Part shown: positions 1-64,000 of the stretch, in pieces | Numbering within the stretch: the stretch's first letter is position 1 | Layout of the letters: every line of letters starts with the position of its first letter | Origin: Clostridia bacterium | GTDB lineage: Bacteria; Bacillota; DTU086 | Reading direction: 5' to 3' | Assembly: GCA_012523575.1 (NCBI GenBank) | Contig: JAAYIF010000039.1 | Span: 3,084 to 67,083 of the forward strand | DNA length: 64,000 bases | Notes under the pieces: model-generated | Database searches by the model: none | Told to the model about the DNA's origin: nothing | Seen by the model: only the letters and a program-made list of their open reading frames with translations | Position numbers and translations under genes: made by a program

Positions 1-618
1 CTTGGCTGAAGGAATATGGATATTTTCCCTTACCATGCTGTATTCCCTAAGCTTTCCGTTTCCCTGGGGGAGAACAGTAAGTTTGACCCTGGTCCCGGGT
101 TCCCCTTTCATTAAATTGGCGGCTTCCTCAAGACTCAATTTGCTGATATCCCTGCCATTTATCCTTACTATTATATCACCGCTTTTTATTCCGGCTTTAT
201 AGGCCGGGGTTCCCTTAAAGGGAGAAACCACCATTAAACGCCCATCTTCGCTTTCAGTAATAAGAAGTCCTATACCGCCGTAAGTTCCTGATATGTGTTC
301 ATCCAAATCGCTGTATTCCTCGGGACTTAAATATGATGAATAGGGGTCTTCCAGAGCCTGAACCACCCCTTCTATGGCTCCCGTTACCATATCTTCCAGG
401 GAAAGGGGTTTAAAGGAATACATCTGGATTCTATATATTACCCCGGCAAGCTGTCCCAGGTTAGCTGCGTCAAAATACACCAAAACCCCCAATGTTGCCA
501 AAAGTACAAATACTGTTATTAGAATTCCCGTTGTAAAACCCTTAAAAAAAGACCTTCTATTCAAAAAGACACCACCACTTTTGTAAATTCGAAATTGCTT
601 CCTTTTATTACTTTTCAT
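1..618 (-). CDS. Carboxyl-terminal processing protease (S41 family, CtpA/CtpB-like), N-terminal part; 3' end runs off the window
   Basis: Minus-strand translation from ATG at 618 gives an N-terminal membrane anchor followed by a PDZ-like segment (GIGLLITESEDGRLMVVSPFKGTPAYKAGIKSGDIIVRINGRDI). Open to the window edge. Sits next to ftsEX and an M23 peptidase, as in many Firmicutes. Confidence 0.75.
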   Translation of the reverse strand, partial: MKSNKRKQFRIYKSGGVFLNRRSFFKGFTTGILITVFVLLATLGVLVYFDAANLGQLAGVIYRIQMYSFKPLSLEDMVTGAIEGVVQALEDPYSSYLSPEEYSDLDEHISGTYGGIGLLITESEDGRLMVVSPFKGTPAYKAGIKSGDIIVRINGRDISKLSLEEAANLMKGEPGTRVKLTVLPQGNGKLREYSMVRENIHIPSAK

Positions 619-759
619 TTATTAATATACTACTAGAACCTAAAGGCTAAAACAATCTCGGATAATTTATGGTCTTTTTAGTACAACAAAAAATGAGCAG
701 GCACTCATATAAGTTTATGAGCACCTGCCCAACATAATTTCATTGATAAAATCTTATAA

Positions 760-1278
760 TTATTTTTTAAAACCATGGAATTTTTCCAACTCATCAAAGA
801 AGTTTGTTAGCTGCTCCCTAGCCTTTTGGGAAACCTCTTTATAACTGCCAAGGAGCTTTTTAACCCTTTCACAGTCATCGAAGGATTCACAATCCTTTTC
901 TAAAACAAGCCTTAAATCAATGTATTCCTTTAAAATTTGGGCTAAAGAATTGTCAAATACCGGGGGTCTGGAGTTTTCAATGCTTTTGGTCATCTGATCC
1001 AAAAGCTTTTCATGAACATTTGCTGCTACGGGTATCCCTCCGTCAAAATTTTCTGCAATAAATGCCAAGGCATTTTCCACACAGATCTGAAACTCCCGAA
1101 ACTTTTCAGCAAGCACCTTGGCTTTTTCCACTGTTATTTCTTCTATATTAGTATCCTCCAATAATTTTTCCACTTCTCCTTCTATTTCCATAATGCCCCT
1201 AATCTGCTTTTTAACCAGCGACTTTGTGGCAATAATTTTACCTCGCAAAATTTCCTGGGGAATATACTCTTCCGGCAC
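760..1278 (-). CDS. Hypothetical protein (172 aa)
   Basis: Intact ORF between ctp and the M23 peptidase. No recognisable motif. Confidence 0.4.
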   Translation of the reverse strand: MPEEYIPQEILRGKIIATKSLVKKQIRGIMEIEGEVEKLLEDTNIEEITVEKAKVLAEKFREFQICVENALAFIAENFDGGIPVAANVHEKLLDQMTKSIENSRPPVFDNSLAQILKEYIDLRLVLEKDCESFDDCERVKKLLGSYKEVSQKAREQLTNFFDELEKFHGFKK

Positions 1279-1311
1279 AAAAACACCGCCTTTTTATTAA
1301 GTTTCTAAAAT

Positions 1312-2514
1312 TCATCGGAGATATCCCCATGGGCTCACAGGATTCCCGTTTACCCGCACCTCAAAATGAAGATGGGGGCCCGTACTCAAACCGGTGCTGC
1401 CCACACTTCCAATCCTGTCCTGATTGCCCACGGCCTGCCCCTCACGGACACTGATACTGCTTAAGTGACCGTAAAGGGTTGCAATTCCGCCGCCGTGGTC
1501 CACAACCACCGTATTACCATAGGCACCCAACCAGCCTGCATGTATAACCACACCGGAGCCCGCAGAATATACCCCCGCTCCCGAAGGAGCTCCAATATCT
1601 ATTCCCGTATGCAATTTTCTAACTCCTAAAATTGGATGGACCCTCGAACCGTAATCCGAAGTTATGGTGGTGTAACCTGGGGTCGGCCAAGACAGGACCC
1701 CTCCAAACCTTCCACCTGTCTTAGAACCTGAACCGGACGAATCCCCCGGTCTTGCATTTTGCCTTGCCTGAATTGCTCTGATCTTTGCGGCAATGGCGTT
1801 GGAAGCCTGTTCCAGTTCATCCAGTGCCTTCTCAATGGTTGCCTTTTCCGTTTTTATGGCAGCCAGCAGGTTTTCTTTTTCATTTTTCTGCTGTGCCAAT
1901 TCATCATGTCTCAGCCGGGTTGCCCTCTCCAGCTGGGCCAATTCCTGCCTTTTTGCCTCCAGTTTTTCCTTTTTTCGGGCAATTTGGTCCCTTTCTTCCT
2001 CTATCTCATCCAACAGCTGCATATCCTGCTCCGCTATTTTTTCCAAAAGGTGGAAACGGACCAAAAAGTCCCTGAAGCTGGTAGCTTCAAAAAGGACCTC
2101 CAGGAAATTGCCACTGCCCATTTGATAAATCTCTTTTAATCTAACGGAGAAAATATCTAATCTTTCCTTTAGACGGGCTTCAGCTTCCTTCAGCTCCTGC
2201 TCAGTTTCACTAATATCTTTCTCAACAACCCTGGCTTTACTCCTTATATCTTCCAGTTCCCTTTCGGTTTTTTCAATATTGTTGTTTAAGCTCTGCAGCT
2301 GCGCCCATAAACTCTTCTCTTCTGCTTTCTTTTCCTGAAGTTTTTTCTTCTTACCTTTGATCTCTTCCTGTACCTTTTTCTGACTTTCCTTCATCTTACT
2401 GAGTTCGGAGCCAAAGGTGGGCGTTATTATCCCCGTGCAGCTTATAAGAAAAGCGGCAAGAATCCCAACAGCTATGTATCTCAAATTATTCTTCCCCAAA
2501 TCACCACCCCCCAA
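1312..2514 (-). CDS. Peptidase M23 family protein with a long N-terminal coiled coil (EnvC-like murein hydrolase activator)
   Basis: The C-terminus carries an M23 signature (HTGIDIGAPSGAGVY...GNTVVVDHGGG..TLYGHL...GSTGLSTGPHLHFEV). The N-terminal ~250 aa are E/K/L/Q-rich coiled coil. Downstream of ftsEX. Confidence 0.85.
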   Translation of the reverse strand: MGGGDLGKNNLRYIAVGILAAFLISCTGIITPTFGSELSKMKESQKKVQEEIKGKKKKLQEKKAEEKSLWAQLQSLNNNIEKTERELEDIRSKARVVEKDISETEQELKEAEARLKERLDIFSVRLKEIYQMGSGNFLEVLFEATSFRDFLVRFHLLEKIAEQDMQLLDEIEEERDQIARKKEKLEAKRQELAQLERATRLRHDELAQQKNEKENLLAAIKTEKATIEKALDELEQASNAIAAKIRAIQARQNARPGDSSGSGSKTGGRFGGVLSWPTPGYTTITSDYGSRVHPILGVRKLHTGIDIGAPSGAGVYSAGSGVVIHAGWLGAYGNTVVVDHGGGIATLYGHLSSISVREGQAVGNQDRIGSVGSTGLSTGPHLHFEVRVNGNPVSPWGYLR

Positions 2515-2520
2515 AAAAAT

Positions 2521-3408
2521 TTAAATTTTTAAATACCTCTGAAGGGACAAGAAGCTCCCAAGAAATCCAATTAAGGGTCCTGAGGGCAGCACAACCAACG
2601 CCACATTCTTCAGTATGGATAAATCCCTTTGTATCGGTAGAAAGGACATGGCAGCAGTAATCTTATCAAGGAAAATGATATAGGAAAAATACAGCACAGT
2701 GCTGGCTATAAGGGCGCCGAAAAATCCCAAAAAAATTCCTTCCAAAAGAAAGGGCCAGCGGATAAACCAATTGGTTGCTCCCACAGATTTCATTATGTTA
2801 ACTTCTTTTCTTCGGGCATATACGGTAAGTCTGATGGTAACTGCAATTAAGAATACTGTACAGGCTGCCAAAACTGCGACAACAACAATCCCCCCGATGC
2901 GAATCCACCGGGTAATGCTGAAGAGCTTTTCCACCACCCCCTGCCCGTAGTTTACCTTTTCCACATGGGGCAACTTCTCAATCTCTTTAACAATAGTAGA
3001 AACTTGTTGCGGTTCCTCAGCTTTAACTATATAGTAATCGGGAAGGGGATTTTCACCTCCCAAGGCACTGACAAGATCGTGTTCCTCCCCAAACTGCTTG
3101 CTCAACTGACGAAGCCCCTCTTCTTTGGGAATCAGCTCCACGCTGTCAACCCCGGAAATGTCCTCCAGTTTATCCCCAAGGGCCTTTACTTTATTTTCAG
3201 GAGTATCAACATACAGAAAAACAGCTATTTCCACATCCTGCTCCACTGCCTGGGCAATATAATTGGTATTTGCAGTTAATAGAATAAAAGCACCCAATAT
3301 AATCAAAGATACGGCCACCGTCGCCACCGAAGCTAAGCTCATCCAAAAATTTCTTAGAATTGATTTTAAAGCCTGCGTAAAGAAATAGCCAATGGTTTTA
3401 ACCTTCAT
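2521..3408 (-). CDS. ftsX: Cell division permease-like protein FtsX
   Basis: Four-TM FtsX topology with a large first extracytoplasmic loop. Start taken as the internal MKVKTIG codon at 3408, which overlaps the ftsE stop by 11 nt. Confidence 0.85.
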   Translation of the reverse strand: MKVKTIGYFFTQALKSILRNFWMSLASVATVAVSLIILGAFILLTANTNYIAQAVEQDVEIAVFLYVDTPENKVKALGDKLEDISGVDSVELIPKEEGLRQLSKQFGEEHDLVSALGGENPLPDYYIVKAEEPQQVSTIVKEIEKLPHVEKVNYGQGVVEKLFSITRWIRIGGIVVVAVLAACTVFLIAVTIRLTVYARRKEVNIMKSVGATNWFIRWPFLLEGIFLGFFGALIASTVLYFSYIIFLDKITAAMSFLPIQRDLSILKNVALVVLPSGPLIGFLGSFLSLQRYLKI

Positions 3409-4084
3409 GGGCAAATAACACCTTCTCGCCGTCACTAACTAACTTGCCTTTATCCAGAGCAATTACCCTGTTGTTGGCCCTGTTGACCAGGGACCATTCG
3501 TGGGTGGCCATTATAACCGTTGTACCGCTGCGGTTGATATCAATAAGCAGCTTTAGTATCTCCTTGGAAGTTTCGGGGTCCAGGTTGCCCGTGGGTTCAT
3601 CTGCAACAAGAATATGGGGTCTGTTTACAATTGCCCTTGCAATGGCAACCCTCTGCTGCTCACCCCCTGAAAGCTGGTGGGGATAACAATGTATTCGGTC
3701 CTTCAAACCCACCAGATTGAGCACATGGTGAACCCTTTGCTGAATTTCCTTTTTGGAATGCTCAAGAACTTCCATGGCAAAACTAACGTTTTCAAAGGCA
3801 GTCCGGTCTTCCAGGAGGCGAAAGTCCTGAAATACTACCCCTATATTTCTCCGCAAAATTGGGATCTGAGATTTCCTTAAACGGGCTATATTTTTTCCTG
3901 CAATTAACACGTGCCCATATGTGGGACTTTCTTCCCTAAAGAGCAATTTTATTAAAGTGGATTTCCCCGCACCGCTGGGACCCACCAAAAAGACAAATTC
4001 ACCTTTTTCAATTGTCAGGGTAATATCTTGCAAAGCTCTGACACCATTGGGATAAACTTTGGTAACATTTAACAGCTTAATCAT
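3398..4084 (-). CDS. ftsE: Cell division ATP-binding protein FtsE
   Basis: ABC ATPase with Walker A GPSGAGKST, signature LSGGEQQRVAIARA and Walker B ILVADEPT. 228 aa. Confidence 0.92.
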   Translation of the reverse strand: MIKLLNVTKVYPNGVRALQDITLTIEKGEFVFLVGPSGAGKSTLIKLLFREESPTYGHVLIAGKNIARLRKSQIPILRRNIGVVFQDFRLLEDRTAFENVSFAMEVLEHSKKEIQQRVHHVLNLVGLKDRIHCYPHQLSGGEQQRVAIARAIVNRPHILVADEPTGNLDPETSKEILKLLIDINRSGTTVIMATHEWSLVNRANNRVIALDKGKLVSDGEKVLFAHEG

Positions 4085-4213
4085 ATCCAGTCCCTCTTAT
4101 GTATAATAGAAACGTACTTATCTAGTTGCTTTTCGACGTAATATTCCAAATTCCTTTTAAAGTTACTTTTTTGTTAAAATTTGACCTGCAATTTTATGGT
4201 AAAAAATATTACG

Positions 4214-4249
4214 ACAAAAAAGAGGAAAGCCCTCTTAGGGCTTTCCTCT
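4214..4249 (-). terminator. Rho-independent terminator downstream of the cotF-like gene
   Basis: Perfect 12-bp stem agaggaaagccc/gggctttcctct with a 5-nt loop, flanked by an A-run. On the minus strand this is a hairpin followed by a T-run. Confidence 0.6.
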
Positions 4250-4273
4250 AGGATTCTAACTTATTGAAAAAGT

Positions 4274-4690
4274 TTAGGATAGGTATTTGCTTCCTGAACC
4301 TCCCGTACCGTATTCATTACCCTGTTTAGCCACGGACTGCTGGGCATAGGGGCTGGTATAGGGCTGCTGACCGTAGGGTGTTTGATACCCAGCCTGTCCT
4401 CCCGTAGTAATCCGTTGCCCTATATTGGATTGAACGGAGCTGACAAAATTGTTTAATTGATTCCTTACCTCAGGACGGGCTTCGGGCACCTGATACCAAC
4501 CCCTGCGGTTCATCAGTTGAAACCAATCTTCAGCCATGGACATATGTTCCTGAGTCGTCCGCATCAGTGTTTGACGAACCTGGGAGTTTGCTGACTCAAG
4601 AACGTTAATGGTATCAATCAAAGCAAAATGCTTAATGGTATTCAAACAATCTATGGACATTGCCTGCAAACTAATTGAACCCTGCTGCAT
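4274..4690 (-). CDS. Spore coat protein F-like (Coat_F, ferritin-like domain)
   Basis: 138 aa, Coat_F-like helical N-terminal half and a Q/G/Y-rich tail. Confidence 0.6.
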   Translation of the reverse strand: MQQGSISLQAMSIDCLNTIKHFALIDTINVLESANSQVRQTLMRTTQEHMSMAEDWFQLMNRRGWYQVPEARPEVRNQLNNFVSSVQSNIGQRITTGGQAGYQTPYGQQPYTSPYAQQSVAKQGNEYGTGGSGSKYLS

Positions 4691-4706
4691 GTTTTACCTC
4701 CTCCTA

Positions 4707-5141
4707 TCATTGTTGATAACGGCTCTGACCCTGCTGCTGTATGGTAACACCCTGCTGTCCTCCGTAATTGCCTCCATATTGTCCGGCATATTGACCGCCG
4801 CCGTACTGGCCTCCCTGGTACGCAACACCGCCATATTGAGCACTACCATATTGTCCGCCATATTGCCCACCATACTGTTGTGAAGCCTGCTGGTATTGGG
4901 CGCTTGTCCCATACTGATATGAACCGCTTTGAATTAAGCTCATCAGACTCTGCCTGTGCTGCTCTAACTTGTTGATATGGGAATTAATCAGCTGCTTCAT
5001 TTCCTGGTCCGTACATGCCTGGGCATAGTACTGAAATTTTTCAATGGCACTCATGTGAGCCACTGCCGATTCCCCAATCATGAGAAGTTCCTTTTCCGAA
5101 AGCTGCAAATTTTTTGCCTCCTTCCATAGTGTAATATCCAA
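4707..5141 (-). CDS. Spore coat protein F-like paralog with a GGQY repeat tail
   Basis: 144 aa. Coat_F-like N-terminus. The C-terminus is QYGGQYGGQYGSAQYGG...GGQYGGGQYAGQYGGNYGG. The real start may be a TTG a few codons in, preceded by GGAAGGAGG. Confidence 0.6.
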   Translation of the reverse strand: MDITLWKEAKNLQLSEKELLMIGESAVAHMSAIEKFQYYAQACTDQEMKQLINSHINKLEQHRQSLMSLIQSGSYQYGTSAQYQQASQQYGGQYGGQYGSAQYGGVAYQGGQYGGGQYAGQYGGNYGGQQGVTIQQQGQSRYQQ

Positions 5142-5219
5142 TGCTATATATAGTTTGTCATCCGCTGCAATATTTATGCAGAGGAGAATAAAAATACAGC
5201 AGTAAATTCAAATATATTT

Positions 5220-6173
5220 TTATTTCCTACGGATTACCCGTTCCGCCGCCGCAGCTATATCCTTTGGGGAGAGACCATATTTTGCCAGGAGCTCCTCAGG
5301 GGTTCCGGATTCGCCAAAAACATCCCTTACCCCCACACGCTCAGCGGGTACAGGTAAATTTTCCGCTAAAACCTCCAAAACGGCACTGCTCAATCCTCCA
5401 ATAATCGAATGCTCCTCAACGGTAACCACACCCCCGGTCTTTTTCGCGCTTTTCAAAATCAGCTCATTGTCCAGGGGTTTTATACTGCTCATATTTATGA
5501 CTTCCGCATCTATTCCCCTTTCCTTCAACATTTCTGCAGCTTCAAGGGATTTGGCAACCATGATGCCCGTTGCAACTATGGATACATCCTTTCCTTCCCT
5601 AAGCACCGCTCCCTTTCCCAGCTTAAACTCATATCCGGAATCGAGAATAACGGGAACCTTTGAACGACCCAGCCTTATGTACATGGGTCCCTGGTATTCC
5701 ACAGCAAATTCGATGACTTTTTCTGTTTCCACAGCATCACAGGGAACCACCACTGCCATGTTGGGCAGAACCCTGGCTAAAGCTATATCCTCCAATGCCT
5801 GGTGAGTAGCTCCGTCCTCACCTACGGTAAGCCCGCTGTGGGTGGCAACAACTTTAACATTGGTTTTAGAGTAGGACACCGATATTCGCAGCTGATCATA
5901 AACCCTTCCTGTGGCAAAAACGGCAAAGGTACTGGCAAAGGGTATTTTCCCAGACAGAGCAAGCCCCGCAGCAGTGCCAATCATGCTCTGCTCGGCAATA
6001 CCCATATCAAAAAACCTGTGAGGAAACTTTTTGCCAAAAAGAAGGGTCTTGGTGGATTTCGCCAAATCCGCATCCAGAACCACAATATCTTCATATTTTT
6101 CTCCCAGCTCGGCCAGCTTTTCTCCGTAAGCATCCCTTGTAGCCTTCAGCTTTACTTCCCGAGTGTTTCCCAT
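5220..6173 (-). CDS. tkt: Transketolase, C-terminal (pyrimidine-binding) subunit
   Basis: 317 aa with transketolase Pyr and C-terminal domains. Overlaps the upstream N-terminal subunit gene. Confidence 0.9.
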   Translation of the reverse strand: MGNTREVKLKATRDAYGEKLAELGEKYEDIVVLDADLAKSTKTLLFGKKFPHRFFDMGIAEQSMIGTAAGLALSGKIPFASTFAVFATGRVYDQLRISVSYSKTNVKVVATHSGLTVGEDGATHQALEDIALARVLPNMAVVVPCDAVETEKVIEFAVEYQGPMYIRLGRSKVPVILDSGYEFKLGKGAVLREGKDVSIVATGIMVAKSLEAAEMLKERGIDAEVINMSSIKPLDNELILKSAKKTGGVVTVEEHSIIGGLSSAVLEVLAENLPVPAERVGVRDVFGESGTPEELLAKYGLSPKDIAAAAERVIRRK

Positions 6174-7009
6174 CGTTCCAAAACCTCCCCTTGGGAAAGT
6201 TCCTTCATGGCCAGCTCCCCTTCCTCCTTGCTGGGAGCCTTCCCGTGCCAGTCCACCTCATTTTCCATAAAGGAAACCCCTTTACCCTTAACGGTTTTGG
6301 CCAAAATCAAGGTGGGTTTACCCTCGATCCTGTCCGCCTCTTCCAAAGCATTGAGAATTTCATCAAAATTGTGCCCGTCTATAACAATTACATGCCAGCC
6401 GAAGGAATTCCATTTATCCGCTATGGGTTCGGGATTCATAATCTGAGCAATGGGACCGTCTATCTGCAGTCCGTTATAATCTAAAATCCCCACCAAATTA
6501 TCCAGCTTATAATGAGCCGCAGCCATGGCCGCTTCCCATATCATGCCTTCTTGTATTTCCCCGTCTCCCATGAGCACAAAAACCCGGTAATCCCTGCCGT
6601 CAAGTTTTGCAGCAAGGGCCATCCCATTTCCCACGGCAAGCCCCTGCCCAAGGGAGCCTGTGGAAATTTCAACCCCCGGCGTACTTCTCAAATCCGGATG
6701 GCCCTGGAGCATATGGTTGATCTTTCTTAAATACTTCAATTCCTTTGTATCAAAAAATCCCGCTTCCGCCAGAGCAGCATACAAAACCGGAGCTGCATGC
6801 CCTTTGGAAAGAATAAACCTATCCCTATCCTCCCAATGGGGTCTTGCGGGATCAATATTCATATGACGAAAAAATAAGGCAGCCACAATATCCGCCGCAG
6901 ACAAGGAACCACCTGGATGTCCGGAACCCGCTTCTTGAAGCATGGAAATAATACGTTTTCTAATAATGCGGGCCTTTTCTTCCAAAAAAATTTTTTCCGC
7001 GTCCAGCAA
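6152..7009 (-). CDS. tkt: Transketolase, N-terminal (TPP-binding) subunit
   Basis: 285 aa with the TPP-binding motif GDGEIQEGMIWEAA and the signature GSLGQGL. Split transketolase arrangement. Confidence 0.9.
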   Translation of the reverse strand: MLDAEKIFLEEKARIIRKRIISMLQEAGSGHPGGSLSAADIVAALFFRHMNIDPARPHWEDRDRFILSKGHAAPVLYAALAEAGFFDTKELKYLRKINHMLQGHPDLRSTPGVEISTGSLGQGLAVGNGMALAAKLDGRDYRVFVLMGDGEIQEGMIWEAAMAAAHYKLDNLVGILDYNGLQIDGPIAQIMNPEPIADKWNSFGWHVIVIDGHNFDEILNALEEADRIEGKPTLILAKTVKGKGVSFMENEVDWHGKAPSKEEGELAMKELSQGEVLERWETLGK

Positions 7010-7028
7010 ATCCTTACACCTCCAAATT

Positions 7029-7883
7029 TTAAATTCCTCCGCTGAATTCCTTAAAGCCCTCTCCTAGAACTTCATGGGCATCAGCAACAATAACAAAGGC
7101 ATAGGGATCCACTTCCTTCACCAGACTTTTTAATTTTGTCACCTCCCATCTTCCCACCACCGTAAGAAGAAGCCCCTTTTCCCTGCACGTATAGGCGCCA
7201 GTACACTTCATTAAAGTGGCTCCCCGTTCCATCTGGGTCAGAATCTCCCGAGCAATTTTATCGGTATGATCTGAAATAATGAATGCCGCCTTTGCCCCCA
7301 ATCCTTCCTGAACCACATCGATAACCCTGGTAGTTATAAATACCGCAATCAAAGCATAAAGGGCCAGCTCAACGGAAAAAAATATTCCAGCCAGAATAAT
7401 AACTATACCATCAATGAGCATGAGTCCCTGCCCTGAGCTGACCTTAAAAAACTTCCTAATAAGCTGTGCGGCTATATCCGTTCCGCCAGTTGTTCCTCCG
7501 GCTTTAAAAACCAAACCCAGCCCTAATCCCGTAAGCATTCCCCCAAAAATCGCCGCCAGGAGCGGATCCGTGGTGGGGCTTTTTACAACGGGCTTTAAAA
7601 GGTCAACGAAAACAGACAAAGTAAAAAAGCCGTACAAAGTTTTTATTCCAAACTGCGGGCCCAGAACCTTCAGGCTTGATAAAAATAACGGGATATTAAG
7701 TATCAGTATTGTTATCCCCACAGAGAAACCCAAAAGATAATGAATAATGGTGGCCAAACCGCTTACTCCCCCTGCAGCAATGCGATTGGGCACCAAAAAC
7801 ATATCCAGGCCCACAGCGGTTATAAAGCTTCCCAAAGTTATTAGTCCATAATTCAAAATGGTTCTGCCCTTCAAATTCCCCAC
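7029..7883 (-). CDS. yitT: YitT family membrane protein (DUF161 + DUF2179)
   Basis: N-terminal multi-TM region and a conserved C-terminal cytoplasmic domain typical of YitT/YqfU. Confidence 0.7.
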   Translation of the reverse strand: MGNLKGRTILNYGLITLGSFITAVGLDMFLVPNRIAAGGVSGLATIIHYLLGFSVGITILILNIPLFLSSLKVLGPQFGIKTLYGFFTLSVFVDLLKPVVKSPTTDPLLAAIFGGMLTGLGLGLVFKAGGTTGGTDIAAQLIRKFFKVSSGQGLMLIDGIVIILAGIFFSVELALYALIAVFITTRVIDVVQEGLGAKAAFIISDHTDKIAREILTQMERGATLMKCTGAYTCREKGLLLTVVGRWEVTKLKSLVKEVDPYAFVIVADAHEVLGEGFKEFSGGI

Positions 7884-8014
7884 CCCAATTTTAGTGTTCC
7901 TCCCAAAAAGTTTTTAAACCAATGTAATGGGGACTAAAAAAAATAAAAAAGTAAAGGTTGAACTTCTCCAATTTTTGCAAGAACTCCTTCTGCAAAGGAA
8001 AAACAATGGGAACA

Positions 8015-9688
8015 TTAAAGTCGGCCCGATCGAATTATGGATAGGATAAGCCAGAAAAAGAGAATACCACCCACAATAAATCCCACATCAAAAACGGGAA
8101 AATTAAAAAATACGGTTTTTTTAGGGGTACCCAGAGCATATGCTACCACCAGCCCGGACATTAGGATGCTAAAGGCAAGGAGAACAATGCTGAAGGAAAG
8201 GCGATTAACCAACTGATCCATTTTTACCATCAGGCGTTCAAAGCCCTCATGGCGGATAACCCCCTTTACCTCAGGTTCATCAATTTTTTCCCTCAGCCCC
8301 CTAACCAGTTTTGGAACTTCCGTTAACAAATACATATAATCCAGCATATAAGCCCCCAGGGTTTTCTTGAGCTCTGCCGGGGACAGCTGCCTTAAAATAA
8401 GTTTTTTCGCAAAGGGTTCCACTACTTTCATTAAAGAAAGCTTGGGATTTAGCTGTTTTACAATCCCTTCGGTGATAATTACCACCTTGGCCAGGAGAAC
8501 AAAATCCGAAGGGAGCCTAATGTTGTATTTAAAACTGACATCCAGAAGATCATTGAAGGCATCCCCGATTTTGATTTCCTCCACAGGTTTGTCATAATAT
8601 TTATCCCTCAATTTATCCAAATAGGCCTTAAGTTCCTTGCGGTTCACATCAGAGGGTACCACCCCCATCTCAAAAATGGTGTGCATTAAAAGGTCGCTGT
8701 TATGATTGGCCAGGGCAATAATGATTTGGGCCAGCTGATTTTTCTTTTCTGGGGGAAGGGAACCCATGATACCGAAATCCATAAAGCCCAGAGCTCCTCT
8801 GTCAAGAACAATAATATTGCCGGGATGGGGGTCGCCGTGAAAAAAACCATCCAGCAGGATTTGTTTCATCATGGTTTGAGCGAAAATTAAAGCCAGCTCT
8901 GCCCGATCATACCCCGCGGAAGCAAGCTGTTCCGGCTGATTGAGTTTAATTCCATGAATGCTCTCTAGGGTAAGAACCTTGGAAGTGCAATAATCCCAAA
9001 AAACCTCCGGGATATATACCCGGGCATCCCCTTTAAAATTCTCCCTCAGGCGGTCCGCATTGCGGCCCTCAGTCCTGAAATCCATCTCCGCACCAAGGGA
9101 CCTGGAAAACTCCTCCACCAGTTCGGTAAAATGATATTTTTCCCCCCAGGTGGTTCTCCTGTCTGCAATCCTTGCAAGGTCAAAAAGGATCTCCAGATCC
9201 GTTTCCACCATTTCTTTTAGATAGGGCCTCTGTACCTTTACCACAACCTTTTCCCCAGTTATAAGCTCTGCTTCGTGCACCTGGGCTATGGAAGCGGAAG
9301 CAATGGGCTCACTACCAAAGAAAGTAAAAAGCTCATTAATTTCTCCGCCCAGCTCCTCTTTTATTATCTTTTCAATGGTTGAAAAATCAACGGGGGAAGC
9401 CCAGTCCTGAAGTTTTTCCAGCTCCTTTACTATGTCTTTGGGCAGAAAATCAGAACGGGTACTTAAAACCTGGCCCAGCTTGATAAAGGTGGTCCCAAGC
9501 TCTTCAAAAACCAGGCGTACCCGTTCTCCTCTGCTCAATCTCTTTGTTTGATCCCACTGGACTCTTTTAAAAGGAGGCAGCACATCACTGATCCCCAGAA
9601 TGTCAAGGAGATAGCCGAACCCATGCTTGGCAAGGGTATTGGCAATAACCCGGAGGCGGTGTATGTGCTTGTACCTCCGTTTAAACAA
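8015..9688 (-). CDS. ABC1/UbiB family atypical protein kinase
   Basis: 557 aa. ABC1 kinase-like core (FHGDPHPGNII, DFG-like FMDFGIMG) with C-terminal TM helices. Confidence 0.8.
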   Translation of the reverse strand: MFKRRYKHIHRLRVIANTLAKHGFGYLLDILGISDVLPPFKRVQWDQTKRLSRGERVRLVFEELGTTFIKLGQVLSTRSDFLPKDIVKELEKLQDWASPVDFSTIEKIIKEELGGEINELFTFFGSEPIASASIAQVHEAELITGEKVVVKVQRPYLKEMVETDLEILFDLARIADRRTTWGEKYHFTELVEEFSRSLGAEMDFRTEGRNADRLRENFKGDARVYIPEVFWDYCTSKVLTLESIHGIKLNQPEQLASAGYDRAELALIFAQTMMKQILLDGFFHGDPHPGNIIVLDRGALGFMDFGIMGSLPPEKKNQLAQIIIALANHNSDLLMHTIFEMGVVPSDVNRKELKAYLDKLRDKYYDKPVEEIKIGDAFNDLLDVSFKYNIRLPSDFVLLAKVVIITEGIVKQLNPKLSLMKVVEPFAKKLILRQLSPAELKKTLGAYMLDYMYLLTEVPKLVRGLREKIDEPEVKGVIRHEGFERLMVKMDQLVNRLSFSIVLLAFSILMSGLVVAYALGTPKKTVFFNFPVFDVGFIVGGILFFWLILSIIRSGRL

Positions 9689-9720
9689 CTGTCCTCACCG
9701 TCCCGTTATTGATAAAACCT

Positions 9721-19057: not shown

Positions 19058-19825
19058 TCAATCCGCTAAAGATGTGGATTTTTTGTGAATGCCTGCGGCA
19101 GAAAAATGAATCCCTGTGGCCACGGTTCCCACAAATACTTCCTCTGCCCCTGCCTTTAAAAGCTCCCTGGCACATTCAGAAACGGTGGTTCCCGTAGTCA
19201 AGACATCGTCTATGAGTAGAACCACTTTACCTTTTACCATTGCCCTATCTTTAACCACAAAAGAATTTATGGGGTTGCTTTTCCTCTGTCTAACTGAAAG
19301 CTGTACCTGGGGCACCGTATTTACGTTTTTTTGCAGGATATTTTCAAATATGGGTTTTTTGATTTCCTTGGCCACTTCCCTTGCAATCAGGATGGATTGG
19401 TTAAAACCCCTCTCCTTTAGTCTTTTATGATGCATGGGAACGGGAATTACCACATCTATCCTTTGATGTTCCAGTGAAGATTTCAATTTACTTCCTAAAA
19501 TCCGGCCCAAAGGCACCGCCAGCTTACGGTCTCCGCGAAATTTTAAATTAAACAAAGCTTCTTTAAGAACCCCCCGATAGGGACCGATGGCCCTGGCCAT
19601 GCTAAAGGGCGGCTTTTCCTGACCGCACTGAACACAAAGGCCCCTTTGGAATATAAAATGGCCGCATATATCACATTCGTTATATTTTTGAGACCAATAC
19701 TCCAGCTCTTTTTTGCAAACCAAGCAGATTTCAGCGGTTTTAACCGCCCTTCTCCCACACAGCTGGCACTTGGCCACCGTAGGAAGTATTAAGTCCACAA
19801 AACTTTTCATCCATTTTTCAAGCAA
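19058..19825 (-). CDS. comFC: Competence protein ComFC (double zinc ribbon + phosphoribosyltransferase domain)
   Basis: N-terminal CxxC...CxxC zinc ribbons and a C-terminal PRTase fold (VVLLIDDVLTTGTT). Overlaps comFA by 19 nt. Confidence 0.85.
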   Translation of the reverse strand: MLEKWMKSFVDLILPTVAKCQLCGRRAVKTAEICLVCKKELEYWSQKYNECDICGHFIFQRGLCVQCGQEKPPFSMARAIGPYRGVLKEALFNLKFRGDRKLAVPLGRILGSKLKSSLEHQRIDVVIPVPMHHKRLKERGFNQSILIAREVAKEIKKPIFENILQKNVNTVPQVQLSVRQRKSNPINSFVVKDRAMVKGKVVLLIDDVLTTGTTVSECARELLKAGAEEVFVGTVATGIHFSAAGIHKKSTSLAD

Positions 19826-21699
19826 TTCACTTTATCCTCCCATCCGTTCAGCCATTGTAAGCCTTCGGGCTTAAGAAAACCCTTTTCGCTGGCCTCAATG
19901 TTCAGCTGATGAATTTTCCCCCGGGCACTTTTCATGCTTTTTGTTACTCTGGAACCCACAAACCAAACCTTCCCCATGGGATAGGAAGAGGTTCTCCCTG
20001 CCCTGCCTGCCATCTGAATTAAAGCGGCCTCATCAAAAATTTCTTCCGCATCGGCAAAGAGCACCAAAACATTAACCCGGGGAACGGTAATGCCCCTTTC
20101 CCAAAGGGTTGTTGTAACCAGCACGGGAAATTCACCTTTTATAAAGCGCTCCCTCTTTAATTCCCTATCCTCATCCCTTCCATGGCTGTACTCCACCCAA
20201 CGACCGTTAAAATTATTAAAGGGAGGAAGCTGCGTAATGCGATTTAGCTCCTCGGCAACATGTATAGCAAGAAAAACCGAGGGAACAAAAATTAATAACT
20301 GGGATAAATCCCCCTCCAGGGTCTCATGAATTAAATCAACAACGATTTCAGGAATATTGAACCCCTTTGAAGCTCGGCGGAGTTTCTTTTCCACAACAAT
20401 TTTGGGTTCCGGAAGCGGATAGCCGTGATGCCTTGCGGGAATTTTAATACAGGAAAGCTCCCTTTTTCTCCACCGTTCATATATTTCCCCCGAAGGGGTT
20501 GCGGTTAGATATATGATTTTGCCTGCCTTTCTGCGCGCCCTTCTTACGGCAAATTGAAGCATGCTGCTGTCCTTATATGGATATGCATCCACTTCGTCCA
20601 AAATTATTAAGTCAAAGGCTGAATAAAACCTGAGAACCTGATGGGTAGTAGCTGCAATAATTTCCCCATGGGAAAACTTGTCCTTTGTTTCCCCATGGAT
20701 CATTTTTACAGGAACCTGGGGAAAGGCTCTTTTTAAACGGTTAAAGATATCCGGCAGGGGCGTTCTTCTGGGCATAGCAAAAAGCACCCTTCCTCCCCTG
20801 CTCAGCACCTCTGCCGCTGCCTGAAAGGTAACTTCCGTTTTTCCGGCACCACAGGCGGCCCAAACCAGCTTTTCCCTTTGTTCAGGTTGTAGCACAAATT
20901 GGCGCAGCGCCGCAGAAGCTTCTTTTTGTGCCAAACTCAGCTGTACATCCATAACAGGGGTTATGGAAGTATGGGGCAGCTTGTAAGCCCTTCTCCCCCC
21001 GGGAACCCCATATAAAGGCTGGCAGGATCGGGATTCCCCCAGGGCAATGCATTCTTCGCAGTGATAGCATTTAAGTCCGCAGGAAGCACAAACAATGGAC
21101 AAAATTCTTTCCCTCTGCCCGCAACGGTGGCATATTTTTCTTCCATCTTTTTCAAAGCAGATGCTGGGCAAACGCTGACATTTCCGTTCCAGAAACAAAA
21201 TTTGAAGAATGTCCTGGATTTCATTTTCGCCGGCATTAATACCCTTTTTTTTAATAAACTGATCTATTTCATTTAAAAAAAGAATTCTCCCCATTAACTT
21301 TTCTTCTAAGACCTTTATTTTACCCAGATCAAAAAAGGGCTTGGGTATGGGATTTTGTAAATAGTTTTCCGTTAAAAAATCCTTAGATAACCCAAGCCTT
21401 GCAAAATGCTTTCTCAACTTCCTGACCTTTAACGCCACAATTTCTTCAATACTCCGCCCTTTGAAAAGGGTGCCAACCCTTTCCAATTCCGTTGTACAGT
21501 TGTTAAACAGATATGAAACATATCCTATGGGAAGGGGTTTGGTAAGCAGTAGCATTCCGGTAAAACCCTTTTCCACTAAAAACCAATAGTCTAAAAGGGG
21601 ATTATGGGAATAGCTTAAGATATATTTTTTTTCGCCCCAAGCCAGGTAGATAATAAATTTTTGGCACCCTATCACCATTATCACCTGTTTTTTATCCAT
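19807..21699 (-). CDS. comFA: Competence helicase ComFA (DEAD-box-like, zinc-finger); N-terminal ~135 aa beyond typical ComFA, so the start is uncertain
   Basis: Zn-finger cysteine cluster, Walker A ACGAGKT, DEVD box, and C-terminal helicase motifs (QMAGRAGR). Confidence 0.8.
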   Translation of the reverse strand: MDKKQVIMVIGCQKFIIYLAWGEKKYILSYSHNPLLDYWFLVEKGFTGMLLLTKPLPIGYVSYLFNNCTTELERVGTLFKGRSIEEIVALKVRKLRKHFARLGLSKDFLTENYLQNPIPKPFFDLGKIKVLEEKLMGRILFLNEIDQFIKKKGINAGENEIQDILQILFLERKCQRLPSICFEKDGRKICHRCGQRERILSIVCASCGLKCYHCEECIALGESRSCQPLYGVPGGRRAYKLPHTSITPVMDVQLSLAQKEASAALRQFVLQPEQREKLVWAACGAGKTEVTFQAAAEVLSRGGRVLFAMPRRTPLPDIFNRLKRAFPQVPVKMIHGETKDKFSHGEIIAATTHQVLRFYSAFDLIILDEVDAYPYKDSSMLQFAVRRARRKAGKIIYLTATPSGEIYERWRKRELSCIKIPARHHGYPLPEPKIVVEKKLRRASKGFNIPEIVVDLIHETLEGDLSQLLIFVPSVFLAIHVAEELNRITQLPPFNNFNGRWVEYSHGRDEDRELKRERFIKGEFPVLVTTTLWERGITVPRVNVLVLFADAEEIFDEAALIQMAGRAGRTSSYPMGKVWFVGSRVTKSMKSARGKIHQLNIEASEKGFLKPEGLQWLNGWEDKVNCLKNG

Positions 21700-21792
21700 A
21701 TCCCATTGTATTTTTGTAAACTTTCTACAATTTGCTGGTAAAATCCTTTGGCTTTTCCATCTTAAATTGTCTTTTAATGCCGAAAGGGAATG

Positions 21793-22200
21793 TCATACAA
21801 TAACACTGTAACCATTCATTTCCCTTTTTACAAAATTCCTAAGATCGAGAAGATATAAAGGCTGATCCAGAAAATGCTGAATATGCTGGAAATCAAAAAA
21901 TGAATCTTTTTTTCTAAAAAGAACATTGATCTCTGAATGTTTTCGGGATAACCTGGTTACAATATCCTTGGTTTTATCGTCTGAATCCTCAACTATAACG
22001 AAAATGGGCCCCTGACCCCTTCTCCAGCAACGGGCACAAAGGATTCTCAATACATTTTCCACAGTTTCTTCGCAGTTTCGCACCATAACCAAAAATACGC
22101 CTTTAGTATTGACACTTATTTTCTTGTGCTCAAAACCAATAAACACAAAGGCCGTGGTTATTAGAAAAAACCAGCAGAGGTAAAAAATTTTTACCTTCAT
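21793..22200 (-). CDS. Hypothetical membrane-anchored protein (135 aa), weak resemblance to a GT2 N-terminus
   Basis: N-terminal TM, then FVIVEDSDDKTKDIVTRL resembling the GT2 IVVDDGSTD region. Too short for a full glycosyltransferase. Confidence 0.4.
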   Translation of the reverse strand: MKVKIFYLCWFFLITTAFVFIGFEHKKISVNTKGVFLVMVRNCEETVENVLRILCARCWRRGQGPIFVIVEDSDDKTKDIVTRLSRKHSEINVLFRKKDSFFDFQHIQHFLDQPLYLLDLRNFVKREMNGYSVIV

Positions 22201-22303
22201 GCCTTAACCTCCGGCAGCATGATGGTACTTTATTTTATGAAATAATCTTTTTACCTGTTCCAGGAGCCAAAGGCCATGAAAAAGGCGCCAGAAAATGGCG
22301 CAT

Positions 22304-22513
22304 ACACTGTGGACAAACATTTTTTTTGCTGGATCTCTGCTGCAGTTTGCGAAACGACTTAACGAACGTCGATTAAAACCGGAAGGCGCGAGCATGGACG
22401 CTCGCGCCAGCCAGTCTCTCGCACGGACGCCGAATTTGGGGCAGCCCGGTTTAAAGCGGCGTGAGGTTAAGGAGTGAGAAAACTGCAGCAGAGAACCTTT
22501 GTCTACAAGACAA
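22304..22513 (+). repeat. Structured intergenic repeat, copy C (subtype I); core 22334-22493
   Basis: acactgtggacaaacat ... tctctgctgcagtttgcgaaacgacttaacgaacgtcgattaaaaccgg ... ggcgcgagcatggacgctcgcgcc ... gacgccgaatttgggg ... gagaaaactgcagcagaga ... cctttgtctacaagacaag. Confidence 0.9.
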
Positions 22514-22547
22514 GCGCCGTGTTGGCACTTTTTTGGTATGAACCCGG

Positions 22548-23975
22548 TTATATATTCAATTCCTCCCGGATGTGTTTCTGAATTCCCTTAAGCTGTTCTT
22601 CACTGTTTGCCTCTACATAAACCCGGAAAAGGGGCTCAGTTCCCGAAGGCCTTATGAGTACCCAACTGCCGTCTTCATTGACGAACTTTGCCCCGTCAAT
22701 TTCCAATTTTTTTACCACTTTCTGCCCTGCTATGGAGCTGGGGTTAAAATTTTTCAATTTATCCAAAACAATTCCCTTTTCATCTGCCGGTACCGGTAGA
22801 TCCAGGCGCCCGCTCACCATTTTTCCGTATTCCTGGAAAAGTTCCTGCTGAAGTTCCAGCAGGGATCTGCCGTATGTCGCAGCAACTTCAGTTACCAGCA
22901 CTGCCCCTAAAATCCCGTCCTTTTCAGGCACATGTCCCTTAATGCACATACCGCCGCTTTCTTCGCCGCCCAAAATGCTGTCATCCCGTAATATGCACTG
23001 GCCTATAAATTTAAATCCCACAGGGGTTTCCCTGACCCCAAGGCCGTACCTTTGGGCAACTTTATCCAGCATGTGGGTGGTGGCCACCGTTCTGGCCACG
23101 GTTCGGCCGAGGTCTTCCCTTGTCTTAACCAAATGGTTAAGGAGCAGGAAAAGAATTTCATTGGGAGAAAAGAATTTGCCCGTTTTATCAATTACACCGA
23201 AACGATCACCATCACCATCCAGAGCCAAACCAAGGTCAGCTCCCGTGCTTTCCACCTGCTCCCTAAGCTCCGATAAATTTTTTTCAACGGGATCCGGCAT
23301 GCTTCCACCAAAAAGTGGGTCCCTAAAACTATGTATGGAAATAACTTCGCAGCCCAATTCTTTAAGAACTTCCTCAAAATAACCGGCTCCTGCACCGTAA
23401 AGGGGATCAGCAACGATCTTCAAACCTGCATTATTTATAGCTGAAGCATCAATTAAATTTTTTAAGTGTTCTTTATAAGCGGGAAAGGGGTCAAACTCCT
23501 TCCACAACCCCAAATCCTTTGCCTTATTCCCCCTCATTCTTTTTATTTCCCCTGTTTCAATAATCTTATTTAGGTTTTCCTCAATGGCATCGGTTTCTTC
23601 AGGAAGGGCAGGGCCTGCAAAATCGGCAATATATTTGATTCCGTTGTACTCAGGGGGGTTATGGCTTGCGGTAATCATAACAGCTCCTGCGGTGCCCAGT
23701 TTTTTAATGGCAAAGGCGGTTATTGGTGTGGGAAGAGGTTTTAGGGAAATAAAAACGGGGATAGAGTTTCCTGCCATCACCTCGGCCACAGCCCGGGCAA
23801 AATGATCGGAAAGAAAACGATTATCGTAACCGATTACCACTCCCCGATCCTGCTCGCCCTTAGCTTTAATATGTAAAGCCACAGCCTGGGCCACCGCTCT
23901 AACGTTGTCAAAGGTAAAATCCTCAGCAATTATGCTCCGCCATCCATCAGTTCCAAATTTGATATTTTTCATCAC
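22548..23975 (-). CDS. Phosphoglucomutase/phosphomannomutase family protein (alpha-D-phosphohexomutase)
   Basis: 475 aa. Active-site TASHNP motif, a metal-binding DGDGDR-like loop and the four-domain PGM/PMM layout. Confidence 0.85.
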   Translation of the reverse strand: MMKNIKFGTDGWRSIIAEDFTFDNVRAVAQAVALHIKAKGEQDRGVVIGYDNRFLSDHFARAVAEVMAGNSIPVFISLKPLPTPITAFAIKKLGTAGAVMITASHNPPEYNGIKYIADFAGPALPEETDAIEENLNKIIETGEIKRMRGNKAKDLGLWKEFDPFPAYKEHLKNLIDASAINNAGLKIVADPLYGAGAGYFEEVLKELGCEVISIHSFRDPLFGGSMPDPVEKNLSELREQVESTGADLGLALDGDGDRFGVIDKTGKFFSPNEILFLLLNHLVKTREDLGRTVARTVATTHMLDKVAQRYGLGVRETPVGFKFIGQCILRDDSILGGEESGGMCIKGHVPEKDGILGAVLVTEVAATYGRSLLELQQELFQEYGKMVSGRLDLPVPADEKGIVLDKLKNFNPSSIAGQKVVKKLEIDGAKFVNEDGSWVLIRPSGTEPLFRVYVEANSEEQLKGIQKHIREELNI

Positions 23976-24030
23976 CCATTTATCCTCTCCGAATAAAAAT
24001 GCCCAACATTTATTTAAAATTATATTATTA

Positions 24031-24247
24031 ACAGACTGTAGATAAACCTACCTACTAACTAAATTATTATTAGTCTCTGCTGCAGTTTGCGAAACGACTT
24101 AACGAACGCTAATTAAAACCGGGAGGCGCGAACAGGACGTTCACGCCAGCCAGTCTTTCGTACGGCCGCCGAATTTGGGGCAGCCAGGTTTTAATCAGCG
24201 TGAGTTCGCAAGTCAAGAAAACTGAAACAGAGACCCTTTATCAATAT
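24031..24247 (+). repeat. Structured intergenic repeat, copy D (subtype I, slightly degenerate right terminus); core 24074-24233
   Basis: acagactgtagataaacc ... tctctgctgcagtttgcgaaacgacttaacgaacgctaattaaaaccggg ... ggcgcgaacaggacgttcacgcc ... gaaaactgaaacagaga ... ccctttatcaatat. Confidence 0.85.
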
Positions 24248-24251
24248 ATTC

Positions 24252-24980
24252 TTACTTATTGGGAGCTCTGTCCGAAATATCCATGGGAGTAGTTAAATCA
24301 TCTTTATCTAAATCCACAAATAAATTCCTCTTGGAAGAGAACACCGCCAGCTTAACTTCCTTAATATCCTGAACTCCCCTTTTCTCCAATTCACTTAACA
24401 GCCAATTTTCATCAAGGCCAATCTGCTCTAAATTTTGATGCACCACTTCCCCGTCCATAATCAATTCCACGGACAATCCTTCATAATCGCTGCTCAAATC
24501 TAAATCTTCCCTGGTTAAAGGTTTTTGCTGGGATTTTAGTTCCACACTTAAGCTTCCATCGGGCTCCAGAATAGCATATTCAACATCTCCAATATAAAAA
24601 ATCCCTTTTTCCCTAAGCTGCATAAGCAGCTCATCAAAATTGTATCTCATTTTCTTCATGTTATTTTCCAAAACCTTTCCATTGTGGATAACAATTGTGG
24701 GCTCACCGGCAATGATCTTCCGTAAAGGCCTGCTCTGTAGAGCAGCCCATTCCATAATGAAAGTCAGTGCTGCAAAGAGGGTTAATCCCAGCAGATGGAC
24801 CAGGGTCTGCTTTTGGCCCACATCCGTTGCAAGAACAGCGGCAATGCTTCCAAAGGTAATTCCGTTTATATATTCAAAGAAGGTCAATTGACCCACCTGC
24901 TGCTTCCCCAGTATTCTTGTGTAAAACAAAATGGCAAAAAAGGCCAAAAACGTTTGAATAATTACCTCAATGTATAGCAT
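24252..24980 (-). CDS. DUF421/YetF family membrane protein
   Basis: 242 aa with N-terminal TM helices and the conserved YetF C-terminal domain (EYAILEPDGSLSV...). Confidence 0.75.
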   Translation of the reverse strand: MLYIEVIIQTFLAFFAILFYTRILGKQQVGQLTFFEYINGITFGSIAAVLATDVGQKQTLVHLLGLTLFAALTFIMEWAALQSRPLRKIIAGEPTIVIHNGKVLENNMKKMRYNFDELLMQLREKGIFYIGDVEYAILEPDGSLSVELKSQQKPLTREDLDLSSDYEGLSVELIMDGEVVHQNLEQIGLDENWLLSELEKRGVQDIKEVKLAVFSSKRNLFVDLDKDDLTTPMDISDRAPNK

Positions 24981-24999
24981 TTACCAAAACCTCTCAACT

Positions 25000-25092
25000 T
25001 TAAATTAATTCTTTTTTTGTTAAATAATATAGAAGGTACATCCCTGCTGCGATAAAAAGCAGTACAAGGATACTTTCCAGCAATAATTTCAT
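25000..25092 (-). CDS. Possible 30-aa hydrophobic micropeptide (MKLLLESILVLLFIAAGMYLLYYLTKKELI) upstream of the DUF421 gene
   Basis: GGGGG SD about 8 nt upstream of the ATG. Single TM-like peptide. Its stop lies 20 nt from the downstream gene start. No homology evidence. Confidence 0.25.
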   Translation of the reverse strand: MKLLLESILVLLFIAAGMYLLYYLTKKELI

Positions 25093-25286
25093 TTCCATGT
25101 CCCCCTAACACTTGGTAAACTGGGCTCCACAACTTTATTAACATCTTTCATAAAGCACCGATACTTATTATTTCCACGCCACCAAAAAATATTAAAAAAC
25201 AAATTGTTATTAACAGGAGAAAAAGCAGACCAAATATAAAAAGATGTAAAAAAACTCTGGAAGCACATAAAAGGGAGCATACAAAA

Positions 25287-26165
25287 ATGGAGAGAGCACT
25301 TTTAATTTATAATCCCGCAGCGGGTAAAAATTCAGCAGTCTCCCGTCTCCACGATATTATCAATTACCTGCTGGAAGTGGGTTTTGAGGTGATACCTTAT
25401 CCCTCAAAGAAACAGGGAGACGCTAAAATAAAAGCCGCCCAAGCAAGCAAGGAATTTAAAAATATCATAGCCGTTGGAGGCGACGGTACCCTCCATGAAA
25501 TTGTAAACGGACTTGGGGAAAACATGGGAAACATTAACTTGGGGATCATTCCCGCGGGAACATCCAATGATTTTGCAAGGGCCTTGGGTATACCCACTGA
25601 TACGGCAGGAGCTGTAGAAATTATCGGCAGGAAAAAAATAAAAAAAGTTGACATAGGCAAGATTAATGAACGGTATTTTATCAACGTTGCCGGGGGAGGC
25701 AATTTGACCAATATATCTTATGAAGTGCCGAGAAAACTGAAAACATATTTGGGACAGCTGGCATATTACGCCAAAAGCCTGGAAGAGCTCCCCAGGCTGA
25801 GACCGGTTAAGGTACGCTTAAAAACACCGGAATTAATAATTGACGATGAGATTATGCTTTTTTTAGCCGCCAACAGCAGAACGGCAGGGGGATTTGAGCT
25901 TTTAGCCCCCAGGGCATCTTTCAGCGACGGCCTTCTGGATCTTCTGGTTGTAAAAAACCTTTCCCTGGCGGAGTTTATCTCTCTGGCTGCAATATGCCTT
26001 ACCGGGGAACATATCCATCATCCCAAGGTAATTTACCTTCAAACTTCAAGGATAGAAGTCACAAGCAGGGAAAAAGTATCCCTCAATACGGACGGCGAAT
26101 ATTCGGGCTTGCTTCCATGTTCCATAGAAGTTATTCCGGGACGCCTTAATTTATTCATGCCTTAA
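25287..26165 (+). CDS. dagK: Diacylglycerol kinase family lipid kinase (DgkB/YegS/BmrU-like)
   Basis: 292 aa with the DAGK_cat motif AVGGDGTLHEIVNGL. Confidence 0.85.
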   Translation: MERALLIYNPAAGKNSAVSRLHDIINYLLEVGFEVIPYPSKKQGDAKIKAAQASKEFKNIIAVGGDGTLHEIVNGLGENMGNINLGIIPAGTSNDFARALGIPTDTAGAVEIIGRKKIKKVDIGKINERYFINVAGGGNLTNISYEVPRKLKTYLGQLAYYAKSLEELPRLRPVKVRLKTPELIIDDEIMLFLAANSRTAGGFELLAPRASFSDGLLDLLVVKNLSLAEFISLAAICLTGEHIHHPKVIYLQTSRIEVTSREKVSLNTDGEYSGLLPCSIEVIPGRLNLFMP

Positions 26166-26261
26166 ATTTTTTCACGTTTCCACTACGTTTATCTGCTGCA
26201 CAGCTGGCTGCATAAATGCGGATGTATTTAAACTAATGATGATAACAAAGGAAAATTGCAA

Positions 26262-26741
26262 TCAGTTGGAAATTTTCAGGAAATCACCTTTGACCCAGCC
26301 CTTTAAACCCGAAGGGGTTTTAATCTGATACCAATCACTGCTCTTATCAATGATGGTAACCTTTGTACCCTTAGGGAGGGTTCCCTTCTGGGAAAATACC
26401 TCATCGGGCCCGTTTTTGAGAGCAACCTGAGACTGCCCCTCAACAACGGCGGTTTTCCCGGCTTCCATAAAGGAGGTTCCCTTCAATTCGGCAGCAGATT
26501 TTTGAAGCCTATCCACTGTTTCCCTAATACGTTCTAACTCCGTTTCTAAAGAGCGAAACTTTTCCTCCACAGCAGCGGTAACATAACTCTTGGTCACCAG
26601 GGGGTCCTCCCTTAAGCCCCCTTTTCCGTCCACAGCTTCTGCTTCCATTCCTCCTGCAATAAAGCCGAACAAAATAAACAAAAAGACCAGGACATAAGCA
26701 AGGGTTTTTGAGTTTTTCATTCCCCCAACACCTTCCTCCAT
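26262..26741 (-). CDS. SH3b domain-containing membrane-anchored protein
   Basis: N-terminal TM, a coiled segment, and a C-terminal bacterial SH3 motif (GTKVTIIDKSSDWYQIKTPSGLKGWVKGDFL). Confidence 0.55.
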   Translation of the reverse strand: MEEGVGGMKNSKTLAYVLVFLFILFGFIAGGMEAEAVDGKGGLREDPLVTKSYVTAAVEEKFRSLETELERIRETVDRLQKSAAELKGTSFMEAGKTAVVEGQSQVALKNGPDEVFSQKGTLPKGTKVTIIDKSSDWYQIKTPSGLKGWVKGDFLKISN

Positions 26742-26764
26742 TTTTCTATGCCGGTAATTCCCTG

Positions 26765-27838
26765 TTAACGGGAATCCTCAATTCCTGCAGCTTCATAACC
26801 GGAAGTCTCCTGTTTTCTGCTTACCCCGCTGAAAACCCCCAGTTTACCTGCCCCGACAGAAATAACGGTAATTAAAAGGATAAGGGCCACAATACTATGC
26901 TCGGTGCTGAGCACATTCAATGCAATGGCACTTATTCCCAAAAAAATATTAACCCCGTAGATAAGAAGCACAGCCTGTCTATGGGAAAAACCTCTGTCCA
27001 GAAGAATATGATGAAAATGTTCCTTATCAGCTTCAAAAATAGGCCGGTGATTTATGCACCTTCTAATAACGGCAAAAAGGGTATCAAAAATGGGAATTCC
27101 CAGAATTATTATGGGAATAAAAACGGATATAAAGGTCGCTCCCTTTGTTAAACCTTCCACTGCCAGGGAGCCCAGGGTAAATCCCAGGAACATGGAACCG
27201 CTGTCCCCCATAAACATTTTGGCCGGATAAAAGTTGTAGGGGAGAAAACCCATAACCGCAGCTCCAAGGATAAGGGCTAATCCCGCCACTGCATACTGGC
27301 CTTCAATCCATGCCACAACGGCCATGGTAATCGCAGCAATAAAGGATGTCCCCGCCGCAAGGCCGTCCAGGCCGTCAATGAGATTTAAGGCATTGGTCAC
27401 TCCAATAATCCACAGGATAGTAATGGGTACGGCCATAATACCCAGGGGAATTACTCCCCCCAGAGGATAGGTAACAAATTCCACTTTGACCCCAAAGCTC
27501 ACAAGAACAGCAGCCGCTATAATTTGAGCTGTGAGTTTCAATTTGGGAGGCAGCCCCCATATATCGTCCAGCACCCCTGCAGCCACTATAATGGTACTTC
27601 CCAGAAGAAGCCCCTTCTCAAAATCTCCCAGGGATCTAAAAACAAGAAGTGCCCCCACAAATCCCAGATAAATTGCCACTCCTCCAAGGCGGGGCATGAT
27701 TTTATTATGTACCTTCCTGGCATTGGGCCTGTCAACGGCACCCACAGCCAGTGCTATTTTTCTAACAATGGGGGTAAGAATAAGAACAGCGATAAAAACC
27801 GCCCCCAGTATAAAAGCGAGCTCTTCCATTCCCCTCAT
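26765..27838 (-). CDS. tagO: UDP-N-acetylglucosamine--undecaprenyl-phosphate GlcNAc-1-phosphate transferase (TagO/WecA; MraY-like GT4)
   Basis: 357 aa polytopic membrane protein with MraY/WecA motifs (DDxxGL, NAxNxxDGxDGL). Confidence 0.8.
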   Translation of the reverse strand: MRGMEELAFILGAVFIAVLILTPIVRKIALAVGAVDRPNARKVHNKIMPRLGGVAIYLGFVGALLVFRSLGDFEKGLLLGSTIIVAAGVLDDIWGLPPKLKLTAQIIAAAVLVSFGVKVEFVTYPLGGVIPLGIMAVPITILWIIGVTNALNLIDGLDGLAAGTSFIAAITMAVVAWIEGQYAVAGLALILGAAVMGFLPYNFYPAKMFMGDSGSMFLGFTLGSLAVEGLTKGATFISVFIPIIILGIPIFDTLFAVIRRCINHRPIFEADKEHFHHILLDRGFSHRQAVLLIYGVNIFLGISAIALNVLSTEHSIVALILLITVISVGAGKLGVFSGVSRKQETSGYEAAGIEDSR

Positions 27839-27862
27839 AATGCTCCTCCCCTGAACTAAAAA

Positions 27863-28288
27863 TTACTTTTCCACGGCAAACATTAGCTGAGCTTCACAGG
27901 CCAATTCTTCACCTACATAGGCCTTTGCCTCGCATTTCCCCACCTTTCCCTTTAACTTAACGACCTCCACCTCTATGCGCAGCTGATCTCCGGGTACAAT
28001 CTGTCTGCGGAATCTGGCCTTGTCGATTCCTGCAAAAAGGGCCAGCTTTTCCTTATACTCGGGCATTTTTAATATTCCCACTGCCCCTACCTGGGCCATG
28101 GCTTCAATAATTAAAACACCGGGCATAACAGGGCGTCCGGGAAAATGCCCCTGAAAAAAGGGTTCATTGATGGTAACATTTTTTATTCCCACAACACGTT
28201 TACCTTCTTCCAATTCAATAACCTTGTCCACAAGGAGAAATGGGTAACGATGAGGAATTATCTGCATAATTTCCTCAGCATTCATCAA
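27863..28288 (-). CDS. fabZ: 3-hydroxyacyl-ACP dehydratase FabZ
   Basis: 141 aa. [11 protein letters not shown]...[13 protein letters not shown] hotdog signature. Confidence 0.92.
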
Positions 28289-28398
28289 TCTTAAAGCCCC
28301 CTAAAAAATAATCGGCTTATGTACTAAACTATTTCTCCCAACAAAATTTGTCAAGTTTATTATTTATACGTCAATTATTATATAATCCTTCTTATTCT

Positions 28399-29937
28399 TC
28401 AACGAACACCCGTGAATTTCCTTGCAGCCAGTTCCCCAATGACAGAAATTTCTTCAATACGGAATATATAAGCTGCCAAAATATACAAGATAACACCTGC
28501 CCCAATGCAGATCGCAGTCTCCGCATATGCGGGAAAAGTAATTTCGCTGGCGATCAAATAAACCCCTGCCCCCATCAACATAGAAGCCGCCAGTGCCTTA
28601 GCAAAGGTTTTTCCCATGGAGGAAAACTCCATATCGGGCAGATGCTTCGTAATTAAAATCATAAGCAGTGCCGTCTGAACAGTAACGGCAATGGAATTGG
28701 CCAGGGGAAGTCCCCTATGCCCCAAAAAGGGTAAAAACAGGTAGCTTAAAAGTATATTTACTATAATTGCAATAACTCCTGCAAATACCGGGGGCTTTGT
28801 ATCCTTTACGGCGTAGTAAGCTCTGATGATCACCATATTTGCACTCCATCCATACATCCCCAATGTAAAATATGCCAGTGCAGCGGCAGTCATTACAGTG
28901 GCCCTCTGATCAAAGGCGCCCCGCTGAAAGAGCAGCTCCACCACCGGAGTGCTTAAAACCCAAAGACCCACCGCCGAAGGAATAATAATGAACGAAACTA
29001 AATTGAGCCCCCTGGTAAGGGTTCCGGCATACTCCCGCTTATTACCCGAAGCTGCATGCTCCGACATGGAAGGAAAAATAAGGGTAGAAATGGTTGCCGC
29101 AAAAATTCCCAAAGGAAGATTGATAAGTCTGTAGGCAAAATCTATGGCAGATATGCTTCCCTCGGCAACAAAGGAAGCAAAGGCTCTGTTCAACGCCAGG
29201 TAAATTTGATTTACCCCCACCCCAAAAATAATGGGGATTATTTCTGAAGCAGCCTGAATCAGGGCAGGATGGTGGGAGTCAAAGCTTAGGAAATATCTAA
29301 AATTCAGCTTCTTTAATGAAGGTATCTGGATAAATAAAAAAAACATGAAGCCCACCAGAGTACCCAAAGCCAGGCCATGAATGCCCAATTTGCTGCTTAA
29401 AAACACCACCGTTAGGATAATTGCAATATTTTCTGCCGCAGGGGCAAAGGCCGGAACACTAAAAACGTGCTGGGAATTTAAAATGCCCGTTACTAGCATT
29501 CCCAGTCCCATAAATATTATGGAAGGCATTATTATTCTGGTAAGCTCTCGGGCCAAAATGGCAAGTTCTCCCGAAAAACCGGGAGCCATTAACTTCACAA
29601 GTATCTCCGCACCCAGTATCCCCATCAATGCTGCCGCGGTCAAGAACAGTGCCGTCCAATTAAAAATGACGCTGGCAGCTTTCCACATTTCCTCCCTTTT
29701 TCCCTTTACTCCATAATCGGTTAAAATGGGAACAATGATCATCACAAAGGCCATTCCCACTATGGACTGAAGGAAATAGGGTATGGTATAGGCAACCATG
29801 TAGGCATCGGTGGCTCCGGAAGTTCCAAAATGTCCGGCTATCACCGCATCCCTGACATATCCTAAAACCCTGCTCAGGAGATTCATTATCAGCAGTATGC
29901 CTGCAGCCCGTATCACTTTCCCTGTTGCGGAAGACAT
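28399..29937 (-). CDS. murJ: MurJ/MviN family lipid-linked oligosaccharide flippase (MOP superfamily)
   Basis: 512 aa, about 14 TM helices, MviN-like N-terminal region. Confidence 0.75.
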   Translation of the reverse strand: MSSATGKVIRAAGILLIMNLLSRVLGYVRDAVIAGHFGTSGATDAYMVAYTIPYFLQSIVGMAFVMIIVPILTDYGVKGKREEMWKAASVIFNWTALFLTAAALMGILGAEILVKLMAPGFSGELAILARELTRIIMPSIIFMGLGMLVTGILNSQHVFSVPAFAPAAENIAIILTVVFLSSKLGIHGLALGTLVGFMFFLFIQIPSLKKLNFRYFLSFDSHHPALIQAASEIIPIIFGVGVNQIYLALNRAFASFVAEGSISAIDFAYRLINLPLGIFAATISTLIFPSMSEHAASGNKREYAGTLTRGLNLVSFIIIPSAVGLWVLSTPVVELLFQRGAFDQRATVMTAAALAYFTLGMYGWSANMVIIRAYYAVKDTKPPVFAGVIAIIVNILLSYLFLPFLGHRGLPLANSIAVTVQTALLMILITKHLPDMEFSSMGKTFAKALAASMLMGAGVYLIASEITFPAYAETAICIGAGVILYILAAYIFRIEEISVIGELAARKFTGVR

Positions 29938-29970
29938 GTCCTGTATCCTTCCTTTTTGTGGATTATAAAA

Positions 29971-30211
29971 AGACAGACTTTCGGCAAATCATCTTAGTTA
30001 ATCTCATATGGTCCCTGCTGCAGTTTGCGAAACGACTTAACCAACGCCGATTAAAACCGGGAGGCGCGAGCAGAAGGTGAGCGCCAGCCAGTCTCTCGCA
30101 CGGACGCCGAATTTGGGGCTGTCTTGTTTTGCCCATAACACTACGCTTAGAGATGTCCGGCGTGAGTTCGCTAGTCAAGAAAACTGCAGCAGAGGCCCTT
30201 TGTGAACAAGC
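29971..30211 (+). repeat. Structured intergenic repeat, copy E (subtype II); core 30012-30194
   Basis: agacagactttcggcaaatc ... tccctgctgcagtttgcgaaacgacttaaccaacgccgattaaaaccggg ... gacgccgaatttgggg ... ttttgcccataacac ... aaactgcagcagagg ... ccctttgtgaacaagc. Lies about 75 bp upstream of the murJ start. Confidence 0.9.
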
Positions 30212-30254
30212 TCAAAGGATTTCCACATATCTGCTCTTGCTACTTTAGAAATCC

Positions 30255-31379
30255 TTAAGTTACTGTCTGTTTCCCACGAGCAATTTTCACCGCAAGCTCT
30301 GCGTTATCCCAAGCCCTGCGGCGCAGCTGATGAACTCTATCTTTAAGTTTCTCCCTCAAAGGTTCAGGATTTAAAGCAGCGTCAAAAACGGCTTTTTTAA
30401 GAGTATTATAGTCAATGCACTCTACATTACCGGCATTTATTTGTCCCACCTGTTTTAAGAAACCTTCAACCTTTGGATCATAACAGATACCCACTGCAGG
30501 AACCCCTGAGGCAGCTGCAAAAATAAGGGAATGAAGCCTCATCCCCAGAACCAAATCTAAATTGGCAAAAACCCCCAGAAGGCTCTGCACCGGCAACTCC
30601 TTTTCAAGGATATAAGCCTCTTCTTTCATAAATCCCGCTGCCCTTTGGGAAAGAATCAAATCCTTCGGATAATGCATGGGAATAAAAAGAACCTGCCAAC
30701 CGGAAGCGGCAAGGTCATCGCATACTTTAGCAAGCCCTTCAATAAATAATTCACATCCCGGCCAATCCCTGATGGAAACCCCCACCACAGGTTTGTCTGC
30801 TTCAAAAAACGTCCCCCCGGCCTTAAGTTCTGATAAAAGCACCCGAGCCCTTTCCATTTCGTTTTTTTCGGGCTCAAGAATCATTACAGGGTCAGCGGTA
30901 ACTTCCACGGGAGGACGGTTTATTCCCAGTTTTTTCAGCTCCGCTGCTGAATTTTCGTCCCTCACGGTAATATAATCAACCCTATTGACCACGGTTCTGG
31001 TAATTTTTCTGCCAAAATTGGTGAATACGGGCCCAAACCCCTGGGCATACAGCATAACGGGTTTTCCCAATAATTTTCCCAAAAAAATTATTCCAAGATA
31101 ATAGAAAAGGCTTTTTATCCCCGTAACATCCTGCAAAAGGCTGCCACCGCCGCTTATGACAAGATGGGATTTTTTAATTGCCTCTGCCGCTTCCTTAACG
31201 CTCCACCGGTTAACGGCACCAACTCCATATTGTTCTGCGGTTTCCCCGGGGTTATGGGAAAGGACGGTTATACTCACTTCTGGATCTATTTTTCTTAAAG
31301 CCTTAATAATAGAAAAAAGGACAGCTTCGTCCCCTGCATTGCCGAAGCCGTAGTATCCCGATAAAACTATATTAGGCAT
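30255..31379 (-). CDS. csaB: Polysaccharide pyruvyl transferase CsaB
   Basis: 374 aa. Starts MPNIVLSGYYGFGNAGDEA, typical of CsaB-type pyruvyl transferases. Confidence 0.8.
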   Translation of the reverse strand: MPNIVLSGYYGFGNAGDEAVLFSIIKALRKIDPEVSITVLSHNPGETAEQYGVGAVNRWSVKEAAEAIKKSHLVISGGGSLLQDVTGIKSLFYYLGIIFLGKLLGKPVMLYAQGFGPVFTNFGRKITRTVVNRVDYITVRDENSAAELKKLGINRPPVEVTADPVMILEPEKNEMERARVLLSELKAGGTFFEADKPVVGVSIRDWPGCELFIEGLAKVCDDLAASGWQVLFIPMHYPKDLILSQRAAGFMKEEAYILEKELPVQSLLGVFANLDLVLGMRLHSLIFAAASGVPAVGICYDPKVEGFLKQVGQINAGNVECIDYNTLKKAVFDAALNPEPLREKLKDRVHQLRRRAWDNAELAVKIARGKQTVT

Positions 31380-33300
31380 CTAAAACCCTCTTTCCCCATT
31401 TTTTCAAAAACTCATATCCTAATATGACAACCGCCCCTACGATAATACCAATCCAAACTCCATTAAATGTCCTTATAAGGGAAAAGATTAGGGGCGTATG
31501 AAGGTGTTCAAAGGTATTTACCAGGGAAACTTGTCCTACGCTGCCCAACACTACCAGAGGAATATATTTACGCTTATATCCAAGATAATAGGCTAAGAGC
31601 ATTAGGGGATGTCCCAAAAGGAACTCCTTTGTTCTCGGCCGGACAAAAAGAAGCTCCCTCAGCATTTCCCTAAACCTAATCTCCAATTCAGATACCATTC
31701 CCGCTTCATTGCCGCTTCGAAGCAGCATCACGGCACCGGCCAAGGCCAATATACCCAGAATAAACAGCCACTTATACTGAACAAAATCATTTAAAATCCT
31801 GCCAAAAGTTTTTATGGGATTGTCCTCTTCGCGTTTAAGAATTAGGAACAGAGGGATCAATATTAAGGGAACCAGCAGACTGATCTTAACACCGGAAAAC
31901 TGTTCCAGGCCTATCATGAAACCGGCACCGGGAAGAAGCCCCACAATTAGCAAAGCCCCCATCAGGGAAATGAGTACTGCCTTTAACAGCTTTAGGATGC
32001 TTGTTCCCAAGCCCTTGCTTTCCGGCTCCAATGTGGAAACCACTGCCAGGGTGGGAAAAATTACCGCCGAAGCAAGGGCCATAAGTTTCCTTGCAGCATT
32101 GATATCAATAAAGAAGAGTATACCCCAGAGCACCACACCACATAATCCCAAAAACAGCGACACCTTTTTGTCCAAAACCTGAAAAAGAAGAATAACACCC
32201 CCGGCAATGACACCAAGCCCTATAACTCCCAGCATTGGGTAAGATACGGGAAAACTTCCATAGGGCTTCGCAAATCCTAAATGAAGTCCCTTTGATTCCA
32301 GCTGGCTTCTCAATTCTTTGATAAAAGCGGTGTTAAAATCCAACCAGTTTGCACTGCTCACATTTTGAAAAATCCGAACCAAAAGAACCCTTACATTTCT
32401 TTCCGATGCCGCCAGGACATACCTGTCCAAAGCCCTGGAAGGAGTTATGTTTCCCATTTCCTGGCTGCTTATGGAATGAAGCTTAATGGCATTCTTATTT
32501 AGATCCATGGCCAGCCTTTTTAAGCCCTTTTGGTCAAAAAACTCGATCAATGCCACAGGGACACCCAGCTTCTCAACCCGCTCCTTTAACTCCGGCATAA
32601 GATGTGGATATCCCGGAACATCGGGATCATTAAAAGCCAGCACCGAGAGATTGGGTATGCCCTCCAGCTGCTCGAAAACCACTTCAAGGGATGAAGCTTT
32701 TCCTTCGGGCCAGGTGCGTACCTGGGGAATAAAACTCAAGCCCAGCTCCTGGGCCGCTTTTATGCCTTCTTCGGGAAAGCCCACCCCTATTGCCTCCAGG
32801 TTGAGGGTCCTAGCCGTAAGGGGAGAACCCACGTAATACAGCCCTCTGTTTTCATCGGCAAAAGCTTCAACACCACCAACCTTAGCTTCCAGGTTAACCG
32901 CCAAGCGCTTATGAATTTCAGGATCAAAGGTAATAAAATAAGTGTAATCTTTTTTTATTTCCTCCCCGAAAGGGGAAAGGTTATCGTCCCAAAACAGCTC
33001 TGCCCCGGATTTTGTATAAATAAGCCCTTGGGCTTCCAGGTCCTCTATTAGCTGTTCCTTGGCAAGGATTCCGGTAACTCCGGATTCCTTAAACTTTTCC
33101 AGTACCTCCCGTATATCAATATTATTCCTTCGGGCAAGCTCCCAGATCTGGGAATAATCAACAACAATTTCCACTGTTCTGTTGGATCGCTCATGGTTTA
33201 TTCTTTGAGCGGCGGTATATGCGGAAAACAAAAGGGCAATGAACAGAACAAAAAACAGGGGGAGGTATATTTTCTTTTTATCCACACTGAACACTCCCAT
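31372..33300 (-). CDS. Large polytopic membrane protein (642 aa): N-terminal anchor, ~380-aa extracytoplasmic domain, C-terminal multi-TM region
   Basis: Overlaps the csaB start by 8 nt, so likely co-transcribed. Topology inferred from hydrophobic stretches. Family not recognised with certainty. Confidence 0.5.
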   Translation of the reverse strand: MGVFSVDKKKIYLPLFFVLFIALLFSAYTAAQRINHERSNRTVEIVVDYSQIWELARRNNIDIREVLEKFKESGVTGILAKEQLIEDLEAQGLIYTKSGAELFWDDNLSPFGEEIKKDYTYFITFDPEIHKRLAVNLEAKVGGVEAFADENRGLYYVGSPLTARTLNLEAIGVGFPEEGIKAAQELGLSFIPQVRTWPEGKASSLEVVFEQLEGIPNLSVLAFNDPDVPGYPHLMPELKERVEKLGVPVALIEFFDQKGLKRLAMDLNKNAIKLHSISSQEMGNITPSRALDRYVLAASERNVRVLLVRIFQNVSSANWLDFNTAFIKELRSQLESKGLHLGFAKPYGSFPVSYPMLGVIGLGVIAGGVILLFQVLDKKVSLFLGLCGVVLWGILFFIDINAARKLMALASAVIFPTLAVVSTLEPESKGLGTSILKLLKAVLISLMGALLIVGLLPGAGFMIGLEQFSGVKISLLVPLILIPLFLILKREEDNPIKTFGRILNDFVQYKWLFILGILALAGAVMLLRSGNEAGMVSELEIRFREMLRELLFVRPRTKEFLLGHPLMLLAYYLGYKRKYIPLVVLGSVGQVSLVNTFEHLHTPLIFSLIRTFNGVWIGIIVGAVVILGYEFLKKWGKRVLDA

Positions 33301-33892
33301 TATTTTTATTGAAACCGTTTAAAAGAAGATCCATTAAATCCTGGACCAGGGCTTCTCCCTCATAGGAAAGATTTTCATGAACAATGGCTCCGCTCAATGC
33401 CATGACCGATCCAAAAATTATTCGCGCGGCAATATATACGTTCAAATCTTCTTTAAACTCTCCCGCAGCCCTTCCCTTTTCAAGTACCCCTTCGATAACA
33501 TAAATCTTCTCCAAGGTTTGTTCCAAAAACCACTGCCTTATTTCCCCGTTAAGGGCATTTTGATTGGCAATAATAAGCCGGGCAAGATCTTTATTCATGC
33601 CCATGAAATTAAAATGCTGCTTCAGAATTTCCTTAATCTGCTCCACGGCAGAAGGGTGGCTGCTGAAATCAAGAACCCTTATGTACTCCCTGCTGATGGA
33701 AGAGAGCATTTCTTTAAAAAGTTCTTCTTTAGAAGTAAAGTATTCATAGATTGTTCCCTTCCCTATTCCCGCTTCCTTTGCTATTTCTTCAATCTTTGCT
33801 TTATGAAACCCTTTTTTAGAAAATACCTTCGCCGCCGCTTCAATAATAATCCTTTTTTTTCCTCCCGGGTATTCACGGCTTTCGCTGTCCAA
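33278..33892 (-). CDS. TetR/AcrR family transcriptional regulator
   Basis: 204 aa with an N-terminal HTH (IIEAAAKVFSKKGFHKAKIEEIAKEAGIGKGTIYEYFTSKEELF). Confidence 0.88.
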   Translation of the reverse strand: MDSESREYPGGKKRIIIEAAAKVFSKKGFHKAKIEEIAKEAGIGKGTIYEYFTSKEELFKEMLSSISREYIRVLDFSSHPSAVEQIKEILKQHFNFMGMNKDLARLIIANQNALNGEIRQWFLEQTLEKIYVIEGVLEKGRAAGEFKEDLNVYIAARIIFGSVMALSGAIVHENLSYEGEALVQDLMDLLLNGFNKNNGSVQCG

Positions 33893-33913
33893 TACAACAC
33901 ACCACCTTACTTT

Positions 33914-36900
33914 TTATGCCTGTATTTGGCCGCTCTTTTCTTTTTTAAATAAAAGTCCCAGCTTCTTTTTCATTTTACTTAACATATCCTCAAGGAGAAC
34001 ATACATTACCGGCACAAAAACCAGGGTGAGCAAAGTAGAGGTTGTAAGCCCGCCGATCAAAACCGTGGCCATGGGAGCTCTAACCTCAGCCCCTTCCCCA
34101 AAACCAAAGGCAAGGGGGAGCATGCCTAAAACAGTGGTTAAAGTAGTCATGAGTATGGGGCGCAATCTGTGGGGACCCGCCATAAGAATGGCCTCGTCCC
34201 TATCCAAACCCTTTCTTCTCAGCTGGTTAATGTAATCCACAAAGACGATGGCATTGTTAACAACAATTCCCGCCAGCATAATAACCCCGATAAATGCCGG
34301 TATATTAAAGGTCCTCCCTGTGAGCAAAAGCCCCAAAACAACCCCCACAATGGAAACGGGAATGGAAAACATAATCACAAAGGGATAAATAAAGGATTCA
34401 AACTGTCCTGCAAGTATCATATAGACCAGTACTATTGCCAAGATCAAAGCATAGCTTAAATCCCCAAAAGCTTCAGCCATTTCCTTGCTCTCACCGCCGT
34501 AATCAATGGTATATCCTGAAGGGAGAGCATAATTGTCCAGCTTTGACTGGATATCCTCCATCACACGTCCCAAATCTCTGTCATGAAGTTTTGAAGTTAC
34601 AGAAACGGTCCTTGTTTGATCCTGCCTCTCAATTACATTGGGGCCCTTTGCAATTTTTATGTCAGCCACTTCCCTTAAAGGTACCTGAACACCCGTGGGT
34701 GTCATCAGTTCCAGGACCTCCAACTCTTGGAGACTTAAATCCTTCGTAGTCTCTAATAAAACCCTCACATCAATTTCGTCGCTTCCCGTACGATAACGAG
34801 TGGCAATCTGTCCTTCAATGGATCCCCTCACTGCATTGGTAATTTGGGAAACGCTAAGGCCATAAAAAGAAGCTTTGCTTCGATCAACAACAACCTGCAC
34901 CTGGGGCTTGGAATCTTCCATACTGACTTGCACTTCCCTGGTTCCGGGTACCGAAGCCACTATTTCGGAAACATCCTGGGCTATTTTTTCCAGAGTTTCT
35001 ATTTCCTGTCCTTTAATTTCAACGGAAATTGGGGTGCTAAAGCTTGAACCACCGCCGTACATCAACGAATTGCTGGCGGACACTTCAAACTCAGCCCCAG
35101 GAATATTCTGAATCTCTTTTCTTAACGCCTCAACTACGTCATTGGTGCTTCTTTTCCTCTTTCCTTTGTCCACCAGCTGAACATCTATGTGAGCATATTC
35201 AGACTGCCCTTCACCGCTCATAAAGGCTGTGCTCTGCCCCATCTGGGAACCCACTGTAACAAAAACGGTTTCCACCTCAGGCTGTTTCTCAATGACACCT
35301 TTAACTTCTTCCACCACTTCCTCCGTATGCTCCAGACGCGTTCCCTGGGGCATTTCAATATCAATTGATAAGAGGCCTTCATCCATTTGGGGTATAAACT
35401 CCACACCAATAAGGGGAATCAAGGCAATACTGATAACCAAAGCTGCTACCGTTATCAAGACAACGGTCTTCCCATGGGTAATAGCCCACTTAAGAAGAAG
35501 CAAGTATTTTTCATTCAAAGCCTCAAGCCATGTACCCCAGACATAAAATATCCTTTTCAGCCTGCTTTGGGAATGAGCATCATGATCATAATTTGCCGCT
35601 GCCATAGGAAATACCCGGGAAGAAAGCATGGGTATCAAGGTCAGGGCAACGGCTAAAGAAGCCAAAAGGGAAAAGGATACAGTCAAGGCTAAAGGAGCAA
35701 AAATTTGAGAAGCCAATCCTTCCACAAAAACTATGGGGAAAAATACCGCTATGGTAGTCAATGTGGAAGCTGTAATTGCCAAAGCCATCTCGTTGCTTCC
35801 TTTTAATGCCGCTTCCAAAGGCAGCTCCCCCTGCTGCCTGTGCCGGAAAATATTCTCAAGAATAACAATGGAGTTGTCCACCATCATTCCCACACCCAGG
35901 GCAAGGCCGCCCAATGTCATCATGTTAAGGGTCAAGCCCCTAAAATAAACGAGAACGAATGTGGTAATAAGGGATATGGGAATTGAAAGACTGATAATTA
36001 AGGTACTTTGCACACTGCGTAAAAAGAGGAAAAGTATAAGTATCGCCAAAATACTTCCCACAATGAGGTTCTCCAGCACATTATATATTGACTTTTCAAT
36101 AAATTCCGCCTGATCAACCACAGTGAGAAGCTCCACTCCGGCGGGCAATCTCCCTTCAAGCTCCTTTAGAGCCTCGCGGATTCCCCGGGCAACCTCCACG
36201 ATATTGGCATCGGACTGTTTGCTGACAAAAAGGGCTACACTGGGCTTATCATTAATTAAGCTGTAGCTATTGACATCCTTATGTCCATCCTCAATTTCAG
36301 CAATATCCCCCAAGCGTATACTGCCGCCACTCTGGGTGAAAATCCGCACATCCCCTATTTCCTCAACTCCCGCAAACTGTCCCAGAACCCGAACCAAATA
36401 CTCTTTTTCCCCCTGGTATGCACGGCCTCCTGTAATATCAAAGTTCTCACTGCCCAGGGTCTGTATTATCTGAGAAAGGGTTAAGCCGTGGGCCTGCAGC
36501 ACCTCCGGCCTTATCTTAACCTTTATTTCCCGCTCCAAACCTCCGTAAATACTAACCGAGGCCACCCCTTCTATTCTTTCCAACCTGTTCTTAACCTCAT
36601 CTTCAGCCAGCTGCCTCAGCTGTTCCTGTCCCACATCACCGCTCATGGCAATGGTATAAACGGGCATCATGCTGGGGTCCATTTTAAAAATAAGGGGGTC
36701 TTCACAGCCCGCAGGCAGCATCCCTTCCACAAGATCAACCTTTTCCCTAATTTCAAGCATGGTAAAATCCATATCCGTTCCCCAGTTGAACTGCAGCACA
36801 ACCACTGAAGATCCCTGCTGGGAAAAGGAAATAACGCTTTTGATATTATGTACCGTACTCAATGCCTCCTCCAGCGGGCGGGTCACAAGGGTTTCCATTT

Positions 36901-37072
36901 CTTCTGGACCGGTACCGCTGTATTGAACGATAACCAGTGCCACGGGCAGATTCATCTCCGGGAATAGATCGATTTTTAAGTTAACCAGGGAAATGAACCC
37001 CAGAACTAGTATTATACAAATGATCATTACCATGGTAACGGGACGCTTTATGGAAAATTCAGTCAGCTTCAT
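33914..37072 (-). CDS. RND multidrug efflux transporter (AcrB/HAE1 family)
   Basis: 1052 aa. Twelve TM helices, two large periplasmic loops, AcrB-family motifs. Confidence 0.9.
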   Translation of the reverse strand: MKLTEFSIKRPVTMVMIICIILVLGFISLVNLKIDLFPEMNLPVALVIVQYSGTGPEEMETLVTRPLEEALSTVHNIKSVISFSQQGSSVVVLQFNWGTDMDFTMLEIREKVDLVEGMLPAGCEDPLIFKMDPSMMPVYTIAMSGDVGQEQLRQLAEDEVKNRLERIEGVASVSIYGGLEREIKVKIRPEVLQAHGLTLSQIIQTLGSENFDITGGRAYQGEKEYLVRVLGQFAGVEEIGDVRIFTQSGGSIRLGDIAEIEDGHKDVNSYSLINDKPSVALFVSKQSDANIVEVARGIREALKELEGRLPAGVELLTVVDQAEFIEKSIYNVLENLIVGSILAILILFLFLRSVQSTLIISLSIPISLITTFVLVYFRGLTLNMMTLGGLALGVGMMVDNSIVILENIFRHRQQGELPLEAALKGSNEMALAITASTLTTIAVFFPIVFVEGLASQIFAPLALTVSFSLLASLAVALTLIPMLSSRVFPMAAANYDHDAHSQSRLKRIFYVWGTWLEALNEKYLLLLKWAITHGKTVVLITVAALVISIALIPLIGVEFIPQMDEGLLSIDIEMPQGTRLEHTEEVVEEVKGVIEKQPEVETVFVTVGSQMGQSTAFMSGEGQSEYAHIDVQLVDKGKRKRSTNDVVEALRKEIQNIPGAEFEVSASNSLMYGGGSSFSTPISVEIKGQEIETLEKIAQDVSEIVASVPGTREVQVSMEDSKPQVQVVVDRSKASFYGLSVSQITNAVRGSIEGQIATRYRTGSDEIDVRVLLETTKDLSLQELEVLELMTPTGVQVPLREVADIKIAKGPNVIERQDQTRTVSVTSKLHDRDLGRVMEDIQSKLDNYALPSGYTIDYGGESKEMAEAFGDLSYALILAIVLVYMILAGQFESFIYPFVIMFSIPVSIVGVVLGLLLTGRTFNIPAFIGVIMLAGIVVNNAIVFVDYINQLRRKGLDRDEAILMAGPHRLRPILMTTLTTVLGMLPLAFGFGEGAEVRAPMATVLIGGLTTSTLLTLVFVPVMYVLLEDMLSKMKKKLGLLFKKEKSGQIQA

Positions 37073-38319
37073 TTGTTCCTGCCCCCATTTTCAAGAATCA
37101 CCCTGTCACCGTCATTGAGGATGTGCTGCCCCTTTACAACCACCCTATCTCCGCGTTTAAGGCCCTTCTTTATCTCAACATATTTATCATCATTAATGCC
37201 CAAAGCCACCTCACGGACAACCGCCTTTTTACCCTCCACAACAAAAACAATATTTTTCCCGGAACGTTCTATTACAGAATCTACGGGAACCGCAGGAACC
37301 TCTTCAGCTTTATCCAGCACCAGAGAAACCATCGCACTCATGCCTGGCCTAATTTGATGATCTTTGTTGGAAATTTCCACTTCCAGCTCATAGGTGTTGG
37401 CACTTTTTGCATCGGCAACGGGACTTATATGAACTACTTTCCCCTTAAAGGGACGATCCATAACTGTTTCAATTAAAACCTCAACGGTCTGGCCTTCCTT
37501 TATACTTTTCAGATATTTTTCCGTAACCTTTGCCGTGGCAAGGACGCTGTCCATATCCACAACGGTCACCACGGGAGTCCCCATAGCCGCCATCTCCCCG
37601 GGATCCACATTCACTTCAGCAACTATACCGTCAATGGGAGAAGTAATGTTGCTGCTCTCAAGCCTGTGCCGGGCAAGATTCAAACTAGCCTCAGCCTGTT
37701 CAATATCCGCCTTGGCTAACTCATAGGCAGTTTTCTTTGCTGTTTCCAGCTGTTTTTCAGCAGCCGCCAACTCGCTTTCCGCCATCTGATACTGAGCCTT
37801 TATCGCATCAAAATCCTTTTGAGAAATTACGCCCTGTTCATATAAAGTCTTCATTCGTTTATAATCTTTTTCAGCATTTTCAAATCGGGCTGAGGCAATC
37901 TTAAAGCCGCTCTCCGCCTGTACAATCTGACTCTCCGTGGTAGAATAGGCCGCAACGGCCTTTTTATGGACCGCCTGGGCCTGGTTATACTGCGCTTCCA
38001 GTTCGTCCCTTTCCAGGGAAACCAAAAGCTGCCCCTTTGTAACCCGCTGCCCCCTGGAAACATTAACGGAAGCAACCTTGCCCGATATCTCCGGCACCAC
38101 TTGAATTTCTTTCCTGGGCTTTATCTGGGCGCTTAACTCAGCCTTCACCACCAAATTCCTCGGGCGAACCGTTTCGACGTCAACGGGTTTTGCAGCTTCT
38201 GCCTCCTGTCCTTCCTTATTTTTATCAGAACTGTATGTATTAAATAGCACAAAGATTAAAAAAACTGCAGCACAAATCACTGCCCCGATAATCAGCTTTT
38301 TTTTCATATTCATGTTCAT
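37069..38319 (-). CDS. RND efflux membrane fusion protein (HlyD/AcrA-like periplasmic adaptor)
   Basis: 416 aa. N-terminal anchor, coiled-coil hairpin, lipoyl and beta-barrel domains. Overlaps the RND gene by 4 nt. Confidence 0.88.
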   Translation of the reverse strand: MNMNMKKKLIIGAVICAAVFLIFVLFNTYSSDKNKEGQEAEAAKPVDVETVRPRNLVVKAELSAQIKPRKEIQVVPEISGKVASVNVSRGQRVTKGQLLVSLERDELEAQYNQAQAVHKKAVAAYSTTESQIVQAESGFKIASARFENAEKDYKRMKTLYEQGVISQKDFDAIKAQYQMAESELAAAEKQLETAKKTAYELAKADIEQAEASLNLARHRLESSNITSPIDGIVAEVNVDPGEMAAMGTPVVTVVDMDSVLATAKVTEKYLKSIKEGQTVEVLIETVMDRPFKGKVVHISPVADAKSANTYELEVEISNKDHQIRPGMSAMVSLVLDKAEEVPAVPVDSVIERSGKNIVFVVEGKKAVVREVALGINDDKYVEIKKGLKRGDRVVVKGQHILNDGDRVILENGGRNK

Positions 38320-38359
38320 ATATCACCCTCCGCCTCTCCCGCCTGAAAATCTTTTTATC

Positions 38360-38375
38360 GACCGTCCAGTCGGTC
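38360..38375. promoter_or_regulatory. Perfect palindrome GACCG-TCCAGT-CGGTC about 40 bp upstream of the efflux operon; candidate TetR operator
   Basis: 5-bp perfect inverted repeat with a 6-bp spacer in the promoter region of the MFP-RND-TetR operon. Confidence 0.4.
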
Positions 38376-38460
38376 AATTAAAAACATTATATTTTCAAAT
38401 TTATAGCATGTCAATGGCTTAAGACCCTCAAAAAAGCCATTAATTAAGGGCATCCCCAAA

Positions 38461-38922
38461 TTATCTTGGGGATACCCTTTCCGCAGCCCGACGAATTTTT
38501 TCAAATCTTTTGGGATCCCCCAGCACCTCTTTTACTCCCGGAGTGAGTGGATAATTCCGTACTTCATCTAAAGGAATATACCTGCAGTCCATAACGTCCC
38601 CCCCAGGGCGCGGTTCTTCATCACCCACAGGGTAAGCAAAAAAATCAAGGAGGACATAATGGAACCGTATAACTCCATTGTCATCCCTCACCAGGGTTTC
38701 AAAGATATCAAAGAGCTCCCCCACTTCCACTTTAATTCCGCACTCTTCCATAACTTCCCGGGCCACCCCTTCTTTAAGGCTTTCTCCCAATTCAAGGCAG
38801 CCTCCGGGAATTCCCCATAAGCCCTTGGAAGGGGGTTGTCCCCTTTGTACCAGGAGTATTGCCTGATCTTTGATAATAATTCCTCCAACCCCTACAATGG
38901 GATCCTTAGGATATTCCCGCAT
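38461..38922 (-). CDS. NUDIX hydrolase
   Basis: Nudix box GIPGGCLELGESLKEGVAREVMEECGI. Confidence 0.88.
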   Translation of the reverse strand: MREYPKDPIVGVGGIIIKDQAILLVQRGQPPSKGLWGIPGGCLELGESLKEGVAREVMEECGIKVEVGELFDIFETLVRDDNGVIRFHYVLLDFFAYPVGDEEPRPGGDVMDCRYIPLDEVRNYPLTPGVKEVLGDPKRFEKIRRAAERVSPR

Positions 38923-38950
38923 AGTCTAACCCCTTTCCCATATAAAAAAA

Positions 38951-39820
38951 TTAATTATGCGCTTTTAAACTATGGCTTTCAGCTACAACAACCTTATCTC
39001 CCCGTTTTTTAGCTGCCGTTGACGCTAGACTGGCCATATTTATGAGGTCTGCCACACTGTGGCTAATTCTATTTTCACGCCTTACGGCCCTGCGCCTTCC
39101 CCCGGCAAGTCCCGCGGAAGCTGTGATTTCAACGTCATATTCCCACTTTTCCCTTTCCAGGGCCAAAACCATATCCCAGGCAAGCTTGCTGGCCTCTTCA
39201 AAATTCCTTTCGGTAACCACGGCAAATTCATCCCCCGCATATCTGCAGAGATAATCCAGTTTCTTTTCTACCATTCTTTTAAAAACATGGGCAACTTTCT
39301 TCAAAATGGCATCGCCCACCACATGTCCCAATTTCTTGTCAATTTCCCCAAAATTATCTATATCTAAAAAAATAACGGCAATTTCCTTGCCCTGCTGAAC
39401 CAACTCATATGCTTTACGCTGGAGATACTCAGCCCTCATAAGTCCCGTAAGGGAATCTATATGCTTACCTAATTCCCAATACAGCGCCAATTTTGTAACA
39501 ATGCCCACGCAGCTGCCCCCATCAACCACCACCAAACGTTCAATTTTATGCCTCTCCATTTTTTCCTTAGCATCCCACAGGGAACAGTTCGAAGGAACGG
39601 TTATAACATTTTTTGTCATAACTTCTACAACCGGCAGGTCAGGAGCAACTCCTCTTATGTCCCTTGAAGTAATAATACCAACCAATTTTTCCCCTTCTAG
39701 CACGGGAAGGCTCCCAATTCTAAACTCAGCCATTAACGAAGCAGCTCTCCCAACGGTTTCCATGGGAAAAATGGTTATAAGATCCCGGGTCATAATTCTA
39801 CTAACCGCAACATTTTCCAC
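38951..39820 (-). CDS. CBS-pair + GGDEF domain protein (diguanylate cyclase-like; A-site reads AGDEF)
   Basis: Two CBS motifs at the N-terminus and a C-terminal GGDEF fold with RYAGDEFAV. Confidence 0.75.
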   Translation of the reverse strand: MENVAVSRIMTRDLITIFPMETVGRAASLMAEFRIGSLPVLEGEKLVGIITSRDIRGVAPDLPVVEVMTKNVITVPSNCSLWDAKEKMERHKIERLVVVDGGSCVGIVTKLALYWELGKHIDSLTGLMRAEYLQRKAYELVQQGKEIAVIFLDIDNFGEIDKKLGHVVGDAILKKVAHVFKRMVEKKLDYLCRYAGDEFAVVTERNFEEASKLAWDMVLALEREKWEYDVEITASAGLAGGRRRAVRRENRISHSVADLINMASLASTAAKKRGDKVVVAESHSLKAHN

Positions 39821-39876
39821 TTGTACCTACCCCCCGGGCGAAAATGGTTAATCATATAATCTCAAAAATTAAAAAA

Positions 39877-40365
39877 TTAAAGGGCGTCTTTCCAGTGATG
39901 GTCGGGATATCTGTATTCTTTAGAATCCTTCTTAATGGTGATGGCCGATATATAGTAAGCATAATCAAAATTTTTTTTCTTTTTAATGGCCCATGCAAAG
40001 GCCCTCCGGGTAATCAAAGCCCAAAAGACAAAAAAAAGGGTCAAAGTCACAACCAGCGCCGTCAGGGAAATAAAAAGCTTCCCCATACTCATATAACAAA
40101 TTGATACCGCTGCAGCTACCATCACACAGAAAAAGTACAGATAATAAAACTTTTTATCAAACTGCCTTAAAATATTTCTTGATTTATTCCTGGTCATGGC
40201 AACTTTAAGGTCGCCGTTTTTTATTTTTTGAAGAAGCCTATTAAAATCTTCCTCATCAGCGGCGCTTTTAAAAGCCCTAATTTCCTTTCTTTTTTCTTCC
40301 TGGGACATCATACCACCCCTTGGATAATATTCAAAAAATTTATAAAAAATACCTTCACATTTCAA
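39877..40365 (-). CDS. Hypothetical membrane protein (162 aa)
   Basis: Two predicted TM helices. No recognisable domain. Confidence 0.4.
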   Translation of the reverse strand: MKCEGIFYKFFEYYPRGGMMSQEEKRKEIRAFKSAADEEDFNRLLQKIKNGDLKVAMTRNKSRNILRQFDKKFYYLYFFCVMVAAAVSICYMSMGKLFISLTALVVTLTLFFVFWALITRRAFAWAIKKKKNFDYAYYISAITIKKDSKEYRYPDHHWKDAL

Positions 40366-40450
40366 TTAATTATCATTGCCCTCATAAAGAAAATCCATAA
40401 GTTTAAAAAGAGCTCCCCCAAAAAGTCTCTTCATTGGGAAATTATGGGGA

Positions 40451-41368
40451 TTATGTCCCTTCTTCCCTGGAAAATTTCATAAAGAAATAAACTCCTGTCA
40501 GTATGAGCATGCTTCCCACCAATTGGGCGGCACCGGGATATTCACCTAAAAAAATGGCAGCCAAAATGCTCGCCCCCACAGGTTCTCCCAAAACGCTCAC
40601 GGAAACCGTTGGAGCCGGAAGATATTTTAAAGCCCAGTTTAAAAGGGTATGTCCAACGGTTGTGGGGATCAACGCCATAGCCCAAAAGAGCAGCCAGTTA
40701 TACAGGGAATAAGGATAAAGCTTTACGCTGAAAATAAAATCCATCATAAAAAGAAACAGGCTGCAGAAACCGTAAACAATAAAAGTATACGCCACAAGGG
40801 AAAACCTCTGCCGCAAAGAACGCCCAATCAAAACATAAACGGCAATAAATAATGCGCCGCTTAAAGCGAGGAAATCCCCCCAGAGGGCACTTCCTCCAAT
40901 GGCAAAATCCCCTGCACCTATGATAATGCTCCCCACCACAGCCAGACTTCCCGCCGCAAGGGCCTTTTTCCCAACCCTTTCCTTAAGAACAAACACAGAG
41001 CCCAAAACAACAAAAATGGGCTGCAGGGTAACAAGCACCGTGGAACTGGCTACCGTGGTATATTCCAAAGACTTAATCCATGTGGCAAAATGAAAGGCCA
41101 GAAACATTCCCGCCGTTGAAGCCGCCAAAAAATCCTTTGCGCCAATGGATCTAAGCTCTTTTCTGCAGGTGGTAAGGGCAAAGGGAAGTAGTATAAGGGT
41201 TGCAAAGGCATTGCGGTAAGTAGCAATGATAAGGGCAGGGGCATCGGAAAGTTTTGCTAAAATGGAACCAAAGGATATCCCCACCACTGCAATTACAAGG
41301 GCAGCATAGGGATTTATCCTGGGATATTCAGCCGCTGTTGTTTTCGCTTTTGCCTGCTGCAATCCCAA
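40451..41368 (-). CDS. EamA/DMT family transporter
   Basis: 305 aa, 10 TM, duplicated EamA domains. Confidence 0.8.
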   Translation of the reverse strand: MGLQQAKAKTTAAEYPRINPYAALVIAVVGISFGSILAKLSDAPALIIATYRNAFATLILLPFALTTCRKELRSIGAKDFLAASTAGMFLAFHFATWIKSLEYTTVASSTVLVTLQPIFVVLGSVFVLKERVGKKALAAGSLAVVGSIIIGAGDFAIGGSALWGDFLALSGALFIAVYVLIGRSLRQRFSLVAYTFIVYGFCSLFLFMMDFIFSVKLYPYSLYNWLLFWAMALIPTTVGHTLLNWALKYLPAPTVSVSVLGEPVGASILAAIFLGEYPGAAQLVGSMLILTGVYFFMKFSREEGT

Positions 41369-41395
41369 TTCCCCCCAAATAAATGAAGCTTTCTT

Positions 41396-41609
41396 ACTAT
41401 AGACAAATCATCTCAGAAAGTTCCATGAAGTATCTGCTGCGGTTTGCGAAACGACTTAGGAACGCCAATTAAAACCGGGAAGCACGGGCAAGAACGCTCG
41501 CGCAAGCCTCAACCTGAGGCACGGACGCCGAATTAGGGGCGGCCCGGTTTTAATCGGCGTGAATTCGCAAGTAAAGAAAACCGCAGCAGATGCCCCTTGT
41601 CAACAAACC
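41396..41609 (+). repeat. Structured intergenic repeat, copy F (subtype I, divergent middle); core 41431-41592
   Basis: actatagacaaatcatc ... tatctgctgcggtttgcgaaacgacttaggaacgccaattaaaaccggg ... gcctcaacctgaggc ... gacgccgaattagggg ... cccggttttaatcggcg ... gaaaaccgcagcagatg ... ccccttgtcaacaaacc. Confidence 0.85.
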
Positions 41610-41619
41610 GGCTTTAATG

Positions 41620-42726
41620 TTATTTCTTCAGCTCCTTATATTCCGTGACGTTCCTGCTTCTATCCCTATGCCTCTCAAAGGCTAAATCAATAAGCCGGGT
41701 CAGCAGTTCACCGTAGGGCACCCCTGACGCTTCCCAAAGCTTTGGAAACATACTTATTTTTGTAAAACCAGGCATGGTGTTGATCTCATTTACATAAATC
41801 TCACCGGTATCCTTGGTTACAAAAAAATCCACCCTAGCCAATCCCGAACAGTCTACGGCTTTAAAGGCTTCCACAGCAAGACGGCGCACCCTTTCCCGTT
41901 GCTCCTCGCTTAAGGGAGCAGGAATTATCAATTCTGACTGGCCGCTTAAATATTTGGCTTCGTAGTCATAGAATTCCCCCGAGGGAATAATTTCACCGGG
42001 AACGGAACAGCGGGGATGATCATTGCCCATTACGCTGCACTCAATCTCCCGGGCCTCCACCCCCTGCTCCACCACAAGCTTGCGATCATATATGGCAGCT
42101 TCCTCCAGCGCTGCCGCAAGCTCCTCTCGGTTTTTAGCTTTAGAAACCCCAACACTGGAACCCAAATTGGCAGGCTTTACAAAACATGGATAGGGGATAT
42201 TCTCTTCTATACGGCTAATTACCCCATGGGGGTCCTCCTGAAACTCCCGTCTCATTACGGCCATATCCTTTACCACAGGCAAACCTGCGTGCCTGAAGAG
42301 CTTTTTCATTATCACCTTATCCATCCCTGCAGCCGAAGCCAAAACTCCGGCCCCCACATAGGGAATCCCTGCAAGATCCAGAAGCCCCTGAACGGTTCCG
42401 TCCTCCCCAAAGGTACCGTGGAGTACGGGGAAAACAACATCAAGGGGTTCTAAAGCCTTCCCATCAAGAGTAACAAAATTATTTTTTACAGGCTGGCATA
42501 ATATGGTTACAGGTTTTCCCTTATCAAAATCAATTTCCCCTTTTTTAAAAACATCTTCGGGGTCCTCCATAAGATACCACGTGCCTTCCTTGCTTATTGC
42601 AATGGCAACGGGCTCAAACTTATCCCTATCAAGGGCTTTATAAACGGAGCCCGCAGAAAGAATGGAAACCTCATGTTCTCCGGAACGTCCCCCGAACAAT
42701 ATCCCTACCCTAATCTTTTCAGCCAA
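41620..42726 (-). CDS. ddl: D-alanine--D-alanine ligase
   Basis: 368 aa with an ATP-grasp fold, starting MAEKIRVGILFGGRSGEHEVS. Confidence 0.92.
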   Translation of the reverse strand: MAEKIRVGILFGGRSGEHEVSILSAGSVYKALDRDKFEPVAIAISKEGTWYLMEDPEDVFKKGEIDFDKGKPVTILCQPVKNNFVTLDGKALEPLDVVFPVLHGTFGEDGTVQGLLDLAGIPYVGAGVLASAAGMDKVIMKKLFRHAGLPVVKDMAVMRREFQEDPHGVISRIEENIPYPCFVKPANLGSSVGVSKAKNREELAAALEEAAIYDRKLVVEQGVEAREIECSVMGNDHPRCSVPGEIIPSGEFYDYEAKYLSGQSELIIPAPLSEEQRERVRRLAVEAFKAVDCSGLARVDFFVTKDTGEIYVNEINTMPGFTKISMFPKLWEASGVPYGELLTRLIDLAFERHRDRSRNVTEYKELKK

Positions 42727-42870
42727 AAAAAAACCCTCCCCACAAGCTGCTGAATTCTCAAAAAAAAAGAAAAAGCAGACTCAATTTACTTTATTATAAT
42801 TTATATTTTAGCACTTATTCAAAAAACCTTCGCTTTTTTTAAAAGCTCAGCTGGAGTAGAAATCTTCTTA

Positions 42871-43087
42871 AACAAATCTTTATTAAGTCTCTGCTGTAGT
42901 TTGAGAAACGACTTAACGAACGCCGATTAAAACCGGGAGGCGCGAGCATGGACGCTCGCGCAAGCCCAGTCTCTCGCATGGACGCCGAATTGGGGCGGCC
43001 CAGTTTTAAGCGGAGTGAGTTTCAGGAGTAAGAAAACTACAGCAGAGACCCTATGGGATTTGCTAAGATAACCTGTCTACAGTCTGC
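42871..43087 (+). repeat. Structured intergenic repeat, copy G (subtype I); core 42888-43047
   Basis: tctctgctgtagtttgagaaacgacttaacgaacgccgattaaaaccggg ... ggcgcgagcatggacgctcgcgc ... gacgccgaattgggg ... gaaaactacagcagaga ... tgtctacagtctg. Compensatory gTag/cTac changes in the terminal stem. Confidence 0.88.
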
Positions 43088-43274
43088 TGCTTCTTCATAA
43101 ATAAAAATATTTTAAGAAAACAAAAAAAATCCTTTATTTATTCCAGAAATATTATAATATTGACCTTATTTGACCTATCTCTGGTAAGTATTATCCTTAT
43201 TGCGGTTTGACCATTTTTGACCATATAAATATGCTAAATATTGAAATAATAAAATTAAGAAAGGAGGACTCGCC

Positions 43275-43712
43275 GTGAGAGGCTTTAGAGGATTGGTTCC
43301 CTTTGGAAGAAGAGATCTCTTTGACTTTGATTGGGATGAGTTTTTCACCTTTCCTGCGGTGGGAACATTCTTCCCCATTGAAAGCCGTGGAATTAGAGTA
43401 GATGTTAAAGATCAAGGCAGCGATATTTTTGTCGAAGCCGAGCTGCCCGGCTTTGATAAGGATGAAATTGAAATTACGTTGAGGGATAATTATTTGACAA
43501 TACAGGCAGAAAGAAAACAAGAAGTGAACGAAGAAAAAGAAGGATTTATCCGGAAAGAAAGGAGTTACGGCAAACTTCAAAGAACTGTAACCATACCCTA
43601 TGAAATAAACCCTGATGCCGTCGAAGCCAAGTATCAAGCCGGAGTTCTAAAAATTAAACTGCCAAAGGTTGCAAGTAAACAAAGCGGCCGGAAAATAGAT
43701 ATTACTGATTAA
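43275..43712 (+). CDS. Hsp20/alpha-crystallin family small heat-shock protein (GTG start)
   Basis: 145 aa alpha-crystallin domain (DVKDQGSDIFVEAELPGFDKDEIEITL...AKYQAGVLKIKLPK). AAGGAGG lies 7 nt upstream of the GTG. Confidence 0.88.
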   Translation: MRGFRGLVPFGRRDLFDFDWDEFFTFPAVGTFFPIESRGIRVDVKDQGSDIFVEAELPGFDKDEIEITLRDNYLTIQAERKQEVNEEKEGFIRKERSYGKLQRTVTIPYEINPDAVEAKYQAGVLKIKLPKVASKQSGRKIDITD

Positions 43713-43725
43713 GCTGTAGATTTCT

Positions 43726-43759
43726 GGCCCTGCTTTCTATAAAGCAGGGTCTTTTTTTT
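43726..43759 (+). terminator. Rho-independent terminator of the hsp20 gene
   Basis: ccctgcttt-ctat-aaagcaggg followed by tcTTTTTTTT. Confidence 0.7.
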
Positions 43760-43800
43760 AAAAAAATACTTTATAATAGGTATAGAAGGGAGGCTAGCAT

Positions 43801-44067
43801 ATGATCGTTGACTGCAAATTAAGGGTAAGGGTGAAAAACGGAACTGTCTTTAAAAACAATCTTATTGAAAAAGGCTGGAAACAAATAAACGAAAATTGCT
43901 TCACAAAAACCTTCGGCACAGATACCCAGGCAGAAATTCATGAAAAAATTCTGCCCTTTTCAGGACAGATATACTACTCAGTTTACATAAAGGATCCAGA
44001 AACTTTGACCAAACATCTTTTGTACAGCATCGCCGATGAACTGGAGGAAATGGAACAAATATGCTAA
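43801..44067 (+). CDS. Hypothetical small protein (88 aa)
   Basis: Strong RBS GGGAGG 8 nt upstream. Followed by a bidirectional terminator. No recognisable domain. Confidence 0.5.
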   Translation: MIVDCKLRVRVKNGTVFKNNLIEKGWKQINENCFTKTFGTDTQAEIHEKILPFSGQIYYSVYIKDPETLTKHLLYSIADELEEMEQIC

Positions 44068-44102
44068 AAAGACCGGTGCCGCAACTGGCACCGGTCTTTT
44101 TA
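44066..44102. terminator. Bidirectional terminator between the small ORF (+) and the fbp gene (-)
   Basis: gaccggtgcc-gcaact-ggcaccggtc with an A-run on one side and a T-run on the other. Confidence 0.7.
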
Positions 44103-44117
44103 ACGTTTTTTAAGCAA

Positions 44118-45323
44118 TTATTCTTCTTTAGCAGCGGCTGCTTCGTCCTCTTCCTCATCAACGGGAACAAATCTTTCCTTCAGCTTTTCCATAACCAGAG
44201 GCATAGTTGTGTATTCCATTTCATCCAGGTTCAGCCTATGAGGTTCAAAGGGCCCAAGACGCCTCATATAATTGGCAATCTTATTAGCAGTTGCCCTGGC
44301 CTTATCATAGGCAGGATCCGCAAAGAAGTCCTGGGGCCCGATGAGCTTTCCTTGGGCTAACTGGAAGCCCAAAGCCACCACCCTTGGAGGTCCGTCAAAA
44401 CGGGTGGGATTGGACTGATCCACAGATACCGGCATTAAGGGACCGCTGTGGGAACCCCGCATCCATCCTGATACCAAATGGGGATTGGCGAAGGGTTCCA
44501 GAACCTCACCCACAGCGGGCAGACCGCTCTGGCATCGAACTATGCACACTGGGTCGTCCTTACCCACATATTTGCCCGCAAGGAAATTCAGTTTCTGGGT
44601 GCTGGATGTGGCCGCAATGTTTCCTTTTTTATCATACACGGATTTTATGCAGAACCTTCCCGGAGCACCCACAAACACCAGCATATCGTACATTTCTTCC
44701 GGAAGAGAAAAGAGGATCTTTTTGTTCTCGATGAGATCGATCACTTCAAACACAAACCCGTCATGCATTTTGGGGTCAATTACCAATCCGATGGTATTGA
44801 AGGGATCAGCGAACATTTTGTACAGGGGGAAGTTCCATGCACCAGGTTCAGTTTTATCCGCCATAAAAACGATAACGGGTTCGCTGGGTCTTTCCTCAAA
44901 TTCCATTTCCGCCACGCCGGGGCCCATACCTTTAACATTTCCGGAAAAAGCGTCGGACAAGAGATCCTGCCCCGCTCCGTACAGCTTCATTTCCTTGGCG
45001 ATTTTTGTACACTCCAGGAATGTATCAAAGGCCAGTTTATGTATTTTTTCATTATCCGTTCCCAGCCGGTGGGTCATAATTAAATTGAGGTCATCCCCCA
45101 CATGGGTTACGTGAAAATCGACTAAATCTTTACTCTGGCTTAAACATTCCTCGGCCTTTTCAAGAAGCCTGGGATGGACGCTGGAATGACCAACCCACCC
45201 CCCTATATCGGCTTTGATAACGCTTAATGTGATCCTTTCACCCACCTCAAGCCCCTCCTTTGACTTTATTAAAACTCTTTTAAGTACAGCATTTCCTGGC
45301 AGGAATTCCTGCCTAAAAAACAA
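44118..45323 (-). CDS. fbp: Fructose-1,6-bisphosphate aldolase/phosphatase (class V FBPase, archaeal type)
   Basis: 401 aa. N-terminal ITLSVIKADIGGWVGHSSVHPRL matches the FBP aldolase/phosphatase family signature. Confidence 0.8.
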   Translation of the reverse strand: MFFRQEFLPGNAVLKRVLIKSKEGLEVGERITLSVIKADIGGWVGHSSVHPRLLEKAEECLSQSKDLVDFHVTHVGDDLNLIMTHRLGTDNEKIHKLAFDTFLECTKIAKEMKLYGAGQDLLSDAFSGNVKGMGPGVAEMEFEERPSEPVIVFMADKTEPGAWNFPLYKMFADPFNTIGLVIDPKMHDGFVFEVIDLIENKKILFSLPEEMYDMLVFVGAPGRFCIKSVYDKKGNIAATSSTQKLNFLAGKYVGKDDPVCIVRCQSGLPAVGEVLEPFANPHLVSGWMRGSHSGPLMPVSVDQSNPTRFDGPPRVVALGFQLAQGKLIGPQDFFADPAYDKARATANKIANYMRRLGPFEPHRLNLDEMEYTTMPLVMEKLKERFVPVDEEEDEAAAAKEE

Positions 45324-45406
45324 ACAGCTACTTTAATATATATAGTGTAACATACCTGATATTACTTCGTTGCATATTATGCGAATTCCTTTTATTTACT
45401 AAAAAA

Positions 45407-46099
45407 TCACTCTGCCTTACCCCCTTTAACAGGCTGGATAATTTCCGGAAAGTTGTTGGTAGGGGAATTCACCAGCGTTGATACTTCGTAGTAAAAGAGT
45501 TCCCCTTCATAGGGTTTTAAGATTTCCTTCAAAGTTTCTGCCTCCGCACCGGGATCAAGCCATTTTCCCCATATTTTTTCATCAACCATCATGACGGGCA
45601 TTCTGGGGTGAATTTCCCTTATCGACGCAGCGGCATCTGTGGTAATGATAGTAAAGGAATAAAGCTCCTCTTTTTCATTCTCGGGATTTATCCACTTCTC
45701 CCATAAGCCTGCAAAGGCAAAGGGGTTCCCGGTGGGAAGCATAATCCTGAAGGGTGTTTTTGTCCCGTTGTTTTTTCTCCATTCATAAAATCCGTCCGCC
45801 GGCACAAGGCATCTTCTTTTGGAGAAAGCATCCCTAAAAGCCGGTTTTTTATCCACGGTTTCTCCCCTTGCATTGATCAACCGATAACCCAGTTTTTTGT
45901 TTTCCGCCCAGCGGGGTACAAGGCCCCACCGCATTTTCCTGACGGAGATTTCATTTTCTCCGGGCATACGGTATATCACCGGCACTTCCTGTCCCGGAGC
46001 AATATTATAATTGGGGTTGTAATCAAACCGCTCCAGGGTATAATTAAAATTCCTTTTAAACTCCTCCCTGTCAATGGTAAGGGTAAAACGCCCGCACAT
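45407..46099 (-). CDS. SOS response-associated peptidase (SRAP/YedK; abasic-site DNA-protein crosslink forming)
   Basis: Starts MCGRF (Cys2 nucleophile) and has the conserved NARGET...FAFAGLW core. Confidence 0.85.
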   Translation of the reverse strand: MCGRFTLTIDREEFKRNFNYTLERFDYNPNYNIAPGQEVPVIYRMPGENEISVRKMRWGLVPRWAENKKLGYRLINARGETVDKKPAFRDAFSKRRCLVPADGFYEWRKNNGTKTPFRIMLPTGNPFAFAGLWEKWINPENEKEELYSFTIITTDAAASIREIHPRMPVMMVDEKIWGKWLDPGAEAETLKEILKPYEGELFYYEVSTLVNSPTNNFPEIIQPVKGGKAE

Positions 46100-46210
46100 T
46101 TTGCTCCCCCCTGCACATGAATTCTTATCCTTTTTAAAACACCCAGGGTTATTATTTGCAACGGAATAAAATTTCCGCTAACATAATTTACAAAAAAACA
46201 AAAGGAGGAT

Positions 46211-46762
46211 TTGCCTATGTACTGGGAAAGTAAAGGACCGGAATATACCGATAAAACTGTTGAAATGGCTGTCAAAAGGGCCAGGGAACTGGGCATCGGC
46301 CATATCGTTGTGGCCTCCCACACGGGTAAAACTGCAGAAAAATTTATAGGCTGCGGCATGCATGTGGTATGCGTGGGGCACCATGTGGGTTTCAGAGGTC
46401 CCGGTGTTAATGAGTTCCCGGAAGATATGAAGAAAAAGCTGGAAAGTGCAGGTATTGACGTGCTCATAACCACCCACTTAATGGCAGGCCTCGATAGGTG
46501 CTTGCGCTTCAAATTTCAGGGCATCTATCCTGCGGAAATAATAGCCAATACCCTTCGAATGTTCGGCCAGGGAGTAAAGGTGTGCATTGAAATTGCAGGA
46601 ATGGCACTGGACGCGGGGCTCATACCTTACGGTGAAGACATTGTTGCCGTGGGAGGAAGCGGAAAGGGAGCAGACAGCGCGCTGGTACTTCGCCCTGCCC
46701 ATTCAAATAATTTCCTTGACACCAAAATCAGGGAAATTATATGCAAGCCCCGGGACTTTTAA
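46211..46762 (+). CDS. Pyruvate kinase alpha/beta (C-terminal-like) domain protein
   Basis: 183 aa with similarity to PK_C-like stand-alone proteins (GHIVVASHTGKTA...IVAVGGSGKGADSALV). Confidence 0.6.
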   Translation: MPMYWESKGPEYTDKTVEMAVKRARELGIGHIVVASHTGKTAEKFIGCGMHVVCVGHHVGFRGPGVNEFPEDMKKKLESAGIDVLITTHLMAGLDRCLRFKFQGIYPAEIIANTLRMFGQGVKVCIEIAGMALDAGLIPYGEDIVAVGGSGKGADSALVLRPAHSNNFLDTKIREIICKPRDF

Positions 46763-47339
46763 TCCTTTCAAACCCCATGTCAAAGGCCCTGATATTGGTT
46801 TCAACCGTTTTTGGAGGAACCGTTTGCTCAATAACTTCATGCCAAAGTTCCTGCTCAAAACCCAGCTTTGCAGCCAATGCCCCCAAAAGAACCATATTTG
46901 CCGCTTTGGGGTTCCCCGCCTCAACTGCAATTTTCAAAGCATCAAGGGCCAAAGTATCAGATACTTTACTTTGAATGTTTTCCAGTATGTCAGAAGGATA
47001 TTCCCCCTTCCCTATGAGGACGGGGAGGGGGTATATTTCCTGATCATTAATGATCATTGTTCCCCCTGGACGCAGATAGTGCAGCCAGCGGAGGGCTTCC
47101 AGCTTCTCAAAGGCTAATATTACATCGGCTTTCCCCACTTCTATTGTAGGAGAGTAAACTTTCCTGCCGAAGCGCACATGGGTTACCACGCTTCCGCCCC
47201 TCTGGGCCATGCCGTGTATTTCTGAAACCTTAACCTCCAGACCCATTTTCAGGGCAGCGTTGCCTATAATGCGGCCGGCCAGTATGATTCCCTGACCGCC
47301 CACTCCAACCATCAGAACATTTTCTCCCGAAATCCCCAT
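46737..47339 (-). CDS. iorB: Indolepyruvate/arylpyruvate:ferredoxin oxidoreductase subunit beta
   Basis: 200 aa POR-gamma-like domain (VLMVGVGGQGIILAGRIIG...HGMAQRGGSV). Confidence 0.85.
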   Translation of the reverse strand: MGISGENVLMVGVGGQGIILAGRIIGNAALKMGLEVKVSEIHGMAQRGGSVVTHVRFGRKVYSPTIEVGKADVILAFEKLEALRWLHYLRPGGTMIINDQEIYPLPVLIGKGEYPSDILENIQSKVSDTLALDALKIAVEAGNPKAANMVLLGALAAKLGFEQELWHEVIEQTVPPKTVETNIRAFDMGFERIKSPGACI

Positions 47340-47362
47340 CTAAATCACCCTACACTTAAATT

Positions 47363-49084
47363 TTACAATCTTACAATAGCTTTGGTAGGACAAACTTGAG
47401 CACAAAGTCCGCACCCGGTGCACATTTGGGCGTTTATCTCTGCCGCAGTTCCCAGTAAAGAAATGGCCGGGCATCCCAGCCCTATGCATGCTCCACATCC
47501 TATACAGCTTTCTCCAACGGCAAAGGCTCTTTCCCTTTCCCTAACCCAAAGGATACATGGTCTTCTAGCAATAACCACCGAGGGTTCTTCCGCAGACATT
47601 TCTTCCTTTAAAACGGTACCCAAGCGTTCAAGATCATAGCAATCCACGGTCACAACCCTTTTTACCCCCACTGCCCTGCATATCTCTTCCAGATCCACCT
47701 TTGAAGTGGATTCATTTTTTGCCGTATAGCCGGTACCCGGATGGTGCTGGTGCCCTGTCATAGCCGTAATACCGTTATCCAGAATAACCACCGTTATTGT
47801 TCCTTTGTTGTAAACAACGTCCATAAGCCCGGTAATACCCGAGTGAAGAAAAGTGGAATCTCCGATAACAGCCACCACTTTTCTTGCAAACTCCTTACCC
47901 CTTGCTTTTTCCAGTCCCAGCGCCGTACCTATGCTGGCTCCCATGCAGTGGCATGTATCCATACTTGACAGGGGAGGAAGGGCTCCCAGGGTATAGCACC
48001 CTATGTCGCCAGTTACCACGGCTTTTAATTTATTAAGCTGATAGAAAACCCCCCGGTGAGGACATCCGGGACAGAGCACCGGCGGCCTCAAAGGTATATT
48101 ATCTTCGGGCTTAAACGAAGTTTCATCTTCCATTCCCAGCCCTTTGCGGACAATTTCAGTGCTCAGTTCTCCAAACCTTGTAAACAGCTCTTTTCCCTCA
48201 ACTTTTATTCCCAGAGCCCTTATTTCGTTTTCCAAAAGAGGCTCCAGCTCTTCAACAACAATAAGCCTATTAACCTGTTTTGCAAATTCCCTGATCAGTT
48301 CATGGGGAACGGGGTAAGAAAAACCAAGCTTAAGTATTGAAGCGTTGGGGCATGCTTCCTTAACATACTGATAGGCTGCCCCGCAGGTAATTATCCCCAG
48401 TTCCCTATCCCCCATCTCCACCTTATTCAAAGGGGATTTTTCCGCCAAAGCCCTGAGCCTTGACATCCTATTTTCCACTTCCACATGCAGCCTGCGGGCA
48501 TGGGCGGGGAGAACGATATATTTTTCAATATTACGGCTGTAGTCTTTAACTTTTCTTTCAGTTCTTTCCCCCAGAACCACCGGGGATCTTCCGTGGGAAA
48601 TTCTGGTGGTCAATCTTAAAAGGACAGGGGTATCATACTCTTCGCTCAAATCAAAGGCAAAAATGGTGAAATCCTTGGCCTCCTGGCTGTCGCTGGGCTC
48701 CAGCATGGGAATTTTGGCAAAACGGGCATAATATCTGTTGTCCTGTTCATCCTGGGAGCTGTACATCCCCGGATCATCGGCGGAAACGATGACCAGCCCC
48801 CCGTTCACTCCAGTATAGGAGGCCGTAAATAGGGGATCCGCGGCAACGTTTAATCCCACATGCTTCATGGAAACAATGCTTCTTGCCCCGCCTATACAAG
48901 CCCCCAGGGCCGTTTCCAGGGCAACTTTTTCGTTGGGCGACCACTGGGCATCAACTTCTTCATATTGAGCTAAATTCTCCAGTATTTCTGTGCTGGGTGT
49001 GCCGGGGTAAGCCGAGGCAAAATGCACTCCCGCTTCATAAGCTCCCCTGGCCACAGCTTCGTTTCCTGTAAGGAGTTTCGGCAT
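47363..49084 (-). CDS. iorA: Indolepyruvate/arylpyruvate:ferredoxin oxidoreductase subunit alpha (TPP + 2x[4Fe-4S]); start taken at MPKLLTGNEA
   Basis: TPP-binding motifs and a C-terminal pair of CxxCxxCxxxCP ferredoxin motifs (CIGCGACIGLGCP, CTGCGLCAQVCP). The ORF extends to 49132. Confidence 0.85.
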   Translation of the reverse strand: MPKLLTGNEAVARGAYEAGVHFASAYPGTPSTEILENLAQYEEVDAQWSPNEKVALETALGACIGGARSIVSMKHVGLNVAADPLFTASYTGVNGGLVIVSADDPGMYSSQDEQDNRYYARFAKIPMLEPSDSQEAKDFTIFAFDLSEEYDTPVLLRLTTRISHGRSPVVLGERTERKVKDYSRNIEKYIVLPAHARRLHVEVENRMSRLRALAEKSPLNKVEMGDRELGIITCGAAYQYVKEACPNASILKLGFSYPVPHELIREFAKQVNRLIVVEELEPLLENEIRALGIKVEGKELFTRFGELSTEIVRKGLGMEDETSFKPEDNIPLRPPVLCPGCPHRGVFYQLNKLKAVVTGDIGCYTLGALPPLSSMDTCHCMGASIGTALGLEKARGKEFARKVVAVIGDSTFLHSGITGLMDVVYNKGTITVVILDNGITAMTGHQHHPGTGYTAKNESTSKVDLEEICRAVGVKRVVTVDCYDLERLGTVLKEEMSAEEPSVVIARRPCILWVRERERAFAVGESCIGCGACIGLGCPAISLLGTAAEINAQMCTGCGLCAQVCPTKAIVRL

Positions 49085-49112
49085 ACTTATCCCCTCTCCC
49101 AAAAAGAAAAAA

Positions 49113-50453
49113 TCAAATATTTCTCTTATCAATTATACGCTTTGCTTTTCCCTCAAAACGTTCTATTGTATGAGGCTCCACAAGTCTGACCTTGGCATCA
49201 AGGGAAAGCACGCTATAGAGCCTGTCCCTTATCTTTTGCTCCAGCTTCTCCAGCTCGCTGAACCTGTCCCTTTTCAAAACTTCTTCCGTTACTTCCACCT
49301 TGATCTCTATTTGATCAAGATAACCTTCCCTAGTAACTATTATTTGATAATGAGGGGCAGTTTCCTCTATTTCCATGAGGACACTTTCAATTTGTGACGG
49401 AAAAACATTTACTCCCCTTATTATAAGCATATCGTCGGTTCTTCCCGAAACCTTGGCCATGCGTGCATTGGTCCTTCCACACCTGCAGGGTTCAGGATTG
49501 ATGGAAGTTATATCCTTTGTCCGATACCTTATTACGGGCATGGCTTCTTTAGTAAGGGTGGTTATCACCAGTTCCCCTTTACAACCGTAATCCACGGGCT
49601 CCAATGTTTCGGGATCAATTACTTCCACTAGAAAATGATCTTCGGCAATATGCATTCCGTCCCTTTCCTTACATTCCCCCGAAACCCCGGGGCCCATAAC
49701 TTCACTCAACCCGTAATTATCCGTAGCAAAACAGTTCCAGCACTTCTCTATTTCCCGGCGCATTTCCTCGGTCCATCCTTCACTGCCAAAAAGCCCAAGG
49801 CGCATGGGCAGAGAAGCAGGATCCATTCCCATCTCCCTGGCCACTTCTCCCATATAAAGGGCATAGGACGGAGTGCTCACCAAAGCCGTGGCGCCAAAAT
49901 CCTTCATGAGCATGATCTGCCTTTTTGTATTGCCCGAAGAAACGGGCACCACAGAAGCCCCGATGCGTTCCAGACCGTAATGCAGGCCCAAAGCACCGGT
50001 AAAAAGGCCGTAGCCGAAGGAAATCTGCACCGTATCCTCGGCCCGGGCCCCTGCCTCAAAAACCATTCTGGCCACCAATTCTGCCCATGTTTCCAGGTCC
50101 CTGCGGGTATAGCCCACCACTGTGGGCTTACCGGTGGTTCCGGAAGAAGCATGAATACGGACCACCTCTCTTCTGGGAACTGCAAACATTCCAAAGGGAT
50201 AGTTTTCCCTGAGGTCATCCTTGGTGGTAAAAGGGAGCAAGCGGATATCTTTCAGGGTTTTAATATCCTCCGGCTTTATACCCGCTTCATCAAATTTCTT
50301 TCTGTAATGGGGGATCTTTTCATAAGCCCTCCTCAAAGTAGTTTTAAGGCGCTCCAGCTGGAGCTGTTCCAGTTCCCTGCGGGACATACACTCACTGCGT
50401 TCGTCCCATATTTCCTTTTTCTTCATTATAAAAGTCGGATCCTTTGCCATCAT
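49113..50453 (-). CDS. paaK: Phenylacetate--CoA ligase (PaaK family adenylate-forming enzyme)
   Basis: 446 aa with the AMP-binding motif [11 protein letters not shown] and a PaaK-type C-terminal domain. Confidence 0.85.
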
Positions 50454-51976
50454 TTCTGGCTCACCACTCCCTCATACATGACATTGCTTGATGTTGATAC
50501 AGGTTCTGAACCATATATCTTCTGCAGAAAAGCCTCGGGATATTTCCTGGTAACCAAACTCACAAGGGGCACCACAGCCAGAGGAACAACTATGGCCAGA
50601 GCTCCCAGGGTAGGGATCAATGATTCATTCATTTTAAAGTAGAGAGACAGCCCCAAAGAAATACCCAAACCTGAAATAATCCCTGACCAGGCCCCCGCTT
50701 TGGTAACTCCTTTCCAGAAAAGACCGTACAGATAAGGCGCAAGGAAAGAACCCGCCACGGCACCCCAGGATAAGGACATTAAAGCCAGGATTACCGTGGG
50801 CTTTCTTAAAGCTATCCACAGGGATAAACCCACAAAAACTAAACAGAGAATACGCATTAAAAGAACAACGTTCTTTCTGCTTATCCCCGGATAAAAAGTT
50901 TCCTTTACAAGGTCAATGGCCACGGCAGAACTGGAAACCAGAACCAGGGACGCCAGGGTGGACATGGAAGCAGCCATTACCATGAGAAGAATAATGATCC
51001 CCAGAGATTCAGGCAGCACACGGCTCACAATCTGAGGCATAATGACATCGGGATTGGGCTGCCCCCCTACCATGGGCATCTCATTGTTAAAGAACAGGCG
51101 GCTCAAGCTCCCGGTAAAATAAGCTCCAAGGGCTATTAAAAAAGAAAACACTGTACATACTATTTTAGCTCTGGAAATGGACTCCTGGTTTTTAATGGCA
51201 TAAAATTTCTGCACCATCTGGGGCAGTCCCCAGGAACCAAGGCTGGTAAGAACCACCATAGAAAGTAAAGGGACAAGCCCTGGAGGCCCAATGGGCTTTA
51301 CCAGACGGGAATCGTATTGGGCAAGCCTTGACAATCCCTCTGCTACACCTCCCACATGGGGATCATAGACTATAAAGATAATCATAAGGATGACTCCCGC
51401 TATCATAACGAAGCCCTGAACAAAATCGGTCATGGCCACGGCAAAATAACCGCCCATTATAAGATACACCGCAGTTAATACTGCCATCAGTATCAATGCA
51501 GTCTCAAAGGGAATTTTGAAAACCTCTTCGAAAAGATAGCTCAAACCCATATAAACAGAGGCGGAGTAAGGAACCAAAAAAATAAAAATAATCAACGCAG
51601 AAACTATTTTCAACCATCGTGAATCATAGCGGGCCTCAAAGAAGGCGGGCATAGTAAGCACACCCAGTCGGGTAGTGAGCCTTCGGGTGGGAGCGGCTAA
51701 AACCTTCCAAGCAAGGTAAGCACCTACAAAGGCGTTGCCTAAAACAATCCAGAGGGAGGAAAGCCCAAAACCCCAGCCCACCTTTCCGGCATAGCCAATA
51801 AAAAGCACCGCTGAAAAATAAGTGGTGCCGTAAGCAAAGGCCGATACCCAGGGGCCGATGGTTCGGCTTCCCAGGAAGAAATCGTTGACCGTTCTGGTCT
51901 TCTTCATGCTCACATAACCAATTCCTACCAAAATACACACATAGGCAATAAGAACCGCAACCTTCATACCTACCAT
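50450..51976 (-). CDS. Sodium:solute symporter family transporter (PaaL/phenylacetate-permease-like)
   Basis: 508 aa, about 13 TM, SSS family features. Overlaps paaK by 4 nt. Confidence 0.75.
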
Positions 51977-52092
51977 CCTTCCGTCCTAATTTTATTAAAT
52001 CTAAATTAAACCTTTAAAATTAAAACACATTTAACAACAAAGACATATTCAACAACAAACTTAAAATTCCTTCTTTAGGGTTACATTCCCTA

Positions 52093-53478
52093 TCAAACAA
52101 GGTGCTGCCTGTTCAGCCGGATAATTTCCTTAGATTCCGTAAGGGCCCGGGATACCTGCCGCGGACCGGTGGCTCCGGGTACATCGCGCCTCATAACGCA
52201 GGACTCAATGGACAGTCTCTGGTGTATATCCTCCTCAAAGGCACCGGAAAATTTTTTGAACTCCTCCAGGGATAAGTCACCCAGGGTTATTCCCCGTTCA
52301 ATGCAGTAAAGAACCAGGCGGCCCGTTATTTCATGGGCTTCTCTGAAGGGAATACCTTTTTCCGCCAGATAGTCGGCAACATCGGTGGCATTGGCAAACC
52401 CCCTTTGGGCTTCCCGGTGCATTTTTTCCGGAAAAATTTTCAAAGTGTCGAGCATGGGGATAAAAACTTGAAGGCACCCCTTAACAGTATCCAGAGCATC
52501 GAAAAGGTTTTCCTTATCCTCCTGCATATCTTTATTATAAGCCAGGGGGAGAGACTTCATCACCGTAAGAAGGGCCATAAGGGATCCGTAAACCCTTCCC
52601 GTTTTACCCCTTACCAGTTCAGCCACGTCGGGATTTTTTTTCTGGGGCATAATGCTGCTGCCCGTACCGTAGGCATCATCTACCTCTACAAAACCAAACT
52701 CATTGGTGGACCACAGAATTATTTCCTCACAGAAGCGGCTTAAGTGCATCATAATCATTGAGGCACAAAATAAAAATTCCAGCACAAAATCCCTGTCGCT
52801 TACGGCATCCATGCTGTTTCTGCTGATTACCCTGAAGCCCAGCTCCTCCTTAACCCTTTCCCTGTCTATGGGAAAAGTTGTTCCAGCCAGAGCGCCGGAA
52901 CCCAGGGGCATCACATCGGTGCGCTTTCTGCAGTCCAAAAGCCTTTCAAAATCCCTCTGAAACATTTCAAAATACGCCAGAAGGTGGTGGGAAAAAAGCA
53001 CAGGCTGCGCCTTTTGAAGATGAGTGTATCCCGGCATAATCACGTCCAGATGCTTCTCCGCCTTATCAACAATGGCCTGCTGAAGGTCCGCAAGAAGACC
53101 CATTATCACCTTTATTTCCTCTTTTAAATACATCCTCATGTCAAGGGCAACCTGATCGTTTCTGCTCCTTGCCGTGTGGAGCTTTTTGCCCACTTCCCCT
53201 ATCTTCTCCGTCAAAATTTTTTCTATATTCATATGTATATCCTCTGCATCAACGCTGAATTCAGTTTTCCCCTCTTCAATCTCCCGTTCAATTTCCCTAA
53301 GCCCCTCAATAATGAGCCGGGATTCTTCTTTTGAAATTATCCCCTGTTCCCCAAGCATTCGGGCATGGGCAATGCTTCCCCTGATATCCTGTTTATAAAG
53401 GCGGGAATCAAAGGAAATGGAGGAATGAAAATCTTCCACCAGTTCGTCTGTTTCCTTAGTAAAACGCCCGCTCCACAT
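52093..53478 (-). CDS. argH: Argininosuccinate lyase
   Basis: Fumarate-lyase signature [12 protein letters not shown]. Start taken at MWSGRF (the ORF extends to 53508). Confidence 0.92.
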
Positions 53479-53559
53479 TTTCACCGCATTCTCCCCCTTA
53501 ATCCCCATATAAATAAACTTTATGGTATATTAATGAATCAAAGAGATCTTTAAAAGGAT

Positions 53560-53994
53560 GTGAAAAAAATGAAAATACTTCTTGCCATCGATGGTTCCGA
53601 TAATGCCTTTAGAGCTGCTCAATTTACCGCCAATTTATCACAAATGATTCCCAACAGCAAGGTCACCCTTATTTTTATTGACACCCTGGCAACCATCATC
53701 AAAGCAAGGGGTGGTACACTGCCCGAAGACTACGAAAACATTATCAATGAAGAGATCTCTAAGCTGTTAAAAAGAGCAGAAAATCTTTTTATAGAAAAAA
53801 GCATCCCTTACAACATAAAAATATTAGAAGGCTACGATGTGGCTGAAACCATCTGTGACTTTGCCAAGGAATACGGCTACGATCAGATTATAATGGGAAC
53901 CCGGGGATTGGGCAGCGTTAAGGGAGTTTTTTTGGGAAGCGTAAGCCACAAGGTAATACAGCTTGCTCCCTGTCCTGTGACATTCGTTAAATAA
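53560..53994 (+). CDS. Universal stress protein (UspA family)
   Basis: 144 aa. Usp ATP-binding motif MGTRGLGSVKGVFLGSVSHKV. Confidence 0.85.
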   Translation: MKKMKILLAIDGSDNAFRAAQFTANLSQMIPNSKVTLIFIDTLATIIKARGGTLPEDYENIINEEISKLLKRAENLFIEKSIPYNIKILEGYDVAETICDFAKEYGYDQIIMGTRGLGSVKGVFLGSVSHKVIQLAPCPVTFVK

Positions 53995-54216
53995 TCCATC
54001 TGCCCTGTTCTACTAACACCGTTTATAAACTATAAAAGGCATCAGCATCCCCTTCAATACTTCCACCCACAGCTCATACAGCTGCGCAAAACAGCCTCTG
54101 CTTTTATCCTCTAACTTTCTAGGTAAAAGCCCTCATAAACTCCTTTCCATATCTGCCATCCATGCTCTCAGTTAATTTTAATATTTTAGATTTTTTAAAG
54201 GCCTGTTTGCGGGAGG

Positions 54217-54651
54217 ATGATTTTAATGAAACTGCTTCTCTGCGCCGACGGCTCTGAAAACTCCATTAGAGCAGCACAATACACTGCCTCCCTGGCAAAG
54301 ATCACCGGTATTAATAGAATTACGGTAATCCATGTGGATACCCTCATAAACTTAGCAAAATCCCGGGGTATAACGCTGCCTATTGGTTTCAATGACCTTT
54401 TTGACCCCAAGGTAAAGGAGGGTCTCAATGAAATAGAGAACATACTCCGAAGGGAAGGAATCCCCTTTGAAACAAAGGTGTTGGAAGACAGCGATGCAGC
54501 AGAAGCCATATGCGAATACGCCAAATTTTACAACTACGACCTTATTATCCTGGGCTCAAGGGGAATTGGAGGTATCAAGGGGCTGTTTTTGGGAAGCGTA
54601 AGCAGTAAAGTTCTGCAGCTGGCCCATTGTCCCGTAACCATCGTGAAATAA
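54217..54651 (+). CDS. Universal stress protein (UspA family), tandem paralog
   Basis: 144 aa, about 45% identical to the upstream Usp (ILGSRGIGGIKGLFLGSVSSKV). Confidence 0.85.
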   Translation: MILMKLLLCADGSENSIRAAQYTASLAKITGINRITVIHVDTLINLAKSRGITLPIGFNDLFDPKVKEGLNEIENILRREGIPFETKVLEDSDAAEAICEYAKFYNYDLIILGSRGIGGIKGLFLGSVSSKVLQLAHCPVTIVK

Positions 54652-54696
54652 AAAGCAGCCCCATGTTCCCCATGTTTTTCAAAAAAATCCCGGCCT

Positions 54697-55914
54697 TTAC
54701 TGCTCTTTTTCCTTTGCATCTTTTAACATCAGCGCCCTAACCTTAAGGGGAAGACCGAACAGATTTATGAAACCCTCTGCATCCTTCTGATTGTATACTT
54801 CATCCTCCTCAAAGGTGGCAAACTCCATCCTATAGAGGGAGTAAGGAGATTTTATTCCCACAGGTTCGCAGTTCCCCTTGTAAAGCTTTAACCGCACCGT
54901 CCCCGTAACGGTCTCCTGGGTTTTATCAACAAAGGCATCCAGAGCTTCCCTTAGGGGAGAATACCAAACGCCATCATATACCAGCTGGGCATATTTTTCA
55001 GCTACAATTCTTTTAAAATGGGCGGTCTGTCTGTCTAAGGTTATGGATTCTAGGGCATTTTGGGCAGCGTGGAGTATGGTTCCCCCTGGGGTTTCATAAA
55101 CCCCCCGGGATTTTATCCCCACAAGGCGGTTTTCCACAATGCTGATAATGCCCACTCCGTTCTCTGCCCCGGCTTCATTGACCTTCCTAATAAGATCCAC
55201 CGGCGGCAGCTTTTCACCGTCCACCGCCACGGGAACTCCCCTTTCAAACTCAATCTCAATATATGTGGGCACATCGGGAGCCTTTTCAGGGGGAGTGATT
55301 ATCTGATAAAGATCCTGTGGAGGTTCATTCCAGGGATCTTCCAGATCGCCGCCCTCATGGCTCAAATGCCAGAGATTTCTGTCCCGGCTGTATGGCTTTT
55401 CCTTGGTAACGGGGACAGGTATCCCTCTTTCCTTTGCATATTCCATGGCTTCTTTTCGGGAAGAAATATTCCACTCCCTCCAGGGAGCAATGATTTTAAG
55501 TTCGGGTTTAAGGGCTTTTACCGCCAGCTCAAAGCGCACCTGATCATTGCCCTTACCCGTAGCCCCATGAGCCACAGCCTCGGCACCCTCTTTTTCGGCA
55601 ATCTCCACCAGCCTCTTTCCTATAAGGGGGCGGGCAAAGGAAGTCCCCAAAAGATATCTCCCTTCATATACCGCTCCGGCCTTTAAAGTGGGAAAAATAA
55701 AGTCCGTCACAAATTCTTCCTTTAAATCCTCCACATATACCTTTGAAGCACCGCTCAGATAAGCCTTTTCCTCAACGGCCTTAAAATCATCGTCCTGCCC
55801 CACATCAGCGGTCATTGCAATTACTTCATAACCGTAGTTTTCTTTGAGCCAGGGAATAATAATTGAAGTATCAAGGCCTCCGGAATACGCAAGAACCACC
55901 TTTTTCATCGCCAT
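54697..55914 (-). CDS. argG: Argininosuccinate synthase
   Basis: 405 aa with the [11 protein letters not shown]-loop. Confidence 0.95.
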
Positions 55915-55924
55915 TTCCCCTTTC

Positions 55925-56875
55925 CTAATCAGCCATAATGAGGGCCATTACAGCCTTTTGAACATGTAGGCGGTTTTCCGCCTGTTCAAAGACCACCGAC
56001 TGCTCTCCGTCTATAACCTCATCGGTTATCTCTTCCCCCCTGTGGGCGGGAAGGCAGTGCATTACAATGCAGTCATCCTTTGCCTTTTTTAATAGTTCCC
56101 CGTTTAACTGATAGGGTTTAAATATCTCTGCCCTCTTTTGGGCCTCACTTTCCTGTCCCATGCTTGCCCAAACATCGGTGTAAACCACGTCTGCCCCTGA
56201 CATGGCGGTTGCCGGATCATTAAGCACCTGGATCTCTGCCCCTGTAAGCTCCGCCGCGGAAACGGCTTTTTTAAGCACTTCCTCGTGGGGCTCATATCCC
56301 GGCGGGCAGCAGACCACCACATTCATTCCCGTTTTTGCACCGGCCATAAGGAGGGAATTGGCCACATTATTTCCGTCTCCAACGTATACCAGCTTAATTC
56401 CTTTAAGCTTACCTTTATGCTCCCTTATGGTAAAAATGTCCGTAAGGGCCTGGCAGGGATGGAAAAGGTCCGTAAGGCCATTGATCACCGGAATGTCCGC
56501 AGCTTCCGCCAGCTTCTCCACTTCGGCCTGATCAAAGGTACGGATCATAATCCCATCCAGATACCGGGAAAACACCTTTCCCGTATCCTCTATGGTTTCC
56601 CCCCTGGCCAGCTGGAGAGCGTCTTTGCTTAAAAACAGAGCAAATCCCCCCAGCTGGTACATTCCCACTTCAAAGGAAACTCTAGTTCTGGTTGAACTTT
56701 TTTTAAAAATCATCCCCAAAGTTTTACCCTTGAGCAGATGATGGGTGATCCCTTTCTTCTGTTCATCCTTCAGCCTTTCCGCAAAATCCAGCATAAAATT
56801 GATTTCCTCAGGGGAATAATCATAAAGGGATAAAAAATCCCTCCCCCGAAACTCCCTCGCGCTAACCAATTTCAT
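55925..56875 (-). CDS. argF: Ornithine carbamoyltransferase
   Basis: STRTRVSFE carbamoyl-phosphate motif and HCLPA ornithine-binding motif. Start taken at MKLVSAREF (the ORF extends to 56938). Confidence 0.9.
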
Positions 56876-58037
56876 CCTCCCCCTCTTCGGACAAGCTGCC
56901 CATGACCTTATCAAGGATCTCCACCGCCTCGTCCACATGCTCCCTGGTAATGTTTAAGGGTGGCAGGAAGCGGAGAACTTTTTGGGAAGCACAGTTTATA
57001 AGAAGTCCTTTTTCCCTGCACAGGTCAACAATCTTTCCACCGTCTATGCTGAGCTCCATCCCCAGCAGCAATCCCAATCCCCGAATATCCATGATAAAAC
57101 CATATTTCCTCTTTAGGCCCTCCAACTTTTCAAAGAGATAACTTCCCATTTGAGTAGCATTATTAATTAACCCATTTTCCAGAAGGGCAGCCATTACCGC
57201 AGCCCCCGCAGCGCAGGACACGGGATTCCCTCCAAAGGTGGATCCGTGGCTGCCCGGGCCCAAAGCCTCGCTTACCTCTTCCACGGCAAGCACGGCCCCC
57301 AGGGGCAGGCCTCCTCCCAGTGCCTTCGCCAGTGTAACCACATGGGGCTTTATGCCGTAATGCTCATAGGCAAAGAGATTTCCCGTTCTTCCCATTCCGC
57401 ACTGAATCTCGTCCAGCATTAAAAGAATGCCCTTCTCCCGGCAGATCCTTTCCACTTCCTTCAGGTACCCCGCTTCCGCGGCATATACCCCGCCCTCTCC
57501 CTGCACGGGCTCCAGCATAACCGCACAGGTTTCATCATCTACGGCTTTTTCAAGGGCCTGGACATCGTTAAAGGGTACATGAACAAACCCCGGAGGCAGG
57601 GGATCAAAGCCGGTATGTACCTTTTCCTGACCCGTGGCCGCTGCCGTAGCCAGGGTTCTTCCGTGAAAGGATTTGTACATGGTGACGATTTTATAGCGCC
57701 TGCTTCCCTTTACAACCTGAAAGTAGCGCCGTGCCAGTTTAAAAGCCCCTTCATTGGCCTCAGCGCCGCTGTTGCAGAAAAAAACCCTGTCAAAATGGGA
57801 ATTTTCAATAAGAAGCTGGGCCAGCTCCACCTGGGGTTCGTTCCAGTAAAGATTGGAACAATGCATGAGCTTTCCAATCTGTTCACAGCAGGCTTCCACC
57901 ACTTCAGGATGACAGTGCCCCAGGTTGTTTACCGCAATTCCTGACACAAAATCAAGATACCTGTTTCCGTCAGCATCCCAAACATAGGCCCCTTCCCCTT
58001 TAACAAGGGCCATGGGCTGCCGGATGTAATTTTTCAT
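56862..58037 (-). CDS. argD: Acetylornithine aminotransferase (class III PLP aminotransferase)
   Basis: Class III AT fold with the PLP lysine region (DEIQCGMGRTG). Start taken at MKNYIRQP (the ORF extends to 58196). Confidence 0.9.
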   Translation of the reverse strand: MKNYIRQPMALVKGEGAYVWDADGNRYLDFVSGIAVNNLGHCHPEVVEACCEQIGKLMHCSNLYWNEPQVELAQLLIENSHFDRVFFCNSGAEANEGAFKLARRYFQVVKGSRRYKIVTMYKSFHGRTLATAAATGQEKVHTGFDPLPPGFVHVPFNDVQALEKAVDDETCAVMLEPVQGEGGVYAAEAGYLKEVERICREKGILLMLDEIQCGMGRTGNLFAYEHYGIKPHVVTLAKALGGGLPLGAVLAVEEVSEALGPGSHGSTFGGNPVSCAAGAAVMAALLENGLINNATQMGSYLFEKLEGLKRKYGFIMDIRGLGLLLGMELSIDGGKIVDLCREKGLLINCASQKVLRFLPPLNITREHVDEAVEILDKVMGSLSEEGEDEIG

Positions 58038-58092
58038 AAGGTATTTTTCCCCAAGGCTTTTAATGAAAGAGTTCCCCAACCTAGCACCCCCT

Positions 58093-58983
58093 CTATTTAA
58101 CCACCATGGTTCCAATTCCCTCATGGGTAAATATTTCCAGGAGTATGGAGTGGGGTATCCTGCCGTCAATAATATGGGTTCTGCCCACACCCCCAAGGAG
58201 AGCCCGGGCGCAGCACTGAACTTTGGGGATCATTCCCCCTTTGATAACCCCACTGTCAATGAGGCCCTGAATGCTGCTCACCTTCAAAGACGAGATCAGG
58301 GAATCCTTATCGTCGGGATCCGCAAAAATTCCCTCCACATCGGTAAGGAGCACCAGTTTATCAGCTTTTAAAGCCACGGCCAGCTCTCCCGCAACATAAT
58401 CGGCATTTATGTTGTAGCTCTCTCCCTTTTCCCCGGCTCCAATGGGTGCAACCACAGGAATATACCCTTGAGATATAACTGATCCGATAACCTCTGGATT
58501 TATACGGACTATTTCCCCCACATAGCCTATATCATAGTCAAATTCCTCACCGTTTTCATTTTTTCCTTTAAAAACTTTTTTACGGGCCAAAATAAGGTTC
58601 CCGTCTTTTCCCGTTAACCCTATGGCAGAGGCGCCGTACTTGTTGATCAGGGAAACTATTTCCTTGTTTACCTTGCCTGCCAGAACCATTTCCACAACAT
58701 TCATAGTTTCTTCATCGGTAACCCTCTGCCCCTGCACAAAGGAAGTTTTTATTCCCAGCTTTTGGAGCATGGCGTTAATCTCCGGACCACCGCCGTGAAC
58801 CACCACGGGGTTCATGCCCACAAACTTCATAAGGGTTATATCCTGCATCACCGCATTTTTCAGCTCAGGGCTGCACATGGCATGCCCCCCGAGCTTTATC
58901 ACTATGGTCTTGCCGTAGAATTCTTTAATATAGGGCAGAGCCTCTATGAGTACATTGGCCTTATCCAAAGGAGTAACAACCAT
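58093..58983 (-). CDS. argB: Acetylglutamate kinase
   Basis: 296 aa amino-acid kinase family (VIKLGGHAM..., VVHGGGPEI). Confidence 0.92.
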
Positions 58984-59010
58984 TTTTATCCCTCCACCAT
59001 CACCGGATGC

Positions 59011-60240
59011 TTAAGTTCTGTAAGAAGCGTTAATGCGCACATAATCATAGGACAAATCGCAGGTCCACGCCCAGGCTGAAGCTTCCCCTTCATTGAAATT
59101 TATGATTATCTCAATTTCCTTCTCCGCCAGTATCCGGGCAGCCTTCTCCTCGCTGAAGGGAAGCCCCATTCCTCCCCGGGCAGTCTGCTCAATACCCCCT
59201 TTACTTTTAAGAAATATATCAACCTTTGAGGGATCAAAGGGAATACCGGTTTTTCCGCACGCAGCCAGTATCCGCCCCCAGTTGGCATCTTCTCCAAAAA
59301 GAGCCGTTTTAACCAAACTGGATGTGGCTACGGAAAGGGCAAGCTTACGGGCTTCTTCAACGCCGGAAGCCCCTGTTACTTCTATTTCAACAAACTTCGT
59401 AGCCCCTTCCCCGTCCCTCACTATATCCTTGGCCAGTTCAAGGCAGACTCTCTCCAAAGCCCTTAAGAATTTAAAATACGCGGGAGTTTCGGAATCAATG
59501 ACGGGATTTTTTGACAGACCGTTGGCCAGCACCACAACCATATCATTGGTGCTGGTATCCCCGTCAACGGTTATCATGTTAAAACTCCTGTCCACAGCAT
59601 ATTTAAGGGCTTTTTTTAGCATATCGGGTGAGACCGCCGCATCGGTGGCTATAAATCCCAGCATAGTGGCCATATTGGGATGAATCATTCCCGACCCTTT
59701 GGCAATACCGCCCACGGTTACCGTGACCCCGTCCAGATCAAACCGCACCGCAAATTCCTTTGGGTAGGTATCCGTGGTCATTATTGCTTCCGCAGCGGCA
59801 GATCCCCCATGGGAAGAAAGTTTTTCAGCGGCTTCATATATTCCCCTCTGGATTTTATCCATGGGCAGGGGAACCCCTATCACCCCCGTTGAAGCCACCA
59901 CCACTTCCTCCGGCTTTATCCCCAGAACATTGGCCGCAGTTTCCGCCATCTTCTCCGCATCCTTCATACCCCTGTCCCCGGTACATGCATTGGCATTGCC
60001 GCTGTTAACCACTACAGCCCTTGCCCTGCCGCTGCTTAAATGCTTCTGTGATAAGATAACCGGGGCAGCCTTAACGGTATTCCGGGTAAAAACCCCCGCT
60101 GCTGAAGCCTCTTTCTCAGTATAAATTAATGCCAGATCAGCCCTGCTGCGCTTAATTCCGCAGTGAAGGCCGGAAGCTTTAAAGCCCTGAACCGCCGTAA
60201 CACCGCCCTCTATTACTTCCATGTCCAAATCTTCCCGCAC
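59011..60240 (-). CDS. argJ: Bifunctional ornithine acetyltransferase/N-acetylglutamate synthase ArgJ
   Basis: 409 aa with the autoprocessing site ATMLGFIATDA. Confidence 0.92.
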   Translation of the reverse strand: MREDLDMEVIEGGVTAVQGFKASGLHCGIKRSRADLALIYTEKEASAAGVFTRNTVKAAPVILSQKHLSSGRARAVVVNSGNANACTGDRGMKDAEKMAETAANVLGIKPEEVVVASTGVIGVPLPMDKIQRGIYEAAEKLSSHGGSAAAEAIMTTDTYPKEFAVRFDLDGVTVTVGGIAKGSGMIHPNMATMLGFIATDAAVSPDMLKKALKYAVDRSFNMITVDGDTSTNDMVVVLANGLSKNPVIDSETPAYFKFLRALERVCLELAKDIVRDGEGATKFVEIEVTGASGVEEARKLALSVATSSLVKTALFGEDANWGRILAACGKTGIPFDPSKVDIFLKSKGGIEQTARGGMGLPFSEEKAARILAEKEIEIIINFNEGEASAWAWTCDLSYDYVRINASYRT

Positions 60241-60270
60241 AGGAAACCCTCCCTTATAAAAGCCGTCTTT

Positions 60271-61326
60271 TTAAGGACACAAGCCCGGTACCATAAGACC
60301 TTCTTCTTCAGGAAGCCCAAACATCAGGTTCATATTCTGCACCGCCTGACCGCTTGCTCCTTTAACAAGGTTATCTATGGCCGAAACCACCGTAATCCTC
60401 TTCGCTTCTCTGTCCGCATAGAAATTTATATCGCAGAAATTGGAGCCGTATACCCACCGGGTGCGGGGGAAAACCCCCTCGGGAAGAATGCGTACAAAGG
60501 GCTTTTGATAATAAAAATTTTCATAAAGCTTCCTAATCTCATCCTCTGCCATATCAATGGCCAGCTCAGCATATATGGTGCTCAAAATCCCCCTGGTGAT
60601 GGGTACAAGATGTGGTGTAAAGGTAATGCGCACAGGGGTTTTCCCAAGGTTTCCCAGCTCCTGCTCAATTTCCGGCCTGTGCCTGTGCCCCGAAACGCCG
60701 TAAGCACTAACGCTTTCATTGCACTCCACAAAATGAGTCTTCTCCGAAGGAGTACGGCCCGCTCCCGAAACCCCCGATTTGCTGTCCGCCACAATGCCCT
60801 CCGTTTTTATCACGCCGTATTTCAAGAGTGGTGCAAGACCCAGAATGATACTGGTGGGATAGCAGCCGGGATTGGCCACAACCGAAGCTTCGGAAATATC
60901 CTTCCCGTAAATTTCGGGCAAACCGTAAACCGCCCGGTGAAGAAGCTCCGGAGCACCGTGCTCAAGCCCGTACCAGTGTTCATATACCGATGGGTTTTTG
61001 AGCCTGAAATCAGCTCCCAGATCAATTACCTTAACCCCTGCCTCCAAAGCCCTTTTCACAATGGGCACAGAGTGCCCGTGGGGCAGAGCTACGAAAATAA
61101 CGTCGCATTGTTCCACAGCCCTGTCTATATCCTGCTCCTCACATATTTTTTCCACACAACCTTTAAGATTGGGATAAACACTGGAAATATCCTCTCCAAC
61201 GAAGCTCCTGGAAGACAGGAAGCCTATTTCCACCCGGGGATGCCCATAAAGAATCCTTACCAGTTCAGCCCCCGTATAACCTGTAGCACCAATGATTCCC
61301 GCTCTGATCAAAACCCAAACCCCCAT
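60271..61326 (-). CDS. argC: N-acetyl-gamma-glutamyl-phosphate reductase
   Basis: 351 aa. NAD-binding GATGYTG and the catalytic Cys region (ANPGCYPTS). Confidence 0.92.
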   Translation of the reverse strand: MGVWVLIRAGIIGATGYTGAELVRILYGHPRVEIGFLSSRSFVGEDISSVYPNLKGCVEKICEEQDIDRAVEQCDVIFVALPHGHSVPIVKRALEAGVKVIDLGADFRLKNPSVYEHWYGLEHGAPELLHRAVYGLPEIYGKDISEASVVANPGCYPTSIILGLAPLLKYGVIKTEGIVADSKSGVSGAGRTPSEKTHFVECNESVSAYGVSGHRHRPEIEQELGNLGKTPVRITFTPHLVPITRGILSTIYAELAIDMAEDEIRKLYENFYYQKPFVRILPEGVFPRTRWVYGSNFCDINFYADREAKRITVVSAIDNLVKGASGQAVQNMNLMFGLPEEEGLMVPGLCP

Positions 61327-61334
61327 TTTTGAAC

Positions 61335-61376
61335 TATTGATTAATAATTATACAAATACATGCATAGATATTCAAG
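61335..61376. promoter_or_regulatory. Putative ArgR/AhrC operator (ARG boxes) upstream of argC
   Basis: CATGCATAGATATTCAAG at 61359-61376 matches the B. subtilis-type ARG box (CATGAATAAAAATTCAAG-like) at about 15/18 positions. A weaker AT-rich half-palindromic box (ttgattaataattata) lies at 61335-61355. Both sit 10-50 bp upstream of the argC start. Confidence 0.4.
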
Positions 61377-61414
61377 AAAAAAAATAATCCCTTAAAGCCA
61401 AAAAATTTTGGTCT

Positions 61415-61678
61415 GCTTGTTGACAAACGTTATCTGCTGCAGTTTTCTCACTCCAGAACTCACGCCGGACAGCTCTAAACAAAGCTTAAAAGCAAAACCG
61501 GACCGCCCCAAATTCGGCATCCGTGCCTCAGGTTGGGGCTGGCGCCAACCTCCTGTTGGCGCCTCCCGGTTTTGCCTTACGCTTTGCCAAGAGCTGTTAG
61601 CCGGCGTTCGTTAAGTCGTTTCGCAAACTGCAACCGATACCTCATGAGATTTACTAAGGTAGTTTGTCTAAAGTCTAG
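61415..61678 (-). repeat. Structured intergenic repeat, copy H (subtype II, the only inverted copy); core 61431-61639
   Basis: On the + strand: gcttgttgacaaacg ... tatctgctgcagttttctcactc ... gcaaaaccgg ... ggcgccaacctcctgttggcgcc ... ccggttttgc ... ggcgttcgttaagtcgtttcgcaaactgcaaccgata ... gtagtttgtctaaagtctag. This is the reverse complement of the consensus. Confidence 0.85.
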
Positions 61679-61719
61679 CCAAAATTTTGGTTTTAAGGGA
61701 AAAAAACAAAGGTGGAAAA

Positions 61720-62025
61720 TTATAAAAGTAACAGCTTTGCAAAATAAACGGCACCAATTGAGCCCGCCACCACCACAAGGAGATTGAGCTCAAAAAATGC
61801 CAGCAGCACCGCAACCAATCCTCCGATAATACCAAAATAAACCTCCCCCGCTGAATAAAGCACCCCGGGAAAAATCAGTGCTCCCAGGACAGCATAGGGT
61901 ATGTTGTTAAGAAATCTTTTTAAAAAAGGAGCCATTTTTGCCCCGGGCAGAACCACTAATGGCAGGGCTCTGGGAATGTACGTAAGAAGCCCCATGATAA
62001 AAAATAAAAGGTATTTATTCATCAT
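61720..62025 (-). CDS. azlD: Branched-chain amino acid exporter small subunit AzlD
   Basis: 101 aa, 3 TM, AzlD family. Overlaps azlC by 11 nt. Confidence 0.8.
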   Translation of the reverse strand: MMNKYLLFFIMGLLTYIPRALPLVVLPGAKMAPFLKRFLNNIPYAVLGALIFPGVLYSAGEVYFGIIGGLVAVLLAFFELNLLVVVAGSIGAVYFAKLLLL

Positions 62026-62764
62026 GGTTTTCTCCCCCCTCCCCTGTTCCCGGAACCATCAACGCAGCCAGAATAGCCGCAGCAATAACAGCCCAGCCCT
62101 TGCTGATAAATAAACCTAAAATTCCGTTGAGAATCCCCGCCAGGACACCGATAAAAAGAACTTTTCGGGATTTTTTGCTCAAAGGGACCAAAAGCCCTAT
62201 AAACATTGCATAAAGAGCAATTCCCATGCTTTCCTGCAGGGTCTCCGGCAAAAACGCCCCAGCGGCAAAGCCTGCGGCGGAACCCAAAACCCAGGAACTA
62301 TAGGAAATAAGCTCCAGTGCCCCCAAATAACCGGAAGAGAGATATTTTTCCTTAACGCTTGCCACGGCAAAGGTCTCGTCGGTAATCCCAAAACTTAATA
62401 GGGCCCGTATTCCCCGGTGTTGAGCAAGCACTTTGGGAGACAAGGACAAACTCATTAATAAATGGCGCAGGTTGACCAGAAAAACCGCCGCTGCGATTTC
62501 CCCCATGCCCACCCCTGAAGCAATTAAATTTAAAGTCATAAACTGGCTGGCTCCGGCAAACACCATCACAGACATGGTCGTACACTCAAAAAAATTCAGG
62601 CCTACGGATTTGGCCAAAAGACCGTAGGCCATGGCTACGGGCCAGTATCCTAAAGCTATGGGGATTCCGTCCAAAAAACCCTTTTTTATACCCGAACCAT
62701 TCATTACCCGGATATCGACATTATCCACACCCATAACCCCAAAACCCCCGAAAAAATTGTTCAA
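62015..62764 (-). CDS. azlC: Branched-chain amino acid exporter AzlC
   Basis: 249 aa polytopic AzlC family protein. Confidence 0.8.
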   Translation of the reverse strand: MNNFFGGFGVMGVDNVDIRVMNGSGIKKGFLDGIPIALGYWPVAMAYGLLAKSVGLNFFECTTMSVMVFAGASQFMTLNLIASGVGMGEIAAAVFLVNLRHLLMSLSLSPKVLAQHRGIRALLSFGITDETFAVASVKEKYLSSGYLGALELISYSSWVLGSAAGFAAGAFLPETLQESMGIALYAMFIGLLVPLSKKSRKVLFIGVLAGILNGILGLFISKGWAVIAAAILAALMVPGTGEGGENHDE

Positions 62765-62820
62765 GGAAAAGACTATATGTAAAGAATTATATCAGCAATT
62801 CTCTTTTTTTAAATATCAAA

Positions 62821-63699
62821 TTAACTTTTTCTGCAACCCCCCAACAGATTTCTTAAGATCTGAACCCCCTGGTCAAGCCTGTAGGGAATTTCTTTTTCCA
62901 TCAATCCCCCTTCTTTAAAAAGCCGAGTAATCAGTGGACACCTCAATCCCCCACGGGATACAACCTCCTCATCGGTTAAAAGGGACGGCTCCCCTTCAGC
63001 CACCAGTATGCCGTCCCTCATTATAATCACCCAGTCCGCCCATTGAGCGGCAAAATCCACATCATGGGTAACCATAATTATGGTCTTCCCCTTTTCATGA
63101 AGCCCGTTTAAAATATCCCCTATCTGCTCCTGTCCCAAAGGATCCAGATAAGCCCAGGGTTCATCCAGGACAATAATCTCAGGGTCCATGGCAAGGACAC
63201 CGGCTATGGCTGCACGCTTCTTCTGCCCCCAGCTGAGCATGTACGGAGCCCTGTCCCTTAATTCAAAGGCTTCCACCTGTTTCAGGGCTTCTTCCACCCT
63301 TATTTCCACTTCATCCCTTTTAAGTCCCATATTAAGGGGGCCAAAGGCCACATCTTCCCACACAGTGGGGGCAAAGAGCTGATCATCGGGATTTTGAAAA
63401 ACCAAACCCACCTTTGCCTTCAACCATTTCTCCGTTTTCCTGCTGACCCTGCGCCCCAGAACAAAAACTTCCCCCTTCTGAGGAAGGAATATCCCGTTTA
63501 AATGCAAAATAAGGGTGGTTTTTCCCGCTCCGTTGGGCCCTAAAAGAGCCGTTTTTGAATTCAAAGGGACTTTTAGAGACAAGCCCTTTAAGGCTTCAAC
63601 CCCTCCGGGATAGGTATGGAAAAGATTTCTTATCTCCACTGCACAATTTTCAGCAGACAACTCATAAAGCCCCCTTATCCAGGAAAAAGACTGCCGCAC
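62821..63699 (-). CDS. cbiO: Energy-coupling factor/cobalt ABC transporter ATP-binding protein (CbiO/EcfA-like)
   Basis: Walker A GPNGAGKTT, signature LSWGQKKRAAIAGVLAM, Walker B IIVLDEP. Confidence 0.88.
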   Translation of the reverse strand: MRQSFSWIRGLYELSAENCAVEIRNLFHTYPGGVEALKGLSLKVPLNSKTALLGPNGAGKTTLILHLNGIFLPQKGEVFVLGRRVSRKTEKWLKAKVGLVFQNPDDQLFAPTVWEDVAFGPLNMGLKRDEVEIRVEEALKQVEAFELRDRAPYMLSWGQKKRAAIAGVLAMDPEIIVLDEPWAYLDPLGQEQIGDILNGLHEKGKTIIMVTHDVDFAAQWADWVIIMRDGILVAEGEPSLLTDEEVVSRGGLRCPLITRLFKEGGLMEKEIPYRLDQGVQILRNLLGGCRKS

Positions 63700-64000
63700 C
63701 CACCGCCGAAATCAGTATTCCCATAAGGTAGTCAGAGGACCGGGCCTTAAAGGAGGAAAGGGAAATGATTTCCCCTGTATAGCCCCGGGAAAGCATGGCC
63801 GTATAAATCCTTTCCCCCCGGCTGTAGGTACGCAGAAAAAGCATCCCGATGAGATGGGAAAGGGTATTCATGGTAAAAGCATTAAAAAAACTTTTTGCCG
63901 GTTTAAATCCCCGGGCTTTCCGGGCCGTGAACATTGTCCTGAGCTCATCGGTACATATATAAATATAACGCAGGGTAAATTCCGCAGTGCGCAGAAAAAC
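63662..64000 (-). CDS. cbiQ: Cobalt ECF transporter T component CbiQ, C-terminal part (gene continues past the window end)
   Basis: The C-terminal sequence ...LSRGYTGEIISLS... is typical of CbiQ/EcfT. Overlaps the cbiO start. Confidence 0.7.
   Translation of the reverse strand, partial: VFLRTAEFTLRYIYICTDELRTMFTARKARGFKPAKSFFNAFTMNTLSHLIGMLFLRTYSRGERIYTAMLSRGYTGEIISLSSFKARSSDYLMGILISAVGAAVFFLDKGAL

Follow-up and report, generated by a model that had tools for sequence, protein, structure and literature searches.

TwoAYGGAY-type repeats in a clostridial lineage carry the marks of small mobile elements, some of them between duplicated terminator palindromes

MITE-like repeats that fold as RNA are known from several groups of bacteria and include bcr1 in the Bacillus cereus group, Correia/nemis, ERIC and RUP/BOX. 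Insertion sequences of the IS1182 family are recorded in ISfinder with direct repeats of 0-60 bp. One member of this family, IS1272, is directed to terminator hairpins and palindromes, depends little on primary sequence and cuts within the stem (PMC4923244). The structured motif TwoAYGGAY, which has been in Rfam since 2010 (RF01731), was described as probably a non-cis-regulatory RNA whose closing stem is "often very large", with a P1 of 24 bp (Weinberg 2010), and gut-metagenome copies in the published alignment have rods of about 60 bp (PMC2864571). Its loops have been matched to the CsrA site (Gardner 2014, PMC4333381), and a 2025 preprint still treats the motif as unexplored. The Psychromonas ingrahamii copies in the published alignment sit amid other tandem repeat units (GUAACACGCCGUCAGGGCGGAAGACCAACAA...) (TwoAYGGAY.sto, PMC2864571), so that TwoAYGGAY is found in repeat-rich DNA of gammaproteobacteria too.

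Here we analyzed a repeat present in a 64,000-nt stretch of DNA from a Clostridia bacterium (the window); the source is a MAG of Clostridia / Peptococcaceae type from an uncultured organism. An earlier note on this DNA had named eight copies, A to H, and a direct-repeat search together with a profile search found all of them and exactly eight in the window, seven of them on the + strand (A-G) and only H on the - strand (Table 1). In copy C, the terminal stem delimits exactly the segment flagged there (22334-22493), the ends of which are formed by the 5′ and 3′ arms of this stem. At full length an element measures 210-265 bp and is gene-less; its neighbors are all housekeeping genes, among them recD2, a miaB-like gene, hpf, phosphoglucomutase, murJ, ddl, and asd. 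The note's view that the repeat is non-coding agrees with our data, as the copies are intergenic, are without a conserved ORF and are separated by 1-nt indels. We rejected a coding reading given that these indels break the frames and that the sole ORF over a copy (17512-17757, at B) is not shared; identity as a tRNA or tmRNA was also rejected.

Table 1. Positions of the eight repeat copies in the window and of the parts and flanks of copy C.
Feature	Position	Strand	Remarks
Copy A, long form	15666-15924	+	recD2 / miaB-like divergent spacer
Copy B, only 5′ arm shortened	17478-17717	+	between two diverged ~23-bp copies of hpf terminator palindrome
Copy C, whole element end to end	22303-22512	+	end motifs; nhmmer 22329-22507, E = 1.9e-54
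Copy D, short form, terminal stem broken on 3′ side (AAACTGAAAC)	24032-24251	+	
Copy E, only 5′ arm shortened	29974-30213	+	clean insertion vs L116; duplication about 5 bp
Copy F, short form, hairpin 2 canonical	41393-41610	+	GCTTT on either flank; Rfam 36.5 bits
Copy G, short core	42848-43086	+	left-end-type terminus and spacer at both sides; Rfam 31.1 bits
Copy H, canonical long form	61413-61677	-	Rfam 73.6 bits at 61456-61613
Copy C, hairpin at left flank, GGCGCC-AGAAAA-TGGCGC	22284-22301	+	one of two diverged PGM-gene terminator palindrome copies
Copy C, left terminal inverted repeat TACACTGTGGACAAA	22303-22317	+	family consensus CAGACTGTAGACAAA
Copy C, terminal stem 5′ arm TCTCTGCTGCAGTTT	22334-22348	+	partner 22480-22494
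Copy C, near-invariant 5′ box GTTTGCGAAACGACTTAACGAACG	22345-22368	+	invariant alignment columns
Copy C, second stem 5′ arm ACGTCGATTAAAACCGG	22366-22382	+	partner 22445-22462
Copy C, hairpin 1 GGCGCGAGC-ATGGAC-GCTCGCGCC	22385-22408	+	AYGGAY loop 22394-22399
Copy C, hairpin 2 region	22411-22441	+	ACGGAC loop 22423-22428
Copy C, second stem 3′ arm CCCGGTTTAAAGCGGCGT	22445-22462	+	
Copy C, terminal stem 3′ arm AAACTGCAGCAGAGA	22480-22494	+	
Copy C, right terminal inverted repeat TTTGTCTACAAGACA	22498-22512	+	family consensus TTTGTCAACAAGCTG
Copy C, hairpin and T-run at right flank, AGCGCCGTGTTGGCAC TTTTTT	22513-22534	+	second terminator palindrome copy

We assign the repeat family to TwoAYGGAY with high confidence. 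The curated gathering score of RF01731 is 43 bits, which is exceeded in the window by copy H alone and among relatives by six copies (L125c, 71.4; L126c, 66.1; L123b, 59.8; L121c, 53.7; L122c, 49.7; and L104c, 48.8 bits). Copy C remained below the threshold (30.8 bits, E = 0.85, 22347-22482), as did the six other window copies, owing to the deletion of a stem segment and an altered hairpin 2; of these seven, C, F, and G were the three that gave a score (30.8-36.5 bits), and they nonetheless align end to end on the model with the same architecture. The repeat shares with the published motif the three-way junction, two AYGGAY hairpin loops (both found in C), tandem G-A in a stem, a long P1 as very long closing stem, covariation, and occurrence in Clostridia, and differs from it in having an outer stem, inverted repeats, target duplications, and mobility, which go beyond the published description in the literature searched. 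Elsewhere in the window, 18410-18783 (-) matches the cspA thermoregulator model (RF01766) with 54.1 bits, below its threshold of 78; the match covers a cold-shock-domain gene and its leader, for which L116 and L118 have annotations at the corresponding place. T-box leaders and three tRNA genes in the relatives' contigs (L104 1543-1770, +; L120 164-387, -; L037 4074-4309, +) are unrelated to the repeat.

The region 22334-22497 of copy C has a predicted folding energy of -83.4 kcal/mol (z = -7.9 vs dinucleotide shuffles), and copy H one of -115 kcal/mol (z = -9.6). We built alignment A2 from the eight window copies and eight further full copies found in related genomes and metagenomes. The A2 structure, a rod with two hairpins, comprises 86 pairs, and 88.5% of its cells are standard pairs, a proportion that falls to 35-41% when partners are slid by 1-3 columns. 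Thirteen pairs (35 cells) are changed on both sides across the 16 copies, which confirms the claim of the earlier note that compensatory changes preserve the stems. When RNAalifold was applied to the eight window copies, it gave 45 pairs, six of them with compensatory double changes. None of 500 shuffles, which ignore relatedness, reached the observed cell count or covariation score. The 6138 remaining pairs of variable columns served as a null that shares the phylogeny; covariation was stronger in the annotated pairs (Mann-Whitney p = 3e-7), 3 of which, out of 16 testable, rank among the 25 highest column pairs against an expectation of 0.07. Covarying pairs are found in the terminal stem (A2 columns 61/271, 69/263, and 70/262), in the second stem (96/235 and 98/233), in hairpin 1 (143/152; AU 9, GC 4, GU 3) and in hairpin 2 (174/183; GC 10, AU 6). 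At 70/262 there are A-U, G-U, and G-C states, with G-U as the intermediate, and L104c alone has adjacent double substitutions at columns 92/239 and 94/237. From the aligned sequences, several of these events look independent. The covariation signal is real in aggregate and weak per pair, as the alignment holds 16 full copies, several of them related. The sequences come from metagenome assemblies.

The individual stem sequences given in the earlier note were mostly correct. The terminal stem reads GCAGTTT/AAACTGC in A, C, and E, and also in H, GCGGTTT/AAACCGC in B and F, and GTAGTTT/AAACTAC in G. The type I sequence quoted for the second stem is present as a consensus, from which single copies deviate by 1-3 mismatches. 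For hairpin 1, the quoted forms hold for C, for D (GGCGCGAAC-AGGAC-GTTCACGCC), for H (GGCGCCAAC-AGGAG-GTTGGCGCC), and for A, B, and E, which have a 5-bp stem and a 13-nt loop, but not for G, which ends in ...GCGCA and has lost the closing pair. The 5′ box is near-invariant, in contrast to its variable 3′ partner strand, and is found again in the Pelotomaculum thermopropionicum copies of the published TwoAYGGAY alignment (PMC2864571 supplement).

Both tip hairpins share one build, in which a tandem G-A is followed by a short helix and a GGA loop; in H, Watson-Crick pairs replace the G-A. Most long copies have the loops CAGGAG and ACGGAU or ACAGGAU, and hairpin 1 no longer carries its GGA in A, B, E, and F. 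Both AYGGAY loops, ATGGAC and ACGGAC, are retained in copy C. Hairpin 2 of this copy has a weak stem with the 5′ arm CCAGTCTCTCGCA and not CCCCAACCTGAGGCA, the canonical form being the one aligned to the Rfam model in H, and as a result of this alteration the minimum-energy fold buries the second GGA. The short copies C, D, F, and G are missing ~25 nt from each rod arm (A2 columns ~99-125 and ~206-229). We infer that copy C is a shortened, partly decayed derivative. In B and E the rod segment is missing from the 5′ arm only, indicating that the short form arose stepwise and that the second deletion restored the rod. In the 3′ arm of the short copies, the sequence AATC, which is absent in the long form, pairs perfectly with GATT of the 5′ arm; this hints that one arm may have been templated by the other, or that the short form is an older, ancestral one. 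In one copy outside the window, L123a (L123 877-1199), a 45-nt insertion separates the terminal stem from the right end.

Each copy has terminal inverted repeats, which the rest of the window lacks. The left end reads CAGACTGTAGACAAA; the right end, TTTGTCAACAAGCTG, agrees with it at 12 of 15 positions when reverse-complemented to CAGCTTGTTGACAAA, and a conserved A/T-rich spacer of ~25 nt adjoins the left end. The second, inverted left end of copy G is at 43072-43086, and the two-sided spacer of this copy is probably the ancestral symmetric state. We compared the insertion sites with those of syntenic relatives, in which the PGM protein is 90% (L116 and L128) or 80% (L118, L119, and L127) identical. 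Gene order is kept in these relatives, and empty sites were found for A and E (L116), B (L116 and L118), C (L118 and L119), and H (L127 and L128); only site C is filled in L116, and no site is filled in L118, L119, L127, and L128. Spacers at the compared sites are 277-394 bp long in the window vs 55-120 bp in relatives, and the spacer at site D is 277 bp vs 84-108 bp.

The target duplications were of two kinds. At plain A/T-rich sites they are 5 bp long, as seen at A (AAAAA in the orientation of the element, TTTTT otherwise), E (about TCTTT), and F (GCTTT), and the duplicated bases of A and E occur once in the empty sites of L116. At terminator sites, a single palindrome is present where the element is absent; where the element is present, the central 15-26 bp of the palindrome occur twice and abut the two element ends. 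Thus, site B in L116 and L118 has one hairpin only, the empty site C in L118 has a single hairpin, the orthologous filled site in L116 has 18-bp direct repeats, and copy H is inserted at the center of the azlD terminator palindrome, 15-17 bp of which are duplicated (ACCAAAATTTTGGCT). Flanking direct repeats measure 21 bp at L121c, 24 bp at L104c, 22-24 bp at L123b, 18 bp at L116c, and ~23 bp at B. When scored for similarity, the two flanks of a copy reach up to 42, compared with a mean of 11.5 and a maximum of 23 for 178 mismatched flank pairs. Cuts at terminator sites are symmetric around the center of the palindrome. These data show an insertion preference for A/T-rich sites and for the center of terminator palindromes; insertion at the center duplicates the palindrome, so that a hairpin is left on each side.

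Small size, lack of coding capacity, terminal inverted repeats, target duplication, and empty sites are the features by which MITEs are recognized, here with a duplication whose length differs with the target (5 bp if plain, 15-26 bp if palindromic), and we have good confidence that the element is mobile. The link to transposition drawn in the earlier note is therefore borne out. Its analogy to IS200/IS605 is not, since that family lacks both terminal inverted repeats and target-site duplications. Precise excision between the long direct repeats could in principle also give rise to empty sites; however, filled sites number 0 of 5 and 1 of 6 in two relatives, and insertion in this lineage is the simpler reading. 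Two further observations concern the same sites. L125c (L125 733-1009) is 99% identical to H (61407-61683) and shares its upstream flank, while the downstream flank differs and there is no duplication; this may reflect recombination between copies or another real rearrangement, or a chimeric metagenome contig. In L116 (16240-17905) and L118 (15879-17513), an amino-acid permease gene lies between hpf and the miaB-like radical-SAM gene; it is absent from the window (17248-17754), where copy B occupies that junction.

No parent element or transposase with matching ends was found in the window or in about 20 relevant loci. The element ends CAGMYTGTWGACAAA ... TTTGTCWACARKCTG would be suited as a query for such a parent. 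A scan of a genome collection with the 16-mer GTTTGMGAAACGACTT returned 115 loci, mostly chance matches, with real ones in L037 and L104 only. We saw no TnpA (Y1 HUH) or TnpB beside the copies, where the flanking genes are all housekeeping, no fixed motif shared among the flanks examined, and no blastn match of copy H in plasmid and phage collections.

The strand bearing the AYGGAY loops is predicted to fold better than its complement, with mean folding energies of -96.1 vs -84.9 kcal/mol (favored in 14 of 16 copies) and consensus folds of -122.8 vs -109.5 kcal/mol. There is also a modest excess of G-U over A-C cells (72 vs 56). G-T wobble and sheared G-A pairs form in DNA as well. The strand asymmetry and the build of the tip hairpins point to a folded single strand of AYGGAY polarity and to a dimeric binding partner, and they fit RNA as well as single-stranded DNA; we lean slightly toward RNA as the selected form. 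In a scan for promoters and terminators near the copies, nothing exceeded the shuffled expectation, and inspection of the left-end spacer by hand revealed only weak -35/-10 look-alikes on either strand and no convincing promoter for the AYGGAY strand. In tandem-gene contexts this strand is antisense to the host genes at 7 of 9 independent sites, a trend that is not significant; an RNA of that strand would thus need its own promoter, and the trend could reflect selection against sense insertions. At copy A, a good promoter-like sequence (TTGGAA-18-TATAAT) is present at 15946-15975 (-), with the copy located between this site and the recD2 start; judging from this arrangement, copy A is probably transcribed antisense within the recD2 leader.

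The claim that selection acts on a folded single strand, either an RNA or a DNA hairpin, is supported by the match to RF01731, by the better folding of the AYGGAY strand, and by the mobility of the repeat. The two forms have to be weighed against each other. If the selected fold were single-stranded or cruciform DNA recognized by the mobilizing enzyme, in the manner of IS200/IS605 hairpin ends, integron attC sites, or parvovirus terminal repeats, the resemblance to an RNA motif would be a by-product. We consider this unlikely, although several observations are in its favor: the element is mobile and a near-palindrome over its whole length, its targets are themselves hairpin-forming palindromes, its structure is kept in copies without a fixed relation to host genes, and the AATC pairing in the short form hints at one arm templating the other. 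Like IS200/IS605 and REP/REPIN sequences, which depend on folded single-stranded DNA hairpins, the repeat is non-coding and shows an orientation bias, with 7 of 8 window copies in one orientation. GC skew is strongly negative over the entire window (1-64000; -0.11 to -0.21) and the - strand carries nearly all genes, which places the window in one replichore with the - strand leading. However, the 7 vs 1 orientation relative to replication is not significant, and in 7 of the 8 copies the lagging-strand template exposes the complement of the better-folding strand, which weakly disfavors a model based on single-stranded DNA at replication forks. Moreover, IS200/IS605 elements insert 3′ of a fixed 4-5 nt motif and, like REP/REPIN, have neither terminal inverted repeats nor target duplication, whereas the inverted repeats and the fixed 5-bp duplications at non-palindromic sites found here speak for a DDE enzyme that works on duplex ends, and the family is curated in Rfam as an RNA with covariation. 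A further possibility is that there is no selection on the fold, and that the paired changes come from homogenization of the arms at the DNA level, through arm-to-arm conversion or hairpin-primed repair, or from subfamilies founded as perfect palindromes. Most covarying pairs are in the long rod, which is a plain inverted repeat; several double changes divide the copies between two clades, so that each may go back to one event (96/235, 7 vs 7); and just 3 annotated pairs are among the top 25 column pairs. Yet the small local hairpins covary too, H exchanges the tandem G-A for Watson-Crick pairs, the adjacent double substitutions of L104c belong to a single lineage, and the G-U intermediates, the strand asymmetry, and the conservation of the loops, of the 5′ box, and of the motif across phyla in Rfam also speak against this explanation, which we consider improbable.

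Two other explanations retain RNA and assign it a different role. In one, the copies are a host-serving sRNA family that titrates CsrA in the manner of CsrB or RsmZ, and their multiplicity is due to gene amplification. The SELEX consensus of CsrA is RUACARGGAUGU, and hairpin 2 of several copies (ACAGGAUGU) comes near it. As in CsrB, RsmY, and RsmZ, GGA is found in hairpin loops, here two, with the two sites spaced for a CsrA dimer, and a CsrA hypothesis has been published for TwoAYGGAY (PMC4333381). In contrast to those sRNAs, which have many sites, each RNA here would have two GGA sites at most and several copies have lost one; the element is mobile, with insertion signatures and a copy number that varies from eight in the window to 0-1 in close relatives over the same genes; no promoter was found, and most copies are antisense to local transcription. 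A tblastn search detected no csrA gene, an uninformative result given that the DNA searched is a small part of the genome. We regard a host-serving sponge as improbable, and CsrA would be an unlikely specific binding partner of the repeat. In the other explanation, the repeat is a SINE-like, retro-mobile RNA element that is copied through RNA and relies on target-primed reverse transcription for its insertion. Duplications varying from 5 to 26 bp, A/T-rich targets, and a strand-specific conserved fold would be compatible with such a mechanism, but the variation in length is explained by the palindromic targets, the duplications at non-palindromic sites are all 5 bp, the ends are inverted repeats, and neither 5′ truncations, an A-tail, nor a reverse transcriptase was seen, making this origin very improbable.

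On balance we slightly prefer the explanation that the copies are selfish, non-autonomous mobile elements with a TwoAYGGAY core, consisting of a long imperfect rod, a three-way junction, and two hairpins with GGA loops. Such an element would be moved in trans by a DDE-type transposase, which may attack palindromic, perhaps extruded, hairpin-forming targets with staggered cuts that are symmetric; one candidate for this role is an IS1182-like enzyme. Insertion of IS1272 removes part of the hairpin without any duplication, whereas the element described here duplicates the palindrome, and neither an IS1182-type transposase nor matching ends were found in the loci examined; the link is thus a lead. 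The internal fold may have been kept because propagation, or tolerance by the host, depends on the folded single-stranded AYGGAY strand, most likely as RNA, and the two similar GGA hairpins may give a dimeric RNA-binding protein two docking sites. The repeat resembles bcr1, Correia, ERIC, and similar families in being small, gene-less, intergenic, and multi-copy, with inverted repeats, short duplications, and a stable predicted RNA fold, and some of those families also show compensatory changes. It differs from them in its unrelated sequence, in a curated core that is shared across phyla, and in the duplication of whole terminator palindromes. In the literature searched we found neither a function nor a mobile context for TwoAYGGAY, nor MITEs that duplicate terminators; the hairpin targeting of IS1272 was the one relevant case.

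While the motif itself was known, its presence within a mobile, gene-less element that duplicates terminator palindromes is new here. TwoAYGGAY acts as a mobile element in this lineage, with insertions that are polymorphic among close relatives, and this context offers a route for its study, through the transposase, the requirement of the fold for movement, and the binding of protein to the two GGA hairpins. Insertion at the center of a palindrome would be a "safe landing" strategy, with a terminator-like hairpin on both sides. There are practical consequences as well, as the Rfam threshold misses 7 of the 8 window copies, and such repeats, usually unlabeled, may break metagenome assemblies. 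More tentatively, TwoAYGGAY may be, not an ordinary host sRNA, but the conserved core of a class of non-autonomous transposons that home to and duplicate terminator palindromes, with the fold kept for their own spread. If this is true, the fold would be needed either as a transposition intermediate or as a protein-recruiting RNA, and a motif that has been an orphan for 16 years would take its place beside HEARO and IS605-orfB among the structured nucleic acids carried by transposons.

Follow-up and report, generated by a model that had tools for sequence, protein, structure and literature searches.

Repeats at gene boundaries of a Clostridia bacterium: probable copies of a MITE-like element with a TwoAYGGAY core inserted into palindromes

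The 64-kb stretch of DNA analysed here (the window) contains eight copies, A to H, of one repeat and no others, as found by nhmmer with a profile of full-length members (E values from 9e-45 to 5e-83; Table 1). All eight are intergenic, with copies A to G on the + strand and copy H on the minus strand. Neighbouring genes were identified with NCBIfam as recD2, mtaB, hpf, murJ, csaB, ddl, argC, azlC and genes for an EamA-type transporter and an hsp20-type protein. The span 42871-43087 comprises most of copy G, for which comparison with the empty site delimited an inserted block of 42848-43105. The initial annotation had already placed seven of the eight copies on the + strand and the repeats at gene boundaries, and nhmmer and NCBIfam gave the same picture. 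Its positions were correct for copy A (between divergent recD2 and mtaB), copy B (between mtaB and the hpf terminator), copy F (between the ddl end and the EamA start) and copy G (upstream of ddl and hsp20). Copy E, which it had put about 75 bp upstream of murJ, has its left end 38 nt and its core about 74 nt from the murJ start. The share of flanking genes on the minus strand, estimated there at about 85%, was counted at 50 of 56 non-overlapping ORFs of at least 100 aa (89%). Elsewhere in the window, a cold-shock protein gene with a cspA-thermoregulator-like leader was noted at 18410-18783 on the minus strand (Rfam RF01766, 54.1 bits with a gathering score of 78).

Table 1. Repeat copies in the window, with the core and the target copies of copy H.
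Feature	Position	Strand	Form or sequence	Site	Match
Copy A	15667..15923	+	long variant, decayed	recD2 start 15653 / mtaB start 16091, divergent genes	nhmmer E=1e-69
Copy B	17480..17715	+	long variant	3' ends of mtaB and hpf (convergent); inside hpf terminator	nhmmer E=3e-60
Copy C	22305..22509	+	short variant	3' region of phosphoglucomutase-like gene, ahead of its terminator	nhmmer E=5e-50
Copy D	24033..24247	+	short variant, right end degraded	5 nt past DUF421 gene stop; 58 nt ahead of phosphoglucomutase-like start	nhmmer E=1e-51
Copy E	29975..30212	+	long variant	csaB stop 30255 / murJ start 29937	nhmmer E=1e-66
Copy F	41395..41608	+	short variant	ddl-EamA spacer; 12 nt from ddl stop, 27 nt from EamA start	nhmmer E=9e-45; Rfam TwoAYGGAY 36.5 bits, sub-gathering
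Copy G	42848..43086	+	short variant, left terminus degenerate	divergent ddl / hsp20	nhmmer E=3e-46; Rfam 31.1 bits
Copy H	61413..61677	-	intact long variant	inside azlCD-like terminator palindrome; azlD-like gene / predicted argC promoter; co-oriented with flanking genes	nhmmer E=5e-83; Rfam RF01731 73.6 bits
TwoAYGGAY core of copy H	61456-61613				
Upstream target copy of H	61678..61691	-	ACCAAAATTTTGGC	followed by outer palindrome half CCCTTAAA at 61692-61699	
Downstream target copy of H	61397..61412	-	ACCAAAATTTTTTGGC	followed by outer palindrome half TTTAAGGG and T-run	

Alignment of all copies with their flanks defined a non-coding unit of 205-265 nt, which exceeds the Rfam motif it contains. 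Its left half consists of the terminus CAGACTGTAGACAAAC, a spacer of about 22 nt, a long stem arm and the TwoAYGGAY core, after which the right half continues with the other stem arm and the right terminus TTTGTCAACAAGCTG. The ends (CAG...CTG) are imperfect terminal inverted repeats, CAGACTGTAGACAAA and TTTGTCAACAAGCTG, with 12 of 15 positions of CAGACTGTAGACAAA matching the reverse complement of the right end, CAGCTTGTTGACAAA. Folded from end to end, the unit is one long imperfect hairpin. Its outermost 15 nt or so are the terminal inverted repeats, and at its tip two GGA-loop hairpins meet the stem in a three-way junction that corresponds to the Rfam TwoAYGGAY motif. Long variants (A, B, E, H and every copy outside the window) and short variants (C, D, F, G) were distinguished, the latter having lost a portion of the mid-stem. 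The perfectly inverted outer-left motif that had been reported on the right side of copy G proved exact: read on the opposite strand, the right terminus TGTCTACAGTCTG (43074-43086) gives the consensus left terminus CAGACTGTAGACA. A solo left-end fragment, comprising the terminus, the spacer and the start of the stem, was seen directly past a terminator hairpin in contig L125 (6691-6749), with a full copy 1.3 kb off.

With a specific 23-base pattern, 15 further copies were found in metagenome and MAG contigs, sharing the architecture of the window copies. A looser 15-base pattern returned 119 stretches in the contig scan, with a real copy only in L071. No copy was found in the viral contigs, plasmids and phages searched. 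Pairwise identity was 69-83% among window copies A to G and 81-97% among the copies outside the window.

The occupation of the eight sites was compared with that in relatives at 80-91% protein identity, on syntenic contigs reached via homologs of Ddl, ArgC and the phosphoglucomutase-like protein (L135, L136, L138-L141, L143 and L144). About 150 kb of this syntenic DNA held a single copy, an intact one of 263 nt at site C in L141, the closest relative. Site C is also occupied in L129 and L142, and is empty in L143 and L144. Junction alignments gave precise empty sites for all eight copies somewhere among the relatives. Sites A and E are empty in L141, L143 and L144, and so is site D, with a spacer of 84-107 nt. 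Site B shows a single hairpin, AAAAAGGACCCCcgaGGGGTCC, past hpf in L141. The ddl-EamA spacer of site F measures 30-41 nt in L135/L136 versus 251 nt in the window, site G is empty in L136 and L135 (GCCTTTTTTTAAAGGC) and site H is empty in L138, L139 and L140. This shows that the element was inserted independently at eight sites in the source lineage. The gene-boundary positions have another cause than the initial annotation implied: the repeats are inserted mobile DNA, with precise empty sites in relatives, and neither promoter or terminator modules nor conserved regulatory parts of the genes beside them.

Several other differences were recorded on these contigs. In the hpf-mtaB interval, L141, L143 and L144 have an amino-acid permease gene of about 1.6 kb that is absent from the window. 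The gap spans window 17437-17748 versus L141 16246-17902 and starts exactly at the left end of copy B; the missing gene may be an element-adjacent deletion. Window mtaB (16091-17436) has an ORF that stops at 17248 (385 aa), while L141 has a full-length mtaB of 447 aa with nucleotide homology up to 17436, which suggests that the window gene has a frameshift or a premature stop, or was misassembled. Contig L132 is 99% identical to window 61418-62415 through copy H and then switches to unrelated sequence with a different hairpin (998-1128); either two copies have recombined or the assembly is chimeric at the repeat. In L138, a TnpB-like gene (OrfB_IS605 / Cas12f-like) was called at 4321-5334. The otherwise near-identical L139 has no gene call there and has an ion-channel gene call at 2905-4158 instead.

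The flanks of the copies were examined for target duplications. For eight copies outside the window, direct repeats of 14-28 bp abut both ends, and local alignment of the left with the right flank scored 11.5-24.5 versus a mean of 6.5 (sd 1.4, maximum 10.5) in a cross-copy control. These copies have the same GC-rich hairpin on both flanks, and the sequence of the hairpin differs from copy to copy. Where the hairpin loops could be compared, they stand in direct order in five copies, with one exception in L125, where the inverted order scores higher. In the window, the clearest case is copy H. In relatives its target is a single long palindrome (CCCCTTAAAACC...GGTTTTAAGGGG) with a T-run after it, and the central 14-16 bp of it are present on both sides of the copy (Table 1). 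Copy C has hairpin copies at 22284-22301 and 22513-22528; the same site has a duplication of 17-18 bp, AGCGCC(A)nGGCGCT, on both sides in L141 and a single hairpin in L143. Around copy B, the hpf-terminator hairpin is duplicated (17454-17477 and 17718-17740), with a direct-repeat score of 10 versus the control mean of 6.5. The single-hairpin empty sites of H, C and B prove that the flank repeats are target duplications.

Duplications at the other window copies are weak or ambiguous. They measure about 7-8 bp for copy A (ATAAAAA / ACAAAAA), about 7 bp for copy E (AAAAAGA / CAAAGGA) and about 7-10 bp for copy F, around a small palindrome (AAGGCCTT in L136). Copy G has a target palindrome at 42832-42846 and a degenerate second copy of it at 43087-43105. 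At site D no duplication was visible when window 24033-24247 was compared with L141 9916-10001; about 25 nt of the ancestral spacer are missing beside the degraded right end. The stagger is not fixed: hairpin targets are duplicated as whole palindromes (14-28 bp), and in ordinary A/T-rich DNA some 7-8 bp are duplicated. RNA-gene terminators are targeted as well, since one copy adjoins the end of a 5S rRNA gene (L125 8045-8410) and a second copy is found some 570 nt away from a 6S RNA gene (L122 6704-7725). The idea that the orientation of the copies is tied to terminator polarity was rejected, as both orientations are present at one-directional terminators.

The tip of the hairpin corresponds to TwoAYGGAY (RF01731), which a 2010 study reported as a probable sRNA without known function, showing strong covariation and two AYGGAY loops (Weinberg et al. 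2010, PMC2864571). Its closing stem P1 is often very large, up to 24 bp, and a repetitive or transposon-linked nature was not flagged in the original description (PMC2864571). Copy H scored 73.6 bits on its own strand, the gathering score being 43, and aligned to the full model; six copies from other genomes scored 43.7-66.1 bits, also above gathering. Copies C, F and G reached 30.8-36.5 bits on the + strand, below gathering, and A, B, D and E gave no match at E <= 1. Membership of TwoAYGGAY holds for the intact copies only. These resemble the described RNA in having a long P1 closing stem, a junction and two hairpins with GGA loops. The repeats differ from the model in that seven window copies score below gathering and several loops read ARGGAR or have no GGA. 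They also differ from the RNA as described, the core lying here within a unit that bears terminal inverted repeats and target duplications and is polymorphic for presence and absence.

In the loops, intact copies carry GGA twice. An exact AYGGAY was found in loop 2 of copy H (ACGGAU) and in both loops of copies C and G (AUGGAC and ACGGAC), while loop 1 of H and of most of the relatives' copies reads A(C/U)AGGA(G/U). GGA is missing from loop 1 of copies A, B, E and F; in copy D it is loop 2 that has lost it.

The fold is constrained on one strand. For the consensus, the sense-strand fold has 74 pairs, 65 G·U cells and an energy of -101.7 kcal/mol, versus 63 pairs, 14 G·U cells and -69.1 kcal/mol for the antisense strand; an example fold of the intact copies gave -119.9 kcal/mol for the sense strand versus -91.0 kcal/mol for its complement. 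On the consensus structure, 91% of the cells are paired and both sides have changed at ten pairs. The cells changed on both sides of a pair number 27, versus 12.9±2.7 in shuffles, and the covariation score exceeds that of all 500 shuffles. From these sequence comparisons, the constrained form would be single-stranded and of the TwoAYGGAY sense, either as RNA or as DNA. Mutational bias is an unlikely source of the G·U excess, as in most copies the sense strand lies on the C-rich strand and an excess of A·C would be expected from it instead.

Such constraint is seen in the intact copies. In copies A to G, G·U pairs number 23 versus 27 A·C and mismatches are numerous; they are decaying relics, and H is the sole copy in the window with an intact core. 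The RNA of copy G still folds at -97.4 kcal/mol (z = -6.0). Copy H with its flanks forms a single hairpin of 313 nt at -153 kcal/mol (z = -12.5), followed by a U-run. This composite hairpin is closed by both halves of the old terminator palindrome, and the boundaries of the unit coincide with the hairpin base.

A structured sense strand, unit boundaries that match the base of an RNA hairpin and duplications varying from about 7 to 28 bp would also suit an RNA-mediated, SINE-like retroelement, of which the sense RNA is copied into DNA at nicked hairpins. This is very improbable: the element has no 3' tail, no consistent promoter was found in it and no reverse transcriptase lies nearby. Moreover, the length of the duplication tracks the size of the target palindrome, for which a cruciform DNA model offers a direct explanation.

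The position of the copies relative to host transcription was then considered. No consistent sigma-70-type promoter was found in or before the element. Copy C follows the stop codon of the phosphoglucomutase-like gene and precedes a terminator-like hairpin (22301-22285, minus strand), and copies D, E and F occupy short spacers separating co-directional genes. Copy H is located upstream of argC, as first annotated: it follows the azlD-like gene, precedes the predicted argC promoter and sits within the split azlCD-like terminator. A predicted recD2 promoter at 15975-15946 would put copy A in the recD2 5' UTR, in antisense. Copy G lies upstream of both of its neighbours and outside their predicted promoters (42822-42793 for ddl, 43170-43235 for hsp20), and is probably in no UTR. 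The suggestion that the copies are embedded in UTRs is thus consistent with the predictions for C, D, E, F and H, and for A on its predicted promoter, and fails for G. The claim that the copies are mostly antisense to the prevailing transcription agrees with five of the six copies at one-directional sites (B, C, D, E and F), copy H being sense.

Several copies would therefore share transcripts with host genes, and one may ask whether the repeats are functional sRNA genes or cis-regulatory RNA modules, possibly titrating CsrA, that were retained beside genes, with the strand bias reflecting expression. The RF01731 match, the sense-strand G·U asymmetry and the compensatory changes are in line with this, as are the GGA hairpin loops, CsrA binding by TwoAYGGAY having been proposed in a later publication (PMC4333381). 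We nevertheless regard it as improbable. At the corresponding gene boundaries relatives with 80-91% protein identity are without copies, unrelated genes flank the repeats, and neither in nor before the element is there a consistent promoter of the sigma-70 type. Seven of the eight window copies are structurally decayed, with the losses of GGA given above, and where copies are antisense, at five of the six one-directional sites, the sense RNA would not be made.

The strand bias itself was assessed by counting. The 7:1 split in the window (p = 0.07, two-sided binomial) is alone not beyond chance. From end to end of the window, the + strand has a GC skew between -0.11 and -0.21, and this strand is the non-coding and, by inference, the lagging strand. 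In the other genomes, five copies are antisense to host transcription and three are sense, with two more at convergent sites; pooled with the window the ratio becomes 10:4 (p = 0.18). With flank GC skew as a stand-in for the replication strand, nine of 13 independent copies outside the window have their sense strand on the C-rich side (9:4, p = 0.27), these 13 loci sharing no flanks. Together with the window this amounts to 16:5 (two-sided p ≈ 0.03), by a proxy that is confounded with gene direction and taken from short contigs. Both orientations were seen with intact copies, also within one MAG. The bias is real in the window and suggestive of at most a moderate orientation preference overall, and it does not define any regulatory role.

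A mechanistic origin of the bias was weighed as well, namely replication-linked movement of single-stranded DNA of the IS200/IS605 or HUH type, in which the folded sense strand would favour one replication strand. The sense strand lies on the C-rich (lagging) strand in the 7:1 split of the window, nine of the 13 copies elsewhere have the same sign, and the pooled count and the structural constraint on one strand point the same way. HUH/Y1 transposition, however, gives no target duplications or terminal inverted repeats, and the element has both. Intact copies occur in both orientations within the same MAG, GC skew on short contigs is confounded with gene direction, and no TnpA was seen near any copy. 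This origin is held to be improbable. The element does resemble REP/REPIN and IS200/IS605-derived elements in being an intergenic palindromic repeat, often near terminators, with a possible orientation bias. Those elements have no target duplication and, in place of such terminal inverted repeats, sub-terminal hairpins, and identity with an IS200/IS605-type element or a REPIN was rejected on these grounds.

The repeats are most probably copies of a MITE-like, non-autonomous DNA transposon with a TwoAYGGAY core, which targets palindromes through what would be a cruciform route. Like MITEs they are small, non-coding, multi-copy and intergenic, are bounded by terminal inverted repeats and target duplications, and are missing from matching sites in relatives. 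They are unlike MITEs in that the duplication has the length of the target palindrome instead of a fixed length, that a parent IS was not found, and that a structured motif, conserved and constrained on one strand, fills the interior, which makes it more than a deleted IS.

In target choice, the closest likeness is to IS1272 and the IS1182 family. IS1272 inserts into stem-loops of 22-30 bp, mostly just downstream of genes, and its model has the attack at the feet of an extruded cruciform, with a hypothetical pathway b that predicts that the entire stem-loop is duplicated (Wan et al. 2017, PMC5678879). The targets of the present element are likewise inverted-repeat stem-loops of varied size and sequence, mostly downstream of genes. 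IS1272 replaces the stem-loop without duplication (PMC5678879), whereas here the stem-loop is duplicated on both sides; the element also has no transposase gene and is likened to IS1272 by its target behaviour, not by its termini. Unusually long target duplications are shared with the IS1202 family, in which they measure 27-28, 15-17 or 5-6 bp, fixed per subgroup, and in which the ends begin with TGT (Siguier et al., bioRxiv 10.1101/2022.12.17.520857). An origin in that family was rejected, as the duplication ranges over 7-28 bp within this one family and the element has CAG/CTG instead of TGT at its ends.

In the proposed mechanism, a DDE transposase acting in trans would join the ends of the element at the feet of an extruded cruciform, which corresponds to pathway b as proposed for IS1272, a member of the IS1182 family. 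Insertions into terminators would be tolerated because the element is itself a hairpin, so that insertion within a terminator would rebuild a larger hairpin with the original U-run; to judge from copy H, termination can be preserved in this way. Targeting of palindromes and terminators, together with this tolerance and with selection against insertions in genes, would place the copies at gene boundaries. What would maintain the structured core is selection acting on transposition-competent copies in their single-stranded sense form, be it RNA or DNA.

The loci examined and the plasmid and phage collections yielded neither an autonomous element nor a transposase with matching termini, and the examined loci yielded no second element class with the same termini. 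The transposase is consequently inferred, and the link to the IS1182 family is one of target behaviour only. A duplication range of 7-28 bp is unusual for a single transposase, and a plain cut-and-paste DNA mechanism leaves the strand-specific structural constraint unexplained. The pooled 16:5 orientation hints at a real bias, which the transposon model does not predict.

The literature mentioning TwoAYGGAY holds no link to a palindrome-targeting MITE-like element. In the 2010 alignment of Weinberg, several TwoAYGGAY representatives of Psychromonas ingrahamii (NC_008709) share long conserved sequence beyond the motif. Judging by this multi-copy set, TwoAYGGAY may be mobile there too, and the link between motif and mobility may be general. 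That the TwoAYGGAY class in general should be the core of mobile DNA which inserts into terminator cruciforms, duplicating the stem-loop in full, is rather unlikely.

If that reading were true, such an element inserted in sense would turn the 3' end of a host operon into the precursor of a GGA-loop RNA, possibly one that binds CsrA, and would be a transposable sRNA module. A requirement for the single-stranded structure in the mobile form would then account for the conservation of one strand and for a real orientation bias alike. TwoAYGGAY, of unknown function since 2010, is now placed in a concrete and testable context, that of mobile DNA targeting terminators. The insertions are natural examples of the whole-stem-loop duplication that was predicted, and had gone undocumented, in the cruciform model of the IS1182 family. 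The gene-boundary pattern has an ordinary explanation, and the strand bias calls for a whole-genome count before it is used further. As a caution for annotation, most TwoAYGGAY matches, like most of the large hairpins at the ends of genes in these Clostridia-type MAGs, are what transposition has left behind and not regulators of adjoining genes.
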